IMG/VR virus record: IMGVR_UViG_3300047539_000055
Origin: a virus
Taxonomy: Duplodnaviria; Caudoviricetes
DNA: 64,000 nt
Strand: one strand, 5' to 3'
Shown here: positions 1 through 64,000 of the stretch, piece after piece
Numbering within the stretch: position 1 is the first letter of the stretch
Layout of the letters: each line of letters opens with the position of its first letter
The notes under the pieces: model-generated
What the model saw: the letters and a program-made list of their open reading frames with translations, nothing else
What the model was told of the DNA's origin: nothing
Database searches by the model: none
Program-made: the position numbers and the translations under genes

Positions 1-88
1 GAAGAAACCAATACGTGGGGTGATTGCTGGTTTGGTGTTTGTAATGGTAGTGGTCAAAATTGGCTTGGTAAGATGTTGATACAGATTC

Positions 89-472
89 GTGAGGCGTTGC
101 GTGATTGATATCAAGACGGTTCAAAAATTAGAGGAAGAAGCCCTTGCTCTGCGTATTCTTAGAGAGCAAGAAAAACAAGAATCTGCTCTTAGAGCTTATG
201 AAGAGATGCGCAAGAACAATATAGTCTTGGTTGAAAAGGCAAAAAAGCTGGCTGAAAAAGCCCTTCCTAAAATGCTAACAAAGTTTGAAGAGGATGTAAA
301 ATATGCAATACGAAATGGAGTAAGAACTGTAACAATAAGATGTAATATTGCAGATGACGATCCGTTTATTGTAATGCAAGTACAAATATTAATAATGGGA
401 ATATTATCATTGGAAGGGTTTATATGTAAATATTCCGGTGATAATAAAAATGTATTAATTGTGGGTTGGTAA
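89..472 (+). CDS. hypothetical protein
   Basis: 127-aa ORF, coiled-coil-like N-half, abuts the next ORF. Confidence 0.55.
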   Translation: MRRCVIDIKTVQKLEEEALALRILREQEKQESALRAYEEMRKNNIVLVEKAKKLAEKALPKMLTKFEEDVKYAIRNGVRTVTIRCNIADDDPFIVMQVQILIMGILSLEGFICKYSGDNKNVLIVGW

Positions 473-473
473 A

Positions 474-701
474 ATGAGAGACGAATATGATTTTTCAAAA
501 GGTGTACGCGGTAAATATATCAACAAGATAAGTTCTTGGGTTTTAGAACCAGAAGTTTGTAGATTTTGTGGGAAGCTGACTTACACAAGTTTGGATGATG
601 CAGAGTATGCCGCCAAGCGATCCTCTCAAGGAAAGCAAACAATTAGTACTTATGCTTGCCCATACGAAACGGGCTGGCATTTAACATCAAAACAGAGATA
701 A
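474..701 (+). CDS. small Zn-binding-type phage protein
   Basis: CxxC plus YxCP..GWHLTS motif; ATG at 474 chosen just after the upstream stop. Confidence 0.55.
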   Translation: MRDEYDFSKGVRGKYINKISSWVLEPEVCRFCGKLTYTSLDDAEYAAKRSSQGKQTISTYACPYETGWHLTSKQR

Positions 702-1288
702 GAATTTATAAGTTGTTTTCTTTGTTGATTGTATAATTTTAATGATTTGGAAATTTTTAAGCGCGATACAGGAGATAAGGTTCTATTTTTATTTGAATTA
801 GCAACTTTTTTGCTAAAGCCAAGCGGTTTTGATTTACCTTTTAATCCTTTGGACATTTTTTGTTTAATTGTTTTTGTTTTTTCGACTCCATAAATTTCTT
901 CATATGTTTTACCTAAATTTCGTTTATGTGCTGGATGTATGGATTGTTTGTTTCGGGTTTCGGCGCTACGTTTAGCACCAGATATACCATCGCCGCCATT
1001 GGTCATATTACGAAGACATCCGATTCCAAGATCAATGCGACCATATAAATGAATAAGTAGTACTTCAATTTGTAATGCATTGGCTTCAGTAATATTTTGA
1101 GACACAAATTGAATATTGTTTTTATCATTTGGTTTAATACGATGTTGGGTACAAAAGGCACGATTGCCGATACCTTTTCCAATATAATATGGGGTTCCAA
1201 TAGCACCATATTTTGATTTACGAGAACGTAAATATTGGTAAACATAAAAATTTTTGTTTTGAAAAAGATTTGTGGAATAAATAGTCAT
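650..1288 (-). CDS. free-standing GIY-YIG-like homing endonuclease with NUMOD3-like tail
   Basis: FYVYQYLR...PYYIGKG..RA, LRNMTNGGDG, basic helical C-terminus; start MTIYS at 1288 follows a GGAGG RBS. Confidence 0.8.
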   Translation of the reverse strand: MTIYSTNLFQNKNFYVYQYLRSRKSKYGAIGTPYYIGKGIGNRAFCTQHRIKPNDKNNIQFVSQNITEANALQIEVLLIHLYGRIDLGIGCLRNMTNGGDGISGAKRSAETRNKQSIHPAHKRNLGKTYEEIYGVEKTKTIKQKMSKGLKGKSKPLGFSKKVANSNKNRTLSPVSRLKISKSLKLYNQQRKQLINSYLCFDVKCQPVSYGQA

Positions 1289-1355
1289 ATGCTGTTGTCC
1301 TCCAAGGCGATAGGGCAGTTGGGTCATGACACCGCGAACTGCATAAGTATTTAGC
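1276..1355 (+). ncRNA. candidate two-hairpin antisense RNA element, copy 1
   Basis: AATAAATA(1276) - CUGUUGUC/GGCGAUAG stem with loop CUCCAA - GCAGUU/AACUGC stem with inner GGU/ACC - opposite-strand TAAATA; homologous to 25552 and 29754. Confidence 0.7.
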
Positions 1356-1373
1356 AAAAAGAAAGGGAATAAT

Positions 1374-1955
1374 ATGAGTAATTTATGTCAAAGACCGGTT
1401 TTAATGTTGAGTAGTTCATTCGAACCACTAACAATTTGCAGTGTCAAGAGAGCGATGAAGTTGATCGTCAAGGGAGTTGCTCGTGCAGAGGAAACTCTTG
1501 ATCAGAAGTTTTACACTGGAAAGATGTGGGACGAATATACTGGCGAAATGATAACGGTTGACTTCATGTTGCCGAGTGTCATTAGGTTGCTGGAATATCG
1601 TTACATTCCAATTCGTACCCCAATTGTTACGAGAAAGAATATTTTCAATCGTGACAAGCATATGTGTTTGTATTGTGGTCATCCATTTACAGCAAGTAAG
1701 TTGACTCTTGACCACGTAATTCCACGTTTCTGTGGAGGTAAGAGTACATGGGAAAATCTTGTTTCTTGCTGTATGCCTTGTAACAAAAAGAAGGGAAACA
1801 AGATGTTGCATGAATTGACGGATATGAAGCTGATGTATAAGCCGAGGCCGTTGAACAGCCACACTAGCCGATTCATTATGCGTGATCTTGGTGATGGTGA
1901 TCCATTGTGGAGGAAGTATCTCTACTTTGAGAACAACAATCTGCAAGAAGGCTAA
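1374..1955 (+). CDS. HNH endonuclease (McrA-like family)
   Basis: PSVIRL, RKNIFNRD, CxxC, LTLDHVIP...GG...WENLV.CC..CN..KG. Confidence 0.9.
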   Translation: MSNLCQRPVLMLSSSFEPLTICSVKRAMKLIVKGVARAEETLDQKFYTGKMWDEYTGEMITVDFMLPSVIRLLEYRYIPIRTPIVTRKNIFNRDKHMCLYCGHPFTASKLTLDHVIPRFCGGKSTWENLVSCCMPCNKKKGNKMLHELTDMKLMYKPRPLNSHTSRFIMRDLGDGDPLWRKYLYFENNNLQEG

Positions 1956-1976
1956 TAAACAATCAACATAGTACAG

Positions 1977-2007
1977 AAACAGCGAGTCTTTATGACTCGC
2001 TGTTTTT
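1977..2007 (+). terminator. rho-independent terminator
   Basis: aaacagcgagtc-tttat-gactcgctgttttt. Confidence 0.8.
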
Positions 2008-2017
2008 GTTTGGTATA

Positions 2018-2025
2018 GATAAATA
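2018..2025 (+). promoter_or_regulatory. T4-type late promoter (GATAAATA)
   Basis: TATAAATA-like octamer about 27 nt before the structural gene at 2052; similar sites at 7891, 11169, 30281, 34753, 58137, 58630, 58781, 62396. Confidence 0.65.
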
Positions 2026-2051
2026 CTACTACTTAGGATAGGTGTTTATCT

Positions 2052-3185
2052 ATGTCCAGTTCTATAAAAATTAGTCAACTTCCATTTGCTCCGTCTTTAT
2101 CAAATGTGGCTATTTTTCCGCTTGTTCAAAATTCAATAACAGAAAAAGCCACAATTGCACAGCTTGCCGGTTTTCTTAATGGACAGATTGGTGGTGCGCA
2201 AGGACCACAAGGAAACCAAGGTAATACTGGTGGACCGCAAGGTTTCCAAGGAAACCAAGGAAACCAAGGCAACCAAGGTACTGGAAATCAAGGAACTCAA
2301 GGAAATCAAGGAGCATCTGTCCACGGATCACAAGGTAATAATGGTGCGACAGGATTACAAGGAGTCCCTGGAACACAAGGAGTTCAAGGAGTTCAAGGAG
2401 GCCAAGGAAGCCAAGGAAATCAATCCAGCGTTCAAGGCAATCAAGGAAATCAAGGAAATCAAGGCATTCAAGGCGCTGGATTCCAAGGCACGCAGGGATC
2501 ACAAGGAAATCAAGGCAATCAAGGAACTTCTGTTCAAGGAACACAAGGTCCACAAGGTTCTGGATATCAAGGTTTTCAAGGAAATCAAGGAAATAACGGA
2601 ACGCAAGGCAATCAAGGTATTCAAGGCGCGGGATTCCAAGGCAATCAAGGAAACACTGGAACACAAGGAAATCAAGGCATTCAAGGCGCTGGATTTCAAG
2701 GCAACCAAGGCAATCAAGGAAATCAAGCAAGCAACGGAGCGCAAGGAAATCAAGGCATTCAAGGTGCTGGTTTCCAAGGAAGCCAAGGAAATCAAGGTGA
2801 CCAAGGTGGTGCTGGAACTCAAGGTAATACTGGCCCACAAGGAACTCAAGGATTACAAGGCAATCAAGGCAATCAGGGAATCCAAGGCACTCAAGGATTA
2901 CAAGGCACTCAAGGCACTCAAGGATTACAAGGAACTCAAGGCAATCAAGGCAATCAAGGAGTTGGACATATTATTGTATTGGCTAATGCTTCACCTTCAT
3001 CGCCTGGTCCATTTGTTGTAGGACACACTTTAGGCTCTGCTCCCGAAGCAGTTGCAATTACAATGATTACCGGCGGCCAGATTTGGCTAAATACTGCTAA
3101 TATTTCTATTGGGTATGATTCGGCCAATATTTATTGTGTTGCATCAGATGCTAATGTTGCAGCACGCATTTATGTATGGAGTTAA
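2052..3185 (+). CDS. collagen-like (Gly-X-Gln) fibre protein
   Basis: long G-x-Q triplet repeat; N-terminal IKISQLP motif typical of phage fibre proteins; late promoter. Confidence 0.8.
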   Translation: MSSSIKISQLPFAPSLSNVAIFPLVQNSITEKATIAQLAGFLNGQIGGAQGPQGNQGNTGGPQGFQGNQGNQGNQGTGNQGTQGNQGASVHGSQGNNGATGLQGVPGTQGVQGVQGGQGSQGNQSSVQGNQGNQGNQGIQGAGFQGTQGSQGNQGNQGTSVQGTQGPQGSGYQGFQGNQGNNGTQGNQGIQGAGFQGNQGNTGTQGNQGIQGAGFQGNQGNQGNQASNGAQGNQGIQGAGFQGSQGNQGDQGGAGTQGNTGPQGTQGLQGNQGNQGIQGTQGLQGTQGTQGLQGTQGNQGNQGVGHIIVLANASPSSPGPFVVGHTLGSAPEAVAITMITGGQIWLNTANISIGYDSANIYCVASDANVAARIYVWS

Positions 3186-3194
3186 GAGGAAAAG

Positions 3195-4391
3195 ATGAAG
3201 AAATTATTTGGTATTTTAGCTTTTGTAATTGCGATGCTCCCATTGATAGGCAGCGCTCAAGAAATCCAATTAGGACCAAATAATATTCAGGTCAAAGGAA
3301 CTCTTCAGCAAGCATATGGCGGAACAGGTTCAACTCAGCCAATTCCAACAAACTGTTTTGGTGCTACTAATGCTTTGTTTTGGGATCCGGTTGCTGTGAA
3401 GTTTGGATGTAATACAATTGCTGGTGGCGGTGGTGGTGTTACTCTTGTTGCTGCAACCAGTTCTTATATGTTTACAGTTGGTGTTGCAACTGCCAGCACA
3501 ACGCCAAGTATTACTTTCACTTTTGGAAATACAAATAATCAAGTTTATGTTGGAACTGGTACAGGAACAGGATATTGGACTACCATTCCAGAATGTAACG
3601 GCGGAAACAATGCTTTATCATTTGATAATACTTTGCAATCTTTTGGATGTAATACAATTACTGGCGGTGGTGGGGGCGGTGGAACTACAACTAACCCAGT
3701 AACATTTGCCGGTAGTGGTGGTGCATCGGCCGGTGCTTCATTCAATGGTTCTTCTGCTGTCACAATTGATTATCACACTGTCGGCGCTCCATCTGTTTCT
3801 GGTACTGGTGCAACAGGAACTTGGGGTATCAATATTTCTGGTATCGCCTCGCAAGTTGCTCAATCAGTAACTTTTGCCGCTTCTGGTGGTGCAGCCCCTT
3901 CGCAAGTATATAATGGATCATCAGCATTTACGGTTGATTATCATACTGTTGGCGCTCCATCAGCTACAGGAACAGGTGCATCAGGAACTTGGGCAATTAG
4001 CGTTACAGGAAATGCTGGTACTGCTTCTGCTTTAGCTTCTACACCAGGACTTTGCTCGTATGGACAATTTGCATATGGTATTCTTGCTAATGGCAGTGGT
4101 GTTTGCAGTCCTTCAAATGTAACTCTTACAATGCCTTCAGGAACACCCATTACTTATAATACTTGTACAACTCCACAAACACAATCATACATTGGTGTCA
4201 GATCAGCATCAACATTCACATCAGCTTTTGCTACAAACCCGACTGCTGTTAACGGTTGGGGAGCTAATGGCGGATTAGTACTTATGTTGTGGCCAGATAG
4301 TTCCAATGATAATCTTGATTGGTCTGTTTGTAATCAAGACAATATAAATATCACGCCGGGGGCGATGAATATCAATGTTGGAGTGAAGTAA
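3195..4391 (+). CDS. Gly/Thr-rich fibre- or adhesin-like protein with signal peptide
   Basis: Sec-type N-terminus, duplicated C-x17-C and DYHTVGAPS.TGTGA.GTW.I repeats. Confidence 0.65.
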   Translation: MKKLFGILAFVIAMLPLIGSAQEIQLGPNNIQVKGTLQQAYGGTGSTQPIPTNCFGATNALFWDPVAVKFGCNTIAGGGGGVTLVAATSSYMFTVGVATASTTPSITFTFGNTNNQVYVGTGTGTGYWTTIPECNGGNNALSFDNTLQSFGCNTITGGGGGGGTTTNPVTFAGSGGASAGASFNGSSAVTIDYHTVGAPSVSGTGATGTWGINISGIASQVAQSVTFAASGGAAPSQVYNGSSAFTVDYHTVGAPSATGTGASGTWAISVTGNAGTASALASTPGLCSYGQFAYGILANGSGVCSPSNVTLTMPSGTPITYNTCTTPQTQSYIGVRSASTFTSAFATNPTAVNGWGANGGLVLMLWPDSSNDNLDWSVCNQDNINITPGAMNINVGVK

Positions 4392-4879
4392 TGAAGCAGT
4401 TTCTAATAGCAATTGCATTATTATTTTGTTCAAGCATTGCATTTGGACAAGCCGGAACTGCGCCCGGTAGAGTAACTGGTAATCATGGTATACATGGAAC
4501 ATTCATTTTGTATGCAGGAATATCAGTTTCTTGTAATCAATCTTCTTCTCCATTATGTCCACAAACAAGTGGATCATTTACTGGCCCAAACCAAGTCGCG
4601 GCTGGTATTATGAATTTTTCTTCAACTCATGATGCGAGTGGTGGTAGTTCTGGCACAGGCGGTGGTTCTGGTACTCTTTATGTTACTTGTAATGGTGGTT
4701 CTCCGCTTGGAGTCGCAGAAGTGACATTGCCAAGTGGAGTACCTTCATATTCAACTCCAGCATGTTCAGGCGTAATAAATTTGAATCAAATACAATTTTA
4801 TGCTGTTATTGCTGGTGGTGGCGCACCTGGATATTCGGAAAATTTTAATTCTCCAACCCAAATTATTGTTACTTTCTAA
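4391..4879 (+). CDS. secreted Cys/Gly-rich protein
   Basis: signal peptide, translationally coupled to the previous gene. Confidence 0.6.
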   Translation: MKQFLIAIALLFCSSIAFGQAGTAPGRVTGNHGIHGTFILYAGISVSCNQSSSPLCPQTSGSFTGPNQVAAGIMNFSSTHDASGGSSGTGGGSGTLYVTCNGGSPLGVAEVTLPSGVPSYSTPACSGVINLNQIQFYAVIAGGGAPGYSENFNSPTQIIVTF

Positions 4880-4937
4880 GTCCTTTAGAATCAACATAAT
4901 TATTTTCCTTGACATTTCCAAAAATTTAGTGTAGTAT
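4878..4937 (+). promoter_or_regulatory. early sigma70-type promoter with upstream IHF-like site
   Basis: aagtcctttagaatcaacataat, then TTGACA(4909)-17-TAGTAT. Confidence 0.55.
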
Positions 4938-5045
4938 TGATCGTAAGCAGATGTTTTATTTGTAGTTATTTGAGCCTGAATTTAATTTAGGCTCTTTTCT
5001 TGACATTTTCGCCCCAATAAGGTATAATAATTTTGTGAGGTTTAT

Positions 5046-5234
5046 ATGAAGCAACCGTCGAACCCAGATTTTGCTCAGGCCGCACTTGAGGCTCTTACAA
5101 AGGCTCGTAAATTGCACGATGTTTCGCGTATTACAGAAGCCGTCAATCGTGCTTCGCTTTTGCTTGCTCTCACCCCACAAGAAGCTGAAAAAGAAATGCG
5201 TCAAAAATTTGAACAAGAAAAGAGTAATTTGTGA
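5046..5234 (+). CDS. hypothetical protein
   Basis: GAGG RBS, downstream of a TTGACA..TATAAT promoter at about 5000. Confidence 0.55.
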   Translation: MKQPSNPDFAQAALEALTKARKLHDVSRITEAVNRASLLLALTPQEAEKEMRQKFEQEKSNL

Positions 5235-6307
5235 AGACATATACATCCGACGAATTTGATAAATTGAAGCGCGTAACTTATGAAGACTTGAAAGCAAATA
5301 AGTCAATTGTTACCAAAGATGCAGAAGTAAATTGGTATGTTTTATATGGCACACCAGATGGAAAGTATCTTACAGCAAATTTGTGGTATGCTGATAGCTG
5401 TCAGAAAACCATAAATTTTTCAATAAGAAAGCTTGATCAATTTGTGCGCCTTGTTCCAGAAACTCCAAAGACACCAGAACGAAAAGAACGATGGTTCGAT
5501 GTTTTTGAAGATGGTCCATATTTTGGAAGCGGTGGTTTTTCAACTAAAGGGATGGCCGTCAAATATAGTAAATATGGCTTACTACTTAAAGTTGAAGTTG
5601 AAAAGCAACCTGATGGAACTTGGATTGTTGTGACTGATACCAAAGCTGAAACCGAGATAAATTATCTTGCCGAGATAAACGGATCAATATCGTCAACGTT
5701 TCCAGAACAATTTGGAAAGATTACGGTGACACATTATGATAAAGCTTTAGATGATCCTAATAGTTATCAATGGGTTCGTGCTAATGATTATCCGCAAAAG
5801 ACACTTACACTTACTGAAGCATTTGATAAAGCATCGCGAGTGCCACACAATCCTACAGATTGGAAAAAATCATTAAATGACAGCGGTTGGTATCGCGATG
5901 ATAATAGTTATCAATGGGAGCGTAAAGTTCAACCCCATTCTTTTTATGATATTGATAATGATTATGCGCATGGTTTGATTACCTATGATGAATGGATGCT
6001 GATGGGACACGCAGATTTCCAAGTAAACCCTACAAAAGAACCAACACGAAAGATGAGTTGGGTTAATGTATACAGAGACGGGCCAATTGTAATAGATGGT
6101 GGTTATGCCACACAAGAAGAAGCAAACGAAATTGATTCAAAAGGTAGTCGTCTTGCCGTAGGGCAAGCCTATGTAGAACTCGAACAAAAACCCAATGGCC
6201 TCTGGAAATTTTCTGAGAAAAAAGAAGGTTCGGTAAAACAAGTGGATGATGAAGGTTGGTCTTGGGGTTTCAAAGGAAGAAGGAAATCTCCTTCTGGAGT
6301 GAAATAA
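5231..6307 (+). CDS. hypothetical protein with internal duplication
   Basis: 358 aa; two W..V..DGP....GG..T...E.E..P.G.W units. Confidence 0.6.
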   Translation: MKTYTSDEFDKLKRVTYEDLKANKSIVTKDAEVNWYVLYGTPDGKYLTANLWYADSCQKTINFSIRKLDQFVRLVPETPKTPERKERWFDVFEDGPYFGSGGFSTKGMAVKYSKYGLLLKVEVEKQPDGTWIVVTDTKAETEINYLAEINGSISSTFPEQFGKITVTHYDKALDDPNSYQWVRANDYPQKTLTLTEAFDKASRVPHNPTDWKKSLNDSGWYRDDNSYQWERKVQPHSFYDIDNDYAHGLITYDEWMLMGHADFQVNPTKEPTRKMSWVNVYRDGPIVIDGGYATQEEANEIDSKGSRLAVGQAYVELEQKPNGLWKFSEKKEGSVKQVDDEGWSWGFKGRRKSPSGVK

Positions 6308-6308
6308 T

Positions 6309-6524
6309 ATGACTATTTTTCATCGTCATACATATGATGGTTCAAAATGGAAGAAAGATAATGACCTTGCTGTTACTGAACGGCATGATATTGATACTTG
6401 GTTTTGGACTGTTGGCCCAGTAGCAAGAAAATTACCAGAATCAAAGGTTGTTGAAAAGCGTGTCACCTATACGAATACTTGTTTGACGTGTGGTGACTTG
6501 ACAAGCAAAACTATTGTTACATAA
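6309..6524 (+). CDS. hypothetical Zn-ribbon-like protein
   Basis: HxH ... CxxC. Confidence 0.5.
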   Translation: MTIFHRHTYDGSKWKKDNDLAVTERHDIDTWFWTVGPVARKLPESKVVEKRVTYTNTCLTCGDLTSKTIVT

Positions 6525-6686
6525 GGAATAAAATGGAAAATCCAGCAACTTGGAATGAAGATGTAAAAGCAGTTCAAACCGCCATAGACGATTATAATAG
6601 ACAGATTGCCGAAGGAAGCTGTGGCTTCTCTCTTGCAAAATTTATTGAATTCGAGGTTATCGCTCCACTTCGTGAGCAACTTGAAA

Positions 6687-7115
6687 ATGGAAAGTATTAT
6701 GAATGAATTTGTATTACAACCATGGGTTGCAACTGTCGGTTTGAAGATGCAATCCATTCTATTGTCAGGATTTAGAGCGCCCGATGCTAAAACTCAATTT
6801 GTAAAGAAATGCATTAGATGGCATCGTTCCAATTGTCAAGTCGATGCCGATCCATTCAAGCAATCATATATGCAAACGGTTGAAATGAATCAAATCTTGA
6901 TCAACGGAGCCATTGATGAACTTGAATATCTGCCAGTCCATTATGTTCATCATCTTGCAGATTCGTTCAGGATCGCCGCGATTTTTCATCCATCTGCCCC
7001 TGTTCGCATACCATCGTTTGAATTGCATTCGCTTATTGCAACAGAACTATTTCATTTCAAGCCGGAAACTGATGAAGAGTTTTTAGAACGACATAAGGAT
7101 AAAAGAATTATATGA
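6687..7115 (+). CDS. hypothetical phage protein
   Basis: ORF coupled to the next gene; start uncertain (6687 or 6699). Confidence 0.55.
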   Translation: MESIMNEFVLQPWVATVGLKMQSILLSGFRAPDAKTQFVKKCIRWHRSNCQVDADPFKQSYMQTVEMNQILINGAIDELEYLPVHYVHHLADSFRIAAIFHPSAPVRIPSFELHSLIATELFHFKPETDEEFLERHKDKRII

Positions 7116-7867
7116 AATTTATTATTTTACTATGCTTGCTATCACAGTTAGCATATGGTCAGCTTTGTACCAGTGCTACTAGTCCTTGTCTTCTTATTCC
7201 TTCTACACCAATCGGATCAGCAGTATCAACAGCGTCAGGAACTCTTACATTTAGTAGTGGTACTAGTACTTGGTTACCAACTACATTTTTCAATAGATCG
7301 GCGCATGAGTATGCATTGGCTACTATGAAAGAGTATCAAGATTATCTAAAACTTTATCATTCTGAGATGTCCGATACGGAATTAAATTTTGCTGTTGGAA
7401 ACCTGCCAAATGGAGATATGCAATCATTTACAGTATTGCCAAATGGTAAGGTTGAATTGAAAAATATCACTATTGAAGACGCTTTTTTATCTCTGTATGC
7501 AGATCGGGTAAAGGATGATTTAGCTGAATTGAAAAAGATAGATGCCGAAGATAGAGAACGTACAAGAGAACGTAAGAGTATTCCACCAGCAGACATTATT
7601 ACGGGAAATACAGCTTATTCAGTGAATAACATAGCAGATTGGTCTAATGGAATGGAGGTTGGAGACACAAATTGCGTATTACAAAGAGTACGAATATTGA
7701 AAACCGACCCAACAAAGCGCGATACAATGTTACATGAAATAATGCACGTGGCTACAAATTGTGATACGGATAAGAACTTACATAAGGCAATTTACCGATT
7801 AACACCGAGTTTATTGCAAATTCTTAGAAGTAATCCTGATCTTGTAAAATATTTGATGGCAAAATAA
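7112..7867 (+). CDS. secreted protein with HExxH metallopeptidase-like motif
   Basis: signal peptide; TMLHEIMHVA. Confidence 0.55.
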   Translation: MKFIILLCLLSQLAYGQLCTSATSPCLLIPSTPIGSAVSTASGTLTFSSGTSTWLPTTFFNRSAHEYALATMKEYQDYLKLYHSEMSDTELNFAVGNLPNGDMQSFTVLPNGKVELKNITIEDAFLSLYADRVKDDLAELKKIDAEDRERTRERKSIPPADIITGNTAYSVNNIADWSNGMEVGDTNCVLQRVRILKTDPTKRDTMLHEIMHVATNCDTDKNLHKAIYRLTPSLLQILRSNPDLVKYLMAK

Positions 7868-7906
7868 AGCCACAAGAAATCAAAATTTTAGATAAATACT
7901 TGCACT

Positions 7907-8164
7907 ATGAAATGGACCAAAATAACGTGGCTGATATTAGTCGGTTTTTTTGGTGGATATTTCGCGTCACGACTTGTTCCGCAAGAACCGTTGCAATTAG
8001 GTAGTAGTTTGTGGATGGCATCAGTACATTGTGATATTCGTGAATCTAAAGCATTTAACTGTAAAATAATGCCTGGATTTACACTTGACAATGTTGTTAC
8101 AGAGTGGTATACTCTATATATTGGTAACACTTCGAACGTTGATGATTCGGGTGGTGATCAGTAG
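7907..8164 (+). CDS. membrane-anchored hypothetical protein
   Basis: late promoter at 7891; N-terminal TM helix. Confidence 0.5.
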   Translation: MKWTKITWLILVGFFGGYFASRLVPQEPLQLGSSLWMASVHCDIRESKAFNCKIMPGFTLDNVVTEWYTLYIGNTSNVDDSGGDQ

Positions 8165-8181
8165 AATCAAGATTATTATTT

Positions 8182-8275
8182 AGCCCTATAGTTTAACGGC
8201 AGAACAGCGGCCTTATAACCCGTATTAGCATTAGATAGATGCATTGTCTCAGTTCGAATCTGAGTGGGGCTACCA
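8182..8275 (+). tRNA. tRNA with UAU anticodon (nominally Ile) and long variable arm
   Basis: acceptor AGCCCTA/TGGGGCT-A-CCA, loop CT-TAT-AA, T-arm ctcag-TTCGAAT-ctgag, ~24 nt variable arm. Confidence 0.85.
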
Positions 8276-8293
8276 AAAATAAGAAAGGTTGTT

Positions 8294-8506
8294 ATGAAGG
8301 GTTATTTAACAATATTATTTGCTATTGGAGCAGTCATTAATAGTTTTGTACTGGCGTGGCTTAGTTCAATGCATAATGTGTGGTTTGCTACTTGGTGGTA
8401 TAATACAGCATTAGGTTGGGTGGGATTTTTAACATTTACTTGTGGAACTACTGCTATTATCCGATTTTTAATGTGGCTTGATCCTATGATGTGTGATGAT
8501 AAATAA
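8294..8506 (+). CDS. small membrane protein
   Basis: AAAGG RBS; two hydrophobic segments; lies between tRNAs. Confidence 0.55.
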   Translation: MKGYLTILFAIGAVINSFVLAWLSSMHNVWFATWWYNTALGWVGFLTFTCGTTAIIRFLMWLDPMMCDDK

Positions 8507-8514
8507 TTATATGT

Positions 8515-8589
8515 GGGCGTGTCGTCCAACGGATAGGACCACAATCTTCTAAATTGAAAATGCAGGTTCGATTCCTGCCATGCCTACCA
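8515..8589 (+). tRNA. tRNA-Arg(UCU)
   Basis: GGGCGTG/CATGCCT-A-CCA, loop CT-TCT-AA, gcagg-TTCGATT-cctgc. Confidence 0.9.
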
Positions 8590-8603
8590 AATTAGCTCCA
8601 TTA

Positions 8604-8678
8604 GCTCCATTAGTTCAACGGATAGAACACTGGTCTTCGGAACCAGCTATGAGGGTTCAAATCCTTCATGGAGTACCA
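8604..8678 (+). tRNA. tRNA-Arg(UCG)
   Basis: GCTCCAT/ATGGAGT-A-CCA, ctggt-CT-TCG-GA-accag, gaggg-TTCAAAT-ccttc. Confidence 0.92.
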
Positions 8679-9321
8679 AATTTGAAACAGATATTTTGAT
8701 TTCTTCTCTGTTTCCAATAATTAGGGGAAAGAGTTTTATTAATTGTTCTAATTTATCGGCATCTTCTTTCATTTTGATCGGATTTTTTACATCAAGGAAT
8801 TTATTAAATTTTGGTAGATAGAAGTCTGGAAGATAGGTTCTCCATTTTTTCATAGTAGTATCAAACCAATGAAGTCTTTTAGATGGTCTTAACCATATGA
8901 TATTTTGTTCATCTAACCACTTTGCAATTGTTAGTTCCCAAGAAGATTGAAGACTAGCTTCAGTATTGTCATTATGATTGAAGTAAATAATTCTAATTTT
9001 GGCACATTTATTTTTAGAACGAATTGAGTCGCGACACGCAATTGAACAGCATTTTTGCCCCCAATTTTTTTGTTCGAATATATTGTGGCAATGATGACAT
9101 TTATAAAATTGTTTTGTTCGTTTAGATCGTGTTATTCCCTTGGGCATAGTAATTTTTCCTTCTTTATACAGTTTTTTCATTTTTTGAGAAAGATTTTCTT
9201 TAGCTTTGGTTGACCAAGTTGTTCGTGTTCGTCTTGCATTGTTAAATTTTGCAGCACAAGACTGAGAACAAAACATCTTAGTTTCAATGATAGATATTTG
9301 ACATTGTTTACAATTTTTCAT
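8647..9321 (-). CDS. Zn-finger plus PD-(D/E)xK-type free-standing endonuclease
   Basis: CxxC..FCSxxC repeats, SSWE...YLPDFYLP...LDVK; late promoter at about 9327-9334 on the - strand; stop falls inside tRNA-Arg. Confidence 0.75.
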   Translation of the reverse strand: MKNCKQCQISIIETKMFCSQSCAAKFNNARRTRTTWSTKAKENLSQKMKKLYKEGKITMPKGITRSKRTKQFYKCHHCHNIFEQKNWGQKCCSIACRDSIRSKNKCAKIRIIYFNHNDNTEASLQSSWELTIAKWLDEQNIIWLRPSKRLHWFDTTMKKWRTYLPDFYLPKFNKFLDVKNPIKMKEDADKLEQLIKLFPLIIGNREEIKISVSNLVLHEGFEPS

Positions 9322-9380
9322 ATACTGTATTTATACATTTTTCTGAATATGATGTAGTGAAGGTTCAAAAAAGGAAACAA

Positions 9381-9605
9381 ATGAAAGTATTTTTATTGCT
9401 ACTCGTTGTATTTGTGGGTTATTACTTTTTGACTTCGTGGATGATTGATTCCCACTATAAAGAGATTGCTCAGCAAGAGCAGTATGTGAAAACACATGGT
9501 TGTACATTGGTAGAGACAATCCCAGTTCGTAGCGTAGGAATGATGGTACACGGAGAAACCGATATTTATAAATGTTCAGATGGAAAGACTATAGTAATAA
9601 ACTAG
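9381..9605 (+). CDS. membrane-anchored hypothetical protein
   Basis: AAGGA RBS; TM helix; two Cys; resembles 52259..52504. Confidence 0.55.
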   Translation: MKVFLLLLVVFVGYYFLTSWMIDSHYKEIAQQEQYVKTHGCTLVETIPVRSVGMMVHGETDIYKCSDGKTIVIN

Positions 9606-9613
9606 GTGATGAA

Positions 9614-9949
9614 ATGTCTGACAAGCCGAAGCACTTGCTATTCTCGTTAACCGCAAAAGATTTTGAGTTTCAAACCTTTTGTACTGGTGGACCTGGAGGG
9701 CAACATAAAAACGCGAAACAAAACGGTGTGCGATGCATTCATAAAGAATCAGGCGCAAGGGCGGAACATCGTGACGGAAGGGATCAGTTTAGAAACAAGC
9801 AAGCGGCTTTCGAGAAATGCGCTAACACACCACAGTTCAAGGCATGGCATAAAGTAGAGTGTATGCGTAAACTTGGACAATTGAAAGATATTGAACGAGC
9901 AGTTGATGAAGCCATGGCTGATAGTAATTTGAAAGTTGAGTATTTATAA
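9614..9949 (+). CDS. peptide chain release factor-like GGQ-domain protein (peptidyl-tRNA hydrolase domain)
   Basis: GGPGGQHKN..VR.IH..SG...R.Q..NK..A. Confidence 0.85.
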   Translation: MSDKPKHLLFSLTAKDFEFQTFCTGGPGGQHKNAKQNGVRCIHKESGARAEHRDGRDQFRNKQAAFEKCANTPQFKAWHKVECMRKLGQLKDIERAVDEAMADSNLKVEYL

Positions 9950-10155
9950 TGAAAAAGATTCATAAAAATATGTACATTTGGATTTTTGCTGTTACGTTGT
10001 CAGGAATGTTTGCAGGTCCAGCCTTATCCGATTTGTCAAATTATATGTTGTGCGCTTTTAGCGCCATATTTGCATTTATTGGTGGTGTTTATTGGTATAA
10101 ATGGAATAACGAGCAAGGAAAAGGAAAGAACGATGAAAAACAAATTGGCTTCTGA
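9949..10155 (+). CDS. small membrane protein
   Basis: two TM segments, coupled start. Confidence 0.5.
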   Translation: MKKIHKNMYIWIFAVTLSGMFAGPALSDLSNYMLCAFSAIFAFIGGVYWYKWNNEQGKGKNDEKQIGF

Positions 10156-10318
10156 TTTTGTGTTGGAAAAATTGACGGAATTACAGAAGCAGTATTACTT
10201 ACTATATCCATTGCCATATGTGTATCCAAGCGATAATGGCAAAATGGCGCAACTTATCGCAGATTCAATTGACATAGCAGTAATTGCTAAAAATAAAGCG
10301 GGAGCTAATATGTCCTAA
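10133..10318 (+). CDS. hypothetical protein
   Basis: ATG at 10133 after AAGGAA. Confidence 0.45.
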   Translation: MKNKLASDFVLEKLTELQKQYYLLYPLPYVYPSDNGKMAQLIADSIDIAVIAKNKAGANMS

Positions 10319-10404
10319 TCATAAATTTGTTCAATTGCCCCATACTGATACAATACCAAACAGTAGTATCGTAATCCCAGTTAAACTCTAACCAAGTAGA
10401 AATT

Positions 10405-11148
10405 ATGAAAATCACTCAGTTCACACAGCAAAATTTACGGAACTATCAGGAGGATCGCGCCTTCGTTAAGCAAATGAATAACGGAGAAGCGTTGCTCGGT
10501 ATGTTTGATGGTCATGGAGGCGATTGGACTTCCGCATTTGCGGCTAAGCACGCTCCGTATATTTTTAAATCCATACACAAGAATTTGAAAGCCACTCCTG
10601 AATTGGCGTTGCAATATTTGTTTCAAAGATTAGCTGATAAGACCCAATTTTATTATGCTGGTTCTACCGCGTGTGTTGTTTGGGTCAAAAAAGATATAGC
10701 ATATGTTGCCACATTGGGTGATAGTCTGGCAATTATTAAAACCGCCAATGATGATATTTGGATTTCTCCAGAACATAATGTGCGAACGAATACAGTAGAA
10801 GTTGATAAAGCTGTGTCGCGTGGCGGCGTTGTTTCTGATGGATATTTGTTTGATAGTAAGGTTTTTCAAGGATCAGGATTACAAATGAGTCGTGCCTTTG
10901 GAGATTCAAATTTATCTCGCGTTCTTGACAGAGAACCAGAAATTTTCTCTATTCCTATCAATGAAAAAAGTTGGATTTTGATTTGTACTGATGGTTTGAT
11001 TGATCCTACTCATGCATCGACTGCATGTTTAGATGTGATGGTTGATATGATCAAAAATCCAAAAGTTACTGCCGAAAATTTAGTTGAGATGGGTGCTACA
11101 TTTCAAAGAGATGACAATTCCACTGCAATCTTGGCAAGAATAGAATAA
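10405..11148 (+). CDS. PP2C-family Ser/Thr protein phosphatase
   Basis: QED, FDGHGG, GSTA, LGDS, SRAFGD, TDGL, DDNS motifs. Confidence 0.9.
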   Translation: MKITQFTQQNLRNYQEDRAFVKQMNNGEALLGMFDGHGGDWTSAFAAKHAPYIFKSIHKNLKATPELALQYLFQRLADKTQFYYAGSTACVVWVKKDIAYVATLGDSLAIIKTANDDIWISPEHNVRTNTVEVDKAVSRGGVVSDGYLFDSKVFQGSGLQMSRAFGDSNLSRVLDREPEIFSIPINEKSWILICTDGLIDPTHASTACLDVMVDMIKNPKVTAENLVEMGATFQRDDNSTAILARIE

Positions 11149-11287
11149 TTTGATTTTTGCAAGTTTTGTATAAATAACTTCAGTGATGTATAATATTATA
11201 CACTCTCTAAAGATGGTATGTTGATTTGCGGATTGTCCGTAGCTTAAAAAATCCATTTAAAGTTATTTGAGTAATCATTTCTAATTA

Positions 11288-12523
11288 ATGACCAAAAATA
11301 ATATACAATGTGCTTTTTGCAACAAGAGTAGAGATGAAAGTCTCAAAATGGTTGTTAGTGGAAGTTTTTCCATATGCGATAAGTGTGTATTTCTTTTTAA
11401 CGATCTTCTCAAAAACACACCAGAAGCAACTACTGCAATAATTCCTGAGAAAAAACATTTAGCCGAACAGCTAGACAGCATAAAGATTCGTAAATTCATT
11501 GATCAATATGTGATTGGACAAGAGCCAGCAAAGATGGCCCTTTGTGTTAGTGTAGTCAATCATTATAAGAGAATGTTGTTTGGTCAGGATAATGATAGTC
11601 TCAATAAAAGCAATCTACTGATTATGGGGCCGAGTGGCAGTGGTAAGAGTTTGTTAGTTAGCACGATTGCTAAGTTTTTAGATGTTCCATTCATTTCTGT
11701 TGATGCCACAACACTCACCGAAGCAGGATATATAGGCCAAAACGTTGATACAATCATTATGAGAATGTTGACAGAAGCAAATGGTGATATTGACGCTGTG
11801 GAAAATGGTATTGTATTTTTGGATGAAGTTGACAAGATTGCTTCAACAAAGAATAGAGTGTCAACAACCGATTCTAAAGTTGCTGGAGTTCAATCAGCAT
11901 TATTGAAAATGGTTGAAGGAACAATAGTTCCTATTGGTTCTGGATTGGATTTCAAAAGAGCAAAGCCTATTGAAGTTGATACATCCAATATTCTTTTCAT
12001 ATGTGGTGGATCGTTCAATGGACTAAATGAAATAGCGGCGGCAAGACTCAAGAAGAAGAAAGGTCTTGGTTTTTCAGATGTAGCTCCCATGATTCAAAAT
12101 ATTGAGTCTGAATATGCTACAGAAGATTTTATTGAATTTGGTTTGATTCCTGAATTTGTGGGGCGTTTTCCTATCAAGACATTTACCAAAGAACTTACTG
12201 AAGAAGAATTGGTTTGCGTTTTGAAAAATGACAAAAACAATATTTTGTCCGAATACAAATTCTATTTTGGTGTGGATGATATCGAATTAGAATTTACAGA
12301 AGGTTTTTTGGAAAAGGTTGCTCATAAAACCAAATTTGAGAAATCTGGTGTACGTGGTCTTCGTTCCCTGTGCGACAATATCATGTTATCCCATTTATAT
12401 TTGATACCAGAATATAAAAAGAGGAATGTAACCAAAGTAACATTTGATGGCGATTGCATAGACAAAAACCAAATACCAAAAATTGAGATTATTGAAAAAA
12501 AGCTTGACAAGAGAGCCAAATAA
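11288..12523 (+). CDS. clpX: ATP-dependent Clp protease ATP-binding subunit ClpX
   Basis: C4 zinc-binding N-domain, GPSGSGKS, DATTLTEAGYIG, FLDEVDK, LGF loop, FGLIPEFVGR. Confidence 0.93.
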   Translation: MTKNNIQCAFCNKSRDESLKMVVSGSFSICDKCVFLFNDLLKNTPEATTAIIPEKKHLAEQLDSIKIRKFIDQYVIGQEPAKMALCVSVVNHYKRMLFGQDNDSLNKSNLLIMGPSGSGKSLLVSTIAKFLDVPFISVDATTLTEAGYIGQNVDTIIMRMLTEANGDIDAVENGIVFLDEVDKIASTKNRVSTTDSKVAGVQSALLKMVEGTIVPIGSGLDFKRAKPIEVDTSNILFICGGSFNGLNEIAAARLKKKKGLGFSDVAPMIQNIESEYATEDFIEFGLIPEFVGRFPIKTFTKELTEEELVCVLKNDKNNILSEYKFYFGVDDIELEFTEGFLEKVAHKTKFEKSGVRGLRSLCDNIMLSHLYLIPEYKKRNVTKVTFDGDCIDKNQIPKIEIIEKKLDKRAK

Positions 12524-12572
12524 TAGTATTATGAAAGTATAGATACTATTCTACCTAAGAAAAGAGAAAATA

Positions 12573-12884
12573 ATGACAGGCGCACAGTGTGAAATTGTAA
12601 CCAAAGTCAAAATCAACACTGATTTGAAACCACCCGCACGATACAGTGTGGTGTATTTCAATGATGAAAAAACAAGTGCCGCGTTTGTGGTTCAATCATT
12701 AGTTGAAGTTTTTGGTTATTCAGTTGATGCCGCAATAGCGTTGACTAAGCAAGTTGATGAGAAAGGTTCTGGAGTTGCCGCATCTGGACTCAATAAAGAA
12801 TTGGCATCTCATTTACGAGATTTGGTTAAATCCAAAGCAGAGGCCGAAGGTTATCCTTTGGTTGTTGAAATCAAGGAAGACTAA
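12573..12884 (+). CDS. clpS: ClpS-family protease adaptor
   Basis: KPPARYSVVYFND..T...FVV..L..VF...G.GV...YPL. Confidence 0.85.
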   Translation: MTGAQCEIVTKVKINTDLKPPARYSVVYFNDEKTSAAFVVQSLVEVFGYSVDAAIALTKQVDEKGSGVAASGLNKELASHLRDLVKSKAEAEGYPLVVEIKED

Positions 12885-12887
12885 TAA

Positions 12888-13115
12888 ATGAAAATCCCTG
12901 AAGATTTAAAACGACATACGGCCGGGCATGGATATGAAGCAGGTTGTGATTGTGATCTTTGCGATGGGACGGGCGGCGAACCTGATTCCGAATGCAAAAT
13001 TTTGCCACCATATGAAACAATTCAAGCTTATATTGAACGTCTCATAAACAGAATTATGGAATTAGAAAAAGAGGTTCGCGCTGCGAATCTAAAATATATT
13101 AAACACCTGAATTAA
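12888..13115 (+). CDS. hypothetical protein
   Basis: CxCxxC; KIPEDLK start shared with 52709..53038. Confidence 0.5.
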   Translation: MKIPEDLKRHTAGHGYEAGCDCDLCDGTGGEPDSECKILPPYETIQAYIERLINRIMELEKEVRAANLKYIKHLN

Positions 13116-13417
13116 ATAATTGTTGCTGTAACTTTCTTTGCTTTCTTAGGTGCTGCCTTCTTTTTAGGTGCCGCCTTCTTTTTAGGTGCTGTCTTTTTAG
13201 GTTCTTCCTTTGGAGACGCAACTTCAACAACTACTGTTTTTGGGTGATCAATTTTCACTGCAACTTTTACTTCTTCATCTTCGTTTTTGACTGGGATTGG
13301 GCCGATTGCTTTATCAAGAGCATCGGTAGAAATTTCAAAGTTTTTGTCTTTCTTATTACCAACATATATTACTGCCGCTACAATAGCAACTGCAACCAAA
13401 ACATAGATATAAATCAT
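13112..13417 (-). CDS. membrane-anchored protein with histone-H1-like KKAAP tail
   Basis: N-terminal TM helix, KKAAPKKKAAPKK; AGGAG RBS and CTAAATA late promoter on the - strand. Confidence 0.65.
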   Translation of the reverse strand: MIYIYVLVAVAIVAAVIYVGNKKDKNFEISTDALDKAIGPIPVKNEDEEVKVAVKIDHPKTVVVEVASPKEEPKKTAPKKKAAPKKKAAPKKAKKVTATII

Positions 13418-13549
13418 AAAGACTCCTTTTACTAACAATATTATTTAGCAATTTTTTTGTTGACATTGTGGTGCAGTATTTGATATACTTACATTAATTA
13501 GAAAAATCAAGCAATGTATCAAACATTATTTGATAAGGAGTAGTAAATT

Positions 13550-13789
13550 ATGAAGCTTTCAAGCACACAAAATGTATTTTTGCACGAGTATCTTCGCGGA
13601 ACTGGTAAGACTCTTACCGCACGTCAGGCGTTGAGCAAGTACAACATCAAGAATCTTCGCGCACGTATTTCGGAGTTGAGACAGGCTGGTTTGGTTGTCG
13701 TAACTGAGAAGACCCGCGACGGTTTTAACAAGTATAGCGTTTCGCAGCGTGATATTTGGGGCAAGAACGGCAAGCGCAACAGCAGATAA
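13550..13789 (+). CDS. small winged-HTH DNA-binding protein
   Basis: LTARQA..YNIKNLRARISELRQAG; AAGGAG RBS; TTGACA promoter at 13461. Confidence 0.75.
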   Translation: MKLSSTQNVFLHEYLRGTGKTLTARQALSKYNIKNLRARISELRQAGLVVVTEKTRDGFNKYSVSQRDIWGKNGKRNSR

Positions 13790-13810
13790 TCCAGAATTTT
13801 GGGTGAAATG

Positions 13811-13836
13811 AGGGGAAGGCTAGACCTTCCCCTTTT
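13811..13836 (+). terminator. rho-independent terminator
   Basis: aggggaagg-ctaga-ccttcccctttt. Confidence 0.8.
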
Positions 13837-13840
13837 GCTT

Positions 13841-13920
13841 GCCCTTTAGAATCAATAACTTAGTTCCTATTGACTTTATCTCATTTATTTGGTATACTAT
13901 ATCTGTAGTCGAAAAGAGGG
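13841..13920 (+). promoter_or_regulatory. early promoter cassette (IHF-like site, TTGACT-17-TATACT, conserved leader)
   Basis: AATCAA-taac-TTA matches WATCAANNNNTTR; -35 at 13870, -10 at 13893. Confidence 0.75.
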
Positions 13921-13924
13921 AATT

Positions 13925-14134
13925 ATGGAAAAGATTGGTAAGTATGTTGTGGCAACGATTGTGACTATACCAATGTTAATAGGTATATCTTTTCTGTTGT
14001 CATGGTTTGTGATGCAATTATGGAATGGTTGTTTGGTTCCTGCTGTTTCTGGCGTTCATACTATTGGTTGGATGCAAGCATGGGGAATTATGATTTTGAG
14101 TTCTTTTTTGTTTGCTACATCTTCAAAAAAGTAA
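13925..14134 (+). CDS. small membrane protein
   Basis: two TM helices, IGWMQAWG motif. Confidence 0.6.
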   Translation: MEKIGKYVVATIVTIPMLIGISFLLSWFVMQLWNGCLVPAVSGVHTIGWMQAWGIMILSSFLFATSSKK

Positions 14135-14147
14135 TTGAAAGGGTGTC

Positions 14148-14330
14148 ATGTTCTGGATTTATGTAATTATCGCGTTTTTCATTTCCAGCTATTTGATGAA
14201 AATTGGATGGGATTATATGCGCCCCAAGAGCGATCCAATACAAGATGTGTTGGAAAGTTTGTATATGTTTTTTGGAATGGGTGGAATGATTGGGGTACTT
14301 TCAATCGTGATTTATCATTTGGTAGCATAA
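14148..14330 (+). CDS. small membrane protein
   Basis: AAGGG RBS, two TM helices. Confidence 0.5.
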   Translation: MFWIYVIIAFFISSYLMKIGWDYMRPKSDPIQDVLESLYMFFGMGGMIGVLSIVIYHLVA

Positions 14331-14342
14331 CGAAAGGGTGTC

Positions 14343-15086
14343 ATGAAAACGGCAAAAGTGGTTGTTCCATCAATTTCGTATCCGCGTGATTTGGTTTTTG
14401 CAACGGCTTGTGCTGCTCAGCGTATCAATGGCCAATATGTGAAACGTCCGTTTATTCCGTTTAGTCGTTATTATCCTGTTTATGTCCCCGTTGCTAAGAG
14501 GGTTGAACCTAGCGATACAATGTTGTATAATGCGGCTTTGATGAAGTCAATTCTTGCTTCTGATCAAAGTAATATTTTGCCAGAAGATTATGAATATGCT
14601 GAATTGGTTCGCAATTATTATTGCAGTAAGATTGCGTATGTTTTTAGTGGTGAAGCAGGAGATTTTCTCAAGAATGCCGTGGATGCCGCCAGCACAGAAG
14701 AAATTGCAACTGGTGAAAAGTTGTTTGGACTTACCGCATCATTGCCATCTTGTTACGCAAACAATGTCAAGCGTGATTTAGAGCGCAATAATTTGAGGGA
14801 ACTAACGGATAACAGTATTGCTCTTGATGCAGAAATTGGTCAGCTAGTAATTTTGAACGTCAAGATTGTTGATGCGATCTTCAAGGAAAAGTGGCAGTCA
14901 AATGCTGTCAATGCCTTGGTAAACAATGTTTCTGGAAATCGTATGGTCTTTTTCTTTAGCAAGCATTCTTGGACTAAAGGAAACACCTACAATGTTTCTG
15001 GCACTATCAAGAACAAGGGAAATCAGACTACTCAATTGAACAGGGTTACACTATTAGACCCTAGTGGAAAAGAAAAGGATATGTAA
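14343..15086 (+). CDS. hypothetical protein (possible C-terminal OB fold)
   Basis: 247-aa ORF with RBS; beta-rich C-terminus ending TQLNRV. Confidence 0.6.
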   Translation: MKTAKVVVPSISYPRDLVFATACAAQRINGQYVKRPFIPFSRYYPVYVPVAKRVEPSDTMLYNAALMKSILASDQSNILPEDYEYAELVRNYYCSKIAYVFSGEAGDFLKNAVDAASTEEIATGEKLFGLTASLPSCYANNVKRDLERNNLRELTDNSIALDAEIGQLVILNVKIVDAIFKEKWQSNAVNALVNNVSGNRMVFFFSKHSWTKGNTYNVSGTIKNKGNQTTQLNRVTLLDPSGKEKDM

Positions 15087-16207
15087 TGAAGTTTTTGAAA
15101 GAAATTTTGGACGTGGACTTACTCAATAAGTTGATTGAGGATGGGTTTGTCTCGCGCAAGTTTCACAACGATTATCCGTTGGCGGTTTTGAACTATACCC
15201 CGCAAGCGCAATATGATCCAAATTTGGTTTGGAACACCGAGATGAATTTGTCTCGTGGTCTGGTTTATTGTACTGAAACTGAAAAAATAGTGGCATTAGC
15301 TTTTCCTAAATTTTGGAACATCAACGATACCCGCCATCCTGAAACGATGGAAGAGAATCTTCCTAACGAAATTCCGATGTTATTGGATAAGTTGGATGGT
15401 TCTTTGGGAATAATGTTTGAATGGGATGGTTTGAATCACGTTGCAACTCGTGGCTCTTTTCATTCTGACCAAGCAAATTGGGCAACGAATTGGATTCGTA
15501 CTAAGTATCCGCGTTTGAAGTTGTCTCCCATGTATACTGTACTTTCAGAAATCATTTTCAAGGAAAACAAGATTGTTATTGATTATGATTTTGAAGGTTT
15601 GGTTGTTTTGGGCGTGATCAATATTGATACTGGCCGAGAATTGTCTCGCGATGATTTGAAGCCGTATTGTCGCGCTATGGGTCTGAATTTGGTGCAGGAA
15701 TACAAGAAGTCTCTTTCTGATGCTTTGAAGGAAAACGAAAAGAATCGTGAAGGTTACGTTTTGACTTATCCTTCTACTGGAATCAAGGTCAAGGTGAAGT
15801 TTGAAGAATATGTTCGTCTTCACAAGATTTTGACTGGTCTGAATGTTCATAGCGTATGGGAATTGTTGCGTGATGGTAAGTCTGCAACGATTGATGAATG
15901 GATTGCTGATGCTCGTATGCCCGAAACTTTCAAGGCGTGGGTTTTTGGAGTTCGCCGTGAATTGTGCATAAAGTTTATTGAAATCAATAATATCGCTGTG
16001 AATGCTTTTCAGTCAAAGCCGATACTTGATCAATTTATGCCATACAAGGAATCTCGTAAGAAAATGGCGGCATATTTTACTCAAGAAAAGTATCGTCCGT
16101 ATTCAGGATTGCTGTTTGGATTGCTGGATCACAAGGATATTACTCCTTCAATTTGGAAGATGGTTGAGCCTTCGGGCAATGCTGTTTATCTTGTGGACGG
16201 GGAGTAA
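15086..16207 (+). CDS. rnlA: RNA ligase 1 (T4 Rnl1-like)
   Basis: PKFWN, KLDGSL, ATRGSF, EGYVL, KVKFEEY. Confidence 0.88.
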   Translation: MKFLKEILDVDLLNKLIEDGFVSRKFHNDYPLAVLNYTPQAQYDPNLVWNTEMNLSRGLVYCTETEKIVALAFPKFWNINDTRHPETMEENLPNEIPMLLDKLDGSLGIMFEWDGLNHVATRGSFHSDQANWATNWIRTKYPRLKLSPMYTVLSEIIFKENKIVIDYDFEGLVVLGVINIDTGRELSRDDLKPYCRAMGLNLVQEYKKSLSDALKENEKNREGYVLTYPSTGIKVKVKFEEYVRLHKILTGLNVHSVWELLRDGKSATIDEWIADARMPETFKAWVFGVRRELCIKFIEINNIAVNAFQSKPILDQFMPYKESRKKMAAYFTQEKYRPYSGLLFGLLDHKDITPSIWKMVEPSGNAVYLVDGE

Positions 16208-16250
16208 TCCCCGTCTATTTTTATTGATATATCAACTAAGAAAGGAAACT

Positions 16251-17150
16251 ATGAAAAATTCAATTTGCAGTATTGCAATGATGCTTGTAATGCTATCACC
16301 GAGTGTATGGGGGCAGACTAAATCATACACTCACAAAGGAATCACTCAGGATTTGGGGCAACAGATAAAGGCCGTACTTGATCCAAATGCCACTAACGCT
16401 GATATCGCTGTCTATGTGCGTAATGCAAGGCCACTTGTTTACACGCCACAGGACAAGAAAGATTTTGACCTACTTTTTTCCCTTCAAACAATGAAAACTG
16501 ATCTTGATAATGATCAAGAGTTTCTTGGAAAATGGTCTTATAATACTGAAGACTGTCGCGCTATAGCAATCAATGGCGATCATCTCAAACTTGATGAGCG
16601 TAGAAATTATAAGGAAAAGTGTTTGGTTGACGCGGAACAAATGAAAAAGTCTCACGAGACTTTTCTTTCCCTTATTGCTAAAACTCGTATTGCTTATATT
16701 GCCCTTGAACACACTTACGCTCAACTTAGCGTTGACGTTGGGCTTACGCCAGAAGCTAATTTGAAGAACAATATTGATCTGTCTTTATTAGTAGACCGTG
16801 AGACAGCAAAATACAATGAAGCCTCAGATAGTATCAATGATTGCCTTACAAAATGGCAGGAATGGACTGATAATATAGTGGCAGAGCAATCTAAACATGA
16901 TGCCGAATTTGTTGATCTTAAGAAACAATATGATAATTGTTTAACAGCGAGAGGAATACTTATAACGTCTCTTGCTGATGCAATTGCAGATGATGTTGAT
17001 CATAAGCCAAGCAAGTCGGCTCAACTTTATGTTGCAAAGCATCCAGGATTATATTCTTTGCAAAACAATAAGGATAAGAATCGTTTAGAATATATGCCTA
17101 TTCTGACTTGTGGTGATTTGCCAGTTCGAATGGTATTTGCACCATTATAA
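16251..17150 (+). CDS. secreted helical hypothetical protein
   Basis: AAGGA RBS before ATG 16251; signal peptide. Confidence 0.6.
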   Translation: MKNSICSIAMMLVMLSPSVWGQTKSYTHKGITQDLGQQIKAVLDPNATNADIAVYVRNARPLVYTPQDKKDFDLLFSLQTMKTDLDNDQEFLGKWSYNTEDCRAIAINGDHLKLDERRNYKEKCLVDAEQMKKSHETFLSLIAKTRIAYIALEHTYAQLSVDVGLTPEANLKNNIDLSLLVDRETAKYNEASDSINDCLTKWQEWTDNIVAEQSKHDAEFVDLKKQYDNCLTARGILITSLADAIADDVDHKPSKSAQLYVAKHPGLYSLQNNKDKNRLEYMPILTCGDLPVRMVFAPL

Positions 17151-17158
17151 AATTTGGT

Positions 17159-17575
17159 TTACGAAACCCACCCTTGCCAATATAGGTTGTCCGTAGAAAT
17201 TGGGGCAGTGGTAAAGGTCACGGTAGAGCCAGAAACAGTGTAACCCACTCCTAAAATGAGTGGATAATTACACCAAACGAGCAAAGTGTTAGGAATTGGA
17301 GCAACATTACCGTAGGTTGTAAATACTTGAAGATTTCCATTTGGGGATTCTTGAAAAACACCCGAAACTGGAAGATTCGCAGGAGTTGTAGCAGCGGCGA
17401 CGACCGTAAGAATTTCGGTATTGCCGATAAAAGGCGCACCTTCCGCAATAGTGCCATTACCGATGAATAGGCGTTGGGAATCAACTGCCCATCCAAATTC
17501 ACCTGGGGAAAGTTGTGGCAAATTTTGTTGAAGTCCTAAACGTGTTTCTATTCGTGATTTCTGTTTGATAGGCAC
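17159..17575 (-). CDS. virion structural protein with Mtd_N/hyaluronidase-like N-terminal domain
   Basis: R.G....LPQL..GEFGWAVDSQRLFIGNG...GNTEILT; late promoter on the - strand at about 17594. Confidence 0.7.
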   Translation of the reverse strand: MPIKQKSRIETRLGLQQNLPQLSPGEFGWAVDSQRLFIGNGTIAEGAPFIGNTEILTVVAAATTPANLPVSGVFQESPNGNLQVFTTYGNVAPIPNTLLVWCNYPLILGVGYTVSGSTVTFTTAPISTDNLYWQGWVS

Positions 17576-17618
17576 TGTTTGTTTCCTCTATTGTATTTAT
17601 CAAAGGAAAAGATTTTAG

Positions 17619-17801
17619 TTGACACGTATGCCAAAGTTTGGTATACTTGAGAAGTAAAGGAATCAAATGCTATTTATTGAAAAGTATCCGATTATCGTCA
17701 TTATTTCGATTGCACTTGGGGTATTTGCACTTGCCTTGACTGTACCTTTTTGGAAATAAACCAAAATTTGTGTTGACAAACATGACAAAGTTTGGTATAC
17801 T
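17619..17801 (+). promoter_or_regulatory. two near-identical tandem early promoters
   Basis: ttgacacgtatgccaaagtttggtatact (17619) and ttgacaaacatgacaaagtttggtatact (17773). Confidence 0.75.
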
Positions 17802-17921
17802 AATAATAGGAATAATAATACCAAATAGTATTACCGAACGGCGCGATCATGATGAATCGTGCAATTATAAACCAACAACCAACAACCAATGGTAGTTCCA
17901 TTGAAAAGGATTATTGAAGTT

Positions 17922-18386
17922 ATGAAGATTGATACACGTACATTTACTCATGCAGGATCAAGCGCTGATGCATCTGGAGTTTTCAAGGCGCGATTTGCCA
18001 ACGGACTCAGCACTCGTCCGAAGGTTATGGAAAAGGTTTTTGGTTATAGCAACGTGACTTTTGTTGAGTTGCCTAACGAAATGACCAAACTTGAGGCTAT
18101 TGCCTATCTTTTGGAAACAAAGCCAGAAGGTGTAAATTTGGCATCGCTTGAAGCGAAGCGCACTTACATCAACAATCAGATTGCAAAGATTGATGGTACT
18201 GTGGTTGGTCGCAAGCGTGGCCGTCCAGTGGGTTCAGGAAAGAAGAACAAGGTTACTGTTGAGTCAAAAACTCCTACAGTTGTAGTCGTTCCTTCACCTG
18301 ACAGTATCGTTTCACAGATTGTTGCATCAGCGCGTGGTAATTCAATTCGCGCCAAGGCAGCAAGGGTAGCAGCGGCAAAGAAGTAA
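17922..18386 (+). CDS. basic DNA-binding-like protein with AT-hook
   Basis: KRGRP motif, Ala/Lys-rich tail. Confidence 0.65.
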   Translation: MKIDTRTFTHAGSSADASGVFKARFANGLSTRPKVMEKVFGYSNVTFVELPNEMTKLEAIAYLLETKPEGVNLASLEAKRTYINNQIAKIDGTVVGRKRGRPVGSGKKNKVTVESKTPTVVVVPSPDSIVSQIVASARGNSIRAKAARVAAAKK

Positions 18387-18459
18387 TTTGTTACTAAGTA
18401 AAATTTGATAATTTAGTAAAAGATAATTTAGTATGTGGTGTAATACCAAGCTGTTTTAC

Positions 18460-18494
18460 AAAACTGCGGCCAACTGTATAGAGGCCGCAGTTTT
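18460..18494. terminator. bidirectional terminator
   Basis: aaaactgcggcc...ggccgcagtttt. Confidence 0.75.
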
Positions 18495-18520
18495 GATGTA
18501 AATAATGGAGAGGGAATTGC

Positions 18521-18844
18521 ATGAACGATAATCTTCTGTCAAAAATTAATTTACTCCGTCAGCAAATTCAGAAATATAATTCGTTGGATGATTGGTGGGA
18601 AAAGTGTATTTTCACCCCAGTTATGAGAGTGTTTTGGCCGCAGATAATTGTATTAGCTTTGATAGAAGTTGTCATTTGTCATACGGGAAATTGGCTTGCC
18701 GCTCTTTTATGTTTGGCTATTATAGTTTCAAAAATTTATAGCACTATCAGTTTGTTGGGTAACAATTTGATGCATGGATATTTGGTGCAACGACTTGGCA
18801 ACGATATTACGATTCCCACCATTGAAAAAATTCAAGAACCATAA
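18521..18844 (+). CDS. membrane protein
   Basis: two TM helices; RBS. Confidence 0.5.
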   Translation: MNDNLLSKINLLRQQIQKYNSLDDWWEKCIFTPVMRVFWPQIIVLALIEVVICHTGNWLAALLCLAIIVSKIYSTISLLGNNLMHGYLVQRLGNDITIPTIEKIQEP

Positions 18845-18851
18845 GGAAATT

Positions 18852-19157
18852 ATGTTAACATCAAAAGTTTTGACGATTCAAGAGCATCAAGAAATAATTG
18901 GAAGTCGTTTTCAATTAGCACAATTGGTAATGGCGCGAACCAAGCAGTTATACAATGGCGCTCCGATTTATAAGGCAGTTGGAACAGTTGGTTCAGAACT
19001 AAACCCAAAGTTTCGTGATGAAATTCCATTACAGCGATATACAAAGATCGCTTTGGAGGAAATTCGTTTAAAGCAGTTCAATTGGAAACGAAACACAACT
19101 ACTTTGCCAGAGGCAGAGCTATTATCCGACCCAAATGAAATAGTTTTTGGTTCGTAA
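18852..19157 (+). CDS. rpoZ: RNA polymerase omega subunit homolog
   Basis: IGSRFQLAQLVMARTKQL..GA ... KIALEEI; AAGGA RBS before ATG 18852. Confidence 0.75.
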   Translation: MLTSKVLTIQEHQEIIGSRFQLAQLVMARTKQLYNGAPIYKAVGTVGSELNPKFRDEIPLQRYTKIALEEIRLKQFNWKRNTTTLPEAELLSDPNEIVFGS

Positions 19158-19259
19158 CTGATCGAAAATCCCTATGCTCTTGATTTCAAAGGGTATAGGA
19201 ATTTTTTTTGTCTATTGACATTTGGTTGGCATCATGTTATAATCATTTTAGGTGAAAGT

Positions 19260-19910
19260 ATGCTTTTGGTAGGTGACATTCACGGTCATTTGGATTCGTT
19301 CAGGCGGAAAATGAAGAAATTTCGCAAGGAATTTCCAAACGATACTGTGGTACAAGTCGGTGATTTGGGAATAGGTTTTCCGAAGTCGCAAAGTGCTGTT
19401 CTGCCAGAGCATTGCAGGTTCATTCGTGGAAATCACGACAATCCGGCAGTGTGCAGAGTTCATCCAAATTACTTGGGTGATTTTGGAAGTGCAGAAATTG
19501 ATGGTCACTCGGTTTTCTTTGTGAGTGGTGCATGGTCTATTGATAGAGCCTTGCGTATTGAAGGTGTTGATTGGTGGTCGGAAGAGGAATTAACAATTGC
19601 TGAATTGAATACAGCATTGGACGCATACATTGAAGCGAAGCCAGAAATTATGATTACGCATGATGCTCCGCATCCAGCGTCTCATTATTTGTTGAATCGT
19701 TTTGCTCTGCAATCTCAGGCATGGTATAAAGAATCGTCTGTGAATCCAACAAGAACTGGGCAAGCGTTATCGGCAATGTTTGAGGCGTATCAACCAAAGC
19801 AATGGTTTTTTGGCCACTGGCACACCGATTGGGAAAAGCAAATTGGAAACACTCGGTTTTTGTGTCTCAATGAATTGAGTTTTAAACACGTTGACGAACC
19901 AGAAAGGTAA
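19260..19910 (+). CDS. calcineurin-like metallophosphoesterase
   Basis: GDIHG, VGDLG, GNHD, THDAP, FGHWH. Confidence 0.9.
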   Translation: MLLVGDIHGHLDSFRRKMKKFRKEFPNDTVVQVGDLGIGFPKSQSAVLPEHCRFIRGNHDNPAVCRVHPNYLGDFGSAEIDGHSVFFVSGAWSIDRALRIEGVDWWSEEELTIAELNTALDAYIEAKPEIMITHDAPHPASHYLLNRFALQSQAWYKESSVNPTRTGQALSAMFEAYQPKQWFFGHWHTDWEKQIGNTRFLCLNELSFKHVDEPER

Positions 19911-20061
19911 GTATGTTAACTCGCATAGTTTTAATCATTTTGTGTTGTCTCTATTTCAGAGAAAGGGAAAGACGAGAAAAAGTAAGTCACAGAGGAAAGA
20001 TGTATTTGTGGGTTTTTCTTATTCTACTTTTTACTCCGAGTCCAATTTAAGAAAGGGAAAT

Positions 20062-20289
20062 ATGAAAAATCCTAGTAAGAAATTTAATAAGCCTGTTGGA
20101 TATGTGGCACGAGTTAATTTGCCAAAGGGATATACAAATCAATACCCTTTTGAAGATGGAGAAACGGTTTTTGTTTTTGGTGAAATTTATCTTATGCCAG
20201 AACATTGTGTCGTAGCAACTAGGGATGGAAAAGTTTTGTGGGGATATCACACAGAGCATTTCATTCCACTAACCGAAGACGAACTTTAG
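20062..20289 (+). CDS. hypothetical protein
   Basis: AAGGG RBS before ATG 20062. Confidence 0.55.
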   Translation: MKNPSKKFNKPVGYVARVNLPKGYTNQYPFEDGETVFVFGEIYLMPEHCVVATRDGKVLWGYHTEHFIPLTEDEL

Positions 20290-20299
20290 AAAGGAAAAT

Positions 20300-20500
20300 A
20301 TGGCAAGCAAAATTCGTAAACCTGGAAAGTTTAGTAAGGTCACAGCAGTAAAGTTGAACGCTCGTGATCAAGTGGGTACGCCTAAAGCGTCCTTCGCAAT
20401 TACACCAAAAAACCAGCGTGAGCCGCGTTACAAGGAATCGTGGCAGGATTACGCTGATTCTGAATTTGAAGACTTGAAGGAAGATTTGGAAAAGTTATGA
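20300..20500 (+). CDS. hypothetical basic protein
   Basis: AAGGA RBS; ends DLEKL. Confidence 0.55.
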   Translation: MASKIRKPGKFSKVTAVKLNARDQVGTPKASFAITPKNQREPRYKESWQDYADSEFEDLKEDLEKL

Positions 20501-20673
20501 TTACATGGCACGAATTAATTATAAATTTTGCCGAGATTTTTTCAATGCTTGGTGTAGGATGTTTATTATTAGGTACTTTTTATTTTGTGGGTACGCTTCC
20601 TACACGGATATTTAATTACCTTGAACGCAAAGAACAACTCAAGAAAGATTTTTTGAGAAAGTTGGAAAGCTAA
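20497..20673 (+). CDS. small TM protein ending DFLRKLES (tail family A)
   Basis: hand-translated 58-aa ORF below the ORF-track cutoff. Confidence 0.6.
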   Translation: MITWHELIINFAEIFSMLGVGCLLLGTFYFVGTLPTRIFNYLERKEQLKKDFLRKLES

Positions 20674-20674
20674 T

Positions 20675-20830
20675 ATGAGGCACTGGAATATAAATGGTGC
20701 TGGGCGCTATTGGATATTATTATCGTGGTATACTGATCGTGAAAATTGGCCAGATGGCATTACAAAAAAATTCTTTACATCTGAGCAAGAAGCCATCGCG
20801 GTAATGGTTTTGGAAAAGTTGGAAAGCTGA
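20675..20830 (+). CDS. small protein ending FTSEQEAIAVMVLEKLES (tail family A)
   Basis: hand-translated 51-aa ORF. Confidence 0.6.
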   Translation: MRHWNINGAGRYWILLSWYTDRENWPDGITKKFFTSEQEAIAVMVLEKLES

Positions 20831-20915
20831 TGATCACGCAAGAACATATTATAATGACGCTGGCAATAGTTGAAGCCATTACATATTTCATAATTTTGTA
20901 TAGATTGGAAAGAGA

Positions 20916-21098
20916 ATGAAATCATTTATATATGGTATAGAACTTATTGGTTTGGCTGTTGTATGGTCTGTATCTATAACAGCATTTGTTTTTGGCTGGC
21001 TGTATTTTTGGACGAATAAAGTTCCAATGTGGATAGATAATTATTTTGGTAAAAAAGAAAAACTCAAGCAAGATTTTTTGAGGAAATTGGAAAGTTAA
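20916..21098 (+). CDS. small TM protein ending DFLRKLES (tail family A)
   Basis: paralog of 20497..20673. Confidence 0.6.
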   Translation: MKSFIYGIELIGLAVVWSVSITAFVFGWLYFWTNKVPMWIDNYFGKKEKLKQDFLRKLES

Positions 21099-21100
21099 TT

Positions 21101-21247
21101 ATGAATTTTTATGACAAACTCGTAACTATTTTTTTGATTCTAGCATTTACGCTTGTTCAACTTGAAGACTTGCGTTGGAAACGAGAACTACGAAAATTTA
21201 AACAACAAAAAGAAGGCGAAGATTTTTTGAAAAAGTTGGAGAGCTAA
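21101..21247 (+). CDS. small TM protein ending DFLKKLES (tail family A)
   Basis: hand-translated 48-aa ORF. Confidence 0.55.
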   Translation: MNFYDKLVTIFLILAFTLVQLEDLRWKRELRKFKQQKEGEDFLKKLES

Positions 21248-21477
21248 TGGCAAATGATTTAAAAACTATTTCGTTACCTGATACAATAGGTGTTCCGCTT
21301 AAAGTGGATGATTGGGTTGTATATGCAACAGATGTATTCAATGGTCAGCTACGTGTTGGACAAGTTGCCCGATTCAACGAGAAATCAATCATTGTTAAAC
21401 GAACAAGAGGAAAAAATGTTCGTTTGACAAGTTCACAACTTATCAAAGTTTCAGAAGAACAATTGACACTCTACTAG
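21247..21477 (+). CDS. small KOW/SH3-like protein (KVGD family)
   Basis: D..G.PLKVDDWVVY...VSEEQL. Confidence 0.55.
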   Translation: MANDLKTISLPDTIGVPLKVDDWVVYATDVFNGQLRVGQVARFNEKSIIVKRTRGKNVRLTSSQLIKVSEEQLTLY

Positions 21478-21573
21478 TTTTCATTATAAATCAATTTTGG
21501 TTTATGACCATACTAGTTGACAAACCCACTAAATAAGAGTAGAATAGAGTAGTAGTCAAAAGTGGGGTGTGAA

Positions 21574-21852
21574 ATGGCGCGATGGTTTGAAGATGAAATT
21601 GCTGATAAGATTCGCACTGCCGAAAATCATGTAATCCTAATTCCTGCGCAAAATCCTGACGCTGGTATTGATATGGTTGATGTGTATGATGGAGTGACAG
21701 GGAAATTTATCGCGGCTGATGTTCCCGAATCGCCAGCGCGAGAGTTCGTTATCATTTGGAATGAATTGGTTGATGCTGGTGACAATACTGAATCTGTAAA
21801 GAAACTCAATCTTGAATGGCTCATTCAAAGCAGAAAGAGATATGGTTGCTAA
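21574..21852 (+). CDS. hypothetical protein
   Basis: downstream of a TTGACA..TAGAAT promoter at about 21517. Confidence 0.55.
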   Translation: MARWFEDEIADKIRTAENHVILIPAQNPDAGIDMVDVYDGVTGKFIAADVPESPAREFVIIWNELVDAGDNTESVKKLNLEWLIQSRKRYGC

Positions 21853-22040
21853 TGAAAAAGCTGAAAACGGAAAATTTTGCAAAATGCTCAATGGCGTTAG
21901 ATTTTATTGACGGATTGAAAAAGAAAAACAAAAAGTGCGAAGGGTATCTAAATTGCACTTCAAATAAAGATTATAGCAAAGTTGAATGGCACGTAACCTA
22001 TAATCCTGAACTTTTGAAAGTTGTAGAAAGGAAGACATAA
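21852..22040 (+). CDS. hypothetical protein
   Basis: coupled TAATG junction. Confidence 0.45.
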   Translation: MKKLKTENFAKCSMALDFIDGLKKKNKKCEGYLNCTSNKDYSKVEWHVTYNPELLKVVERKT

Positions 22041-22238
22041 ATGTTTGATAAAGAAGTAAAAGTTGGCGATACGATTTTATTGCAAGGTGATAACGGAGTG
22101 GTAGAAGCTAAAATTCTTAAATGTTCTGCTAATTACAAAGCAGTATTAGTAAGATTTGTAGCAAAGGGATTTTTTGCCCGTCCACAAACCGATATATGGA
22201 AAGAAACTTGCTATATACTTGATTTAGTAAAAGATTGA
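22041..22238 (+). CDS. small KVGD-family protein
   Basis: EVKVGDTILL. Confidence 0.5.
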   Translation: MFDKEVKVGDTILLQGDNGVVEAKILKCSANYKAVLVRFVAKGFFARPQTDIWKETCYILDLVKD

Positions 22239-22634
22239 CTATAGAGAAAAGAACTGATTTTCAAAAGTAAATTTTTCTTGAATTTGTTGAGGATTGTATC
22301 GTCCATTTCTTAGCGTAACTTTTTTGTATTCGGCAAGTATTAATTCTGCCCTACGTTTCTTTTTTGGTTCTAATAAAAATGGAGTAATTTGTTCTAAGCA
22401 AGATATGGCAGCATCATAATGAAGTTTCCAAGACCATGATGGTTTGTGATGTTTCTTGTAAATTTTATGTGAACTAATAGAACCACCAAAAGTGGTTTTC
22501 ATAAATTGTAATAGTTCGTAAGTAGTATTTGATATTTCAATAACTGGGTGACGAAAGGTTTCGTTTTTGTTTGCTTTTAAAAGCGAAATACTTCCCTCAC
22601 CATCAATTAAACCAGCAGCGTAAGCATTTTTCAT
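22239..22634 (-). CDS. single-motif LAGLIDADG homing endonuclease
   Basis: AYAAGLIDGEGSI; GGAG RBS; CTAAATA late promoter. Confidence 0.88.
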   Translation of the reverse strand: MKNAYAAGLIDGEGSISLLKANKNETFRHPVIEISNTTYELLQFMKTTFGGSISSHKIYKKHHKPSWSWKLHYDAAISCLEQITPFLLEPKKKRRAELILAEYKKVTLRNGRYNPQQIQEKFTFENQFFSL

Positions 22635-22699
22635 AAATGTTCTCCGTTGTATTTAGCCGAACAAGTGGTATTTATACCCCTTGTCCTAAAATAAAAAGC

Positions 22700-23036
22700 T
22701 TAACAGTCGAAAGACTGAAACGCTCGTGAAAGGAGACAACCTCTATATATATTCGGACGTGACTAGCATTATGTCACCGGATCCACCAAATTTTTGATTT
22801 ATGTTTAGACACGAATTGTCTATACGGGTCCGACAAGATTCGACGGGTATATAAACGGGAAGTTACGAGCCAGGTTGTGGTACTCGCCCCTGTAAAAAGG
22901 AGAGAACTATTTATAATCGCTAACTCTGTTAACGATGGCACGGAAGTTTACACACACAGTGTAAAAATCCGTGTGCCAGTAATGGCGTAAGCCAGTACTC
23001 CGCAGCGTGGCCCCGACTGTGTAAAAGAAACGGGGC
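22700..23036 (+). ncRNA. ssrA: circularly permuted (two-piece) tmRNA
   Basis: 3' acceptor CGGATCC-A-CCA ends at 22788, upstream of 5' end GGGTCCGACAAGATTCGACGGG at 22826; G3:U70 pair; tag frame 22919-22990 ANSVNDGTEVYTHSVKIRVPVMA*; outer ends approximate. Confidence 0.85.
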
Positions 23037-23046
23037 AACTACTTTT

Positions 23047-23214
23047 ATGAAACGAGAAATCACATTCGAAATTAAAAAATATGAGCAGTTTTTCAATAAT
23101 CAGTGGATTGTTTGGAAAATTGATAACGCCGCTTCAGATCGGGAATTTCTTGGAAGATTTGACACCGAGCAACTAGCAGAACAATTTGTAATGTTGAAAA
23201 AGTTGGAACAATGA
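23047..23214 (+). CDS. small protein ending FDTEQLAEQFVMLKKLEQ (tail family A)
   Basis: hand-translated 55-aa ORF. Confidence 0.6.
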   Translation: MKREITFEIKKYEQFFNNQWIVWKIDNAASDREFLGRFDTEQLAEQFVMLKKLEQ

Positions 23215-23483
23215 ATCTTTCCGAAATGAAATTACCGATTATCAATAAAGTTTTTTCGGAACTGATCTTTGCTGATATTTATGGTATACAACCAATGACA
23301 AAATTAGTGGGAACAAAAATAACGTATCATTGGAGCATTAAGGGGTATGAACATCAATGGATGCTTATACGAGAAGAAATTCATCCAATATTTTCATTGT
23401 TAAGTCCAATGCCAATTTATAGAATATTTGACACCGAGCAAGAAGCAATTGAAGCGATGGTTTTAGAAAAGTTGGAATACTAA
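23211..23483 (+). CDS. small protein: gp23-like N-terminal fragment plus tail FDTEQEAIEAMVLEKLEY
   Basis: LIFADIYGIQPM resembles the T4 major capsid motif; family A tail. Confidence 0.65.
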   Translation: MNLSEMKLPIINKVFSELIFADIYGIQPMTKLVGTKITYHWSIKGYEHQWMLIREEIHPIFSLLSPMPIYRIFDTEQEAIEAMVLEKLEY

Positions 23484-23854
23484 TGTCAACGATACCGCAG
23501 GGCAATCAGAGAATTTCAGTAGCGTTTGGTAATCAGGGAAATGTTGCTGGCGCAATAATTACTTCTGCTGGAAGTGCATGTGTTTCACTAGGACCGCAAG
23601 GTAATCAAGGGCCACAAGGTGCGGTTGCAGTAAACATAAGCAGTAGAAAACACTGGCGTATTGAATTTAGAAAAGCACATTTTTTAAAACGATTGTGGGA
23701 TAAAGGTTATTGGGTTTTAAAAACTTGGTATGAATATGATCATGATGGTTCACCGTACATATATCCTTCATATATCTTTAATGATCAAACCAGAACTTTT
23801 GCCACAGAACAAGAAGCAATCAATGTTCAAGTATTAGAACAGTTGGAACAATAA
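23483..23854 (+). CDS. protein with short G-x-Q repeat plus family A tail
   Basis: GPQGNQGPQG; ends FATEQEAINVQVLEQLEQ. Confidence 0.6.
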   Translation: MSTIPQGNQRISVAFGNQGNVAGAIITSAGSACVSLGPQGNQGPQGAVAVNISSRKHWRIEFRKAHFLKRLWDKGYWVLKTWYEYDHDGSPYIYPSYIFNDQTRTFATEQEAINVQVLEQLEQ

Positions 23855-24057
23855 TGGAACGCGAATTTGCAAGGCCAGTCGATGATAGACTTAACAAAAT
23901 ATTTTATGAAATTCACCCGACTAAGTTTGCGTTTTGTAGAAACTGGCAATGGCAGTTGAATATATATCACGGTTTGAATGGTGGACTTAGACGATATTTG
24001 TTTAGAACAGAAGAACAAGCCGAACAATATGCAATGTTGAAAAAATTAGAAGAATAA
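23854..24057 (+). CDS. small protein, family A tail
   Basis: ends FRTEEQAEQYAMLKKLEE. Confidence 0.6.
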   Translation: MEREFARPVDDRLNKIFYEIHPTKFAFCRNWQWQLNIYHGLNGGLRRYLFRTEEQAEQYAMLKKLEE

Positions 24058-24071
24058 GAAAGTAGAAATAA

Positions 24072-24629
24072 ATGAAAATCCAATTTTTAGATTGTGAAAT
24101 GCTCTGTTGGGAAAATGGCATTGCACCGCAAGGGCAGACAAATCATATTATTCAAATCGGAATTGCAGAAGTCTCCACGGATACTTTGACAATCACGCGC
24201 AGTAAAAACTATTACATTCGTCCATCCAATCGTGATTTTGACTTGACTGATTACTGTCAGGATTTGACAGGAATTTCTAAATCATTGTTGGTTGATGAAG
24301 GTCACTACTTTCCAGAAGTTATGCAGTCCATCAAGAAACAATTTGGTGGCAATACGCCGACCTTTGCATGGGGAGATGATTATCGTCCTATTATGGAACA
24401 TTGTTTAATTTACGATGTTTCTAATCCTTGGTTAGAAATGGGAATTGATGATTTTGGTATATTATTTCGCGGTTTTTATAATATTCAGAAAAAACTTCCA
24501 CTTAAAACAGCGTTGGATAGATTACATTTGAAATTTGAAGGTTGCCCTCACAACGCAATCAATGATGCAGTTGCCTTATCCGCACTCTATATGGAAACTT
24601 GCAAGAGAGTTAGAGTCAATAAAATTTAA
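24072..24629 (+). CDS. DEDDh 3'-5' exonuclease (ERI-1/KapD-like)
   Basis: FLDCEM.CW, IIQIG, LTGI, WGDD, HNAINDA. Confidence 0.85.
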   Translation: MKIQFLDCEMLCWENGIAPQGQTNHIIQIGIAEVSTDTLTITRSKNYYIRPSNRDFDLTDYCQDLTGISKSLLVDEGHYFPEVMQSIKKQFGGNTPTFAWGDDYRPIMEHCLIYDVSNPWLEMGIDDFGILFRGFYNIQKKLPLKTALDRLHLKFEGCPHNAINDAVALSALYMETCKRVRVNKI

Positions 24630-24763
24630 GTGGAAATTTAAGGGAATCCCAACCTACAAATTCTGTAGTGATGAAATAGACCTTCGTTGGGTAAAACAGC
24701 TTGCAGATATGGTTGCAAGATAACCAATGATATAAGTAGTCATACCGTTTGGTACTCATGCGC

Positions 24764-25564
24764 TCAATAGCAATGATTTGAGAGGCGGCAAAATTCCGAA
24801 GTGGCATAAGGGAAATCTTCGGCTACAGATAATTTTGATTTGCAACGTTTCAAATGAAGAGTCATATTTTTATGAAAACACTCTTTTTGACAATATTTAC
24901 ATTTTTCGCGGGAGCGAGGACTTTGAACCATACCTAATTGTCTTTTTCTTTCCCAAGTATCTTTTTTCTTTTTAATGGCTTGCGCAGAAGCACAATTATT
25001 CATTGTACCGTTTTTCTTCTTAGTGGCTAAAATTTTAGCAATAATATTTGTATTATTTTCAGTTGTTCCATTTGCTCTTTTAGTTGCTAAAATTTTTTGA
25101 ACTACTAATGGAGTAAGAACATTTAGTGTACCATTTAATTTCTTTGTAGTAAGTTGTTTCGCTATAATTAATGGAGAATCATTGTTCGTGCCGTTTTTCT
25201 TTTTAGTTTCTTTACATTTCTTGATTTCTTCTTGAGTTATGGAACGACCACTATTGCCATCACCGCCCACAGTTCTATTTCTCAAACATCCAGTCCCCAA
25301 ATCAATACGACCAAATAATTGAATTAAATTTATTTCCAAGTCAAAGGAAACCAATTCTTTCATATGTTCGTATACAAATTGAATGCGATTCCGATCTTTT
25401 GGAACGGAAATTCCTTTTTGGTGTTTAGCAAATGCTCTATTGTCGAAACCTTTACCAATATAATATGGCGTCCCAGCTAATCCATTTATAGAGTCTTTTT
25501 CGCGCAGATACATATAGACATAGAATCTATTGTCTTGGTGAAATGTAATGGGATAAATATTCAT
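24764..25564 (-). CDS. free-standing GIY-YIG-like homing endonuclease with TKKxNGT repeats
   Basis: FYVYMYLR...PYYIGKG..RA, LRNRTVGGDG; four K..ATKK.NGT repeats; C-terminal C2HC-like finger. Confidence 0.8.
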   Translation of the reverse strand: MNIYPITFHQDNRFYVYMYLREKDSINGLAGTPYYIGKGFDNRAFAKHQKGISVPKDRNRIQFVYEHMKELVSFDLEINLIQLFGRIDLGTGCLRNRTVGGDGNSGRSITQEEIKKCKETKKKNGTNNDSPLIIAKQLTTKKLNGTLNVLTPLVVQKILATKRANGTTENNTNIIAKILATKKKNGTMNNCASAQAIKKKKDTWERKRQLGMVQSPRSREKCKYCQKECFHKNMTLHLKRCKSKLSVAEDFPYATSEFCRLSNHCY

Positions 25565-25633
25565 AGCTGATCGCCTCCATTGGCATTAGAGCGATTGGGA
25601 ATTAGAGTTCCGTGAATCGCATTAGTATTTATC
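25552..25633 (+). ncRNA. candidate two-hairpin antisense RNA element, copy 2
   Basis: GATAAATA - CUGAU.GCC/GGC.AUUAG stem with loop UCCAUU - GCGAUU/AAUCGC stem with inner GGAA/UUCC - TATTTATC. Confidence 0.7.
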
Positions 25634-25793
25634 CCAAATAGGGAACTCCACGGCTGTAGATTACAAAAGTGGAAGAATAATATTACTATGGTAAATTACT
25701 ATGGTAATGTTGTTTTTCTACTTTTTGTATGTTACACTCTGTTTATGGCAACATCGTTGCCGAACTAAATTTACAAGAAAAGGAAAACAATTT

Positions 25794-26969
25794 ATGAATT
25801 TCTCATTGAAAACTGCGGTGTTTTTTCTTGCCGCTTTTGTATTAACTTGTCCTACTTCTGCATTTGCTTGGCCTACTTGCTCTGGTAATTGGGTTCAGGT
25901 TCCTACAGGAACTACGGGTACAGGTGCTTCTGGTACTGGTTATGGTGCCGTTGAAGTTGAAAGCGGTCAAACATGGCAATGTACCGCCATAACTACTCCA
26001 ACAACGGGTGGCGGTACAAATAACAATACTTCTACTTCTACTTCAAGTGCAAACGGCGGCAATTCTTCTTCCAGTGCTAATGGTGGAAATTCATCTGCAA
26101 CTGGTGGAACAGCCAATGGCGGTGCTGGTGGTAAGGGTGGTGCTGGTGGTTCAGCGACAGGTGGTACGGGCACTGGTGGTTCAGCTACAGGTGGAACAGC
26201 CAATGGTACAAACACGCTCAACGGCGGTGCAACAACATCTTCGGCCAATGGAACAAACACCCTCAATGCTGGTTCAACAACAGCTACCGGTGGAACGGCC
26301 AATGGTGGAACAACTACATCCAGTGGTGGTAATTCTAAAAATGCTAACAAGAATACCAACACTGCCGCTGGTGGTACAGGTGGTACTGGCGGAACTTCAA
26401 CAGTAACTTCTGCAAATACAAACGCTAACACAGCGAATGGTGGTGCAGGTGGTACTGCAAACCAAAGCCAACAACAGTCAAACAATAGTACTGGCAATAG
26501 CACATCATTGAATTCAACTTATAATGAAGTTCGTCAAACTCCGTTGGCATATGCACCAGATGCTATTCCAACTGCTCCATGTATCAAGAGTTATGGTGCG
26601 GGTGCTTCTGGCCCAATGTTTGGTGCTTCATTCGGCGGCGGTAAGATTGATAAAGGTTGCGATGCTCGTGAAACTGCGCGTTCATTTGCTCTCTTGCATA
26701 ATTTTACAGCAGCGGCAAAAATTCTTTGTCAGACAGATGCGGCAAAACGCGCTGGCTTAACTTTGGATGATTGCTTGGCAATTATCACTCCAGTAGTTCC
26801 AGTGACTATTAGAGAAGTTCCAGCAGTGACACCAACTCCGGTGGCATCAGTAACACCAGTAACAGTAGAAACTCCTGCTCCTACTCCTGCTCCGCAGATT
26901 GTAGACGCACCAGTAACTCCTGTGACTCCTGTGAAGTCTGTCTATCCAGAAAAAAAGATTAGTCAATAA
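25794..26969 (+). CDS. secreted Gly/Thr/Asn-rich low-complexity protein
   Basis: AAGGA RBS before ATG 25794, signal peptide, GGTANGG repeats, Cys-containing C-domain, Pro/Thr tail. Confidence 0.7.
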   Translation: MNFSLKTAVFFLAAFVLTCPTSAFAWPTCSGNWVQVPTGTTGTGASGTGYGAVEVESGQTWQCTAITTPTTGGGTNNNTSTSTSSANGGNSSSSANGGNSSATGGTANGGAGGKGGAGGSATGGTGTGGSATGGTANGTNTLNGGATTSSANGTNTLNAGSTTATGGTANGGTTTSSGGNSKNANKNTNTAAGGTGGTGGTSTVTSANTNANTANGGAGGTANQSQQQSNNSTGNSTSLNSTYNEVRQTPLAYAPDAIPTAPCIKSYGAGASGPMFGASFGGGKIDKGCDARETARSFALLHNFTAAAKILCQTDAAKRAGLTLDDCLAIITPVVPVTIREVPAVTPTPVASVTPVTVETPAPTPAPQIVDAPVTPVTPVKSVYPEKKISQ

Positions 26970-27316
26970 TGGTTGCACTAATTATACTCTCGTCGGCGCT
27001 AATTTGCTTTCAAGGCCAATGCCATCATGCATTGGTCGGAAGCGACACGCCGACAGGAGTTTTTTCAGTTGTTCATATGCTTACTGATCAACCTGGTTAT
27101 GGTGGTGATGTTTTAGTTTTCGCACAAACAAAAACAACTGTATTCGCAATTCATCGTGTGTGGCTTCGTATTCCAACACAACACCGAGCGGAAAGACTCG
27201 CAAGCGATGATCCTATAGAAAGAAAAACTGTAACAAGAGGCTGTATAAATGTTGCTCCTGATATATATGATGAATTGCAAGACCTAACGACGGTGGAAAT
27301 ACGGCAAGACCCATAA
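26969..27316 (+). CDS. L,D-transpeptidase (YkuD)-like protein
   Basis: TPTG.F, FAIH...TRGCINV catalytic His/Cys pattern. Confidence 0.75.
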   Translation: MVALIILSSALICFQGQCHHALVGSDTPTGVFSVVHMLTDQPGYGGDVLVFAQTKTTVFAIHRVWLRIPTQHRAERLASDDPIERKTVTRGCINVAPDIYDELQDLTTVEIRQDP

Positions 27317-27516
27317 AACTGAGTTTCTAAAGTGTTGATTCTAAAGGGCAAAATTTCCGAATTTTGCCCTATTTGGCGTTATAAGGGGTCGGGTGGTATA
27401 ATGACATCATTTGACCTTGAAAGTCGCTTAAAACGTCAATCTGAGCCTCAAAATAAGTAATATTTTGGTTGACTTTTGAATAAATTCTTGCTATACAATA
27501 TTTGTAGTTGAGAGGA

Positions 27517-27840
27517 ATGAACGATATGACATTTCGTGAAGATACCGAAGCATTGGCGTCTATGATCATTAGAACAAAGGATTTACTCAATTTTTGGGTT
27601 AAGAACAGTGATGCTGATGGTATATGGAATAATGATTCAAAGGCTCAATTTGACACTCTTATGAATGCGTTTATGGTTGATGCTCTGTCATATCATATTG
27701 ATCTGGCTAGCCTAATTATGCATGATGCTGTTTCCGTTGCGCATTTGGAACGTGCTACCGATTTTACAAAGTTGGCAGTTTGGCCAAGAATGATTGACGA
27801 ATTGTATCCTTATTTGAAGGATGCCCAAGTAAGTTACTGA
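27517..27840 (+). CDS. hypothetical protein
   Basis: GAGG RBS after promoter at 27469. Confidence 0.55.
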   Translation: MNDMTFREDTEALASMIIRTKDLLNFWVKNSDADGIWNNDSKAQFDTLMNAFMVDALSYHIDLASLIMHDAVSVAHLERATDFTKLAVWPRMIDELYPYLKDAQVSY

Positions 27841-27946
27841 AAACAAAGGACAAAATAATTGAGATTTTGGTTGACAAACACGCCCAACTTTGGTATTCTA
27901 TATATGTTGGTAGGGAATACCAAACACTTTCAAGGAGAAATCACAG

Positions 27947-29059
27947 ATGGCTACAGTAACCATTATCAAGGGTTTTGGACGTGGTGGAAAGCTGATCAAG
28001 AATCAGACTTTTACCTTGCTCAAGGGTTTTGCTGTTGGCGGTAGGAGCGGTAAGGGGTTTATTACCGTTGATGGCACAAAGTTGTATGGATGCCCTTCCG
28101 CTCGTATCAAGGTCAAGTCCGAAAAGGATTTTGTCATCAATGGCGAATTGCCTGTAGGTAAGTCAAAGCCTCTTTCTGCCCGTCGCATTGCGGCTGACGC
28201 AAAGAAGGGTGAAGCAGTTTCCATGCTGGAAGACTCTTCCATTCCTGATGTTGAATCAAATGAAACAGATGAAGAAATTACCACACGAATCAGGAAGCGT
28301 TTTAGCACTCTGAATAAGTTGACAATGGGTGTTAGACGCGGTGATATTACATCTCTTTTTGTTACTGGTGCGCCAGGTGTTGGAAAAACTTATGGCGTCG
28401 AAGCAACTTTGAATGAGGCTGGTTTTCTTGCTGCTCTTGAAGATAACCCAAAGCGTTATGAAGTTGTTTCTGGTGCAATGACTCCCATTGGCCTTTATAT
28501 GAAGTTGTTTGAATATTGTGGGCCAAATGATGTTCTTGTGCTGGACGATTGCGATATGGTTTTCGCTGATGAAACTGCACTCAACATTCTCAAGGCTGCA
28601 TTGGACACTTCTAAGGTTCGCAAGATTTATTGGAATGTGGCTTCCAATGTTTTGAACAAGGCAGACGTTCCAAATTATTTTGTATTTGAAGGTTGTGTAA
28701 TCTTCATTTCAAATATCAACTTTCGCAAGGTTCGCAGTGAGCGTCTTCGTGGTCATTTGTCTGCTTTGATGTCTCGTTCACACTTCCTTGATTTGACTGT
28801 CCATACCTTCCGTGAGAAAATGCTTCGCATTGAAGATTTGGTTACGAATCACGATATGCTTGATCAGTTTGGTTTGAAGAAGTCCACTTGTAATGCGATG
28901 ATGGGATTTCTTCGCGAGAATGCCAAGGAGTTCAATGAACTTTCTTTGCGCTCTGTTATCAAGTTGGCTGGTCTTGCTAAGACTTGCGATGAAATCACAG
29001 AAGAATGGGAAGAAATCGCTCGTGAATCGTTGATGGGTAATCCACTGTCTTACGAATAA
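27947..29059 (+). CDS. AAA+/P-loop ATPase
   Basis: GAPGVGKT Walker A, VLVLDDCD Walker B, IFISN; AAGGAG RBS; promoter at 27871. Confidence 0.85.
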   Translation: MATVTIIKGFGRGGKLIKNQTFTLLKGFAVGGRSGKGFITVDGTKLYGCPSARIKVKSEKDFVINGELPVGKSKPLSARRIAADAKKGEAVSMLEDSSIPDVESNETDEEITTRIRKRFSTLNKLTMGVRRGDITSLFVTGAPGVGKTYGVEATLNEAGFLAALEDNPKRYEVVSGAMTPIGLYMKLFEYCGPNDVLVLDDCDMVFADETALNILKAALDTSKVRKIYWNVASNVLNKADVPNYFVFEGCVIFISNINFRKVRSERLRGHLSALMSRSHFLDLTVHTFREKMLRIEDLVTNHDMLDQFGLKKSTCNAMMGFLRENAKEFNELSLRSVIKLAGLAKTCDEITEEWEEIARESLMGNPLSYE

Positions 29060-29070
29060 TCTAAACACTT

Positions 29071-29095
29071 GGGTCAGTCGAGAGACTGACCCTTT
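29071..29095 (+). terminator. rho-independent terminator overlapping the endonuclease stop
   Basis: gggtcagtc-gaga-gactgacccttt. Confidence 0.75.
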
Positions 29096-29766
29096 CTTTC
29101 CTTCAAAGTGTCTTTTTGCTTTTGAATAGATTCTAAAGTTCGTTTTCTACCTCTATTTGCATCACCAATTTTCTTTTTACATTCTGCCGATCTTTCACAC
29201 AGTCCATTTTTCTTTCTAGTAGCAATTACTTTTTCTATTACATCTTTTGTCATAACATTCATTGTTCCATTTTTGCGCTTTGTTTCTAGTTGCTTGGAAA
29301 TTGTATTTTCGGATACAATATCTTTTCCGTTTTTGCGTCTTGTTTTCCAAGCCTGTTTTCGATTTTCAGGGGTATTCGGATTTATAATTCCTTTTGCTTT
29401 TTTCGTAGCGACACCCTTTGCTAAAGATTCGGGTGTCTGAGATAATAGTAAGAAACTTTTATTTCCGTTTGATTTATTGAACCAATCATTTCGTTGTGCC
29501 GCCCCAATTTTACACAATATTTTAGTTTCTAAATTTCTTGTTTGTTCAACAGTTTTACAAATAAGACGAATTTCCCAAGCAAACCACGAAACGCCATATT
29601 TATCTACTAGTTCATTTATTTCTTTGCTTGAAGTGAAATATTTATTTCCCAGATCAGAAGGATGACAATTTTTAGCGTAACGCGAACCATAATATCTTTT
29701 TCCGGTTGATTTTTCTGTAACAAGATATGTGAATGGTGTGCGATCTATGGCAGAATAAATAGGCAT
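29074..29766 (-). CDS. free-standing Seg-like GIY-YIG homing endonuclease
   Basis: FTYLV...GKRYYGSR...YFTSS, E..IL, WFNKS; TKRKNG repeats plus NUMOD3-like end; start MPIYS at 29766 after GGAG. Confidence 0.78.
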   Translation of the reverse strand: MPIYSAIDRTPFTYLVTEKSTGKRYYGSRYAKNCHPSDLGNKYFTSSKEINELVDKYGVSWFAWEIRLICKTVEQTRNLETKILCKIGAAQRNDWFNKSNGNKSFLLLSQTPESLAKGVATKKAKGIINPNTPENRKQAWKTRRKNGKDIVSENTISKQLETKRKNGTMNVMTKDVIEKVIATRKKNGLCERSAECKKKIGDANRGRKRTLESIQKQKDTLKERKGQSLD

Positions 29767-29830
29767 GGCTGGTGCTCCATAAAGCATTAGAATTGGTGGG
29801 ACTCGTTATCCGCGACCAATAGTATTTATC
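29754..29830 (+). ncRNA. candidate two-hairpin antisense RNA element, copy 3
   Basis: AATAAATA - CUGGUGCU/AGCAUUAG stem with loop CCAUAA - AUUGGU/ACCAAU stem with inner GGA/UCC - TATTTATC. Confidence 0.7.
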
Positions 29831-29835
29831 AAAAA

Positions 29836-30222
29836 TTACGGCATTTTTTTCACAACTGTTATACTTCTTCGCTTTTTCTTTTGATTTAGTGCTGATAGAG
29901 AAACACATGGCCCATGCACGATTTGAAGTTCTTTAGAAATAAATGTCTTGAAAATTTTTTCAAAAACCTTCCATTCATCTTTCAAATAAATATTGATCGG
30001 CAGTTGTCGATTTGATTCGTAGTACCATTTTTCTCCGAGTGTCAAAAATAGCTTTTTCTCTTCATCAGTCTTCAAAAGACTAAAATCATAGACGCTGGTT
30101 ATAATGCTATCTGCATTTTGAATAATGCCTACATATTCATCCTGCGAATCTCCATAAGTTATAATACTTAAAAAAGGAAAAGATTGGTTTAGTTTCTCGT
30201 ATAAGTTGTTTGGCATGATCAC
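29836..30222 (-). CDS. conserved hypothetical phage protein
   Basis: FPFLS...YVGIIQN.D...WYYESNR.LPINIY; divergent late promoters at 30248-30288. Confidence 0.65.
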   Translation of the reverse strand: MIMPNNLYEKLNQSFPFLSIITYGDSQDEYVGIIQNADSIITSVYDFSLLKTDEEKKLFLTLGEKWYYESNRQLPINIYLKDEWKVFEKIFKTFISKELQIVHGPCVSLSALNQKKKRRSITVVKKMP

Positions 30223-30292
30223 CCATTGATTATTTGATTACGCATTCTATTTATAAGACTAAATACAATACAGTTGAGCAGATAAATACGGT

Positions 30293-31120
30293 ATGCAGCT
30301 AATCAGAACATATTTTGAGAATTTAGAGCCGAAAATCCGCGCACAAATCGTAGGATTTTCAAGCGCCAATGCTGGTATCGGGTTGATTGGCTACAATGAG
30401 GACCGAATCGTGTATAGCACACCACTTACCCTATATTCTGGAGTCAACAATCCTGTCAAGATTGTTTGTTTAAATTCTGATCAAAAATCTATTAATGTGG
30501 AAGCTGTTAGTATTCAAGTTGGATTATTTGTTCCCAATACCCAAAATGAATTACTTACTGCAAATGCCACAAATATTGATTCTGCCAACGGAGTAGTGCA
30601 AGTTACCTTCACTCCAAGTCAGTTGGCTCCGCTTGATTTTGGATTTTATGAAGTTGCATTGACGGCTACCGATGGAAATTTGAATGTCTTTCCAATTTAC
30701 ATTGATGACAATTATGGTTCTCGTTTGACTACAACTTTGATGAAAGGCCCAGTATTGGCATATCCAAACCCATATCCAGTTGTTTTTTCCGATGTGACAG
30801 ATGTGGGTGTAGTCAGTGATCCTATCAATCTTACCGGCCGTCCAATGAATAGCACCGTGGCAACATTGTGTGCCAATATTGTTTCATATACTGGTAATAT
30901 TGTTGCTCAAGGCACAACTGTTACGATTCCAACTCTGCATGATTGGGGAAATGTGAGTGCCACCTATTATGCAAATGCTGCTGGATTATATTTTCAATCG
31001 GTAACAGGGTCGTTTGCCTGGATTCGTTTTATTCTTGATTCCATTGATCCAACTGGAACTGGAAATCTCAGTCCATCCAATGTTGCAGCATTTATAAGCG
31101 GTGGAAATATAAGAATTTAA
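30293..31120 (+). CDS. putative virion structural protein (beta-rich)
   Basis: late promoter at 30281; beta-rich composition. Confidence 0.6.
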   Translation: MQLIRTYFENLEPKIRAQIVGFSSANAGIGLIGYNEDRIVYSTPLTLYSGVNNPVKIVCLNSDQKSINVEAVSIQVGLFVPNTQNELLTANATNIDSANGVVQVTFTPSQLAPLDFGFYEVALTATDGNLNVFPIYIDDNYGSRLTTTLMKGPVLAYPNPYPVVFSDVTDVGVVSDPINLTGRPMNSTVATLCANIVSYTGNIVAQGTTVTIPTLHDWGNVSATYYANAAGLYFQSVTGSFAWIRFILDSIDPTGTGNLSPSNVAAFISGGNIRI

Positions 31121-31141
31121 CAAACAAATCAAATTTTGGTT

Positions 31142-31179
31142 GGGCCGCATTTGACGCGGCCCTGTTTTTGTGCTATACT
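31142..31179 (+). terminator. terminator overlapping an early promoter
   Basis: gggccgc-atttgac-gcggccc-tgtttt; TTGACG..TATACT overlaps it. Confidence 0.65.
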
Positions 31180-31196
31180 ATTTCAAAGGATAAAAT

Positions 31197-31394
31197 ATGA
31201 AAGTATGGCAATCATCTTATGGAAATATAATTGGAATCCGAAGCGAATCACCAGAAGAAGAATGTATAATTGAAAATTTTGTATTTCTTAAAAAATTAGA
31301 AGGTGTACAGATTCATTTTGCCAGTAATCAAGAATTTATCCCGCCACAAACTCCTTGTCCTGATTGTGGATGGGATGGAAGGCATCACACTTAA
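31197..31394 (+). CDS. hypothetical protein
   Basis: AAGGA RBS, CxxC. Confidence 0.5.
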   Translation: MKVWQSSYGNIIGIRSESPEEECIIENFVFLKKLEGVQIHFASNQEFIPPQTPCPDCGWDGRHHT

Positions 31395-32416
31395 TGAACA
31401 TTATTATCCAAACCACATTAGATTATTGGAGACGCACAAGAACCAAAATTGCCCCATCTGGTTGGGAACATAGAAACTCGGTTTGTTGTCATCATAGAGG
31501 AGATACACCAGATAAAAGAGGACGGGGTGGAATTAAAACTGATGGCAGAAATATAAGTTACCATTGTTTTCAATGTGGATTTACTGCGAATTATACACCA
31601 GGAAAACCACTCTATCCAAAGTTTATCAATCTTTTAACTTGGCTCAACGTTGATGAAAAAACAATAAGCCACTTGAAGTTGGAAAGTTTCCGTATTTCAA
31701 AAGAGATTGATGTTGAATCAAGTGCAATAGTTCGTCGCGATATCAAAGAGGTTGATTTGCCAAATGGTTGCTCTTTGTTGGAATTGGAACATGAAAAAGA
31801 AACACATAAAGCACACATTGAATTTTTGAAAACACGCGGTTTTGAAGCAGAAGATTTTCCATTTTTAGTTTCACCAAACCTAACATATAGAACTCGTGTT
31901 ATATTGCCATTCATTTTACATAATACGATTGTTGGTTATTCTGCCAGATCAATTGTTCAGGCAGAAAAACTTCGCTACCTTATGAAAACGACAACGGATT
32001 TTGTTTTTGGATTGGATTGGGTAAAGCCAGAACATGAATGGGTATTTGTAACCGAAGGATTGTTTGATGCTCTGAGTGTAAAATGTTTGGCCGTTATGCA
32101 TAATGAAATTAGTGATGCTCAAACTGAAATGATTTGTGATCTTCAGAAAAAGGTAATCGTTGTTCCCGATCTTGATAGGGCTGGACTTGCAAATCAAAAC
32201 AATACACTAATCAACACCGCATTGGATAATGGTTGGTCGGTTTCCTTCCCACAATGGCCTGATAAGGATATCAATGCCGCATATGTAAAGTATGGTCAGT
32301 TGTTTGTAATCAAACATTTGTTGGATCAAGCCACAGATAGTACAACAACAATCAGAGTGAAACAAAAATTATTGTTGAATGAATTGAAATCAAGAAAAGA
32401 CCATAATTCATATTGA
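31394..32416 (+). CDS. DNA primase (T4 gp61-like)
   Basis: N-terminal Zn ribbon (CC..YHCFQCG), GYSAR, TOPRIM VTEGLFDA, VPDLD, KDIN. Confidence 0.88.
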   Translation: MNIIIQTTLDYWRRTRTKIAPSGWEHRNSVCCHHRGDTPDKRGRGGIKTDGRNISYHCFQCGFTANYTPGKPLYPKFINLLTWLNVDEKTISHLKLESFRISKEIDVESSAIVRRDIKEVDLPNGCSLLELEHEKETHKAHIEFLKTRGFEAEDFPFLVSPNLTYRTRVILPFILHNTIVGYSARSIVQAEKLRYLMKTTTDFVFGLDWVKPEHEWVFVTEGLFDALSVKCLAVMHNEISDAQTEMICDLQKKVIVVPDLDRAGLANQNNTLINTALDNGWSVSFPQWPDKDINAAYVKYGQLFVIKHLLDQATDSTTTIRVKQKLLLNELKSRKDHNSY

Positions 32417-32468
32417 CTATGCAATGTAATCAGCGATATACTTATATGGACTATAGAGGTAATATTTA

Positions 32469-33857
32469 ATGGCAATAGAAAAAAGCACACCCGAAGTGCA
32501 ACGACTGTATCTCGATTTCATTCTTAGTAGTGGCGATCTTTTCACTCGCGTCCAAAATATTTTTAACCCACAAAATTTTGATCGCAGTCTTCAAAAAGCG
32601 GCAAAATTTATTCAAGATCATGTACAGAAGTATAGTGTAATTCCAACAGTTCAACAAGTGAATGCCGTTGCTGGAACAGAATTACAACTAGTTTTAGAAG
32701 AGGTTCGCGCAGCAGGAAACAACGAGTGGTTTTTAGATGCATTTGAGACATTTACTAAACGAGAAGAACTTGAACGAGCAATTTTAAAGAGCGTTGAATT
32801 ACTTGACAAAGGAGATTTTGATCCTGTTGAAAAATTGATCAAAGATGCAGTACAAATTACGTTGACACGAGATTTGGGTATTGAATATTTTTATGATCCT
32901 CGCGGAAGACTTATGCGAATCAAAAATAACAATGGTCAAATCAGTACTGGTTGGAAAGATATTGATGAAAAATTATATGGTGGTTTCAATCGCGGTGAAT
33001 TGAATATTTTTTGCGGAAGTGCTGGAACTGGTAAAAGTACATTTTTGCAGAATCTTTCATTGAATTGGATGGAAGCTGGCCTCAATGGAATTTTTATTAC
33101 CTTTGAAATGGGTCAAGACCTTGTAGCAATGCGTATTGATAGCATGATTACTGGCTTTGGTAGTAGAGACATTTATAAGAATCTTGATGATGTTGAATTG
33201 AAAATCAAAATGGCCGGTAAGAAATGTGGCCGATTGAAAATCAAATATATGCCTTCACAGAGTACGGTGAATCAAATCAAGGCATATGTAAAAGAACTTG
33301 CAATTCAGGAAAATTTCATACCTGATTTTATTTGTTTGGATTATCTGGATTTGATTATGCCAAGTGGAGCTAAGGTTGATGTAAGCGATGTGTTCACAAA
33401 AGATAAGTTAGTATGCGAAGAGTTGCGTAATTACTCAATTGAACTACGAGTCTTGCTGGCATCTGCATCACAATTGAATCGTAGTGCCTTTGATGAAATT
33501 GAATTCACTGGTGGAAATATTGCTGGTGGGTTGAGCAAACTGAATACCGCAGACAACTTATTTGGTATCTTTACAAATCGTAGTATGAAAGAACGTGGAG
33601 TAATTCAATTACAATTTATGAAGACTCGTAATAGCGCTGGTGTTGGAGCAAAGGTTGATTTGGATTGGAATGTGAATTCATTACGCATTACAAATTCAAC
33701 TCAAATTAGCGATCCTTCTGTCATGACGGGCAGTAATATTTTGGCACATATCAAGAGCGGTAAAAATGCTAACGCAACAACTATTGTGAGCAATGTAACT
33801 GACAACAAGCAGGGCAGTCTTCAATCTTTATTGGCTTCTATCAAGAAGGATGCATAG
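32469..33857 (+). CDS. replicative DNA helicase (T4 gp41/DnaB-like)
   Basis: ISTGW..ID..LYGG, GSAGTGKS, LDYLD, SASQLNR, MKTRN. Confidence 0.92.
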   Translation: MAIEKSTPEVQRLYLDFILSSGDLFTRVQNIFNPQNFDRSLQKAAKFIQDHVQKYSVIPTVQQVNAVAGTELQLVLEEVRAAGNNEWFLDAFETFTKREELERAILKSVELLDKGDFDPVEKLIKDAVQITLTRDLGIEYFYDPRGRLMRIKNNNGQISTGWKDIDEKLYGGFNRGELNIFCGSAGTGKSTFLQNLSLNWMEAGLNGIFITFEMGQDLVAMRIDSMITGFGSRDIYKNLDDVELKIKMAGKKCGRLKIKYMPSQSTVNQIKAYVKELAIQENFIPDFICLDYLDLIMPSGAKVDVSDVFTKDKLVCEELRNYSIELRVLLASASQLNRSAFDEIEFTGGNIAGGLSKLNTADNLFGIFTNRSMKERGVIQLQFMKTRNSAGVGAKVDLDWNVNSLRITNSTQISDPSVMTGSNILAHIKSGKNANATTIVSNVTDNKQGSLQSLLASIKKDA

Positions 33858-33859
33858 AA

Positions 33860-34021
33860 ATGCATCATATGATGAATATGTTCTTATCAAGCATTGTTGG
33901 AATATGTTTTATAGTTTATGTATTTGGTGATTTTATGGTTTCTGTAATTAAGGACTGGCGACATACGCATCCATGGTTTCCAAACAAAAAGAAATGGGTT
34001 CTGAGAAAGTTTGAGGAATAA
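33860..34021 (+). CDS. small TM protein ending WVLRKFEE
   Basis: hand-translated 53-aa ORF; 3' 29 nt identical to the 3' end of the next gene. Confidence 0.55.
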   Translation: MHHMMNMFLSSIVGICFIVYVFGDFMVSVIKDWRHTHPWFPNKKKWVLRKFEE

Positions 34022-34022
34022 T

Positions 34023-34352
34023 ATGATATTCTCTTTGATTATCGGATGGTTACTTATAGGCTTTCTTGGTTTATATAATGCAATTGCCACTACTGGTAGT
34101 GCTACTGGTAATGAAGATAATAAAAAAGACTGGTGGAAAGATTTTACCGTAACTGATATTAAATACATGATACTATTCATATTATTGGGGCCGGCCGGAC
34201 TAATACTGGTCATTTGGGTTAATATAACAGAATGGCGAGAGTTTGAATGGCACTATGTTCCATTGCTAAGCACAGTAAAAGATATGTGGGGAACTTGGCG
34301 ACATAATCATCCAACAAAAGAAGAATGGGTTCTGAGAAAGTTTGAGGAATAA
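34023..34352 (+). CDS. membrane protein ending WVLRKFEE
   Basis: two TM helices. Confidence 0.6.
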   Translation: MIFSLIIGWLLIGFLGLYNAIATTGSATGNEDNKKDWWKDFTVTDIKYMILFILLGPAGLILVIWVNITEWREFEWHYVPLLSTVKDMWGTWRHNHPTKEEWVLRKFEE

Positions 34353-34353
34353 A

Positions 34354-34566
34354 ATGACAAAAAGTGCAGAACGATTTGAAAAAATTGAACATTTAGAACA
34401 AGCTTTGCGATCCATCGCATTGTTGGGTGGAAATCTCCATGATGATCGTTTGACTGGCAACACTGGGCCAAATGATGCGGCGGCTCGTGGCTTGATGTAT
34501 ACTGGTGCAAGAAAGATTGCGATGGATGCGCTTGGTATCAAAACCATAGAGGAACTTTGGAAATAA
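34354..34566 (+). CDS. hypothetical protein
   Basis: coupled ORF. Confidence 0.5.
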   Translation: MTKSAERFEKIEHLEQALRSIALLGGNLHDDRLTGNTGPNDAAARGLMYTGARKIAMDALGIKTIEELWK

Positions 34567-34567
34567 T

Positions 34568-34753
34568 ATGACAAAATTAAATTTTGAAATTTATGTGAAT
34601 GACTATCTATTAGAAACAGTACATGAACCAAGTGAAATGTTAGCAACTGATGAATGGGTAGCAAATTATTTGAACAAACATCCAGAAATTGACCGAGAAA
34701 CAGCCAAGGTATCAGTTAAGATTGTTAAATCTGATTGTAAAACCTGTTCTTGA
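34568..34753 (+). CDS. hypothetical protein
   Basis: coupled ORF. Confidence 0.45.
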   Translation: MTKLNFEIYVNDYLLETVHEPSEMLATDEWVANYLNKHPEIDRETAKVSVKIVKSDCKTCS

Positions 34754-34765
34754 ATAAATAGTAAT

Positions 34766-35179
34766 ATGGCACTCAGTCTAGCATCTAAATTTGGTATCGC
34801 CGCAAGCATTACAAGTATTCTTGCTGTGGCTGGTACTGGGATTACTTGGGATATAAATGAACATCTTACTCTTGAAAAACGATTTGAGGCTATTCAACAA
34901 AATCAACAAAGTACCAATGCAGCCGTAAGAGTCATTGCATCCGAATTGACATCACAAAAACAAGACCTTATTGAACGATTGTTAACGGCGCAAAAACAAG
35001 AATTGAAAGAGGATGCGTCTTTACATCGTCAACTAAAAGAAAAAGATCAAGAGATACTTGCCGCAGAGAAAATGAATGGTACAGGTTTTAGTTTTGGACA
35101 CTACGCACAACAATATGCAGCCGATGCACCCGCCATTCCAGCCCAAAAAGGTAAAACAGTTCCTCCCGTAATTTACTAA
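34766..35179 (+). CDS. membrane-anchored coiled-coil protein (late)
   Basis: late promoter at 34753; N-terminal hydrophobic helix plus coiled coil. Confidence 0.55.
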   Translation: MALSLASKFGIAASITSILAVAGTGITWDINEHLTLEKRFEAIQQNQQSTNAAVRVIASELTSQKQDLIERLLTAQKQELKEDASLHRQLKEKDQEILAAEKMNGTGFSFGHYAQQYAADAPAIPAQKGKTVPPVIY

Positions 35180-35245
35180 ATCATTTATTTTCAATAACAT
35201 AATTTAGTTGACACCAAACCATAATTTATGGTATACTATAAGTGT

Positions 35246-36268
35246 ATGAAAATACTATTTTCCACACAAAGCGGGTCACAATTATACGGCACTTTTACCT
35301 CGACTTCAGATGTTGATTTGAAGCATGTGGTTTTGCCATCTTTGAATAATATGTTGCTCGGTAAAAGACTCACTAATGAAGTAATCAAAACCAACAACAA
35401 AAAATTTGAGAGAAATTCTGCCGAAGATGTTGATATTGAAAATATTCCTGTGCAGATTCTTGCATATGATTTTCTTGGTGGTCAGACTTATGCCTTGGAG
35501 TTGGCCTTCGCAGTTGATTACACCGAAGCTGGTCAGATTATTCATGATCCGTTGATCCTTGGATTTTGCAGGGAACTTCGTTGCAGATTTCTGACTTCAA
35601 ATATGTCAGCATTGATTGGTTATGCTGTCAATCAGGCATCCTTGTATTCTTTCAAGGGTGAACGATTGAATGCTGTTCGCGCTGTCAAGGATTTATTTTT
35701 GAATATTGGATTGATTCATGGCCCTACTGCCAAACCAAACGAATATTCAGTTGAGTTTGAAAATATGGCTAAGGAAATTGAAAAACAGTTTCCAAAGTCT
35801 TTTTCTATAACTGAATACGAAGTTGATTGCAATGGAACTATGAAACCTTGTATCAAGGTGTTGGAAAAGATTTTGCCTTATACTAGCACTTTTGAAACTA
35901 GTCTCAAGGTTGTGAATGCTCAGCTAAAGAAATATGGTAGTCGTGCAGATGCGGCCTCCATTGATAACGTGGATTGGAAGGCTACTTCTCATGCTTTGCG
36001 TGTTGTGGAAGAGGGCATCACTTTGTTGAAAGACAGAAATCTTATTTTTCCATTCAATAAAGAGTATGTTGATTTGCTTGTATCAATCAAATTGGGCAAA
36101 CTTCCATACAATGAAGTTATTGATATGATCAATGTTAGACTGGATGAATTGAAGGCATTGGAAGTTGTATCTACCTTGCCAAAGAGCAGTCCAGAATTGG
36201 CAGAGTCATTGAATACATGGCTTGCAGAATGGTTGAGGCAATGGTATGGACTCCCGTACACGATCTAA
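35246..36268 (+). CDS. Pol-beta-superfamily nucleotidyltransferase (RlaP-like)
   Basis: GSQLYGT...SDVDLK; DWKA.SHALR...IK.G C-domain. Confidence 0.82.
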   Translation: MKILFSTQSGSQLYGTFTSTSDVDLKHVVLPSLNNMLLGKRLTNEVIKTNNKKFERNSAEDVDIENIPVQILAYDFLGGQTYALELAFAVDYTEAGQIIHDPLILGFCRELRCRFLTSNMSALIGYAVNQASLYSFKGERLNAVRAVKDLFLNIGLIHGPTAKPNEYSVEFENMAKEIEKQFPKSFSITEYEVDCNGTMKPCIKVLEKILPYTSTFETSLKVVNAQLKKYGSRADAASIDNVDWKATSHALRVVEEGITLLKDRNLIFPFNKEYVDLLVSIKLGKLPYNEVIDMINVRLDELKALEVVSTLPKSSPELAESLNTWLAEWLRQWYGLPYTI

Positions 36269-38435
36269 AGGTTGTGTCGTAAATATTCCACAGATGGGCG
36301 TGGCATATATTCACGCCTATACACCATGTATACATTCAATACGGGAGAATGGATTTCCATTGAGCATAAGAAAGTTTAAGAAATATTGGAAAGAAAAATA
36401 CAATGTACGAATTGTTTCTCCACGTAAAAACGGAGGATATAGTGATTACAAATTCATCTTTGAAGATGAAGGCGCTTATGTATTGTTTATGTTGGAGTGG
36501 GCATAATGCTTATAAAAAGTTGGAAACTAAAATCAAAATATTTTGATTCGCAATTTGATAGAGTTGCCAATACTATATGGTATATATGGTGTGATGAACG
36601 AATGAATCAGGCGAAAGATGTATTAGATGCCGAAAAATGGGAAGAACGCTTTCATTGTAAACCATTGATTTCTAAATCAGAAAAAAATACTTGGGATGGA
36701 TTGATTTTTAATGATGAAGCGCATTATATGCTATTTCTTTTGGAGTGGGCATGATTGAAAAAATTTGGGATAAAAATTTACCTGATTACGATAAAAATTT
36801 TGATCTAATTAGCGATAATATTTGGGATGCTTGGCGTGAAGAATGTAATAGTAAGCCTCTTGATCTTCATAATGATGCTGTAAAATTTGAAAGAAGATTT
36901 AGTTATAAGCCAATAATTGGTGAAAGTAAGAATTGGAAGGGTTTAAGATTTAGAAATGAAGGCCACTATATGCTGTTTCTTTTGGAGTGGGCATGATTAG
37001 AAAAATTTGGAATGCTGATTCACCTAATTACGATAACCAGTTTGATAAAGCCAGTGACAATCTTTGGGATGTTTGGCGCGAAGAATGTGGGGATGTTCGT
37101 AATAGGAAAAAATTTATAGAAAGATTTGGTTATAAGCTATTTGTAGACTCAGGCTCTTGGGATGGTTTGATATTTAGAAATAAGGGCCATTACATGCTGT
37201 TCTTATTGGAATGGAGCTGAAATGTATAAAGCTTCCGTTGAATATATGGGCATCACTTTTGAACATGCGTGGCAACATGCAGTTGATGAGTTACCACTAG
37301 GATGCAGCGGAGAGGCAGTCATTCGTTATTTCAAAGAAAATTATGATGTTGAACTCATTTATGGAATTTCGACTGAGAGGTATGGTAACAATTTTGGGTG
37401 GCAGTTTGCCGAATTTAAAAGTAAATCAGCATATGTGATGTTTATGTTGGAATGGAGCTAAATGGCATATCAAGTGTGTATCAAACCTGGAAGTAAGCAA
37501 TTTACACCCTTTGTTCATACTATATTTCATAGAGCGCACGAGGCAATATTTGAGTCTTGTACTAATCCTAGTATGAAGGAATTGCGTGATGCTTGGTATG
37601 AGAAATTTAAAGTAAAAATCATTTATAAAAAATCACTTGAAACTTGGACGCATCTTGAGTTTGAAAATAAAGGGGCATATATATGTTGTTTATGCTGGAG
37701 TGGTCATGAAATATAGAGCAACTTATAAGAGTATATTGCCTACTTATAACAAGGCATGGGGGGCATTACATACTCCATTCATTCTTAATTGGACTTGGGA
37801 AAAAATTGAAAAAGAATTCAAGGAAAAACATCACGCTACTTTAATTCGTTCAGCAGAAACAAATTTTTTTGAATTTATTGAATTTGAAAGTGAAGGCGAT
37901 TTTGTATTGTTTATGTTGGAATGGAGTTGAAATGTACAACACGACACCTAACAAACTTGGCGTAGCATTTGATAGAGCATGGGATGCAGCATCCGTATCC
38001 ATAGATGAGGGTAGTATAGATCAAATAGAAAAATATTTCAAAGAACGATGGAAAATTACTTTATCTGATAAAATTCTTGAAAAATCTGAAGCTTGGAATC
38101 CGTATGTATGGGAATGTGTAAGTTTCAAAAGCAAAGCGGCGTTTGTATTGTTTATGTTGGAATGGAGTTGAATGAAATACCAAACAACAGCAAAAGCATT
38201 GGGAAATGCATTTCACAATGCACATCAATCATTATGGAAGAATGGTGAATTCAATCATACCCTATCGGTTAAGAAACAAGTTCAGGGTTGGAAAGATAAA
38301 TTCCATGTTAAAATAACTGGTGGACATTTTGATAATGTTTTTTCAACAGGAGAAAATGAATGGAATACTGAAGATGTTGTTCTTGAATTTGAAAGTGAAG
38401 CAGCATGTATGTTGTTTATGTTGGAATGGAGTTGA
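36246..38435 (+). repeat. tandem array of 9 small ORFs ending F..E..(Y/F).LF(M/L)LEW(S/A) (tail family C)
   Basis: ORFs 36246-36506, 36506-36754, 36751-36996, 36993-37220, 37222-37461, 37462-37716 (frameshifted tail), 37706-37930, 37932-38171, 38172-38435; DNA tgtttatgttggaatggagttga recurs at gene ends. Confidence 0.85.
37462..37716 (+). pseudogene. family C member with +2 frameshift in an (AT)4 run just before the tail
   Basis: deleting one AT at 37677-37684 restores GAYMLFMLEWS* with an ATGA overlap onto the next gene. Confidence 0.7.
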
Positions 38436-38436
38436 T

Positions 38437-39006
38437 ATGGCAATCTTAGTAACGGCTGATCCGCACTTCGGGCACCGCAATATTTTGAAATTTTGTTCTC
38501 GTCCGTTTGCAAATGTAAACGAAATGGACGAAGTGTTGATCAAAAATTGGAACAGTGTAACTCGACCGGAAGACGAAATTCATGTTGTGGGTGATTTTGC
38601 GTTTTGCTGTACGATGGATTATGCGTTGAACATCATGAAGAGATTGAACGGCACAAAGCATTTGGTCACTGGTAATCACGATGAACTTGCTCTCAAGATG
38701 AATGATATACGACCAGGCACTTGGAAGACGATCAAAGAAATGAATGAAATTGTCATTCAGAATCAGAAAATTGTTTTATGTCATTATCCAATAGCCGATG
38801 GACATTGGCATCATGCGTATAAAGGAGTATGGATGCTATACGGTCATGTTCATGGAACTTTTCAAAATCCAGGAAAATCATTGGATGTAGGCGTTGATTG
38901 TTGGAATTACACACCGGCAAACTTTCAAGATATCAAAAAGAAAATGGATGATCGGCCAAATCCATTTGTAATACAGAAAAAAGATCAATGGGATAAATCA
39001 GAATGA
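38437..39006 (+). CDS. calcineurin-like metallophosphoesterase
   Basis: ADPHFGH, VGDF, GNHD, LCHYP, GHVH. Confidence 0.9.
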   Translation: MAILVTADPHFGHRNILKFCSRPFANVNEMDEVLIKNWNSVTRPEDEIHVVGDFAFCCTMDYALNIMKRLNGTKHLVTGNHDELALKMNDIRPGTWKTIKEMNEIVIQNQKIVLCHYPIADGHWHHAYKGVWMLYGHVHGTFQNPGKSLDVGVDCWNYTPANFQDIKKKMDDRPNPFVIQKKDQWDKSE

Positions 39007-39157
39007 AAAGAGAAACAATGAACGCATTTTTCAATAAAGTTTGGCACGCAATAAGAACTTTCTTTGTTGCGCCTGATCATGTGTTTGCAGATGAACTCAC
39101 TGACGAAACTGGTCGTCCACTAACCGATGAATCTTTAGATGATATCACAGAGGAATA

Positions 39158-39747
39158 ATGCCTAGAAAGTTGAATCATATGATGAAATGGCAAGATGATA
39201 CTGGAGAAGAATTACATATCGGGGATGTTGTGCGGTTTGCTAGTAATAATGAAAATTTTTATTATCCAGCAGAATTTCCTAAATTAATGGGAAAAATTGT
39301 TCCTTTATCATTTGGTGATGGTGATACAAATATAATATGTATTCAATGCGAAGGCAATTCATCAACAAGAAATTTGCGAAAATGTTGGTCAACTAGAAAG
39401 GTATCAGACGAAGAAGCAACACTTTTTATGTTTGGATTCTGATTATGAAAAAAAATTTTTGGGACAAAAATGCAAATAAATTACGTCAAGGAGATTTAGT
39501 TTTTATTACTGTGTATGAGCCAATGCTAAGGCATACTGCCCCCACACTTATGTTAGGCAAAATAATGCTGCGACCACCTGACTATTATGGAAATACTAAG
39601 GTTGATGTGGATTTGGGTGATAGTTGTCTTAGTAAAAGAACACGATACTCAACCACGTTAGAACTCGCAAATGGGTTGGAAGACGAATATAATCAACAAG
39701 TTAAGGATTATGACCAATATTTGATGCTTTATATGTTTGAGTCATAA
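39158..39747 (+). repeat. two KVGD-family ORFs (39158-39442, 39445-39747) with family D tail
   Basis: ELHIGD...VSDEEATLFMF; LRQGD...LMLYMFES. Confidence 0.65.
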
Positions 39748-39749
39748 AA

Positions 39750-39835
39750 ATCCCAAGTCTCTGAAAATAAAGGACTTGGGATTGCTGTTTCTATTGACTT
39801 TCTAATTGAAATTTGGTATACTATATTTGTAGTTG
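39750..39835 (+). promoter_or_regulatory. early promoter cassette with IHF-like site
   Basis: aagtctctgaaaataaaggactt, TTGACT(39794)-17-TATACT, atatttgtagt leader. Confidence 0.7.
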
Positions 39836-39837
39836 AA

Positions 39838-41187
39838 ATGGGGTATTCAGTGACCAACACCAATGAAATGAGAAAGGCCGCGCTGAGTGTTATGTCTACA
39901 CTCACTAAGGCAGGTTTTGTCTCCTATATGGTTGGCGGTTGCGTTCGTGATACTCTGCTTGGCAAGGAGCCAAAGGATTTTGACGTAACCACCAATGCTA
40001 CTCCCGATCAGGTTGCTGCACTTTTCAACAACTCTGCTTTCGTTGGTGCACATTTTGGTGTGAGCCTTGTAAAGTTTGAGGATGCTGATGTGGAAGTTGC
40101 TACTTTTCGCCGTGATGGTGAATATAGCGACAATCGCCGCCCTGACTCTGTTGAATTGACTTTGGATGTTCGCGAAGATGTTACTCGCCGCGATTTTACT
40201 GTCAATGCTCTGTTGATGGACGAAAACGGAAATGTGGTTGATCATGTTAACGGTTTGGTTGACTTGAACAATCGCGTTCTGCGTTGCGTTGGAAATCCTG
40301 ATGATCGTTTTAATGAGGATTCTCTGCGAATGCTTCGCGCAGTTCGTTTCTGTGCCATGCACGAATTTGTGCTTGAGTCTGATACTTTCAATGCGATAGT
40401 TCGTAACGCACATCTTGTCAAGAATGTCAGCGCAGAACGTGTTGCTGGCGAATTGTCCAAGATGCTTGTCAGCGGTCATGCCGATGTTGCTTTTGATCTT
40501 CTGTTGGAAACTGGTTTGGCAAAGTTTGTAATGCCTGAACTCTGTGACTTTGTAGGTTGTGAGCATAACTCCAGCTTTCACCCCGAAGGCGATGTTGCGA
40601 ACCATGTTCGTCTCTTGCTTGCTGGTTTGGAAAAGGGTTGCTCTTTGACTCTTGCATTGGCAGTTTTGCTGCACGATGTGGCGAAGCCGCGTACTCGTGG
40701 CGTTACTAAGGAAGGTAAGACTCATTTTCGTGGTCACGAAAATGTTGGCGCTGATATGGCAAAGGACATACTGCATCGTTTGAAGTTTTCTAACGATGTT
40801 ACCGATGTTGTTGTCAATCACGTAAAGAACCATATGAAGTTTTTCGTTGCGCGTCAGATGAAGCGTAGCACTCTTATGCGTTTCTTGCGTTTGCCGAACT
40901 TTGCTGAACTTCTGGCACTTGGCAAGTTGGACGTTGGAGCCTCTAACAAGGATTTCAGCGATGTTGAATTTGTTGAGCGTTTTTTGAAGGAACACGGTGA
41001 TGAACTGACTCGTGAACGATTTGTAAATGGTGACGACTTGATAGCGATGGGTTTTGTTCCTGGTCCTAACTTCAAGGTGTTGCTTGAGCAGGTTGAAACT
41101 GAGCAGTTTGAAAATCGCTTGACTACTCGTGAGGCCGCGCTGAATTTTGTTCGTGCGCGGTCACCACGGCGAGAAAAGAGAAAGTGA
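39838..41187 (+). CDS. cca: CCA tRNA nucleotidyltransferase / poly(A) polymerase family, with HD domain
   Basis: VGGCVRD.LLG..PKDFDV, RRDFTVNA, EDSLRMLRAVRF, LLHDVAK. Confidence 0.88.
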   Translation: MGYSVTNTNEMRKAALSVMSTLTKAGFVSYMVGGCVRDTLLGKEPKDFDVTTNATPDQVAALFNNSAFVGAHFGVSLVKFEDADVEVATFRRDGEYSDNRRPDSVELTLDVREDVTRRDFTVNALLMDENGNVVDHVNGLVDLNNRVLRCVGNPDDRFNEDSLRMLRAVRFCAMHEFVLESDTFNAIVRNAHLVKNVSAERVAGELSKMLVSGHADVAFDLLLETGLAKFVMPELCDFVGCEHNSSFHPEGDVANHVRLLLAGLEKGCSLTLALAVLLHDVAKPRTRGVTKEGKTHFRGHENVGADMAKDILHRLKFSNDVTDVVVNHVKNHMKFFVARQMKRSTLMRFLRLPNFAELLALGKLDVGASNKDFSDVEFVERFLKEHGDELTRERFVNGDDLIAMGFVPGPNFKVLLEQVETEQFENRLTTREAALNFVRARSPRREKRK

Positions 41188-43337
41188 TGACAGTCGGTGA
41201 TTATTTTGAATGTAAAACAATTGTTAATGATGGCTGTAAAAATATAACTAACGTTGGAACATTAGTAGGTATTTTTGGTGAAGGACTACTAATGATTCAG
41301 ACGGAAAAATTTTTACTTCATTTTGAAAAGAAAGATTGCCGCAAAATGTCCGATGGTGAAGCAATGCTTGCGAAATTGGAGAGTGAGTAATGAAAATCGG
41401 TGATTATGTAATGGTTAGATTTTCAGCCATGGATATTTCTTTTGGTAAGATTATTGAGGTAGGATCGCGGAAGACAAGGATGGATAGTAGAAGTATTATT
41501 AGAGTTGAATTAATCAATGACCACGATGGCGTCGATCCAAGATATAAAGTACCACCTGAGTATCTAACAGTATTGACTGATGAAGAAGCGATGCTCAAGC
41601 GATTGGAGTATTAGAATGAAAGTCGGTGATTTTGTAATAGTTAAGTTTCGACAAGATGATATTTGCTTTGCGAAAATTATTGAACTGAGTTCATCTCAAA
41701 ATATTCTGGTTAAATTAATTGGGGATGATCCAAAAAATTACGAATTAACGGTTGGACTAAGTATGGTAACAGTATTGACTGATGAAGAGGCGATGCTCAA
41801 GCGATTGGAGTATTCAGAATGACCACTACACCAAAAATCGGTGATTATATCACGGCTGATATACCTGCTCATGGCAGTGTGAAAGCATTTCATATGTTTG
41901 GTCAATTGTCATCAATTTTGGATAAAAAAGAGTATATGTTCATATTTATCGTTACCGATTTTAAAAACCATGATCATCGAGTTGGTTTTTTAGAAAACGA
42001 ATTGATAATCCTTTCTGATGAACAGGCAATGTTACATATGTTGGAGGCCGAATAATGAAAGTTGGTGATTATGTTATTACATATAGCCGTACTAATGATG
42101 ATATTGTCCATTTGGATCACATAGTTGCCTGTGGTGTTGCTACAGAGTTTGGTGCTGATACCACAGTAATTGTGAAGGATCGTTTTGGAAATAAAGATTG
42201 TGCTTATATCGACAGAGCCGAAAAAATTGATGAAGGTCGTTATATGTTATGGATGTTGGAGAACTAATGAAAGATGTAAACAATAACGAACTCCATGTTG
42301 GCGATTATGTCAAATTCAAGCACCCAAACGCAATTGACTTTACTATGAGTGCTAGAAACGGTATTATTATAAAAATTAACCAAAACCAAAACCTAATAGA
42401 AATTAACCAATACCTATCTGATGGTGTTGTAATTGATGAATATGGAGATGGAAAAATTTGGAAAATTCCATCAAACGTTCAGCTTATGACTGATGGTGAA
42501 ATAATGCTGTATATGTTGGAGAACTAATGAAAAATACCTTACAAAACGGTGATTGGGCCAAATTTGAAGATTTGATGTTTGTAAAAGTGGTGCAGGTTAA
42601 CCTTAATAATGTCAAAATTTCTTATAAAGGCACTGAATATCTAATTCAAAAGGAGAAGCTTAAAAAAGCAACTGATGGCGATCTGATGTTGTGGAAACTT
42701 GAACATCCAGACGAGAAGATTGGAAGCTAATATGACAGACAAAAATGGAAGCAAACTTGAAATTGGCGATGTGATTTATTTTGCGTTCAAAAAATTATCA
42801 AAGGAAGTTTATATCATCAATAATATATCTCGGCAACCTACTTGGCAACCTATTGAATGGGCGGAAATTCGTAACAATCATTATGGTACAATGTGGCAAG
42901 CTGGCTGTGATATTGAAAAATTATCTGATGGGAAGGCAATGCTATGGATGTTGGAAAACTAAGGAGAATTGAAATGAAAACTAAACTAAAAGTTGGCGAT
43001 TACATAAAAAATACTAATGCCGAAGGTAAAGTTATTGGCAAACTCGTAAACATCCACGAATTAGATGATGATGATACTGTTTACTGCCCGGCAGAATGCC
43101 AGACCGATAATTGGATGATATATCCGATTGAATTCGTAGAAAAGGCAACAGACGAAGAAGCAATGCTGTTTATGTTGGAAAACTAAAGGAGAACGATATG
43201 AAAAAGATTATTGGGAAAGATATCAACGGCGAAATCATTAGAGAAGGCGATTTTATGACTCATAAAACAAAAGGATTTGTTATATGGACAAGAAATCAAC
43301 AAGAGAAGCATATGTTTTATGGATGCTTGAAAACTAA
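41184..43337 (+). repeat. tandem array of about 10 small KVGD (KOW/SH3-like) ORFs ending (S/T)DEEAML.MLE (tail family D)
   Basis: 41184-41390, 41390-41614, 41616-41822, 41819-42055, 42055-42267, 42267-42527, 42527-42730, 42732-42962, 42974-43186, plus a broken copy at 43198-43337. Confidence 0.85.
43198..43337 (+). pseudogene. internally deleted, frameshifted family D member
   Basis: starts KDINGEIIREGD; tail KKSTREAYVLWMLEN* lies in the -1 frame ending at 43337. Confidence 0.65.
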
Positions 43338-43368
43338 CGCAATTCTAACCGAACTAAAGGAGACTGAA

Positions 43369-43701
43369 ATGAAAAAAAGAGCATTTGATCCGAACAAAGA
43401 TTTATATTGGCGTGATAAAGACACTGAAGAGGTTGTATATGTTGAGCAAGATGGAAAGTGGGTTCTTGCCCCGCACAAAGAAACCGACGAAGAGTTTGTC
43501 AAAAAACTATATCCCGAAGCAAGGCTGGAACTGGTTCATTATTTGCCTCCTGCCAGAGATAATTTTTATCAATATCAAATAAATCTTGAACCCGAAGCAC
43601 GAAAGCAAAATCATACAAGCAGGGGCAGACATCCGATCAAGGAATGGACTAAAGCCAGAAATAAGATTGACAGAGAAATTCGGAAAAAGTTTGAAAACTA
43701 A
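43369..43701 (+). CDS. hypothetical protein
   Basis: strong AAGGAG RBS before ATG 43369; ends IRKKFEN. Confidence 0.6.
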   Translation: MKKRAFDPNKDLYWRDKDTEEVVYVEQDGKWVLAPHKETDEEFVKKLYPEARLELVHYLPPARDNFYQYQINLEPEARKQNHTSRGRHPIKEWTKARNKIDREIRKKFEN

Positions 43702-43732
43702 CGCAACAATAACCGAACTAAAAGGAGACAAT

Positions 43733-43954
43733 ATGAAGACGCAAAAGTTCAACAATTTTAGATATGTTCAAGAATTTTATTTTGATAAGGCTATAACCCT
43801 TGAAGAAATGAAAAAGCGATCCGCAGATTGGGAAGACGATTTATGGACGCCTTGGGCAGATAACAACATAAAAGGGGTGGAGATCACAGCGATGGCTTGG
43901 TTTGAAAGTGTAAAACCAGGCGAAGAACGAGCAAAAAATACAAAGGAGAACTAA
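43733..43954 (+). CDS. hypothetical protein
   Basis: AAGGAG RBS. Confidence 0.55.
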   Translation: MKTQKFNNFRYVQEFYFDKAITLEEMKKRSADWEDDLWTPWADNNIKGVEITAMAWFESVKPGEERAKNTKEN

Positions 43955-43955
43955 A

Positions 43956-44168
43956 ATGAGTGATTGGGAAGAACGTAAGTCGTTATTGAAAATAATGCTT
44001 GCCGAAATTGAAGCCGATGAATTGGCAAAAAAGCCGAAGCGTGGCAGACCGCCATTATACACTAAAGATGAAATCAAGGAACGCGTTCGACAGCAACGCA
44101 AGAAGTGTTGGGATAAACACGCGAAACAATATTACGAGAATCGACGTAAGAAACTGAAGGAGGTCTAA
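43956..44168 (+). CDS. small basic protein with AT-hook
   Basis: KPKRGRPP; AAGGAG RBS. Confidence 0.6.
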   Translation: MSDWEERKSLLKIMLAEIEADELAKKPKRGRPPLYTKDEIKERVRQQRKKCWDKHAKQYYENRRKKLKEV

Positions 44169-44169
44169 A

Positions 44170-44466
44170 ATGGAAGTCCTGACTTGGATATGGGCAATGT
44201 TTTGGATATTTGTAGCAATACTGATTATACTGCTTATAGGATTGTCTATAGTATCCTACGCAATCAAGAAAATCAAAAAACCGCAACCGATAATCAAGAA
44301 AATCAAAAAACCGGTCAAAAAGCCGATCAAAATGAAGGAGGAAACGAGCGGGCTTGTTAGACTGCTCAAGATGATCGTAAAATTCGTATTGTGTTGGTGG
44401 TTGTTTTGTTTGTTGTTTTGGGGAATAGCAATTGTCCTGGTTGCGGCCTTCACTCTTATCAACTAA
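44170..44466 (+). CDS. membrane protein with IKKIKKP repeat
   Basis: two TM helices around a duplicated basic loop; GGAGG RBS. Confidence 0.6.
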   Translation: MEVLTWIWAMFWIFVAILIILLIGLSIVSYAIKKIKKPQPIIKKIKKPVKKPIKMKEETSGLVRLLKMIVKFVLCWWLFCLLFWGIAIVLVAAFTLIN

Positions 44467-44491
44467 ATCAAATATTTGGTGTAAAGAACCG

Positions 44492-46021
44492 ATGGAAAAC
44501 AATTTTGACAAGAAAGGAGTGGGTATTTTTAAAAAAGGTTATGAAAATAGTTCGCACGTTTTCATAGCAGTGGTGGACTTAATTTGGCCAGAGCGTGTTT
44601 CTGATTATGGAAAATATTCACAAAACATTCGTTGTATGACAGATGGTGAAGAAATGTTATGGATGCTGGAGAACAAATGAAAGACATAAATGACACTCCG
44701 TTAAAAATTGGAGATTATGTTGAATTTCGAACAAGCGGTGCATTATATTCAGTTTTTGCTACACCATTTGATAAATTTGGTATTATTGAAGAAGATGTCG
44801 GGAGCATGATTAGAAGTAGATATATTGTTAATGGTGTCAGTCGTACTCAAGCAAAATATCCTGGAAATTTGCGTAAATTAACTGACATTAGCAAAATTAT
44901 GTTGCTCATACTGGAGAACTAATGAACGATTTTTATTTTGATGTAAATGGAAATGAAATTGTATTTGGCGATCTTGTTTGGTTTCAAGATAGTACAAATT
45001 TTCATGCCGTTGGAAAATTTGAAAGTAAATGTAAATGTGAAGCGTATACGGATGAAGAGCGTGCCTGGTTTCATATATCTTTTACTAACGCGACAACACA
45101 GCATAGAACATTGGAAGGAATAAAACGAATCCCTGATACACATTTGATGTTGATAAAATTTGAAAGCTAATATGAGCCAAATACTAAAAGTCGGGGACTA
45201 TGTAAGATACGATGCCAGCAATGGTACGTTACCACCATTGATTGGTAAAATAGTTGCGCGAGATGAAAGAAAGCATTATTGGAATGTACGTTACCACCTT
45301 GATATACTTCCATCACAAAGTAAATATCTTACTAAAATGAGCAACGAAGACGCGATGCTGTATATTTTGGAAAATAATGGAACAAAAATTTAAAGTCGGT
45401 GATTATGTAAAATACGGTGTCCGTGATGGAAAGGGATATAGCGCTCTGGCTAAAATTGTTTGTAAAGATGATGAAATTTTTTCAGGCTGGCAGACTTGGA
45501 GAATATCATTTGTTACTGATGCTAATGATGTTTCCTATCCAACATCAGAAACATATATTACTAAACTTTCAGATGATGAAGCAATGATATGGATGTTGGA
45601 GCTATAATGGAAAACTTCAAAGCCGGAGACTTCGCAAAATTTGATTGTACTGATGGAAGGTCACCCGGATTTCTTGTTAAAATTCTTAGTAAGGATCGTG
45701 TAGATAATATGATGTATGATGCATGGAAGGTAAAATATAAAGGGCGAGAGTATGGTTACATAATGGAAAAACATCTTACCAAAATGACAGACGAAGAAGC
45801 AATGTTGATGATGTTTGAGGAGCAATATGAAAGTCGGTGATTTTGTCAAATATGATGTCAAGGGTACTATGGTGCATGTTGGTAGATTGATTGAATACAA
45901 ACCAACAGTGAATTATTGGATGGTATTTTATTTTCAGCCACAATGCATTCTTCCATCACTGCCTGAATTCCTTACTAAAATGAGCGATGAAGAAGCCATG
46001 TTGTATATGTTTGAAAAATAA
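44492..46021 (+). repeat. tandem array of 7 family D small ORFs
   Basis: 44492-44680, 44677-44922, 44922-45170, 45172-45393, 45377-45607, 45607-45840, 45827-46021; KVGDYV starts and ..EEAML..(L/F)E ends. Confidence 0.85.
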
Positions 46022-46085
46022 GGACTTAGAATAATCTTGACTTTTGGGCATAAATTTGGTATACTGTATTTGTAGTCGAGAGGGA
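46007..46085 (+). promoter_or_regulatory. early promoter cassette with IHF-like site
   Basis: tttgaaaaataaggacttag; TTGACT(46037)-17-TATACT; tttgtagtcgagaggg. Confidence 0.7.
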
Positions 46086-46088
46086 ACA

Positions 46089-46484
46089 ATGAGTACTCGT
46101 AGCGCAATTCTTGAAAAGACGGATTCTGGTTATCGTGGAATCTATTGTCATTCAGATGGTTATGTTACAGGTGTCGGCAAAATGCTTGTCGAAAATTTTA
46201 CTGACCCTGCAAAGGTATCTGCGCTTATTGATCTTGGTGATATTAGTTATCTTGAGGAAAATCTTGTTCCGACAGAATTTCATTCATTTGACAAGCCACA
46301 AGAAGGCGTTGTCGTAGCTTATGGCCGTGATCGTGGTGAAACAGGCACGAAAGCGGTTCGAGGAAAAACCATCAAAGCAGTTGCGAAAAAGATTGATCAC
46401 GCATATTTGTATGTTTTTGAGGATGGTCATTGGTCGGTAGACGGGAAATCAATAGATGCCCTGCTACTTAAGTTGGAGTCATGA
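46089..46484 (+). CDS. conserved hypothetical phage protein (IYCHSDGY family)
   Basis: MSTRS.I...IYCHSDGY...VG..L; ends LLLKLES. Confidence 0.7.
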   Translation: MSTRSAILEKTDSGYRGIYCHSDGYVTGVGKMLVENFTDPAKVSALIDLGDISYLEENLVPTEFHSFDKPQEGVVVAYGRDRGETGTKAVRGKTIKAVAKKIDHAYLYVFEDGHWSVDGKSIDALLLKLES

Positions 46485-46650
46485 TGTTGATTGTTATGCT
46501 CATATGTGCTGGATTATTGATTTGGTCAGTTATCCATGAAATTCGTGACATACGCAAAAAGGAATTCCTCGCAAAGTTAATGGATTGCGAATATGTCCAA
46601 ATTGGGTATGGAGATTATTTCATACCCAAAAATTGAAAAGGAGAATCAAA

Positions 46651-47022
46651 ATGGCATTGGAAAATTTAGGTAGTTTCACAGGTTCAGAAAATTTTCACCG
46701 CAATGGAATGAATCGCAGGTTCATTTATACCGATGGCGCTAAGTATGTTGCCGATGAAGCTGGTGCATATTGGCTCATTGATGATATCGCGATTGCGAAC
46801 GCATTTGACCAGAATCTAAAGGGCGAAGAGTTTCAGACTTGGACTCTCACGAAGACAGGAAACTCCGCGACCCTTATTGCCACTGACGGCAATGATAGGG
46901 TTTTGTATTCCAAGGGAATTGAGTACACTGATTTTCCGTTGGAATCCATCAAGTTTTATGTGGTTTCCGCCGAAGATTTTGGTGTGAACCATTTGATGCT
47001 GATGTTGCCTAGCGAATACTAA
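46651..47022 (+). CDS. DUF6876-like protein
   Basis: YTDGAKYVA..AGAYWL.D.I...IEYTDFPL...LMLPSEY. Confidence 0.7.
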   Translation: MALENLGSFTGSENFHRNGMNRRFIYTDGAKYVADEAGAYWLIDDIAIANAFDQNLKGEEFQTWTLTKTGNSATLIATDGNDRVLYSKGIEYTDFPLESIKFYVVSAEDFGVNHLMLMLPSEY

Positions 47023-47023
47023 A

Positions 47024-47242
47024 ATGACAGAAACCAGAAAAATCCCGAACAAAAAGCCTCTTCGTGAATTGGTAGCTCGTGCTATATATGCAAGTCAAGG
47101 GTGTCCTATTGATTCCGCTGGTGTGTGGTATGAAATCGTCAATGACAAGAAAGTAGTTATGGACGGCTTTGAAAAGTGGTATGTAATGGCCGACGCTGCG
47201 ATCAAGGCAGTCAGAAAGTACAATAGAAAGCGTGGCAGATAA
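47024..47242 (+). CDS. hypothetical protein
   Basis: coupled ORF; VARAIY...ADAAI. Confidence 0.5.
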   Translation: MTETRKIPNKKPLRELVARAIYASQGCPIDSAGVWYEIVNDKKVVMDGFEKWYVMADAAIKAVRKYNRKRGR

Positions 47243-47327
47243 TGTTTGATCATCGTTATCATCTTGCCTTGGATAAGGTATTTCCGATTCTGAACCAGGT
47301 TCCAGAACCGCCAAAGGAATTGAGATA

Positions 47328-47528
47328 ATGACAGCCCATTTTAGTTTTGAAGCCACAATAGGATTTCGTAAAGAGATAAGGGATTTTCTATTGCGATGCA
47401 AGATGAAAAATCCCTTGATTACTTTTGACGAATCAAAGGGTTTTTTAGTAAATACATTTTTTGTATGCGGTCCTGAAAAAGAGATACAGAACATTTATGA
47501 CGTTCTTGATGGATGGAACAAAAATTGA
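47328..47528 (+). CDS. hypothetical protein
   Basis: 66-aa ORF. Confidence 0.45.
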   Translation: MTAHFSFEATIGFRKEIRDFLLRCKMKNPLITFDESKGFLVNTFFVCGPEKEIQNIYDVLDGWNKN

Positions 47529-47665
47529 GACGTGCCAACATCATTGGCTAGTCGGAAGTCTAAACCGATAAAGAGAAGCGAGAGTGATACTCGTAAAACA
47601 CGGACGCTGGAGAACAGGGTGGAATTTCGGGGGAGCCAACTGCTATGATCCTGCCCACCCTGCCA
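47529..47665 (+). ncRNA. candidate structured intergenic RNA
   Basis: GC-rich gap with hairpins ccaa/ttgg, tcgg/ccga, cgag/ctcg closed by cgtg/cacg, then cagggtgg/ccaccctg. Confidence 0.45.
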
Positions 47666-47680
47666 GAGAAAAGATGAATT

Positions 47681-48089
47681 ATGACTGACAAAACATTAAA
47701 AACAGGAGATATGGTTAAGATTACATTTGTCCACGGTCCTCCCCCTAGACTTGGGTGTGTTAAAGACGTTTATTCAGATACAATCATTGTAAGTTTTGAA
47801 GGTCATGGAAGTTATGGATATTTTCCTAGTATGGTTAGAAAAGTATCTGATGAAGAGGCAATGTTGATGATGTTTGAGCGATAATATGAAAAACAAAATG
47901 TTTGGAATAGGCGATATTGTTAGTGTTTCTTTTAGTCAAGTTCCTCGGCAGATTGGATGTATTTTGTATGTTGATAATCACGTAATCACTGTACGTTTTG
48001 GGGATAAAAGAACCGCTCCCTGTTTTCCTAATATGATTAGAAACGTTTCTGATGAAGTAGCAATGTTGTGGATGTTGGAGAACGCATAA
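47681..48089 (+). repeat. two paralogous family D ORFs (47681-47884, 47886-48089)
   Basis: GD.V...F...PR..GC...FP.M.R.VSDE.AML.M.E. Confidence 0.75.
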
Positions 48090-48404
48090 TGACGCTCAAT
48101 AGTATGATAAGCATATTTCTTTACAGGTTTGCTGGAATATTTTGGTATATTTTACCGCGCACTTGGTTTGATAGCATTACATATCCAATTGATCGTTTAC
48201 GATGGTGGTTTGAAGATCATTTACCGAAGGAGAAGGAATGACGAGTGTAATGAGAACTATCAAATTGAAAGAAAACCTGGTAACTTTTATAGAACGTGAA
48301 CCTGATGTGCGTCCACACGAGCAAGCATGGAGCGAAGATTTTCCAAACGCATACGATCACAATGCAAAATATTTTGGGTGGTTTGTCAAAACGTTGGGTG
48401 CATA

Positions 48405-48674
48405 ATGAAAATTGAAATTGGCGACTATGTAAAAATCGTTGCATGTGTAACTTCTGTTAGCGCATACGAGCAAGACGGCGAACCTGAATATGTTCGCGTT
48501 CGCGTTGCTTACACTTCAATTTATGACGTTCCAATGAGTAGTATTGTTGAAAAACTTTCTGATGAAGAGGCGTTTCTTTTGAAATTGGAGGAACCTGTTC
48601 GACAGTCAGGTACTCATAGTGGGGCATCTAGCGGTCCATCGCTATCTCACCATCGCAAATGGCGTCATTACTGA
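48405..48674 (+). CDS. family D ORF with C-terminal extension
   Basis: IEIGDYVK...LSDEEAFLLKLEE. Confidence 0.6.
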   Translation: MKIEIGDYVKIVACVTSVSAYEQDGEPEYVRVRVAYTSIYDVPMSSIVEKLSDEEAFLLKLEEPVRQSGTHSGASSGPSLSHHRKWRHY

Positions 48675-48697
48675 TAAAGAAGCCATAAATTGCTAGC

Positions 48698-48788
48698 AAG
48701 TCCTTTGTTTTCATAGCCATAATAACTAATTTTTTGGTTGACTTTTGCCTGTGAATTTGGTATACTATATTTGTAGTCAAGAGAGGGT
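48698..48788 (+). promoter_or_regulatory. early promoter cassette with IHF-like site
   Basis: aagtcctttgttttca; TTGACT(48738)-17-TATACT; atatttgtagtcaagagaggg. Confidence 0.7.
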
Positions 48789-48795
48789 AAATCAA

Positions 48796-49023
48796 ATGGC
48801 AAATCAAAGAGTTCGAGTCAATTCGATCTACACGTATGAGCCTGTTTTACTTGATCTTTATGATGGTAGAACGAATCTCAAAATCGGTGACAAGGTGCGC
48901 GTGATCAATGTTTATGGATGCCCCAAGGCTAACACGATGGGCATGTGCTATGTTGGCGATGTTGATACTCGCAAGTTCATTGGCATGGTTTGCACCAATT
49001 CTCTGACGAAGGTGGCGAAGTAA
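48796..49023 (+). CDS. small SH3-like hypothetical protein
   Basis: LKIGDKVRV..GCP...MGMCYV. Confidence 0.6.
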   Translation: MANQRVRVNSIYTYEPVLLDLYDGRTNLKIGDKVRVINVYGCPKANTMGMCYVGDVDTRKFIGMVCTNSLTKVAK

Positions 49024-49093
49024 TGGAAAATTACACATCGCTCTCGCCAGTTTTGCAGGTCATGGTTATCGTCCTTGCCGTGTTTTTTGTTGT

Positions 49094-52000
49094 TTGTACC
49101 AGTTTCTATATTCACGCATTGATTACAAGAAAGGAAAAGTAATGAATTTTTCACTTATGACATTTTTTCTAACCATGACACTTTGGTTTCTATCGTGTTC
49201 TGTGATCGTTGCAATTCTGGCGATTGTTACTATAAACCCAGAAACTAGACACAAGGATCAGCGCCATGCTTGTATTATTTTGACGTTGCTCTTTACTGTT
49301 TTGTATCTTGGCGCTACATATTTTGGCATTTAATGAAACTTTTTCTTACGATATGGTGGTTTGCTTTTGGTACTTGGCTTGTGGTTTTAAGCCTCCCAAA
49401 TCATCTTAACACTCATCAATGGCTTTATGCGGTGATGGATGTGATTTTTGCGTTTATACTATTCATGTTCGCATTGAAATCAGTGGAGAAAAGAAATGAC
49501 CAATGGCGAAAAAATGCTCCGAAAGCTTGAAGGCTGGTTGAGCGATAAAGAATTGGCCGATAAACTTTCAGATGCTTACTCTACAAATGGATATCGAAAT
49601 GGATGGGTAAACTGCGTTCATATGTTACGCAAGCGGGGATATCTCTTCGTTCAAAATTAACTAGATGGGCTAGAGATGTGTCGAGTAACAAATATGGATT
49701 CAATAGCGCAAATGATCTTGCACGATATATGGATAAAAATCCCGAAGCGGTTAAGGAATTATTGAAATGACCAAAGCACAAAAAATTAAAATCATTTGTT
49801 TATTCACAGGATTTTTGGCCGCATTTATAGCGCAACATCATCTGTTTTTAGGAATAGCTGTTGCTCTTATATCTGTCGCGGTGTCTTTATATACTTGGTG
49901 GAATGAATGACCCAATTACAAAAACAACTAATTGAACGAATCAAGCAATCTGGTGGCGTGATCTTTGCTAGTCCATATGGATTATATACACAGTTTGGTC
50001 AATATTTTGCGTTTACAAATAGTGTAAAAAATCCTCAAAACGCTCGAAACACATTCCTCAACAAGTTCTGCGTTTCCATCTCCGTTGCCGAGCGCACAAA
50101 AATCAAAGCACAACATATTCGTAATTTGAATCGTTATAGGCGACTCGCGATCAAGTGTCTGGAAGAGTCAAAATTTGAAGCAGCACAGCGATTATCAGGA
50201 AGGGCTATGTCACTTTCTGAATCTTTGGATGAAAAGAATTACTACAAATACTATTACAGATTGAAGGAAGGGTTATAACTTTTCTCTTGACAATCGTGCC
50301 CTAAACACGCTACACTATAAAAGATATAATTATGAATGATTATCAAAAAGCCGTAACTCTTGGATTGACAAAACATACAAGATGGAAAGACGGTACGCCA
50401 CATCACCCAATGTCTGAAAGACTTATGGACTTTCTTGCCGATCATGACTTCAATGATTGCGGTGATAGTTTTTGTTGGGAAACTGGCGGTGATGGTGATA
50501 ACGGCGAAAACCTGATGTATGAGATGGATGTATATTTTGATTTGATGGATCAAGATAAGTTGCCAGCAAAAAATGAAGTTGATGAAAAGATGGAACTTGC
50601 TAAACGATTAGACGCAGAAATGGCCTCAGTACGAATACGCAATTAGATAAGGAAAAGTGATATGAACTTGTGGAAGAAATTCCTTTTATGGAAGAATGAA
50701 TACTGTACCATTCATGGTATTAAAAAGACTTACAGGTATGGCAGCAGAAAATTTGTTTGTTATATTTGCAATGATGAACGTCACAAAAAAGATAGAGCTA
50801 AATATGCCAAAGAACAAATTTTTGAGGCACAACTTGAGGGATACGCCCAAGAAATAAAAGATGAAAGATCAAAAGGACAATTATGAACCTGTGGAAATCA
50901 AAAAAGAAAGAAGTAGTTGTAAAACCATTGCCCAAACTTCCTCCAGCAACAATGACTTTTGGCGCAGGTTTTGCTTGTAAAAATTTACATATCGTCATGT
51001 ATGAAATGCCACAAAAAATTTGCAGGACTTGTGGCGAATTCAATAGACCATGTGTAGTCGAAATGACGCATACTCCTTTTAATACAGTGTGTAATGAACG
51101 TGGTTATAATGATTATCGTTATGAAACAACCTATAAATTTAATCGTTGGTTGCCAAAAACAAAGGAAAAATTAAATGAAAACAGTCTCAATGTTTGAAGT
51201 TCTTAGATGTGTAGATATGGTAGAAGCGCGGGGGCCATTTGTTCACGTCAACTATTTTACTGTGGAAGCCGATGCAGTGAATGCCGCAAAGATTTATGGA
51301 ATCTTTGGTGAAACCAAATTTGTAACTATCGAAATTTTTGAGAGTCTTCCAGAATTTGTTGAAGACAATCGCCAGCAAACTATCAAGAAAGCACTTACAA
51401 AATTGTCAGAAGAAGAAAGAAACGCTCTGCGCGTTGGATAAAATATGATTGGCTGGCTTGATCTATTATTAGATAGTTTGGTTTGGATATCGGCTCTAGT
51501 TATGTTAGTTATTGGAATAAGGAATAATTGGTATATTTCCAAGTATTCTGTTCTCAGTTTTTTCCGAAGAAAACAAAGCACATTCGCAGATATACCCAAC
51601 CAAACTATCCAATTATTTTCTTTGGCATGGCGACGAATTATGTGCTATACTAAAAGAGAGTTGTAGAGGGCGTATTGCTAAAAACCATAAAAATATATTT
51701 GGATAGAATCCTTGTCAATGGCTTTGACCTCAAATTATTTTTTGTGGCTGGAGCGTTTTTTGTTGTTGGTATGCTGTTACAACTTCGAAATGAGATAGCT
51801 GGTTCCGATGCTTGGTTTACTGATATGTTGGTTGCCGTATTATGTCTCGCACTTGCTGGCATAATGTTTCTCATGATGATTATCAAGATGTGCAAGGAAC
51901 CGAAGGAAAAGTAATGAGTCATTATATCAAGAAATGTAAAGAGTGTGGCGCTGTCATAGAACAGTGTCGATGTTTTGCTTTAGATAAAACCGTTACATAT

Positions 52001-53535
52001 GGTTTATGCGAAGATTGCAAAGCAAAAATGCCCAAGGAAGCTGTACAAAATGTCATTAGATAATGGTTTTGCAAATTTTATGCGTTCTCTTATGTCGGTT
52101 CTTTGCAGAGCATTCTCATTCTTTTCAATGTATATATTGGTGACCAATATTGAACATTTACCAGAAGTACCAATGTTCAAAGAATTTTTGGCTACTATAA
52201 TTCTATGCATAATTTCCGCAATCGCATGGAAGTTTGCAAACGATCTTGAGAGTAAATTATGACGCGCCCATACACTATTTTGATTTTACTTTGCCTATTG
52301 ACAATGGTGGGCTGTAATGATAATCAGATAAAAAGAGCAAGATACGTTCGTGATCATCAGTGTAAATTAAAAGTTCGTATACCAGATATACAGATTTGGG
52401 ACGATGTTTCTATGTCTATGAAAACTTATCCTGGATATAAAGAGTTTGCCTGTGATAATCCAGCAGGTTCAGTCATTATTCCTGATAATGAGATTCAACC
52501 ATGAAAGGAACAACAATGACTAAGACAACTCCTGATTTTATTTGGGATATGAGAGTGAAACTCAGGGAAGCCAGTAGAATTTGGTCTGAATTTCCACAGA
52601 AGGCCACTGCTATCCAGTATTCACATTACAACAATGTTAGATCACTTCTGGATATTTTAGAGCGTTCTGTTGAAATGGCCAATCAAGAATTGATAAAGGA
52701 GGAAAACCGTGACTGATACGAAGATACCTGAAGATTTGAAAGAAGCATATATTATAACTGAAAGTAATCGTCATAATATTGGCACTTGGTCTGATATGTT
52801 TGTACGAGGACTTATTGAACGTTCCGCCAAGGCTGAAAATGAAGTGGAACGATTGAAATCAGAAATACACGCTGTCATTGAAGGTATGCCGTTAGAGTTA
52901 GTTGTGCATGTTCGTGAAGGCGGCGGTTTAGAAGACGAGACAGCAACATTGGCTATATCTGTAGCCAAGACGACTGCTATTTATGAATCACTCAAGCATT
53001 ATGCGTGGAGATTATCGGAAGTATTGGAGAGAAGATAATGAAAAAACTCAAAGTAATAAAACTCAGTAAGGGTGCTACTGCAAGGCATCTCACAAAAACG
53101 AGTAAGACCACAAAGAATCATAAGCGATGGAAAACTGTGCGTTCCGCACGTAATCACGTGCTTGAAATGTTTGGTAAAAATGTTTCTCCCATCAAATCCG
53201 GTCCAATTTTCTTTGGAGGAATTGACGCACATCTGATATATGCTTATTCAAAGGAAAAATATTGGGAGAAGTTGGAGCAATATTCCTATTCACTTCTTGC
53301 AGAAGATTTACAAAAGATTTTGGAATATGTCAAGAGGTAAAATAATATGTGGTCAGATCAATATGGAGAGCGCCGACGACACGATGATGAAGAGTATGAT
53401 ACTGAATCATTGCTGAAAACTCTGTTGCCTTTGAGTAGACAACAGCGGGAACGCGGCGATAAACGGACTCCAACAAGATGGAAGGATTGGCGAAAGAATA
53501 ATGAAACTCAGAATGATGAAAGGCTTACCAGGTAG
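49094..53535 (+). other. dense run of about 18 small hypothetical, membrane and Zn-binding ORFs (early accessory region)
   Basis: closely packed + strand ORFs, e.g. 49907-50278, 50332-50646, 50662-50886, 50883-51197, 51175-51441, 52259-52504 (lipobox LTMVGC), 52709-53038. Confidence 0.6.
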
Positions 53536-54370
53536 TGGTAAAAGCACCCTTACAAAACAATTCGTGAAGGATAGCGGAAACGCTGGCCGTATCAATCGTG
53601 ACGATTTACGTGCCATGATATTTGATGGTGTATGGACCGGTCCTCGCGAAAAAGTCATTGTTGAGATTGAAAAAGCAATTGCTCAAGTTCTTGCTAAGAA
53701 TAAGATGATACCAGTTATCGACGATACTAACTTATTTCAATCGCATGAAGATATGTGGAAGAATTTTGCCAAAGAAAACAACCTTGAATTTGAAAAGGAT
53801 GATGTTGGAACTGATCTTGCCACTTGTATTGAGCGCGACAAGAAACGTGACAAACCCATTGGAGAAGCCATCATTCAGCGTATGGCACTTGATGCTGGAA
53901 TGATTGATTTTGGTGAGAAAAAAGTTATTTGGGTAGATGTGGATGGAACTACCAGCAATGGTTCACATCGTGAGCATTTTGTAACTCTGAATGAACAGCG
54001 CACTAAAAAAGATTGGTATGGCTATTTCACCGAAATGGTGTATGATGAACCTATTCAACCTATCATTGATTGGGTAAATGAACTCGCAAAGGATTATACA
54101 ATTTGTATCGTATCTGGAAGACCAGATACATATCAATTGGAAACCTTGTATTGGTTGCGCCATGTAGCTAAAATACATTTTGATTATATATTTTTACGTC
54201 GAGGTTCAGATAAACGACAAGACTCTGAAACCAAAAATGATATTTTAACTAAATTACCAAAAGAAAACATTTTATTAGCCATAGACGACAGGCCATCTAT
54301 CATTTCTTTGCTCCGTAAAAATCAAATTATGGTAATTCCTGTACGCGGAGAGTGTGAGGATTTCTACTGA
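53501..54370 (+). CDS. pseT: polynucleotide 5'-kinase / 3'-phosphatase (T4 PseT-like)
   Basis: GLPGSGKST, INRDDLR, IDDTNL; HAD DVDGT, VSGR, IDDRP. Confidence 0.92.
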   Translation: MKLRMMKGLPGSGKSTLTKQFVKDSGNAGRINRDDLRAMIFDGVWTGPREKVIVEIEKAIAQVLAKNKMIPVIDDTNLFQSHEDMWKNFAKENNLEFEKDDVGTDLATCIERDKKRDKPIGEAIIQRMALDAGMIDFGEKKVIWVDVDGTTSNGSHREHFVTLNEQRTKKDWYGYFTEMVYDEPIQPIIDWVNELAKDYTICIVSGRPDTYQLETLYWLRHVAKIHFDYIFLRRGSDKRQDSETKNDILTKLPKENILLAIDDRPSIISLLRKNQIMVIPVRGECEDFY

Positions 54371-54767
54371 CAGACAAAGGATATGTTCTTACAATACGAC
54401 CAAATGCAAAATGCGTTCACATATATGAACTACATTTTCAAATTAATGATTCTAAAGATATTCTTGGTTGCGGTCATACAAAAGAACAGGCTTGGAAAAA
54501 TGCTGCTCTATATGTTAGAGCGGAAGAATTTATAAAGGATTTCTAATGACAGACAAAGGTTATGTATTAACATATTATCCAAAAGCAGTATGTATATCTG
54601 TATCCATACCTAAATCAAGTCAATGGCATTTTATCCATACTCATCCAGAATCTAAAAAAGTTATTGGTTCTGGTAATACAACTGAAGAAGCATGGCATTG
54701 GGCCAAACTATATGTCGGTGCGGAGCAATTTTTAAAGAATCAGGAAGAACTTATAAAGGATTTCTAA
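54367..54767 (+). repeat. two paralogous small ORFs (54367-54546 with CTG start, 54546-54767)
   Basis: TDKGYVLT..P.A.C...G.G.T.E.AW..A.LYV.AE...IKDF in both. Confidence 0.65.
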
Positions 54768-55057
54768 TGACCAAACTTGAATACTTTAATTTTGATGAAG
54801 ATGTAGCCGCCGAGTATAGCGACGAAAAAACTTGTACTAAGTCTGATTCTGGTTATCATTGTTGCTGTTATGATAAAGGAATTGAATGTCATTTATGTTT
54901 TGAGGAAAAAGATGAAACAACACCTTCATAAAAGACCACATACTTGTAAATGCTCTATGACAGCATTGGAACCACACGAAGATTGCCCAATTCATAGTTT
55001 GGGTGAATGGCCTCCACGATGTGAAATTTGTGGACAGTTTATAAAAAGGAAAACAAA

Positions 55058-55429
55058 ATGAAAAAGTTATTTACAGTAGTTGCAGTTATATTATTCGCGT
55101 CTCAGATGGTCATGGCAGAAAATGTTTGGCCCCTATCCATCACGGTACTTTCAACACAAGAAGTTAACAGCAGACACGGAAGTTTTTATACACCATCTTC
55201 ACCAGCGGGTTTATTTCGTAGAAGCGTAAAGCATATTTTTGTGGATGCCGAAGATGGTAATACATATGATTTGGTTCCGTCAAAGTCAGATGATACTTTG
55301 GTTCCAAATGTCTATCAATCAATTCTTGAGCCAAGTGATTTGAAGGTTTGTGTACTCAATGGCAAAGATAGATGTAAGGGTGTAAAGTTTCACATTGCAA
55401 ACTCTGCACCAACTATTCAAGTGCAGTAA
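55058..55429 (+). CDS. secreted hypothetical protein
   Basis: signal peptide; AAGGA RBS. Confidence 0.6.
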   Translation: MKKLFTVVAVILFASQMVMAENVWPLSITVLSTQEVNSRHGSFYTPSSPAGLFRRSVKHIFVDAEDGNTYDLVPSKSDDTLVPNVYQSILEPSDLKVCVLNGKDRCKGVKFHIANSAPTIQVQ

Positions 55430-55705
55430 GAAAGGGAAACATGAGTATCTTCAGCATTATACCATTATGGGCATATACACTAATTGTTGGACTTGCTTTT
55501 GGTTTTGTTATCGGTATATGTTATAGTGCATATCGTTTAACCAAATTTATGACGGGCGATTAGGAGAAAGTATGAATTATAATTGTTGGCAATTTATGGG
55601 CGATCATCCTATGGTTACGCTTGTTATCGCATATTTCATATGTAAGATGATAGTGGATGTTGTAAGACGCATTTGTAAAACAATTAAGGATAAGAGAGAT
55701 GAACA

Positions 55706-57064
55706 ATGAAATTTGAAGAACCAAAAAACGCGAATTATGTAGCCACAGTTGTAGCTCTAAAAGAGTTTGTAATTCTTCCAAACTGCGATAATGTGAAAGC
55801 TGCGCTTATTTTCGGCAACTCTGTTATTGTCGGCAAAGATGCACAAGCTGGCGATCTTGGTTTGTTTTTCCCTGTGGAATGTAAACTCAGTGAAGGTTTT
55901 TTGAGCCAAAACAATTTGTATCGTCATGCTGAATGGGGCAATGTTGACAATACTAAGGTAGGATATTTTGAACAGCATGGCCGAATCAAGGCTATGAAGT
56001 TCCGTGGCAACAAGTCCGAGGGATTCTTCATTGGTATTGAATCTCTGAATTACATTGATGTAGTTGATGTGAAAGTCGGAGATACCTTTGACAAGATTGA
56101 CGATCATCTAATTTGCGAAAAATATGTTCCTGCACACAACACTGTGGGTATCGGTAGCGAGTCAAATGGAAAGAAAGCAAAATTGCGTGATAGCATTGTT
56201 GATGGACAATTCTGTTTCCATTATGATACGGACAATCTTCGTAAAAACATTCACAAGATTCAACCAACTGATACGATTAGTATCAGTGATAAATGGCACG
56301 GAACCAGCGCCATTTTTAGCAAGCCTCTTATTCTTCGTAAACTGCCTTGGTATGAAAAGGTATTGAAGAGTCTTGGTGTCAAAATTCAGGAAACAGAATA
56401 CGGAACTGTCTACAGTTCTCGTAAAGTTGTCAAGGCTGTCAATGGTGTTGATAGATGTAATGGTGTTAACTATTATGGCGTGGATATTTGGGGAGTTGTT
56501 GCCAAAGAAATTGAAAGCAAGATTCCAGCAAGTTATACCATTTATGGGGAAATTGTAGGCTATACTCCAACAGGTTCTCCAATTCAATCTGCCTCTGGTG
56601 GAAGACCTTATCACTATGGTTGCGCCAAGGGTGAACATAAACTTGTTGTTTATCGTGTGGTAACGACAAACATTGATGGAAAGAGATTGGAACTTTCGTG
56701 GCCACAAATGACAGAGTTTTGTACAAAGTATGGATTTGAAATGGTTCGGGAATGGTTCTATGGTGATCCAGAATGGTTGGTTCCATTTATTGATGGTGGT
56801 TATACTGAAAGTGGATCATATGACGATGGAATCAAATTATGGCAAAATGCATTGCTGAAATATATTGAAGAAGCATATGTAGGTAGTAAGCCTTGCTCAT
56901 ATTGTAATAACGAAGTTCCGGCCGAAGGAGTCGTTGTTCGTATTGATCATCTAACAGAGTGTGAATCTTGGAAACTCAAGAACTTCGCATTCCTTGAAGA
57001 TGAAACAAAGACTCTTGATGCAGGTGTTGTTGATATGGAAACCGTGGAGTCGGAAGAACAATGA
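55706..57064 (+). CDS. RNA ligase, DRB0094/Rnl2-like family
   Basis: N-terminal OB-like domain (RIKAMKFRGNKSEG), KWHGTS motif I, YGEIVG, EGVVVR, KLKN. Confidence 0.78.
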   Translation: MKFEEPKNANYVATVVALKEFVILPNCDNVKAALIFGNSVIVGKDAQAGDLGLFFPVECKLSEGFLSQNNLYRHAEWGNVDNTKVGYFEQHGRIKAMKFRGNKSEGFFIGIESLNYIDVVDVKVGDTFDKIDDHLICEKYVPAHNTVGIGSESNGKKAKLRDSIVDGQFCFHYDTDNLRKNIHKIQPTDTISISDKWHGTSAIFSKPLILRKLPWYEKVLKSLGVKIQETEYGTVYSSRKVVKAVNGVDRCNGVNYYGVDIWGVVAKEIESKIPASYTIYGEIVGYTPTGSPIQSASGGRPYHYGCAKGEHKLVVYRVVTTNIDGKRLELSWPQMTEFCTKYGFEMVREWFYGDPEWLVPFIDGGYTESGSYDDGIKLWQNALLKYIEEAYVGSKPCSYCNNEVPAEGVVVRIDHLTECESWKLKNFAFLEDETKTLDAGVVDMETVESEEQ

Positions 57065-57454
57065 AAAAATTTGAAGTCATGCTTACTATTGAGGATGCCA
57101 ATGACCTATTCACTAGTGAAACATTGATTCCAAAGATTGAACCATATTTCAATCAAACTTTGGGATTGAAAGTGACTTGGGGATCGGTCAAAGCAATACT
57201 TTATCCAAAAGAAGTTGATGGAAGACCGGTAATATACAAGGATGGCAAAATGTATGTTTAACTGGATTAGAAAGTTATCAAAATCAATAGCAGACGAACA
57301 GAATGAACAAGAGGATAGTCTTGAACGGAGAGTTCGAGGGCGCTTCTACGAAGTCCGAGATACTAATAGAGAAGATATAGAAATAATGATTGCGGCTGAT
57401 ATCATAGAGATTGTGCGTAGACACGATAAAAATCATAGATGGAATCAATTGTAA
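57061..57454 (+). other. two small hypothetical ORFs (57061-57261, ~57254-57454)
   Basis: coupled ORFs. Confidence 0.45.
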
Positions 57455-57463
57455 AGGAGTATT

Positions 57464-58132
57464 ATGAAGACACATTATTGGCCTTACAACACACTTTATA
57501 ACATTCACTGTTATATTCGTAATCGTTGGATTGATCATTCTCATGCAATGATTGCCAGCAAAGATCATATTAAGCGTGGACAATGGTGCGACGTGGACTA
57601 TCGTTTCCTGCCTTGTCTTTTTGATACTCTTGTTAACTTTGTTGAACAAGAGTATGCGTGGGAAGCAACGTGGAATAATGACAAATATAATGTCCCATTC
57701 TGGCAAAACATCAAGTTGTTGAGACTTGGTGGTTGGAGAAGTCGTGAAGCAGGAATTGATAATCTTCGCTGGGCAATGGCTCTTATCAATGATGAAAATA
57801 ATAATTATCAACCAAGCGATAAAGGTTATGGTCAACCAACACAGCAAGCCATAGCAGCAAAGGAAATTCTTGATCTTTACCTATGGTGGACTGATGTTTA
57901 TCCACTTCGTCCTGATGCTCATATTGCTTCTGGCTTTTCAGCATATTGTGAAGAAAAACGCAAGCTGGGTGGTAATTTACTTGATTTTAACCATCTTAAT
58001 GAATCAGAAGAATTGAAAAAGCGTGGAAAAAAGGCTTTTAAACTCTCAAGGAAACTTGAAGAACAGTACGAAAAAGAGGATACGGATCACCTGATTCGTT
58101 TGATCAAAATTAGACACTCTTTGTGGACTTAA
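57464..58132 (+). CDS. conserved hypothetical phage protein
   Basis: GQWCD...LF..LVNFVE.E; AKEI..LY.WW; LIRLIKIR..LWT; AAGGAG RBS. Confidence 0.7.
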   Translation: MKTHYWPYNTLYNIHCYIRNRWIDHSHAMIASKDHIKRGQWCDVDYRFLPCLFDTLVNFVEQEYAWEATWNNDKYNVPFWQNIKLLRLGGWRSREAGIDNLRWAMALINDENNNYQPSDKGYGQPTQQAIAAKEILDLYLWWTDVYPLRPDAHIASGFSAYCEEKRKLGGNLLDFNHLNESEELKKRGKKAFKLSRKLEEQYEKEDTDHLIRLIKIRHSLWT

Positions 58133-58163
58133 AAGAACTAAATAGTAAAATAACGGAGGCGTT

Positions 58164-58634
58164 ATGAATTGTATTAAAATGGTAGTTTTATCAGCGTTAC
58201 TTATGTTTGGTATCACAGCAGCAAATGCGCAATTCGGTGTAGTTGTTGGTGGGCCAGAATTTGCTTCTGTTCCACCTGATTGTCAGTGGGGCTATTACGA
58301 TTATTCACCTTATAGTTGTGCCGATTATGGTTATTATGACTCAAATTATTTCTATAACGGAATATTTATTGGTGTAGGCCCTTGGTACGGATGGGGCTAT
58401 GGTCACGGTTGGGGAGGTCATCGTTTCTATGGTGGTAATCGAGGAAACGGATATGGCAATCGCAGTGGATATGGAAATCGCGGCGGTAATCGCGGTGCAG
58501 TTCGCGGCGGAACAGTAAGAGGCGGCGGTGCAGTTCGCGGCGGAACAGTAAGAGGCGGTGGCGGTGCCAGAGGTGGTTTCGGCGGCGGTGCAATTCGCGG
58601 CGGCGGTGGTTCACGCGGTGGTGGACATAGATAA
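58164..58634 (+). CDS. secreted Tyr/Gly-rich protein with RGG tail
   Basis: signal peptide; PPxCxWGYYDYxPYxCxxYGYY...FIGVGPW; RGG repeats; GGAGG RBS and late promoter. Confidence 0.7.
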   Translation: MNCIKMVVLSALLMFGITAANAQFGVVVGGPEFASVPPDCQWGYYDYSPYSCADYGYYDSNYFYNGIFIGVGPWYGWGYGHGWGGHRFYGGNRGNGYGNRSGYGNRGGNRGAVRGGTVRGGGAVRGGTVRGGGGARGGFGGGAIRGGGGSRGGGHR

Positions 58635-58741
58635 ATAACAGTACTCAATACTGAATCTACGCGGTTTGAGTCAGGAGGATCGTAGATAATTATAATATAC
58701 TAAAAATAATATAATACTCGTACAACACCAAATAGTTATAC

Positions 58742-58773
58742 AATGAGTGGGAACCTCAATCCCACTCATTTCT
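58742..58773. terminator. strong hairpin / terminator
   Basis: aatgagtggga-acctcaa-tcccactcatt. Confidence 0.7.
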
Positions 58774-58803
58774 ATTTGTGGATAAATACACCAGAGGATT
58801 AAT

Positions 58804-61800
58804 ATGCCACTTCCAGTTGAAAACACATCAGCGCAACTTGTAGATTTTCTAAAAGATCGCTATGAAATAGCTGATTCAGTTAATGATAAGGGCGTCTTCA
58901 CCGATGATCCATCAGAAATTAAGGTTTTTAGTTTCAATTACATTAATAAAAAAGGCGAAGACAAAGGCTCTGTTGTTATTTCACTGCTTGATGATAGTGA
59001 ATCCAGCAACTCCCTAAAAATCTATTTTGGTCAGGATTTGGGGGATGCTGATTCAGAAACTCGCACTGAATGGTATGAATTCCTTCAAAGTATCCGACAG
59101 TTTGCAAAAATGCACCTTCTTGGCTTTGATGTAAGAAACATCAATAAGAGCCAGATTACTAAGCGCGATGTTGAAAAAGACTTGATTCTAACTAAAGAAG
59201 ATATCGAGCCAATGTTTGAAAGTTCATTCGGCCCAATTGATGGCACTGTGAAGACTAGCAGACAGCCTCTTGACAAGATGACTATCATTATCAAACATTC
59301 AGCGCGTGTTGATCCGAGTGTCAAAAACAGCCGTTCTCGTAGAATTGAGAAGATTTATCTCGCCAATGAAAAGGGAGAACGCTTTTTACTGCCATTCAAG
59401 AGCCTTTTAGCGGCTCGTGCCATGGCTCGACACATTGAAACTGGCGGAACCCCTTATGACAACATAGGCAGGGATATTTGCCAATTGGTTGAAGAGATGA
59501 TTTCTCTCAACAAATTCTATCGTAAGCAAAAGAAATCGCCATCAGCTTCTCAGTCATATGTTTCATCCATTCTTGACGCAACAAAAGAGCGCGTCTTTGA
59601 TATCAAAAAGACATTAGCAAGTTTATCCACAAAAGGAGGATACGCTAAAAATAGTCCGTCTCTAACAGGAAATGCTGGTGAAATTGAAGATGATGATGAA
59701 GTATTTGAAGATGCTTTTGATGGAGCAGACTTAGATGAAGAAAGTCAGCTTGCCATTCCTCATGTTATGAAAGCATATCATAATCGTCATATGAGTGAAG
59801 AAGAAAATGAATATAACAACTGGGTAAAGAAAGACGAAGCTGATTATGAAAAATGGGATAAAGCCTCAGATAATGATGGCGAGGGTCTTGAAGCTTTGGC
59901 TGCTGAAAATGACGATGAAGCCTATGATGATTGGATAGACGCCGCCAATGGTCAAGGCGAAGGCGACGAAGTATTGACTGATGCTGAAGAACCAAATTAT
60001 CCAGAAAGTTGGGATTGGCCTGTTTGTGAAAAATGTTTGGAAGCACACGATCCAAATCATTGCCCACTTGATGACGATGAACTTCATGAATCCCAGTCTA
60101 AAAAAAAATTTAAATGTCCTGAATGTCGTGAAGTCCTACCAATAGAACTACAAGATGAAACCGGCCTTTGTATGGATTGTTATGGTTTAAGTTTAGAAGA
60201 TAATATTTTCACACCGGATGATTTTGAACATTCTAAAGTAAGAGATGACGAACCTGTTCACGGCCCAGATCAAAGAACCACACAATACATCAACATACCT
60301 GGAAGTAATGAAAGCAAAGAGAATAGTGGAAAAGCTTTGAATGAAGGTAGTTTATTGCCGACAAGCTATGCGAAAAAACAAGTACTAAACAGTGTGCCTA
60401 CAGCTAAAATTAGAAAAAATAAAACCGGCTTGTATGATATTGGTTATACTCACATTAATACAGATAAAGATAATCCAAATGATTATTGGTATGGTAAACC
60501 CAAAATTTTTGTAAAGCTTACTCCACGACCAGCATCAACGCCTCGCGAAGCTTGGAATTATGCGTTGATGTATTTAAAAATCAAAGACAATACTCATGCT
60601 GGCGAAGCTTTGAAAGAAGATAGGTACGAACCTGGCGAACCATGGACTTGCTCTGCATGTGAAGCTCACAACTTCGTAAATATGAAGCATTGTCGTAATT
60701 GTGGAGAAGCACGAAAAAACAAGAAAATTCAACGATCTTCTTCAAAATTTGATCATAATGATAAACAGTTAAGTCACGCAGAAAGATTGGCTTTAACAAC
60801 TTCGCGCAAAGTTGATGAATCAATTCCAGATAGAGAAGATAATGATTTGAGAAATGAATGGACTGCCTGTGAAGAATATGGACACCGTTTTGATATTGAT
60901 GGCGAAGAGTATTCATCTTGTGTAGATTGTGGTGAACCAAGATATTCTGATGAACCATATATTCCGGACCCAATTGTAGCAAGAGAACGCGAACAATTGA
61001 ATGGAATAGATTTGAATGACGGTTATGATACCCCATATGTAGAAGACGATCCACATGTATTGGCAGATTTAGAACGAATTCATGGTGATGAACCATTAGA
61101 AGAATCCAAAATCGCAATGAAAGTAGCATGTCCGGATTGTGGCGCGAAGAAAGGCGATCCTTGTAGAACTAAAAGAATAATTAATTCCGCCGACAAGAGA
61201 ATGACCACTGTTCATTCCGGTAGAATCATTTCCGCAAAGCATGTGAATGAAGGGGTTTTTTCAAACTTGTTTAACGGAAAAAAATCAGCGCAACAAGAAT
61301 ATAGAATTTTAGGAATGATGTTGACTGATTCTGGTTTTGAATTAGTTAAAACCGATGAAGATTTGTCTCAACTTTGGCAACAAGGTTATTTTAAAATTTT
61401 TGTTAATGTCGTCAATAAAAATGGCAAACATAAAACTGTTTGGATGATGAATAGATCCGGTAAATCAGTAGCACACGGAATTGGTTCTTATTCTTTTATA
61501 GAAGAATTGTTTGTGAATCATCCAGAATTTAGAGACACATATAAAGTCTTACAGCAAAAAGTTGCTGATCGAGATACAAATTTTAATAAAGGTGTGAATG
61601 AAGGACTACTCGATTTTATTGATCCAAACTCAGATAGAAATATTCATAAATTTGCATTGAGAATCTTTGACATCAATCAATTTTTATATCAAATGGATTT
61701 TAAAATAATTCAACGTGATATCGAGGCTTCCAAAACACTTTGGCGCAAGGGCTATTTTAATATTTTGATTGCTCCAATACAAACTACTTTTGGTTACGAT

Positions 61801-62268
61801 GCTGGTTGGGTCATTCAAAGAAATGGTAAAATAAAAGCCAAAGGGACTGGCGAAAAGAATTTGATACATGAATTGGTAAGGAATAACAAAGAGTTTCGTG
61901 ATGCTTATGAATATTTCACAAATAAATATCCGACAGCTAAGGTAACAGAAGATACTGGCATCATCGCTGATCTTCTCAAAGAATATCAAAGTTCGTTTGT
62001 TTCCGAAGCCGATGTTCCAGCATCGAATTCATATGGAAGTCCATTATCTTTTGTTCAGAAAGCTTTGGGATCAAAGTTTCATACCAATAAAGAGATTGAG
62101 GATCACGCCACTACTAATGGTAAAATTTCTCCATTCACCTTATTGAGTTCTCCAGAAAAAGATGTGGATGATGACAATAAAGAAATTATAAGATTGGCTG
62201 ATTTGGCAAAGGCACCACGACCAAATCCAGAAAATTCTGGTGGACGCGGAAACAAACCTGGGAATTAA
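58804..62268 (+). CDS. large late protein, probable protease-processed head/internal protein with multiple Zn-ribbon modules
   Basis: late promoter at 58781; acidic linkers; repeated (L/V/M)-x-E-(S/G/D/A) sites; five Cys/His clusters; duplicated C-terminal domain. Confidence 0.7.
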   Translation: MPLPVENTSAQLVDFLKDRYEIADSVNDKGVFTDDPSEIKVFSFNYINKKGEDKGSVVISLLDDSESSNSLKIYFGQDLGDADSETRTEWYEFLQSIRQFAKMHLLGFDVRNINKSQITKRDVEKDLILTKEDIEPMFESSFGPIDGTVKTSRQPLDKMTIIIKHSARVDPSVKNSRSRRIEKIYLANEKGERFLLPFKSLLAARAMARHIETGGTPYDNIGRDICQLVEEMISLNKFYRKQKKSPSASQSYVSSILDATKERVFDIKKTLASLSTKGGYAKNSPSLTGNAGEIEDDDEVFEDAFDGADLDEESQLAIPHVMKAYHNRHMSEEENEYNNWVKKDEADYEKWDKASDNDGEGLEALAAENDDEAYDDWIDAANGQGEGDEVLTDAEEPNYPESWDWPVCEKCLEAHDPNHCPLDDDELHESQSKKKFKCPECREVLPIELQDETGLCMDCYGLSLEDNIFTPDDFEHSKVRDDEPVHGPDQRTTQYINIPGSNESKENSGKALNEGSLLPTSYAKKQVLNSVPTAKIRKNKTGLYDIGYTHINTDKDNPNDYWYGKPKIFVKLTPRPASTPREAWNYALMYLKIKDNTHAGEALKEDRYEPGEPWTCSACEAHNFVNMKHCRNCGEARKNKKIQRSSSKFDHNDKQLSHAERLALTTSRKVDESIPDREDNDLRNEWTACEEYGHRFDIDGEEYSSCVDCGEPRYSDEPYIPDPIVAREREQLNGIDLNDGYDTPYVEDDPHVLADLERIHGDEPLEESKIAMKVACPDCGAKKGDPCRTKRIINSADKRMTTVHSGRIISAKHVNEGVFSNLFNGKKSAQQEYRILGMMLTDSGFELVKTDEDLSQLWQQGYFKIFVNVVNKNGKHKTVWMMNRSGKSVAHGIGSYSFIEELFVNHPEFRDTYKVLQQKVADRDTNFNKGVNEGLLDFIDPNSDRNIHKFALRIFDINQFLYQMDFKIIQRDIEASKTLWRKGYFNILIAPIQTTFGYDAGWVIQRNGKIKAKGTGEKNLIHELVRNNKEFRDAYEYFTNKYPTAKVTEDTGIIADLLKEYQSSFVSEADVPASNSYGSPLSFVQKALGSKFHTNKEIEDHATTNGKISPFTLLSSPEKDVDDDNKEIIRLADLAKAPRPNPENSGGRGNKPGN

Positions 62269-62478
62269 AATGAATTATTGTGATAGAGAAAAAATCCCGT
62301 TACTGATTATTCCATATACCGAAAAACAAATAGAATTGTCCTTAAAAATATTTTTAAAATCTATACAAAATAAACCAAAGAAATATATTGTAAATGATAA
62401 ATAGAAGTGCTATAGTAATTATATAGCAACATGGAATGTAACAAATATTATGGTAACATGGACATAAGGAGAACTATC

Positions 62479-63471
62479 ATGGGAACAATTTCAACCCTCG
62501 CTGCAATAAGGGCGCGACTGGCTCAAGCCGAGCAAAACAAAACAACAAATTATGATAATGCATTTTATCCTTTCTGGAATGCCAAGACAGGCTCAACGTC
62601 TACTCTTCGCTTTCTTCCAGATGGCAACCAAAACAATACCTATTTTTGGGTAGAAAAACTACAAATCAAACTTCCTTATAATGGCATCAAAAACGGTGAC
62701 GCAAAACCAATCACTGTCAGCGTACCTTGTGTTGAAATGTTTGGACGTGAAGAATATCCTCAAGGATGCCCTATCCTTAGTGAAATTCGCGTATGGTACA
62801 AGGACGAAACCCTCAAGGAAAAAGCAAACAAATATTGGAAGAAACCTTCCTATATTATGCAGGGATTTGTTCGTGAAAACGCAGTTGCAGACGATAAAGC
62901 ACCAGAGAATCCAATTCGCCGTTTTAGTTTGAACAAGCAATTGTTCAATTTGGTAAAGGCTGGTTTGATGGATGCAGATATGATCAACATTCCTTCTGAT
63001 TATGAAAAGGGAAGCGATTTCCGCGTTAGCAAAACACAAGATGGTTTGTATGCGGATTATGGCACAAGCAAGTACACTCGTAACGAAAGTCCTCTAACTC
63101 AGGTCGAACTTGACGCAATTGAAAAGTTTGGTTTGAGTGATCTTAGTGGATTCCTTGGTAAGAAGCCAACGGCAGAAGACCTCAAGATTATTCGTGAGAT
63201 GTTTGAAGCCTCTGTTGATGGTGAAGCTTACGATAATGAAAAGTGGGGTAACTTCTATCGCCCAGCAGGTTTGAAGAGTGATAAGACTGAAGAAGCCAAG
63301 ACAGAAACAAAGTCAGTGGCAACAGAGACTCCAGCCGATGAACCAGTTTCGCATGTTGAAACTGCTTCAGTTGAAGCCGTAGTCGCTCCAAAAATCGACG
63401 CAGCCGAAATCCTTAAGAAGATTAGGGAACGCAGTAACAAGCCAGCAAAAGAAGCAGTAAAAACAGCATAA
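62479..63471 (+). CDS. single-stranded DNA-binding protein (T4 gp32-like)
   Basis: LRFLPDG...FWVE, PC.E...CPI, KYWKK, G.DF...K...YADY; AAGGAG RBS. Confidence 0.88.
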   Translation: MGTISTLAAIRARLAQAEQNKTTNYDNAFYPFWNAKTGSTSTLRFLPDGNQNNTYFWVEKLQIKLPYNGIKNGDAKPITVSVPCVEMFGREEYPQGCPILSEIRVWYKDETLKEKANKYWKKPSYIMQGFVRENAVADDKAPENPIRRFSLNKQLFNLVKAGLMDADMINIPSDYEKGSDFRVSKTQDGLYADYGTSKYTRNESPLTQVELDAIEKFGLSDLSGFLGKKPTAEDLKIIREMFEASVDGEAYDNEKWGNFYRPAGLKSDKTEEAKTETKSVATETPADEPVSHVETASVEAVVAPKIDAAEILKKIRERSNKPAKEAVKTA

Positions 63472-63859
63472 TTTACAAATGCTCATATGCAGTGATAACA
63501 CCCGCATCACTGCATATGTTCCATAGCGGGTATATTTGAATTTGGAGATAAAACCCAATGAATGATAAAAAGACAGAAGTTGAACAATTAATCACTAAAG
63601 CAGTAAAAGCTGAAAAATCAGAGGATGCATTGCGTTTCTCTCAAGCCGCCTGTAATGCTGCAAATGCATTGATTTGTGTGGTCAATAGAGAAAAATTAGT
63701 AGCAAGTTATAGTCACAGATAAAATATCTGGAAAATCGTTAACATCAACAGTTGATCACTCAGCCATAAAAAGAGCCAAAAAATTACATCATGTTGATTT
63801 AGTAGCTGAAATTATAGAAGCATTAAAAAGAATAATGCCAACCGAAAAAAGAGGATAGC

Positions 63860-64000
63860 ATGGGAAAACCATTTGATTTAAGTAAGTTCCGACGCGGTAT
63901 CACGAAATCAATTGAAGGTATTTCAGTGGGATTCCACGATCCAAAGACTTGGATTAGTACTGGGAACTTTGCTTTAAACTATTTGATATCAGGGAAATTT
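63860..64000 (+). CDS. uvsX: UvsX/RecA-like recombinase, 5' part (truncated by the window)
   Basis: hand translation MGKPFDLSKFRRGITKSIEGISVGFHDPKTWISTGNFALNYLISGKF; GAGG RBS. Confidence 0.75.
   Translation, partial: MGKPFDLSKFRRGITKSIEGISVGFHDPKTWISTGNFALNYLISGKF

Follow-up and report, generated by a model that had tools for sequence, protein, structure and literature searches.

In IS10/Tn10, the element's own enzyme is controlled by RNA-OUT, a stable stem–loop of ~70 nt whose loop is complementary to RNA-IN. The small phage RNA sar of P22 (68–69 nt) is antisense to the ribosome site of ant (listed in PMC12197685, a 2025 review). The control of selfish homing endonucleases is understood mainly through a few T4 examples with mRNA hairpins. 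For I-TevI, I-TevII, I-TevIII, segB, and Aeh1 mobE, a hairpin in the mRNA sequesters the ribosome-binding site, and a nested late promoter lets late transcripts escape (PMC2988022). In ocean metagenomes, Dassa et al. (2009; PMC2677866) described free-standing GIY-YIG and Vsr-like endonuclease genes with hairpin-plus-TATAAATA leaders, in which two conserved motifs pair in a stem; these leaders were interpreted as translational masks on the sense strand. In cyanophage S-PM2, the antisense RNA CfrI (~225 nt) links psbA to F-CphI (Millard et al., 2010).

Here, we describe a portable module of ~75 bp that lies at the start of three nuclease genes, all on the - strand, in a window of 64 kb (the whole stretch of DNA that was analysed). 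The covariance model of the module, R1, gave exactly three matches in the 64 kb, at 1277–1354, 25553–25632, and 29755–29832 (64–72 bits, E ~1e-11 to 1e-13). The initial annotation had placed three copies at these loci; each was re-read there, and R1 finds the same three. Such a recurrence is far beyond chance. Read on the + strand, each copy consists of an ATAAATA box within codons 2–4 of the nuclease gene, the complement of the start codon, hairpin 1, a spacer, hairpin 2, and the complement of a (G/C)(A/T)TAAATA box. The spacer, first described as exactly 1 nt, is constant in every aligned copy. In the three window copies, the core of hairpin 2 is UGGG...CCGYGA.

The three linked genes had been called GIY-YIG-like, and this assignment stands for the third one (29074..29766, - strand; MPIYS..., P0003), a SegE-type GIY-YIG protein with a match to Pfam PF19835 (SegE_GIY-YIG; E 2.3e-6, 28.3 bits at a cut-off of 25). 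The nucleases of copy 1 (650..1288, - strand; MTIYS..., P0002 type) and copy 2 (24764..25564, - strand; MNIYP..., P0002) are 40% identical to each other, and a Pfam search of the two gave no GIY-YIG match. For them, the assignment rests on the presence of the YVY...YYIGKG...R...E...N motifs, on a match of the P0002-type profile (E 7e-4) to PDB 9u75, a protein with a GIY-YIG domain, and on a weak alignment of their type with the SegE-like group by hhalign (E 5.9e-4, only 29% probability). The copy 1 nuclease also matches phrog_15526 and, weakly, phrog_314, which is labeled "homing endonuclease." P0002 relatives were looked for in viral contigs, and none were found.

Positions of +1 were predicted from the distance between box and start site in T4 late promoters. 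In copy 1, the inner ATAAATA box (1277..1283, + strand) overlaps codons 2–4 (ACT ATT TAT), and its +1 is predicted at ~1289 if that spacing is assumed. Hairpin 1 (1292..1313, + strand) is formed by CUGUUGUC and GGCGAUAG with the loop CUCCAA, which is the complement of the GGAGG Shine–Dalgarno (SD) sequence of the nuclease gene (1303–1299, - strand). Hairpin 2 (1315..1342, + strand; GCAGUU-G-GGU...ACC-G-C-G-AACUGC) carries two bulged G residues, and the sense late-promoter box CTAAATA (1348..1354, - strand) reads on the + strand as a U-rich tail after hairpin 2. In copy 2, the inner box (25553..25559, + strand) is written in the codons AAT ATT TAT and has a predicted +1 at ~25565, 2 nt before hairpin 1 (25567..25589, + strand; CUGAU(C)GCC with GGCAUUAG, loop UCCAUU), in which the SD complement lies at 25574–25578. 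Hairpin 2 follows at 25591..25620 (+ strand; GCGAUU-G-GGAA...UUCC-G-U-G-AAUCGC), where a C-to-U variant retains a G.U pair on the + strand only, and the sense box GATAAATA at 25626..25633 (- strand). Copy 3 has its inner box at 29755..29761 (+ strand; codons CCT ATT TAT; predicted +1 at ~29767), hairpin 1 at 29769..29790 (+ strand; CUGGUGCU with AGCAUUAG, two G.U pairs, loop CCAUAA), hairpin 2 at 29792..29820 (+ strand; AUUGGU-G-GGA...UCC-G-C-G-ACCAAU), and the sense box GATAAATA at 29823..29830 (- strand).

We propose that the module encodes a cis-antisense RNA of ~60–70 nt, which would arise from two late promoters placed face to face, cover the leader of the nuclease mRNA, and limit nuclease output. 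We hold this reading to be probable, if only by a modest degree. The initial annotation had interpreted the locus in the same way, and its interpretation is supported in silico, with neither a transcript nor repression shown; all of its predictions that were open to computation were fulfilled, including the refuting condition that it had set on strand bias.

Synonymous codon choice is constrained at the ATAAATA box in codons 2–4. In all 47 copies, the codon preceding Ile has T as its third base, whichever residue it encodes (N, T, S, I, P, V, D, or Y). The Ile codon is ATT in 38 copies, ATA in 7, and ATC in 0, against a background of 335, 328, and 114, and the Tyr codon is TAT in 46 and TAC in 1 (background, 407 and 125). 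The proteins behind these counts are very diverse (50 clusters at 60% identity). Homologues without the module lack the N-terminal x-I-Y extension. The suggestion that the embedded box explains the shared M-x-I-Y N terminus is supported by the codon usage and the element-free homologues. The box lies 6–9 nt from hairpin 1 in both leader variants, despite the moved start codon. In ~30% of the copies, the inner box departs from the consensus (ATATATA, ATAAGTA, or ATAATTA), which means that it is a weak promoter there or that the I-Y residues are themselves important. Across the window, 15 of 32 ATAAATA sites fall in the non-coding 13.5%, nearly all immediately upstream of same-strand ORFs. In 69 of 79 copies, the outer TATAAATA box precedes both hairpins, at a distance of 2–6 nt from hairpin 2. 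The convergent boxes are ~65 bp apart, a geometry that implies a transcript overlap of ~56 nt; promoter activity has not been shown, and the firing of the inner box is inferred. A gp55-type late sigma factor is encoded in two carrier records (phrog_234, E 3.5e-64 and 6.3e-61), including the only complete genome, which is 194.6 kb long, gave the former E value, and holds eight copies of the module. These genes were found by PHROG profile search of whole records, whereas tblastn of T4 gp55 against all the DNA under analysis returned nothing; tblastn likewise did not find gp55 in the 64-kb window, which is part of a genome.

Building a covariance model and searching phage genomes with it had been proposed in the initial annotation, and ~76 distinct copies were recovered from uncultured phage and metagenome contigs. 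They are always found where a GIY-YIG nuclease gene begins, and the module is also present upstream of distant homologues in other contigs. The module was thought to travel with the nuclease, and indeed 51 of 53 downstream proteins fall into one cluster, while 27 neighbor proteins are spread over 24 clusters. Megablast of window positions 1–6000 against cultured phages gave no match, blastn of the element against GenBank phages gave chance matches only, and none of the nearest nuclease homologues in cultured phages (Aeromonas PX29, Sinorhizobium phiN3, Ochrobactrum OC, Dickeya LIMEstone1, and Salmonella SP-9-14) has the module beside its gene. A promoter-free pattern scan on the hairpin cores returned 112 stretches, almost all due to chance, and only one of them (L129) scored with the model. 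The element had not been recognized as a named family, and the Rfam query gave no matching family. At gathering thresholds, the whole window yielded only tRNAs and one permuted-tmRNA match, and copy 2 with its flanks, searched at E up to 10, yielded only two chance-level matches. No description of this RNA was found in a literature search.

The neighborhood of the module allows a different reading, in which the inner box is an outward late promoter with a structured leader for the neighboring phage gene. The promoter embedded in an inverted cassette would restore late transcription of the faced gene, the hairpins would form a stabilizing or regulatory 5′ leader, and the complementarity to the nuclease leader would be a by-product. 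The gene on the 5′ side is divergent, that is, on the strand of the antisense RNA, in 52 copies versus 19 in which it is not (~70%), and it often starts 10–45 nt beyond the module. Cassettes inverted relative to both neighbors number 23 and co-directional ones 8. In the window, an HNH gene lies 20 nt in front of copy 1, and the gene faced by copy 2 is on the + strand. There is also a precedent, as promoters embedded in T4 segG, segA, segE, mobB, and mobC serve neighbor genes (PMC2988022). However, the box and the strand-specific fold are equally kept in the 19 copies that lack such a gene: inner boxes are perfect in 14 of these 19 and in 35 of the 52 followed by a same-strand gene, and the strand asymmetry is the same. 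Window copy 3 is one of the 19; it was noted early to have no + strand gene downstream, and the gene lying beyond it (29836–30222) is on the - strand. The neighbor genes are mutually unrelated and lie at variable distances, and a hairpin with a U-rich tract (U6–U8 where the sequence is free) stands between the promoter and the neighbor. The anti-SD loop and the conserved bulges would be superfluous for a plain stabilizing leader. We regard an exclusively outward role as unlikely, but it deserves to be kept in mind. Since ~70% of the cassettes face a gene on the strand of the antisense RNA, this RNA may read on into the gene, and a role as an outward promoter is not excluded.

The two hairpins covary strongly. 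In an alignment of 57 distinct rows, the proportion of paired cells is 98.8% (75.9% in shuffles), and compensatory changes on both sides are seen at 16 of 18 pairs, which upholds the early observation that the stems change sequence yet keep pairing. When the partner is slid out of register in this alignment, pairing falls to 28–52%. The pair counts come from a model-fitted alignment of related sequences; the stems are ungapped, and the minimum free energy (MFE) test described below is concordant. The tip of hairpin 1 had been reported to carry (C)UCC complementary to the SD sequence. An anti-SD CUCC/UCCU (or UCC) is present in this loop in nearly all aligned copies, and the SD or the AUG is always within the hairpin 1 region. 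In the long-leader variant, the start codon is inside the hairpin 1 stem, and an extra inner stem also has an antisense-strand G.U pair in nearly every copy read, with UCCU in the apical loop (by eye). One criterion for an antisense RNA, a conserved stable structure with a target-complementary loop, is therefore met. A three-way junction was also considered, as RNAfold pairs the boxes (ATAAATA/UAUUUAU) in a closing stem. It was rejected because a transcript from the inner promoter would exclude the box and because the copies with ATATATA, ATAAGTA, or ATAATTA have no compensating change opposite.

In hairpin 2, the double-G-bulge core (UGGG/CCGCGA) is invariant, while the stems and loop vary. 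This bulge is not needed for simple antisense pairing, and in that respect it counts against the antisense reading. The core may dock a protein or RNA polymerase, so that the module would be a portable riboregulator of which the antisense overlap is only part of the function. Such a riboregulator would either be put-like, modifying the late transcription complex so that it continues beyond the inverted cassette into phage genes, or act as an RNA antitoxin that binds and restrains its own nuclease. We rate this possibility as low. The stricter form, in which the RNA acts by binding a protein or polymerase and not by base pairing, with hairpin 2 as the recognition module, appears more doubtful still, whether as a put-like cis modifier of RNA polymerase or as a nuclease-restraining RNA like a type III antitoxin. 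The put RNA of HK022 has two stem–loops one base apart just downstream of its promoter; in the present module, two hairpins exactly 1 nt apart likewise begin from the predicted +1, and the conservation of an invariant core amid varying stems and loop is unexplained by antisense pairing alone. Nevertheless, Rfam gave no match even at E up to 10, and the repeat array typical of type III antitoxins is absent. The 3′ end also speaks against an antiterminator, as hairpin 2 is followed by a U-rich tail, complementary to the outer promoter, of the kind that suits the ending of a transcript. Among 10 copies without an adjacent outer promoter, 4 have a run of 6–8 U directly after hairpin 2. In most copies, 2–5 nt lie between the bulged hairpin 2 and the U-rich tract, and a simple terminator scan did not call hairpin 2; the end point of the RNA is inferred.

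The module folds on the strand opposite to the nuclease gene. In 54 complete copies read in the antisense orientation, there are 864 Watson–Crick, 96 G.U, 1 A.C, and 10 other pairs, and 22 further independent copies have 40 G.U and 2 A.C, which gives 136 G.U to 3 A.C in total. With the invariant G.U pair excluded, the ratio in the first set is 43:1. A larger alignment could have shown a bias toward the mRNA strand; instead, it favors the antisense strand, and the claim that the G.U pairs work only on the + strand holds in both sets (96:1 and 40:2). In the alignment-free MFE comparison, the antisense strand is the more stable one in 50 of 54 copies (mean, -17.3 versus -13.0 kcal/mol). In the mRNA, up to three of the eight pairs of hairpin 1 are replaced by A.C mismatches, whereas hairpin 2 is nearly equal in quality on both strands. 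Given this orientation of the fold, the product is most likely a small antisense RNA over the ribosome site of the nuclease, although no transcript has been seen.

These counts bear directly on the possibility of a T4-type translational mask, in which a hairpin on the mRNA strand hides the nuclease SD as in I-TevI, segB, and Aeh1 mobE. The constant location of the SD or AUG in the hairpin 1 region, the quality of hairpin 2 on the mRNA strand, and the published precedents (PMC2988022 and PMC2677866) are in its favor. However, the mRNA-strand stems carry 136 A.C and 3 G.U, and in 50 of 54 copies the sense fold is the weaker one. Late transcripts would not escape a mask, because their promoter precedes both hairpins instead of being nested in them. 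Moreover, the arrangement does not suit read-through from an upstream early or middle transcription unit; most cassettes are inverted (23 versus 8 co-directional), and therefore there is no read-through transcript to mask. We consider a mask of this type very improbable. An absence of any RNA function is hardly tenable either: the convergent boxes ~65 bp apart would allow pure transcriptional interference, and hairpins in single-stranded DNA during replication or recombination would also tolerate G.T, but interference requires no covarying structure between promoters, the anti-SD loop and a structure that begins at the predicted +1 fit an RNA, and we know of no single-stranded DNA step in GIY-YIG homing that reads hairpins.

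The mechanism by which the antisense RNA might act can be outlined as follows. Two T4-type late promoters (TATAAATA-like) would face each other, the outer one producing the nuclease mRNA and the inner one, written in codons 2–4 as [nnT][ATT][TAT], firing oppositely to the nuclease. With T4 spacing, both transcripts are predicted to begin at the foot of the two-hairpin block and would therefore be complementary over the whole 5′ leader of ~56 nt, including the SD and start codon. The antisense transcript would consist of hairpin 1 with the anti-SD CUCC/UCCU in its loop, one base, and hairpin 2 with the double-G-bulge core, and the U-rich tract complementary to the outer promoter probably terminates it at ~60–70 nt. 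The G.U pairs are expected to stabilize the antisense RNA, and as these pairs become A.C mismatches in the mRNA, hairpin 1 of the latter would be weak and open to pairing. Pairing between sense and antisense may start loop to loop and then extend, and the resulting duplex would either block ribosome loading or expose the RNA to RNase III, resulting in low nuclease output. Collision of convergent polymerases may add to the repression. Translational repression itself is inferred from the sequence.

If this proposal is correct, the module is a different solution to nuclease control, widespread in uncultured T4-like phages: a self-contained antisense unit that moves with the nuclease gene. It is common to two types of GIY-YIG catalytic domain and reaches up to eight copies in one genome. 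Its coding is compact and dual, with one promoter in codons 2–4 and the complement of the other probably serving as the terminator tail, and it illustrates how a DNA segment can be made to fold on just one of its strands through G.U/A.C asymmetry. The covariance model can serve as a new marker when free-standing nuclease cassettes are annotated in metagenomes.

Comparison with the systems introduced above places the module as follows. CfrI likewise overlaps a homing-endonuclease gene in antisense and comes from a T4-like phage, but it is confined to a single locus and is not a two-hairpin module covering a leader. The leaders of Dassa et al. resemble the present module in their occurrence in uncultured phage-like loci and in their conserved hairpin and late-promoter box in the 5′ UTR; their genes are, however, co-oriented inside split host genes, and the authors reported neither an antisense promoter nor any strand test or covariance model. 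It is possible that they belong to the family of the present module or to a sister family of it (the sequences were not compared). With the T4-type masks, the module has in common that the gene encodes a homing endonuclease, that a TATAAATA late promoter immediately precedes it, and that its ribosome site falls in the hairpin region. It departs from them in having the promoter beyond both hairpins, the opposite strand as the one that folds (136:3), and a conserved second promoter pointing inward. The comparison with I-TevI drawn in the initial annotation survives only as an analogy because the module fails the defining features of that family, namely, the mRNA hairpin, the nested promoter, and read-through. 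In P22, the sar promoter similarly faces the promoter of its target, and the RNA pairs over the target's ribosome site, whereas sar is unrelated in sequence, resides in the single immunity region of a temperate phage, and is not portable, multi-copy, or linked to a nuclease.

The comparison with RNA-OUT of IS10 is offered as an analogy. The present module has T4-type late promoters, occurs in lytic phages, and would control a homing nuclease rather than a transposase; its RNA would have two hairpins, the second bulged and conserved, its inner promoter lies in codons 2–4, and there is no similarity in sequence or model. As in IS10, however, promoters would face each other within a mobile element, the 5′ overlap would extend across both the start codon and the ribosome site of the gene for the DNA-cutting enzyme that the element itself encodes, and several copies of the element occur per genome.

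An alignment of the three window copies bears out the single architecture that the initial annotation had described for these stretches (copy 1, 1277–1354; copy 2, 25553–25632; copy 3, 29755–29832), each at the 5′ end of a nuclease gene on the minus strand (650–1288, 24764–25564, and 29074–29766, respectively). Along the plus strand, ATAAATA within codons 2–4 of the nuclease gene (the inner box) is followed by the start codon's complement, hairpin 1 (CUCC or UCC within the loop), a single spacer base, hairpin 2 (core UGGG...CCGYGA), and the complement of a second box, (G/C)(A/T)TAAATA (the outer box, the putative late-type promoter of the nuclease gene). When both strands were folded, the plus strand of copies 1, 2, and 3 came out at −18.4, −24.2, and −17.3 kcal/mol, and the minus strand at −13.6, −17.8, and −13.9 kcal/mol.

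The surroundings of the copies have features of their own. An HNH endonuclease gene (1374–1955, plus strand; PF14279, E 1.5e-16) starts 20 nt past copy 1 and runs divergently from the GIY-YIG gene. A homologue of the HNH protein occupies the same position beside the module in a related viral locus (L036), which means that a second phage also has this GIY-YIG/HNH pair. A long AT-rich inverted repeat of 20 pairs (25672–25718, plus strand) lies between copy 2 and the plus-strand gene downstream of it. The annotated start of that gene (25701) may be too far upstream, and a signal-peptide-like start, MNFSLKTAVFF, follows an ATG near 25795. A strong G+C-rich hairpin (29071–29092; nine pairs, six of them G–C) followed by a T-run falls exactly between the end of the plus-strand gene 27947–29059 and the 3′ end of the copy 3 nuclease gene, and probably acts as a terminator in both directions, protecting the cassette from antisense read-through. 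The window also contains three tRNA genes (8182–8675) and an Rfam match to permuted tmRNA (RF04321; 22722–22990, plus strand; 48.6 bits, gathering score 47), which is unusual for a phage contig.

The module is a family and not a local repeat. Distant IMG/VR homologues of the copy 3 protein (≤54% identical) mostly carry it upstream, and a pattern scan found it on 45 further contigs. The covariance-model search and Rfam query that had been proposed were both run: a model built from 28 copies in the antisense orientation (the strand opposite the nuclease gene) matched exactly the three window copies at 64–72 bits, and no Rfam family matched the module. The model gave 92 matches, 57 of them distinct, in the viral loci examined and 22 further distinct copies in metagenome contigs. 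The original observation is confirmed and extends to about 76 distinct copies. The only complete carrier genome, the T4-like IMGVR_UViG_3300005611_000002 (194,645 bp, terminal repeats), has eight copies, seven of them in one orientation. The model found no module beside the nearest nuclease homologues in cultured phages, and blastn of the module against GenBank phages returned chance-level matches only.

The suggestion that the element travels with the nuclease also holds: 51 of 53 downstream proteins belong to one homology cluster, whereas the 27 proteins encoded on the other side form 24 clusters. Two catalytic-domain types share the module. Copy 3 and most other module-linked proteins have the SegE-type GIY-YIG domain; copies 1 and 2 and three others have a second type with YVY...YYIGKG motifs, whose assignment to GIY-YIG is moderately supported. 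The leader likewise occurs in two variants. In the short leader, the Shine–Dalgarno (SD) sequence lies in hairpin 1 and is followed by YCAGC-ATG-nnT-ATT-TAT, encoding M-x-I-Y. In the long leader, the outer stem of hairpin 1 contains the start codon (CTAAACAT...ATGTCCAGC, encoding M-S-S-x-x-I-Y; the proteins start M-S/T/F-S), and an extra inner stem, with G·U nearly always on the antisense strand, carries UCCU (anti-SD) at the apical loop; examples (alignments A3 and A4 of related loci) are L050:9596–9694, L066:1581–1679, and L057:4996–5091. YCAGC is conserved although it is non-coding in the short leader and coding in the long one, which points to constraint at the nucleotide level.

The claim that the conserved fold is antisense to the nuclease is upheld by pair counts and by alignment-free energies. 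Across the 57 distinct rows, paired cells amount to 98.8% versus 75.9% in shuffles, 16 of 18 pairs have changes on both sides, and sliding the partner by 1–3 columns lowers pairing to 28–52%. In the antisense orientation, the stems of the 54 complete copies contain 864 Watson–Crick pairs, 96 G·U, 1 A·C, and 10 others; with the invariant G·U (third pair of hairpin 1) dropped, G·U versus A·C is 43 to 1, and a replicate set of 22 further copies gave 40 and 2. Because a transition in a Watson–Crick pair produces G·U or A·C equally easily, the asymmetry indicates that selection keeps the fold on the antisense strand; the same G·U positions are mismatches on the mRNA strand. A comparison that needs no alignment agrees, with the antisense strand folding more stably in 50 of 54 copies (means −17.3 versus −13.0 kcal/mol). 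Two reservations apply to the pair counts, the fitting of the alignment to the model and the relatedness of the sequences, but the stems contain no gaps and have invariant flanks as anchors, and the proteins linked to the module form 50 clusters at 60% identity. A third arm, in which the two promoter boxes would pair with each other, is rejected for its lack of compensatory changes.

The inner box constrains the codons that overlap it (family sense strand, nnT-ATT-TAT). The codon before Ile always has T as its third base (47 of 47 copies), even though the residue varies among N, T, S, I, P, V, D, and Y. For Ile, the codon is ATT in 38, ATA in 7, and ATC in none (background in the same genes, 335/328/114), and for Tyr, it is TAT in 46 and TAC in 1 (background, 407/125). 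Homologues without the module start M-x-x-PYTY and lack I-Y, in agreement with the earlier idea that the embedded ATAAATA explains the M-x-I-Y starts. In either leader variant, the box stands 6–9 nt from hairpin 1. The T4 late promoter TATAAATA sits at about −13 to −6. With this spacing, the antisense RNA is predicted to start 0–3 nt before hairpin 1 and the sense RNA at the foot of hairpin 2 or slightly within it, and the predicted overlap of about 56 nt coincides exactly with the two-hairpin block. The inner box departs from the consensus in about 30% of copies, which weakens the claim of a universal promoter.

The TATAAATA motif is documented for T4 late promoters (PMC3014915). In the window, 15 of 32 ATAAATA sites fall in the non-coding 13.5% of the sequence, nearly all of these directly upstream of same-strand ORFs, and a collagen-like protein and a virion protein are among the products of the ORFs behind ATAAATA sites. 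The gene at 2052–3185 (plus strand), with GATAAATAC ahead at 2019, encodes a long protein whose G-N-Q/G-T-Q triplet repeats are collagen-like, and is probably a late structural or fibre gene. The complete carrier genome encodes a gp55-type late sigma factor (175940–176440; E 3.5e-64), as does a second, partial carrier record. The placement of ATAAATA and the sigma factor in two carriers support the view that ATAAATA is a genuine type of promoter in these phages.

Hairpin 2 has a mean energy of −9.7 kcal/mol. UAUUUAU(A), which is complementary to the outer promoter, comes 2–5 nt after it, and U accounts for about 6 of the first 10 bases past the stem. Among 10 copies without an adjacent outer promoter, four have a run of 6–8 U directly after hairpin 2, the expected look of a terminator whose sequence is free to vary. 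A simple terminator scan gave no call on the window copies, so termination after hairpin 2 is plausible, not demonstrated.

The fold, its strand, the inner-promoter constraint, and the nuclease linkage are established computationally. Here, we favor, at slightly better than even confidence, the reading that the module makes a cis-antisense RNA; the existence of this transcript, the position of its 3′ end, and repression are all inferences. A considerably less probable explanation is an outward promoter with a leader, the inner promoter serving the neighboring gene. In 52 of 71 copies, the 5′-side gene diverges from the cassette, most cassettes are inverted with respect to both neighbors (23 inverted islands versus 8 co-directional insertions), and the facing gene often starts 10–45 nt past the module. 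Promoters embedded in T4 seg and mob genes serve neighbors in this way (PMC2988022). Unlike the module cassettes, T4 seg and mob genes are mostly co-oriented with their neighbors. However, box and strand asymmetry are equally kept in the 19 copies without a gene on the antisense-RNA strand (perfect boxes, 14/19 versus 35/52 with one; antisense strand more stable, 17/19 versus 51/52), and a hairpin and U-tract stand between the promoter and the neighboring gene; for these reasons, this explanation is ranked second. A dual role, antisense RNA and outward promoter, is possible. An RNA that binds a protein or the polymerase is unlikely, and hairpins without RNA function, or acting in single-stranded DNA, deserve very little weight.

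A mask on the sense strand is equally improbable: T4-type masks (I-TevI, segB, mobE) fold in the mRNA, and their stem encloses the late promoter (PMC2988022); the module has neither feature. In ocean metagenomes, Dassa et al. 2009 reported conserved hairpins and TATAAATA ahead of GIY-YIG and Vsr-like genes that are free-standing, and interpreted these leaders as T4-type masks (PMC2677866); the leaders may belong to the same family as the module or a related one, although no sequence comparison was made. No description of the module RNA was found in the literature searched, including a 2025 review of phage sRNAs. CfrI of S-PM2 sets a precedent, being an antisense RNA at a homing-endonuclease gene. 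By analogy, the nearest systems in logic would be IS10 RNA-OUT/RNA-IN and P22 sar, in which the promoters face each other and a small, structured antisense RNA covers the ribosome site.

Follow-up and report, generated by a model that had tools for sequence, protein, structure and literature searches.

A small jumbo-phage protein with a gp23-like peptide on a folded carrier domain: a possible mimic of conserved virion parts

Introduction

Why would a phage place a short piece of a major capsid protein (MCP) at the head of a small, separate protein? This question is raised by the open reading frame at positions 23211 to 23483 of a jumbo-phage sequence, here called ORF90, which the initial annotation had described as a capsid-protein-like fragment fused to a C-terminal tail shared with neighboring reading frames. 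The question touches on phage defense, where conserved capsid proteins are frequent triggers of bacterial immunity, with Lit, CapRel, CBASS, and Thoeris as examples.

In T4, a 29-residue region of the capsid protein gp23 defines Gol; it binds domains II/III of EF-Tu, thereby lets Lit cut EF-Tu, and inhibits the EF-Tu GTPase (PMC3014915). The Gol region forms the best conserved part of gp23, and binding to EF-Tu has been suggested for it in all phages of the T4 type (PMC3014915). Genes of the Lit family (peptidase U49) also occur outside E. coli, for instance in Bradyrhizobium (PMC9069715).

The gene and its phage

The window, that is, the whole 64-kb stretch of DNA that was analyzed, is part of a 353,395-bp JGI metagenome contig. 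Its phage is related to the group of PA5oct, Atu_ph07, and XaC1; the replicative helicase shares 44-47% identity with those of the jumbo phages Phosso, PA5oct, and Atu_ph07, and 38% with that of XaC1. At the DNA level, no close relative of the window was found in the phage collection or in IMG/VR, from which an exact 40-mer is absent. With the XaC1 capsid protein as query, no capsid gene was detected in the 64 kb, the best match there being ORF90 itself (15 of 32 residues identical, E 0.004). In the search for the phage's own capsid gene, two relatives from IMG/VR likewise gave no Gp23 match. A metagenome scan with an MCP alignment yielded 80 XaC1-like loci, contig Ga0562382_00127 not being among them.

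ORF90 (23211..23483, + strand) encodes 90 amino acids from an ATG start and is composed of an N-terminal capsid-like peptide (residues 6-34; 23226..23312) and a C-terminal beta-beta-beta-alpha carrier domain (residues 36-90; 23316..23480). The start codon overlaps the stop codon of the upstream paralog (ATGA), and the stop codon abuts the next start. Twelve contigs from samples of JGI, Logan, and ENA encode the identical protein, and orthologs with 71% (P0001) and 56% identity are found. ORF90 is a real, conserved gene for a small accessory protein of a jumbo phage.

A capsid fragment at the N-terminus

When compared with Pfam, ORF90 has a sole match, PF07068 (Gp23), with an E value of 0.011 and 15.7 bits, its residues 6-34 lying on profile positions 7-35; in PHROG, capsid families are the only matches. 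For the ortholog P0001, Gp23 is the top Pfam match as well (E 8e-4, or 1.3e-4 for the first 35 amino acids alone), and Gp23 positions 2-35 also come out on top for four further family members with less than 50% identity, namely P0014 (3.6e-4), P0023 (6.4e-3), P0020 (0.028), and P0019 (0.095). A tblastn search with ORF90 against 50,697 phage records returned mostly genes for major head or capsid proteins, while phmmer against PDB sequences found nothing relevant for either ORF90 or P0001. The hhalign comparison of a ten-member N-terminal alignment with the MCP alignment gave a probability of 96.5% (E 8e-10) and placed ORF90 residues 6-34 on residues 61-89 of the XaC1 MCP. These, in turn, correspond to T4 gp23 94-122 when XaC1 is aligned with the mature T4 protein by HMMER; the numbering was checked against A94, G97, Met98, and L106 as named in the literature (PMC9546572).

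Judged from these alignments, residues 6-34 of ORF90 are homologous to the base of the N-arm of gp23-type MCPs and equivalent to T4 gp23 94-122. The gp23-like peptide which the initial annotation had seen in this reading frame, and which it quoted from what are residues 8-34, is thus borne out, and the check it had proposed, namely, profile and BLAST comparison with gp23, revealed similarity beyond chance in Pfam, tblastn, and hhalign alike. It could still be argued that the peptide is unrelated to capsid proteins and the likeness fortuitous, considering that every single-sequence score is below the Pfam gathering threshold and that some 29 residues are aligned. This is, however, extremely improbable and already contradicted by the hhalign probability and by the fact that six family members independently match the same ~30 positions of a single family among 24,736; moreover, capsid genes predominate among the tblastn matches.

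The low scores have a simple cause, since only about 29 positions (7-35 of 376 in ORF90) can contribute to them. ORF90 attains 15.7 bits and the best family member 22, compared with a gathering cut-off of 24.4, so that ORF90 is outside PF07068 proper. Likewise, an HK97-like fold comprises about 390-520 residues, whereas the 90 residues of ORF90 are modeled by AlphaFold as a disordered peptide followed by beta-beta-beta-alpha. Because the match is limited to ~29 positions, what ORF90 carries is a fragment of a capsid protein, and it is no capsid protein itself. The family is locally homologous to the gp23-type MCPs in two conserved stretches, of which ORF90 and its orthologs have the first and the family member P0018 the second; it differs from them in that ORF90 covers about 30 of the 376 positions, without the HK97 fold and below the gathering score.

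In T4 gp23, the Gol region extends over residues which we take to be 93-122. The path from ORF90 6-34 via XaC1 61-89 to T4 94-122 ends in just this segment, and by position the ORF90 peptide would therefore be the Gol region. It resembles the Gol peptide of T4, which activates the Lit protease of e14 through EF-Tu, in its place in the alignment, in the retention of residues conserved in gp23, and in its shortness, which could allow it, like the Gol peptide, to act apart from the capsid protein. In contrast to the T4 peptide, it is encoded at the N-terminus of a small protein of its own, apparently not a late one, where it is attached to a carrier, and any action on EF-Tu or Lit is putative.

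The carrier domain and its array

The ~53 C-terminal residues of ORF90 are common to five reading frames of the window; when the family profile was run against the six-frame translations, exactly these five were recovered, with E values of 1e-21 to 1e-25. For the carrier domain of ORF90, the family HMM gave E 1e-24; against the carrier-family profile, ORF90 is matched over positions 1-55 (hmmsearch E 8e-25), and it was also recovered in the library search. The four other members are equally encoded on the + strand and were identified with the family HMM. Two consist of the domain only, one with 51 amino acids (20675..20830), situated 2.2 kb upstream of the array, and one with 55 amino acids (23047..23214), immediately preceding ORF90. 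A paralog of 123 amino acids (23483..23854) possesses an N-terminal extension of ~55 residues, and the last in the array, with 67 amino acids (23854..24057), occupies the array position of P0018. Altogether, two to three of the five paralogs are made up of the domain alone or of the domain with a short unassigned N-terminus.

According to AlphaFold, the carrier fold, best seen in the 55-residue paralog (pLDDT 91), consists of three antiparallel strands and a C-terminal helix, which is amphipathic in ORF90. In ORF90, confidence is mostly high for residues 36-90, with means of 69-98 for blocks of ten residues from residue 31 onward; when the family alignment is supplied, pLDDT stays below 50 for residues 1-32, where a helix is tentatively placed at 10-23. 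Since a low-confidence peptide stands beside a confidently modeled domain, ORF90 is predicted to consist of a folded carrier on which a flexible peptide is displayed. The "shared C-terminal tail" of the initial annotation is, consequently, correct as a module common to neighboring reading frames, but HMM and AlphaFold extend it to a whole folded domain of ~53 amino acids. A family held together by the tail alone was also considered and rejected, because homology within the array spans about 53 residues. The anatomy of ORF90 as described, a capsid-homologous peptide on a carrier, can be stated with high confidence.

Foldseek did not find a significant match of the carrier fold in the PDB; the best hits were dsRBD-like (probability 0.95-0.97, best E 0.12, TM 0.46-0.53). 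A dsRBD has the order alpha-beta-beta-beta-alpha, of which the first helix is absent from the carrier, and the structural matches stay at E >= 0.1. In BFVD, only uncharacterized small phage proteins were matched, with TM up to 0.83. A profile search among 1.84 billion representatives gave only 23 proteins at E<=1e-3, and the carrier-domain family, which has no name, is therefore confined to one jumbo-phage clade.

The extreme C-terminus deserves separate consideration. A tail of the type hydrophobic-L-x-x-[LFM]-E-x ends 31 of 309 reading frames on the + strand and 0 of 434 on the - strand between positions 20470 and 48089. Its Leu-Glu is nearly always written TTG-GAA or TTG-GAG; TTG makes up 23 of 25 tail Leu codons, compared with a background of 38%, and GAG 48% of tail Glu codons versus 18%. 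As these codons lie few bases, typically 5-9, before the next ATG, the tail looks like it doubles as the ribosome-binding site of the following gene. In hhalign, what the carrier family has in common with another array (41184-48089), which is marked by a G-D-Y-V motif at the N-terminus, is limited to the last nine residues, and part of the shared tail would, on this ground, probably be a translational-coupling signal. Despite this signal, the five paralogs of the window are truly homologous.

Other virion pieces on the same carrier

The N-arm motif opens at least nine of the 23 representatives and, in addition, the ortholog at locus L018. Its consensus is approximately F-P-x-I-x-x-V-F-P-S-L-I-A-x-x-I-x-G-I-Q-P-M, with I-Q-P-M being nearly invariant. 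In a relative, P0018, which shares its array with a member of the N-arm type and sits directly before the exonuclease gene, starts with a different capsid stretch. This piece matches Pfam Gp23 positions 304-333 (E 1.3e-4), is identical to XaC1 MCP 321-347 in 13 of 27 residues, and maps to T4 ~438-464, Met444 included; a tblastn search with P0018 hit 1,222 phage records, and among the matches listed all are capsid genes. When the two most conserved stretches of the MCP alignment were picked automatically, they turned out to be exactly the N-arm motif and the P0018 motif. By eye only, the last paralog of the window (23854-24057, + strand) perhaps carries a weaker trace of the second motif (R-P-V-D-D), and in P0006, its ortholog by domain, an F-I-P-L remnant of that motif is all that is retained, again by eye only.

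A third kind of piece is found in the 123-residue paralog. Its extension contains the collagen-like sequence GPQGNQGPQG, reported there by the initial annotation and located at residues 37-46, as well as a QGNQ..F.GNQGN piece, and an ortholog with the same kind of extension occurs in L016/L013. The proposed likeness to the fiber gene at 2052 holds insofar as the N-terminus aligns with the repeat of 2052-3185; the alignment is weak, of low complexity, and has an E value of 0.01. The gene at 2052-3185 (+ strand) codes for a 377-amino acid collagen-like (G-x-Q-G-N-Q) fiber protein with strong PHROG tail-fiber matches.

Genomic context

Directly upstream of the array lies a permuted (two-piece) tmRNA (22722..22990, + strand), assigned by Rfam RF04321 with 48.6 bits against a gathering score of 47; ARAGORN made no call at 22722-22990. 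In relatives, RF04321 is found at L018 843-1064 (79.5 bits), L021 2456-2704 (76.6), L020 3583-3823 (63), and L013 1227-1469 (46.5), and the position of the tmRNA directly upstream of the small-protein array is common to the window and four relatives. The tag frame of the tmRNA ends with V-M-A in the window and with L-A or V-A-A in the relatives. Directly downstream of the array, an RNase T-like 3'-5' exonuclease is encoded (24072..24629, + strand; Pfam RNase_T E 1.5e-10), which is found at the corresponding place in L018, L020, and the ERZ1426850 contig and is kept in all relatives that extend far enough. ORF90, accordingly, has the location typical of the carrier family, between tmRNA and exonuclease. 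In E. coli, RNase T trims the 3' ends of tmRNA and tRNA, and by analogy the phage enzyme may mature the adjacent tmRNA. Further neighbors code for tRNAs, RNA ligases, a DnaB-type helicase, and a tRNA nucleotidyltransferase. On the + strand at 8182-8678, there are three genes for tRNAs, with Ile-TAT, Arg-TCT, and Arg-TCG.

This setting invites the explanation that ORF90 is a translation-linked binder of EF-Tu. The Gol-equivalent peptide would tether the carrier to EF-Tu as part of a phage tmRNA module, where the protein could help to load or regulate the two-piece tmRNA or modulate EF-Tu during takeover of the host. It is textbook knowledge that EF-Tu carries tmRNA, and the array follows the permuted tmRNA and precedes the RNase T-like gene in the window and four relatives. 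The weak dsRBD-likeness of the carrier (Foldseek probability 0.95-0.97, E >= 0.1) would be compatible with such a role, as would the capacity of the T4 Gol region to bind EF-Tu domains II/III and to inhibit the GTPase (PMC3014915). The fold match is, however, not significant, with the first dsRBD helix missing; the synteny may merely reflect a shared early transcription unit; and no explanation would be given for the other pieces borne by the carrier, namely, the second capsid motif and the collagen-like ones. An EF-Tu binder is, therefore, considered unlikely.

The module is flanked on the - strand by a LAGLIDADG homing endonuclease gene (22239..22634), with TATAAATA on its own strand just upstream, and by a repeat-tailed endonuclease-like reading frame (24764-25564). 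A homolog of the latter lies between tmRNA and array in L018 (1144-1803, - strand). Amplification of anti-defense loci driven by homing endonucleases is reported in a 2026 paper (PMC13096335). On the + strand upstream of the array, the T4-type late promoter motif TATAAATA was not found, from which we infer early or middle expression of the array.

A role in capsid assembly or targeting

What the corresponding segment does in T4 opens another route of explanation. In the prohead, this segment is disordered and faces inward, L106 being the first ordered residue, while after expansion it is part of the N-arm and engages in inter-capsomer contacts; it is thought to contact the scaffold and holds the head-length mutations A94V and G97S (PMC9546572). 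Met98, beside the N-arm motif, and Met444, inside the second motif, alternate in one portal-anchoring cluster (PMC9546572). Going by the structural model, the disordered ORF90 peptide would mirror the disordered prohead state of the same T4 segment. The peptide might, then, plug into a site used by the N-arm base of the MCP, the scaffold, or the portal whiskers, so that the small protein would be brought into the prohead or assembly would be tuned. Besides the prohead location, scaffold contact, and mutations of the T4 segment, it is in favor of this idea that the two displayed pieces take part in the interfaces of one and the same region, as Met98 and Met444 take turns in one cluster.

A partial parallel is provided by the capsid-targeting sequences of T4 internal proteins, which also are short N-terminal peptides on otherwise unrelated small proteins and would suggest possible prohead targeting. 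The T4 signal is, however, a leader of ~10 amino acids that is cleaved by the prohead protease and is not derived from the capsid, whereas the ORF90 peptide copies a capsid segment and the genes are outside a late or head context. They are surrounded by RNA and translation genes, far from any head module, and lack a late promoter, and there is no capsid gene in the window. Furthermore, a collagen-like fiber piece on the same carrier does not fit, and competition with the capsid contacts of the phage itself would do harm if the dose were not tightly controlled. On balance, a capsid role is improbable.

Selection and age of the peptide

Among P0001, the 90-amino acid L018 ortholog, and P0014, the motif has pS values of 0.73-0.87, that is, saturated, and pN values of 0.21-0.35, and its codons differ synonymously at most conserved residues; here as in the dN/dS values below, the estimates rest on 20-22 codons. 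The combination of saturated synonymous sites with low pN indicates that, in these relatives, selection maintains the peptide and not the DNA. It also argues against a recent capture, given the saturation between relatives, and against ongoing gene conversion and a DNA-level copy of a target site. In 5.8 billion clusters, no longer protein was found to share three 5-residue words with the 40 N-terminal residues of ORF90 or of the L018 ortholog, which is weak evidence that the capsid piece is not a recent copy. The suggestion of the initial annotation that the tail family captures pieces of structural genes may be retained to the extent that members carry two capsid motifs and one subfamily a collagen-like piece; a recent capture is, for the reasons given, not supported.

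The idea that the capsid piece marks a site of homing-endonuclease insertion, prompted by the split gene 23 of Aeromonas phage Ah1, was considered and rejected, since the Ah1 pieces overlap in different frames and have no inserted gene. In Ah1 (L024 2202-3814), gene 23 is annotated as overlapping 23_1 and 23_2, which meet in the Gol region; this looks like a frameshift or sequencing error rather than an insertion.

The motif of ORF90 itself is drifting. A conserved Pro is lost, and dN/dS compared with P0001 is 0.6, against 0.02 in the C-terminal helix; in the ortholog P0003, the motif is largely lost. For these reasons, the peptide may be dispensable in the sublineage of the window. Such drift speaks for a neutral relic, meaning that capsid fragments were captured in-frame long ago by recombination in a region rich in homing endonucleases, that the peptide has no present function, and that only the carrier matters. 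Homing endonucleases do flank the array, the ORF90 motif evolves about 30 times faster than the helix, P0003 has lost its motif, and the domain-only paralogs are conserved. On the other hand, at least nine lineages of less than 50% identity retain the motif, with near-invariant I-Q-P-M and saturated synonymous sites; the retained residues are those conserved in real capsid proteins; and that the carrier also bears another, independent capsid piece is improbable as an accident. As an account of the family, a relic is quite unlikely, but it may nevertheless describe the window's own copy.

Proposed function

The best overall explanation, offered here tentatively and with somewhat less than even confidence, is that ORF90 is an accessory two-part protein acting as a molecular mimic of a capsid peptide. 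The peptide would bind a factor that normally recognizes this capsid segment, while the carrier domain would keep the peptide soluble and block or redirect the outcome. The likeliest partner would be a host factor sensing conserved virion peptides, either of the Lit/EF-Tu type or another capsid sensor, and ORF90 would then be a pre-emptive counter-defense decoy. A host sensor is favored because of the setting among translation and RNA genes, the lack of a late promoter, and the three kinds of virion peptide on one carrier. The initial annotation had put forward such a decoy for sensors of the CapRel or Lit type; the idea, still putative, gains plausibility from the exact correspondence of the piece to T4 gp23 94-122, the MCP stretch with the highest conservation, which a review equates with the Gol region (PMC3014915). 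Of the readings considered, a decoy alone accounts for each of the three kinds of piece that are displayed, and ORF90 and its relatives, as far as comparison of sequences goes, point to deliberate molecular mimicry of capsid parts. A decoy function in the strict sense is putative and should be regarded as possible rather than probable.

Mimics and decoys are familiar from phage counter-defense; Ocr is a phage mimic of DNA. The ICP1 protein Gp145 is an antitoxin mimic (PMC13728456). ORF90 would resemble these proteins in being a small accessory product, apparently not late, that putatively imitates a molecule recognized by the host, with the difference that it would be virion peptides of the phage itself which are imitated. 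In the reviews searched, no described case of a phage imitating its own virion peptides was found.

Several points speak against a decoy. A free Gol-like peptide would be expected to trigger a system of the Lit type rather than to block it, except if cleavage is prevented by the carrier. The strict synteny with the tmRNA and the RNase T-like gene is not explained by a decoy. Nor is the function which the carrier has of its own, seeing that two to three paralogs are the domain alone or with a short N-terminus. The drift of the ORF90 motif and the loss in P0003 may count against it as well.

Extended to the family, the decoy reading would imply that the clade encodes a panel of "virion-epitope display" proteins, which would be made before the virion proteins and would occupy or blind host factors that recognize conserved structural proteins. 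The panel would present the two most conserved capsid peptides and a fiber-like collagen piece on one carrier. This wider proposal is rather unlikely as it stands, albeit conceivable.

Concluding remarks

To our knowledge, the only described escape from capsid-triggered immunity is mutation of the capsid gene. Separate, selectable copies of the most conserved capsid peptides would amount to a different strategy, the mimicry of the phage's own structural epitopes. If true, the epitope-display panel would be the first capsid-mimic counter-defense and would provide a natural handle on binders of the Gol region. Should the decoy idea prove wrong, the family still links a capsid-derived peptide of the EF-Tu-binding type to a phage tmRNA module.

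Follow-up and report, generated by a model that had tools for sequence, protein, structure and literature searches.

Nine small genes arranged in tandem in the genome of a giant soil phage are, by sequence comparison, paralogs of an undescribed, stand-alone family of small alpha/beta proteins found in large environmental phages. The conserved end that these proteins share is most likely the last helix of their common predicted domain, and it also carries the ribosome-binding site of the following gene.

A tandem array of nine coupled genes

We analysed a stretch of 64,000 nt of phage DNA, referred to here as the window. The array consists of nine tandem, translationally coupled genes of 74-87 aa on the + strand (36246-38435), placed between an RlaP/NrdC.11-type nucleotidyltransferase and a metallophosphoesterase. 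Each copy matches one family HMM (E 1e-16 to 1e-23), and this HMM found no further copies in the rest of the 64 kb window. A first-pass annotation had described nine consecutive small ORFs after the nucleotidyltransferase, and this description holds for all nine in coordinates, strand and HMM match. The features are as follows.

35208..35237, + strand: sigma-70-like extended -10 promoter, TTGACA-N18-TGGTATACT, 11/12 consensus positions
35228..36268, + strand: RlaP / T4 NrdC.11-type nucleotidyltransferase (phrog_388 2.5e-53; Pfam RlaP 1.2e-5)
36246..36506, + strand: C1, 86 aa, basic (pI 9.5), end LEWA; HMM E 2.4e-19
36506..36754, + strand: C2, 82 aa, 'MI.K.W..YD..FD' subfamily, end LEWA; HMM match; AlphaFold pLDDT 95.5
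36751..36996, + strand: C3, 81 aa, C2 subfamily ('MI.K.W..YD..FD'); HMM match
36993..37220, + strand: C4, 75 aa, end LEWS; HMM match
37222..37461, + strand: C5, 79 aa, acidic (pI 4.8), end LEWS; HMM match; AlphaFold pLDDT 90.1
37462..37716, + strand: C6, frameshifted copy; the stop of the ancestral frame would fall at 37709
37706..37930, + strand: C7, 74 aa, end LEWS; HMM match
37932..38171, + strand: C8, 79 aa, end LEWS; HMM match
38172..38435, + strand: C9, 87 aa, 'GGHFD...EWNT' subfamily, end LEWS; HMM match
36476..38438, + strand: junction repeats (n=9) of 34-60 nt, each with gene tail, GGAG, stop and next ATG; spacing 221-264 nt; repeat families D1 and D2
38437..39006, + strand: metallophosphoesterase (phrog_547 1.5e-50), conserved downstream neighbour

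The GTG and TTG starts given by the ORF finder only extend the frames upstream; each gene in fact begins at an ATG that overlaps the stop before it or abuts it. The junctions lie between 4 nt of overlap and a gap of 1 nt. C1 and the nucleotidyltransferase overlap by 23 nt, and the C1 ATG is preceded by GAGG; the long start is the one used, since the HMM alignment begins at residue 9 of the open frame. C1 has an ortholog in the close relative L003, and the proteins G002_c and P0007 are orthologs of C9. Alternative-frame ORFs that end in ..CLCWSGH or CLCWNGV (36403-36546, 37637..., 37869...) were rejected as artefacts in which the conserved tail DNA is read in another frame.

The LF(M/L)LEW(S/A) end, reported as near-invariant by the first-pass annotation, is present in eight of the nine copies; the exception is C6 as written, where 2 extra nt (AT) in a TATATATG run at about 37678-37685 shift the frame. 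In the written sequence C6 ends ...CCLCWSGHEI, and with the 2 nt removed it ends ...YMLFMLEWS at 37709. The intact C6 ortholog (P0005) occurs in 13 metagenome contigs and was found in L003-L008. The loose body pattern noted earlier as F..AW... is real in the family copies, in the form F..A(W/H).

An undescribed family with one predicted fold

None of the nine copies has a whole-protein HMM match in Pfam-A, PHROGs v4, NCBIfam or PADLOC, and 66 family members scanned singly against curated families gave scattered single matches only. A profile search of 1.84 billion representatives recovered 186 metagenomic clusters at E≤1e-3. With one spurious exception, the matches are 45-100 aa long and aligned end to end; a search for longer, fused forms of the family found none, which is weak evidence. 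Against 50,697 phage records, the DNA of 35200-39100 showed no similarity and a tblastn search with C9 returned nothing meaningful. A back-translated tail pattern located two IMG/VR contigs. Other large phages carry single-copy members, in gene neighbourhoods quite unlike this one, and most members are mildly acidic, with a median pI of 5.8 across the family.

We generated AlphaFold models of C5 and C2, which are both confident and share one topology in the predicted order strand-helix-helix-strand-strand-helix. Structure prediction and Foldseek had been proposed as a check on the first-pass reading; Foldseek gave no PDB match at E≤0.001. Two wide searches with VIA-align, one for each model, found no PDB neighbour above Z 4.0 (best Z 4.0 and 3.5, with RRM and ABM-type entries at about 3). 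A profile search of PDB sequences reached a best E of 0.11, and the nucleolin RBD scored E 0.2 by profile. Matches in BFVD are only to uncharacterised proteins of uncultured phages (best TM 0.76).

The variable parts of the proteins are the surface of helix 1 and two loops of variable length, namely the loop between helices 1 and 2 and the hairpin of strands 2 and 3. A homodimer prediction for C5 (two copies, 66-row alignment) scored 0.01, a result that speaks neither for nor against binding.

The conserved end is most likely a structural helix

Family members end in (L/M)(E/K/R)W(S/A/G) followed at once by the stop, and about 95 % of them terminate exactly one residue past the Trp; tail conservation among the database matches is partly circular because the search profile was built from tail-conserved copies. 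The tail of C5 corresponds to helix 68-77 in its AlphaFold model, and the tail helix has a pLDDT of about 91-97 in both models. This helix 3 has a hydrophobic moment of 0.07-0.09, compared to 0.3-0.6 for helices 1 and 2, and a mean hydrophobicity of 0.31-0.54, so that every face is hydrophobic. Its two opposite faces are both conserved (Y71, F74, M75 and W78 on one, V72, L73 and L76 on the other).

The models suggest that the Y.LFMLEW(S/A) end is most likely the last helix of the domain, structural in role rather than a docking tag, and that it most likely makes up the fold's centre along with the invariant Phe of the strand before it; that the helix is buried is deduced from composition and model confidence. 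This gives no support to the constant docking end that had been proposed: in both models the tail is a C-terminal domain helix, hydrophobic on all faces, and it carries the GGAG of the next gene. The rival picture named in the first-pass annotation, a tail conserved uniformly with the rest of a common fold, does not describe the family either. Conservation is clearly higher in the last 17 residues than at the remaining core positions, with 3.7-4.3 bits at F65, F74, L76 and W78 compared to 1.9-3.0 bits at other core positions. Terminal conservation exceeds the needs of a plain core helix.

Two other roles for the tail were considered. A membrane anchor is ruled out by a hydrophobic stretch of only 8-9 residues. 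An unstructured, ssrA-like ClpX degron or docking tag attached to unrelated bodies is at odds with a tail predicted to be an integral helix and with bodies that belong to one homologous family.

The tail carries the ribosome-binding site of the next gene

At every junction a GGAG stands 4-8 nt ahead of the following ATG, within the last 3-4 codons of the tail. Among the window copies, 4/4 that finish with GCA or TCA encode the tail Glu by GAG, and 5/5 that finish with AGY, which itself yields tGGAGy, encode it by GAA (Fisher p 0.008). Across four arrays the rule is followed in 11/11 cases of the GAG class and 11/13 of the GAA class. This codon pattern indicates that GGAG is preserved by a compensating GAG/GAA switch.

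Across the genome, GAG makes up 19 % of Glu codons in gene bodies compared to 36 % in the last six codons, where Glu is enriched 2x and Leu 1.5x, and 63/80 tight junctions have a GGAG or GGA-type site within the end of the upstream gene. Overlapping gene pairs usually carry the ribosome-binding site inside the upstream gene (PMC6728339). The nucleotide sequence indicates that the embedded site explains part of the terminal conservation. It cannot explain the tail alone, since LKWS-ending members in other phages retain the Trp-Ser end without GGAG. In several unrelated families of this genome, an embedded site for the next gene probably accounts for part of the 'common tails'.

Old subfamilies and gene turnover

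Close relatives differ by gain, loss and fusion of genes at the 34-60 nt junction repeats. L003, which is 87-94 % identical to the window at the nucleotide level, has one extra copy, a single gene that replaces C3 and C4, and an intact C6. Copy number is six in G002 and four plus two in G001. The C2/C3 and C3/C4 junction regions share a 167-nt direct repeat (77 % identity), and we read C3 and C4 from their sequences as recent duplicate partners. C7 and its L003 ortholog share just 67 % identity, and the differences are concentrated towards the N-terminus, in the first third of the protein.

The nine window rows require nine changes on the family tree, and each row pairs with a protein of another phage. 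As judged from this tree, the nine copies are old distinct subfamilies and not recent duplicates.

We compared dN/dS between body and tail, as had been suggested earlier: the bodies have 0.66 and the last 16 codons 0.26, compared to 0.13 in the neighbouring nucleotidyltransferase, where dS is equal. The bodies thus evolve at about five times the rate of the nucleotidyltransferase (Fisher p 0.0018); the body value of 0.66 is below 1, and relaxed constraint would account for it as well as diversifying selection would. The first-pass idea of a diversified paralog library is borne out as to the constant scaffold, the variable helix-1 surface and loops and the fast bodies (0.66 vs 0.13). The set is ancient and not freshly generated.

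Genomic context and transcription

The transcription unit of the array presumably begins at the 35208 promoter, which is strong and of early type. The window has 14 occurrences of TTGAC-N17-19-TATAMT, every one on the + strand, compared to 0.35 expected, and the next copy after 35208 is at 39794. We found no promoter-like or terminator-like sites at the junctions within 36246-38435. Judging by this layout, the array apparently sits in an early operon.

The true start of the nucleotidyltransferase is probably the ATG at 35246; its homologs in G001 begin at the second Met. The alignment to phrog_388 covers residues 5-338 and places the protein in the RlaP/NrdC.11 class, and PF10127 matches with 25.6 bits (cut-off 23). 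Homologs are present in 1424 phage records, including KVP40 nrdC.11, and identity to the KVP40 nrdC.11 and Tunturi_5 nucleotidyltransferases is 36-42 %. RlaP adds nucleotides to damaged RNA ends (PMC12776372; PMC7824862). No relatives of the small-protein family were found around T4 nrdC.11, nor was a member found beside the Tunturi_5 RlaP homolog or anywhere in the Tunturi_5 genome.

Downstream, the ribosome-binding site of the metallophosphoesterase sits inside the C9 tail, and L001 shows the same gene order with the phosphoesterase downstream. RNA-repair genes are abundant in the window, which encodes two RNA ligases, a CCA-adding enzyme and tRNAs.

Possible roles of the array

We lean, with some reserve, towards a reading that joins a stand-alone fold, a tail helix combined with a ribosome-binding site, repeat-driven turnover and a target-binding early accessory set. 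The last three or four codons of the tail would double as the GGAG site for the next gene, which would add a constraint at the nucleotide level. Unequal recombination at the junction repeats would add, remove and fuse cassettes, while old subfamilies would persist together in one array, each having orthologs of its own in other phages. The products would be early-expressed accessory proteins in which a constant scaffold presents variable surfaces on helix 1 and on the two variable loops named above, and these surfaces may bind different host or defence targets. By analogy with other early phage accessory arrays we infer a binder or anti-defence role. The targets may be host nucleases because of the RNA-repair neighbourhood.

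Alternatively, the proteins could be a library of adaptors whose constant C-terminal helix and free Trp-Ser end dock a shared hub (phage ClpX/ClpS or the neighbouring enzymes) while the bodies recruit targets. We regard this as unlikely. The far stronger conservation of the last 17 residues, the stop that nearly always follows one residue after the Trp and the Trp-Ser end retained even without GGAG would all be expected of such a library, although terminal conservation is partly due to the embedded ribosome-binding site. A helix that is hydrophobic on all faces would also suit insertion into a partner groove, yet both AlphaFold models give, with very high confidence, a well-packed domain helix and not a flexible tag. 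ClpX is encoded by this phage, at 11288-12523, and by its relatives G001 and G002; the co-occurrence is limited to close relatives and so carries no independent weight. The end of a second small-protein family of the window is weakly similar (hhalign P 2e-4, 16 columns), while single-copy members stand in very different neighbourhoods in other large phages. We find it very unlikely that the hydrophobic helix and the free Trp-Ser end form a recognition module for a phage hub, most attractively the phage's own ClpX/ClpS, with the paralogs, and perhaps other tail-sharing families, serving as early adaptors that pass host proteins to one machine.

The neighbourhood raises the question of whether the small proteins are accessory subunits of RNA repair that bind RlaP and/or the phosphoesterase and tune substrate choice, for example towards damaged tRNAs. 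This proposal is unlikely to the same degree as the adaptor library. The second G001 array is distant from any nucleotidyltransferase, single-copy members elsewhere lack such a neighbour within 6 kb, and no family member adjoins the RlaP homologs of Tunturi_5 and T4, the closest ones in cultured phages. It draws on the array beginning right after RlaP and overlapping its stop in three lineages (the window with L003, G002 and G001) and ending at the phosphoesterase in the window and G002, on the window's wealth of RNA-repair genes and on the activity of RlaP on damaged RNA ends (PMC12776372; PMC7824862). RRM-like alpha/beta sandwiches are the only structures that the proteins resemble, and always weakly (Z about 3; nucleolin E 0.2), while the mild acidity of most members (median pI 5.8) is unlike RNA binders. 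Oligomerisation through the tail helix, by which paralogs would form homo- or hetero-oligomers and combinatorial complexes, seems quite unlikely. Two opposite faces of the helix are hydrophobic and conserved, and coupled neighbours are often subunits of one complex (PMC10666635), but hetero-oligomers cannot be essential where a member occurs in single copy, and AlphaFold folds the monomer alone with confidence. That the genes are decaying duplicates of little or no function, retained by chance in a plastic region, is most improbable: dN/dS is below 1 and 0.26 in the tail, orthologs of every subfamily are present in several phages and in many metagenomes, and the genes keep their open frames, start codons and ribosome-binding sites. 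The one frameshifted copy (C6), the copy number that differs among close relatives and the high dN/dS of the bodies (0.66) are the observations that would suit decay.

The family is a widespread and uncharacterised addition to the early accessory genes of giant phages, with 186 clusters, no curated family and no structural neighbour. Its nine-copy expansion within an RNA-repair operon makes it reasonable to include these proteins as candidates in screens for host takeover or counter-defence. For sequence-only readings of compact phage genomes the array carries a caution: shared ..L-E-x endings can stem from TTGGAG in the last codons.

Comparison with known systems

Like ferredoxin-like and RRM sandwiches, the predicted fold has helices on a small antiparallel sheet, and its final strand and helix look like the second half of these folds. 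It differs in having no fourth strand, in the split first helix and in the absence of sequence similarity, and the structural scores are only Z 3-4, below the level of chance arrangements.

The junctions (ATGA, TAATG or near-abutting) resemble those of overlapping coupled pairs (PMC6728339), with GGAG 4-8 nt before the start and inside the upstream gene. Unlike in those pairs, the site in the array coincides with the most conserved peptide motif of the family and is kept via two codon solutions (ttG GAG or tGG AGy).

In organisation the array resembles T4-type hyperplastic regions and their PeSL elements (PMC2839356, PMC4122927), where small, early and mostly uncharacterised genes cluster between conserved enzymes, whole small genes are inserted, deleted or replaced among close relatives, and short conserved junction sequences are the likely recombination sites. 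PeSL elements consist of an intergenic promoter and stem-loop, whereas the junction repeat of the array joins a coding tail to the next gene's ribosome-binding site and start codon. In the array, genes overlap or lie ≤1 nt apart with no internal promoter or stem-loop found, and, unlike in T4-type regions, all cassettes come from one protein family.

Nine tandem genes of one family

Nine small consecutive genes occupy 36246-38435 on the + strand. The first-pass annotation had described nine tandem ORFs at this location, and the array is real and well above chance. All nine copies match a single family HMM (E 1e-16 to 1e-23). The same HMM found no further copies elsewhere in the 64 kb window.

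Small-protein genes of the array
36246-36506, +, C1
36506-36754, +, C2
36751-36996, +, C3
36993-37220, +, C4
37222-37461, +, C5
37462-37716, +, C6, frameshifted
37706-37930, +, C7
37932-38171, +, C8
38172-38435, +, C9

Each array gene really begins at an ATG that overlaps the stop of the gene before it (TAATG, ATGA) or follows that stop by 0-1 nt. The GTG and TTG starts given by the ORF finder for several copies are upstream extensions and were rejected. The first 23 nt of C1 lie within the upstream nucleotidyltransferase; this long start was adopted because the family HMM aligns from residue 9 of the open frame and a relative has the same N-terminal extension.

C6 is disrupted by two extra bases (AT) within a TATATATG run at about 37678-37685. 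As encoded it terminates in ...CCLCWSGHEI, and removal of two bases would restore an end in ...YMLFMLEWS at 37709. An intact ortholog is found on 13 metagenome contigs; in a close relative the gene is unbroken. The frameshift may be real, making C6 a pseudogene, or may be an assembly error.

An undescribed small domain

No consistent match was found in Pfam, PHROGs, NCBIfam or PADLOC for the nine copies or for 66 relatives scanned singly. When 1.84 billion proteins were searched with a profile of the nine copies, E<=1e-3 was reached by 186 cluster representatives and <=1e-10 by 45 of them. With the exception of one spurious repeat protein, these are 45-100 aa long and mostly aligned across the whole profile; no longer, fused form of the family turned up, which is weak evidence. 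Members named by their source are called 'hypothetical'. Most of the proteins are mildly acidic, with a median pI of 5.8, and aromatic residues are frequent in them.

AlphaFold models of two distant paralogs, C5 (pLDDT 90.1, pTM 0.77) and C2 (pLDDT 95.5, pTM 0.82), have the same order of strand, helix, helix, strand, strand, helix. One fold is predicted for both, but neither model has a convincing solved-structure neighbour, the best Z scores of 4.0 and 3.5 lying below those usual for unrelated arrangements. The sole structural matches are uncharacterised proteins from uncultured phages. C1 to C9 form one homologous, undescribed, stand-alone family of small domains.

On a 187 kb JGI metagenome contig (L009, 5258-6512), a single member is adjoined by three small proteins of differing lengths with similar strand-helix ends (..LILFILIWS, ..ATKFTMCI and ..KTWFSLMFA). 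One neighbour, of 139 aa, matches the family HMM weakly (5e-4). From these neighbours, a wider superfamily may surround the family.

The tail helix and its codons

The conserved end Y.LFMLEW(S/A) is a C-terminal helix in both models (pLDDT 91-97), so that the tail is predicted to be a structured part of the domain. This helix shows no amphipathic character and combines a high mean hydrophobicity with a hydrophobic moment of 0.07-0.09; for helices 1 and 2 the moment is 0.3-0.6. Its conserved residues lie on opposite faces, with Y71, F74, M75 and W78 on one side and V72, L73 and L76 on the other. Given also the invariant Phe in the strand before it, the tail helix is probably buried at the centre of the small fold. 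Insertion into a partner would fit such a helix too.

The tail codons also carry the ribosome-binding site for the gene that follows. At every array junction a GGAG built from tail codons lies 4-8 nt 5' of the next ATG, and the Glu codon varies with the last codon. Genes with GCA or TCA as final codon have GAG for Glu (ttG GAG; 4/4 in the window, 11/11 across four arrays). In those with AGY (tGG AGy), Glu takes GAA, the usual codon of the genome (5/5 in the window, 11/13 across four arrays). Taken by itself, the window gives Fisher p 0.008 for this switch; the four-array counts are not independent.

The use of gene ends as ribosome-binding sites is seen genome-wide: 63 of the 80 tight + strand junctions in the window have a site of the GGAG or GGA type in the last codons of the preceding gene. 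The site is often TTGGAG, mostly read as Leu-Glu and in places, in another frame, as Gly-Val. In genes outside the family, the share of the rare GAG among Glu codons rises from 19% in gene bodies to 36% in the last six codons (p 2e-4), and these last six positions are enriched 2-fold in Glu and 1.5-fold in Leu, an effect of the embedded site. In overlapping gene pairs, a ribosome-binding site inside the upstream gene is the rule and often important for re-initiation (PMC6728339).

The first-pass annotation had seen several unrelated families of this genome as converging on ..L-E-x ends. The embedded site probably accounts for part of these shared endings, including those of tail families A and D of the first-pass annotation, but not for all: LKWS-ending members in other phages retain the Trp-Ser end with GGAG absent. 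Synonymous variation between copies is also present in the tail. In a profile comparison with the other large family of small proteins in the window, which ends ..EEAML.MLE (41187-48089), the alignment is confined to the 16 final columns, at 46% probability and P 2e-4. These columns cover a strand end, a Ser/Thr-Asp/Glu cap, a hydrophobic helix and Leu-Glu; this weak match may reflect either a shared module or convergence.

A 377-aa collagen-repeat protein (2052-3185) ends in ..VWS, encoded TGG AGT TAA, with the next gene 9 nt downstream; its Trp-Ser codons supply GGAG by the same solution as in the array.

Surroundings and transcription

The array lies between an RlaP / T4 NrdC.11-type nucleotidyltransferase upstream (phrog_388, 2.5e-53; PF10127) and a metallophosphoesterase downstream (phrog_547, 1.5e-50). 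Other genes of the window are for two RNA ligases, a CCA-adding enzyme, a DnaB-type helicase, a ClpX homolog and three tRNAs. The proteins are borne by a contig of 353,395 bp, which indicates a giant phage. No DNA similarity was found to 50,697 deposited phage genomes. The closest cultured relative of the nucleotidyltransferase (42% identity) is in a 309 kb soil-acidobacterium phage, and soil metagenomes supply the closest relatives of the array.

A promoter motif, TTGAC(A/T)-N17-19-(TGG)TATA(C/A)T or TTGAC-N17-19-TATAMT, in most cases with TG ahead of the -10 box, is present at 14 sites versus 0.35 expected, all on the + strand between 5000 and 48766.

Examples of promoter-motif sites
8085, +, promoter motif
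13460, +, promoter motif
17619, +, promoter motif
17773, +, promoter motif
35208, +, promoter motif (35208-35237), immediately 5' of the nucleotidyltransferase
39794, +, promoter motif, next copy after 35208
46037, +, promoter motif
48738, +, promoter motif

The motif probably marks early host-polymerase promoters that split the window into operons. Because no promoter-like or terminator-like sites were found at the junctions inside the array, and the motif copies flank it at 35208 and 39794, the array looks like part of a single early-type operon in the order nucleotidyltransferase, nine small genes, phosphoesterase and three more small ORFs. The promoter type suggests early expression. The nucleotidyltransferase, whose open frame begins at 35228, probably starts at the second ATG (35246), like its homolog in the IMG/VR relative G001; only 9 nt would then separate the end of the -10 box from the start codon, suggesting a very short leader or none.

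Evolution of the array

A close relative (L003, 87-94% nucleotide identity) has the order nucleotidyltransferase end as in the window, C1, an extra copy not in the window, C2, a single gene in place of C3 and C4, C5, intact C6, C7 and C8. The nine junctions form a direct-repeat family of 34-60 nt spaced at 221-264 nt, and within the window a 167-nt repeat (77% identity) joins the regions around the C2/C3 and C3/C4 junctions. Cassettes would most readily be gained, lost and fused by unequal recombination between such repeats.

In the 65 kb IMG/VR fragment G002, the nucleotidyltransferase is followed by six copies and then the phosphoesterase. In G001 (360 kb, about 90% complete) it is followed by four copies, with a separate pair 12 kb off. 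The fourth copy (L019, 714-1256, minus strand) encodes 180 aa, of which the first ~70 are family-like and the remainder is unrelated sequence in place of the conserved tail, an apparent fusion or truncation. Other large phages carry single copies in unrelated neighbourhoods; no member was found in the cultured phage Tunturi_5 or around T4 nrdC.11.

In a family tree, poorly resolved with only 79 usable columns, the nine window copies require nine changes, no better than shuffled labels, and are spread over the whole family. Most pair with a protein of another phage, a placement that has high local support, and among the nine only C3 and C4 lie close together. This scatter makes the array a set of old subfamilies rather than the product of a recent burst of duplication. 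Cassettes are still being turned over.

Comparison with L003 gives a dN/dS of 0.66 in the bodies and 0.26 over the last 16 codons; the adjacent nucleotidyltransferase, at the same dS, has 0.13. The bodies evolve fast (body versus enzyme, p 0.0018); the difference between body and tail is not significant (p 0.28). The tail ratio, the Trp-Ser ends kept where GGAG is absent and the synonymous tail variation indicate that the tail peptide itself is under selection.

Possible functions

On balance we lean towards an undescribed, early-expressed family with a tail that is both structural and a ribosome-binding site, old subfamilies and fast bodies, whose members bind targets; our considerable doubt is mostly on the function. 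The proteins would use one constant scaffold to bind a variety of host or defence targets. The first-pass annotation had read the array as a diversified paralog library with a constant docking end, the most striking part of its reading. Uneven conservation and a stop almost universally one residue past the Trp speak for a docking tail, but the models contradict it by making the tail a helix of the domain, and fold architecture with translational coupling is a simpler account; we consider docking improbable.

That the proteins are accessory subunits of RNA-repair enzymes seems to us just as improbable: the position directly after RlaP is kept in three lineages, but is absent in more distant phages and in the second array of G001. 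Oligomerisation through the tail is slightly less probable still, and functionless decay is very improbable.

Comparison with known systems

T4-type hyperplastic regions, in which small early genes are swapped at conserved junction motifs (PMC2839356, PMC4122927), are the nearest known parallel. There the junction is an intergenic promoter with a stem-loop, whereas the array junction is coding sequence with a ribosome-binding site. The array works similarly to this junction exchange, yet is not a member of that class. While the family itself is undescribed, an array of small genes is a familiar kind of phage feature.
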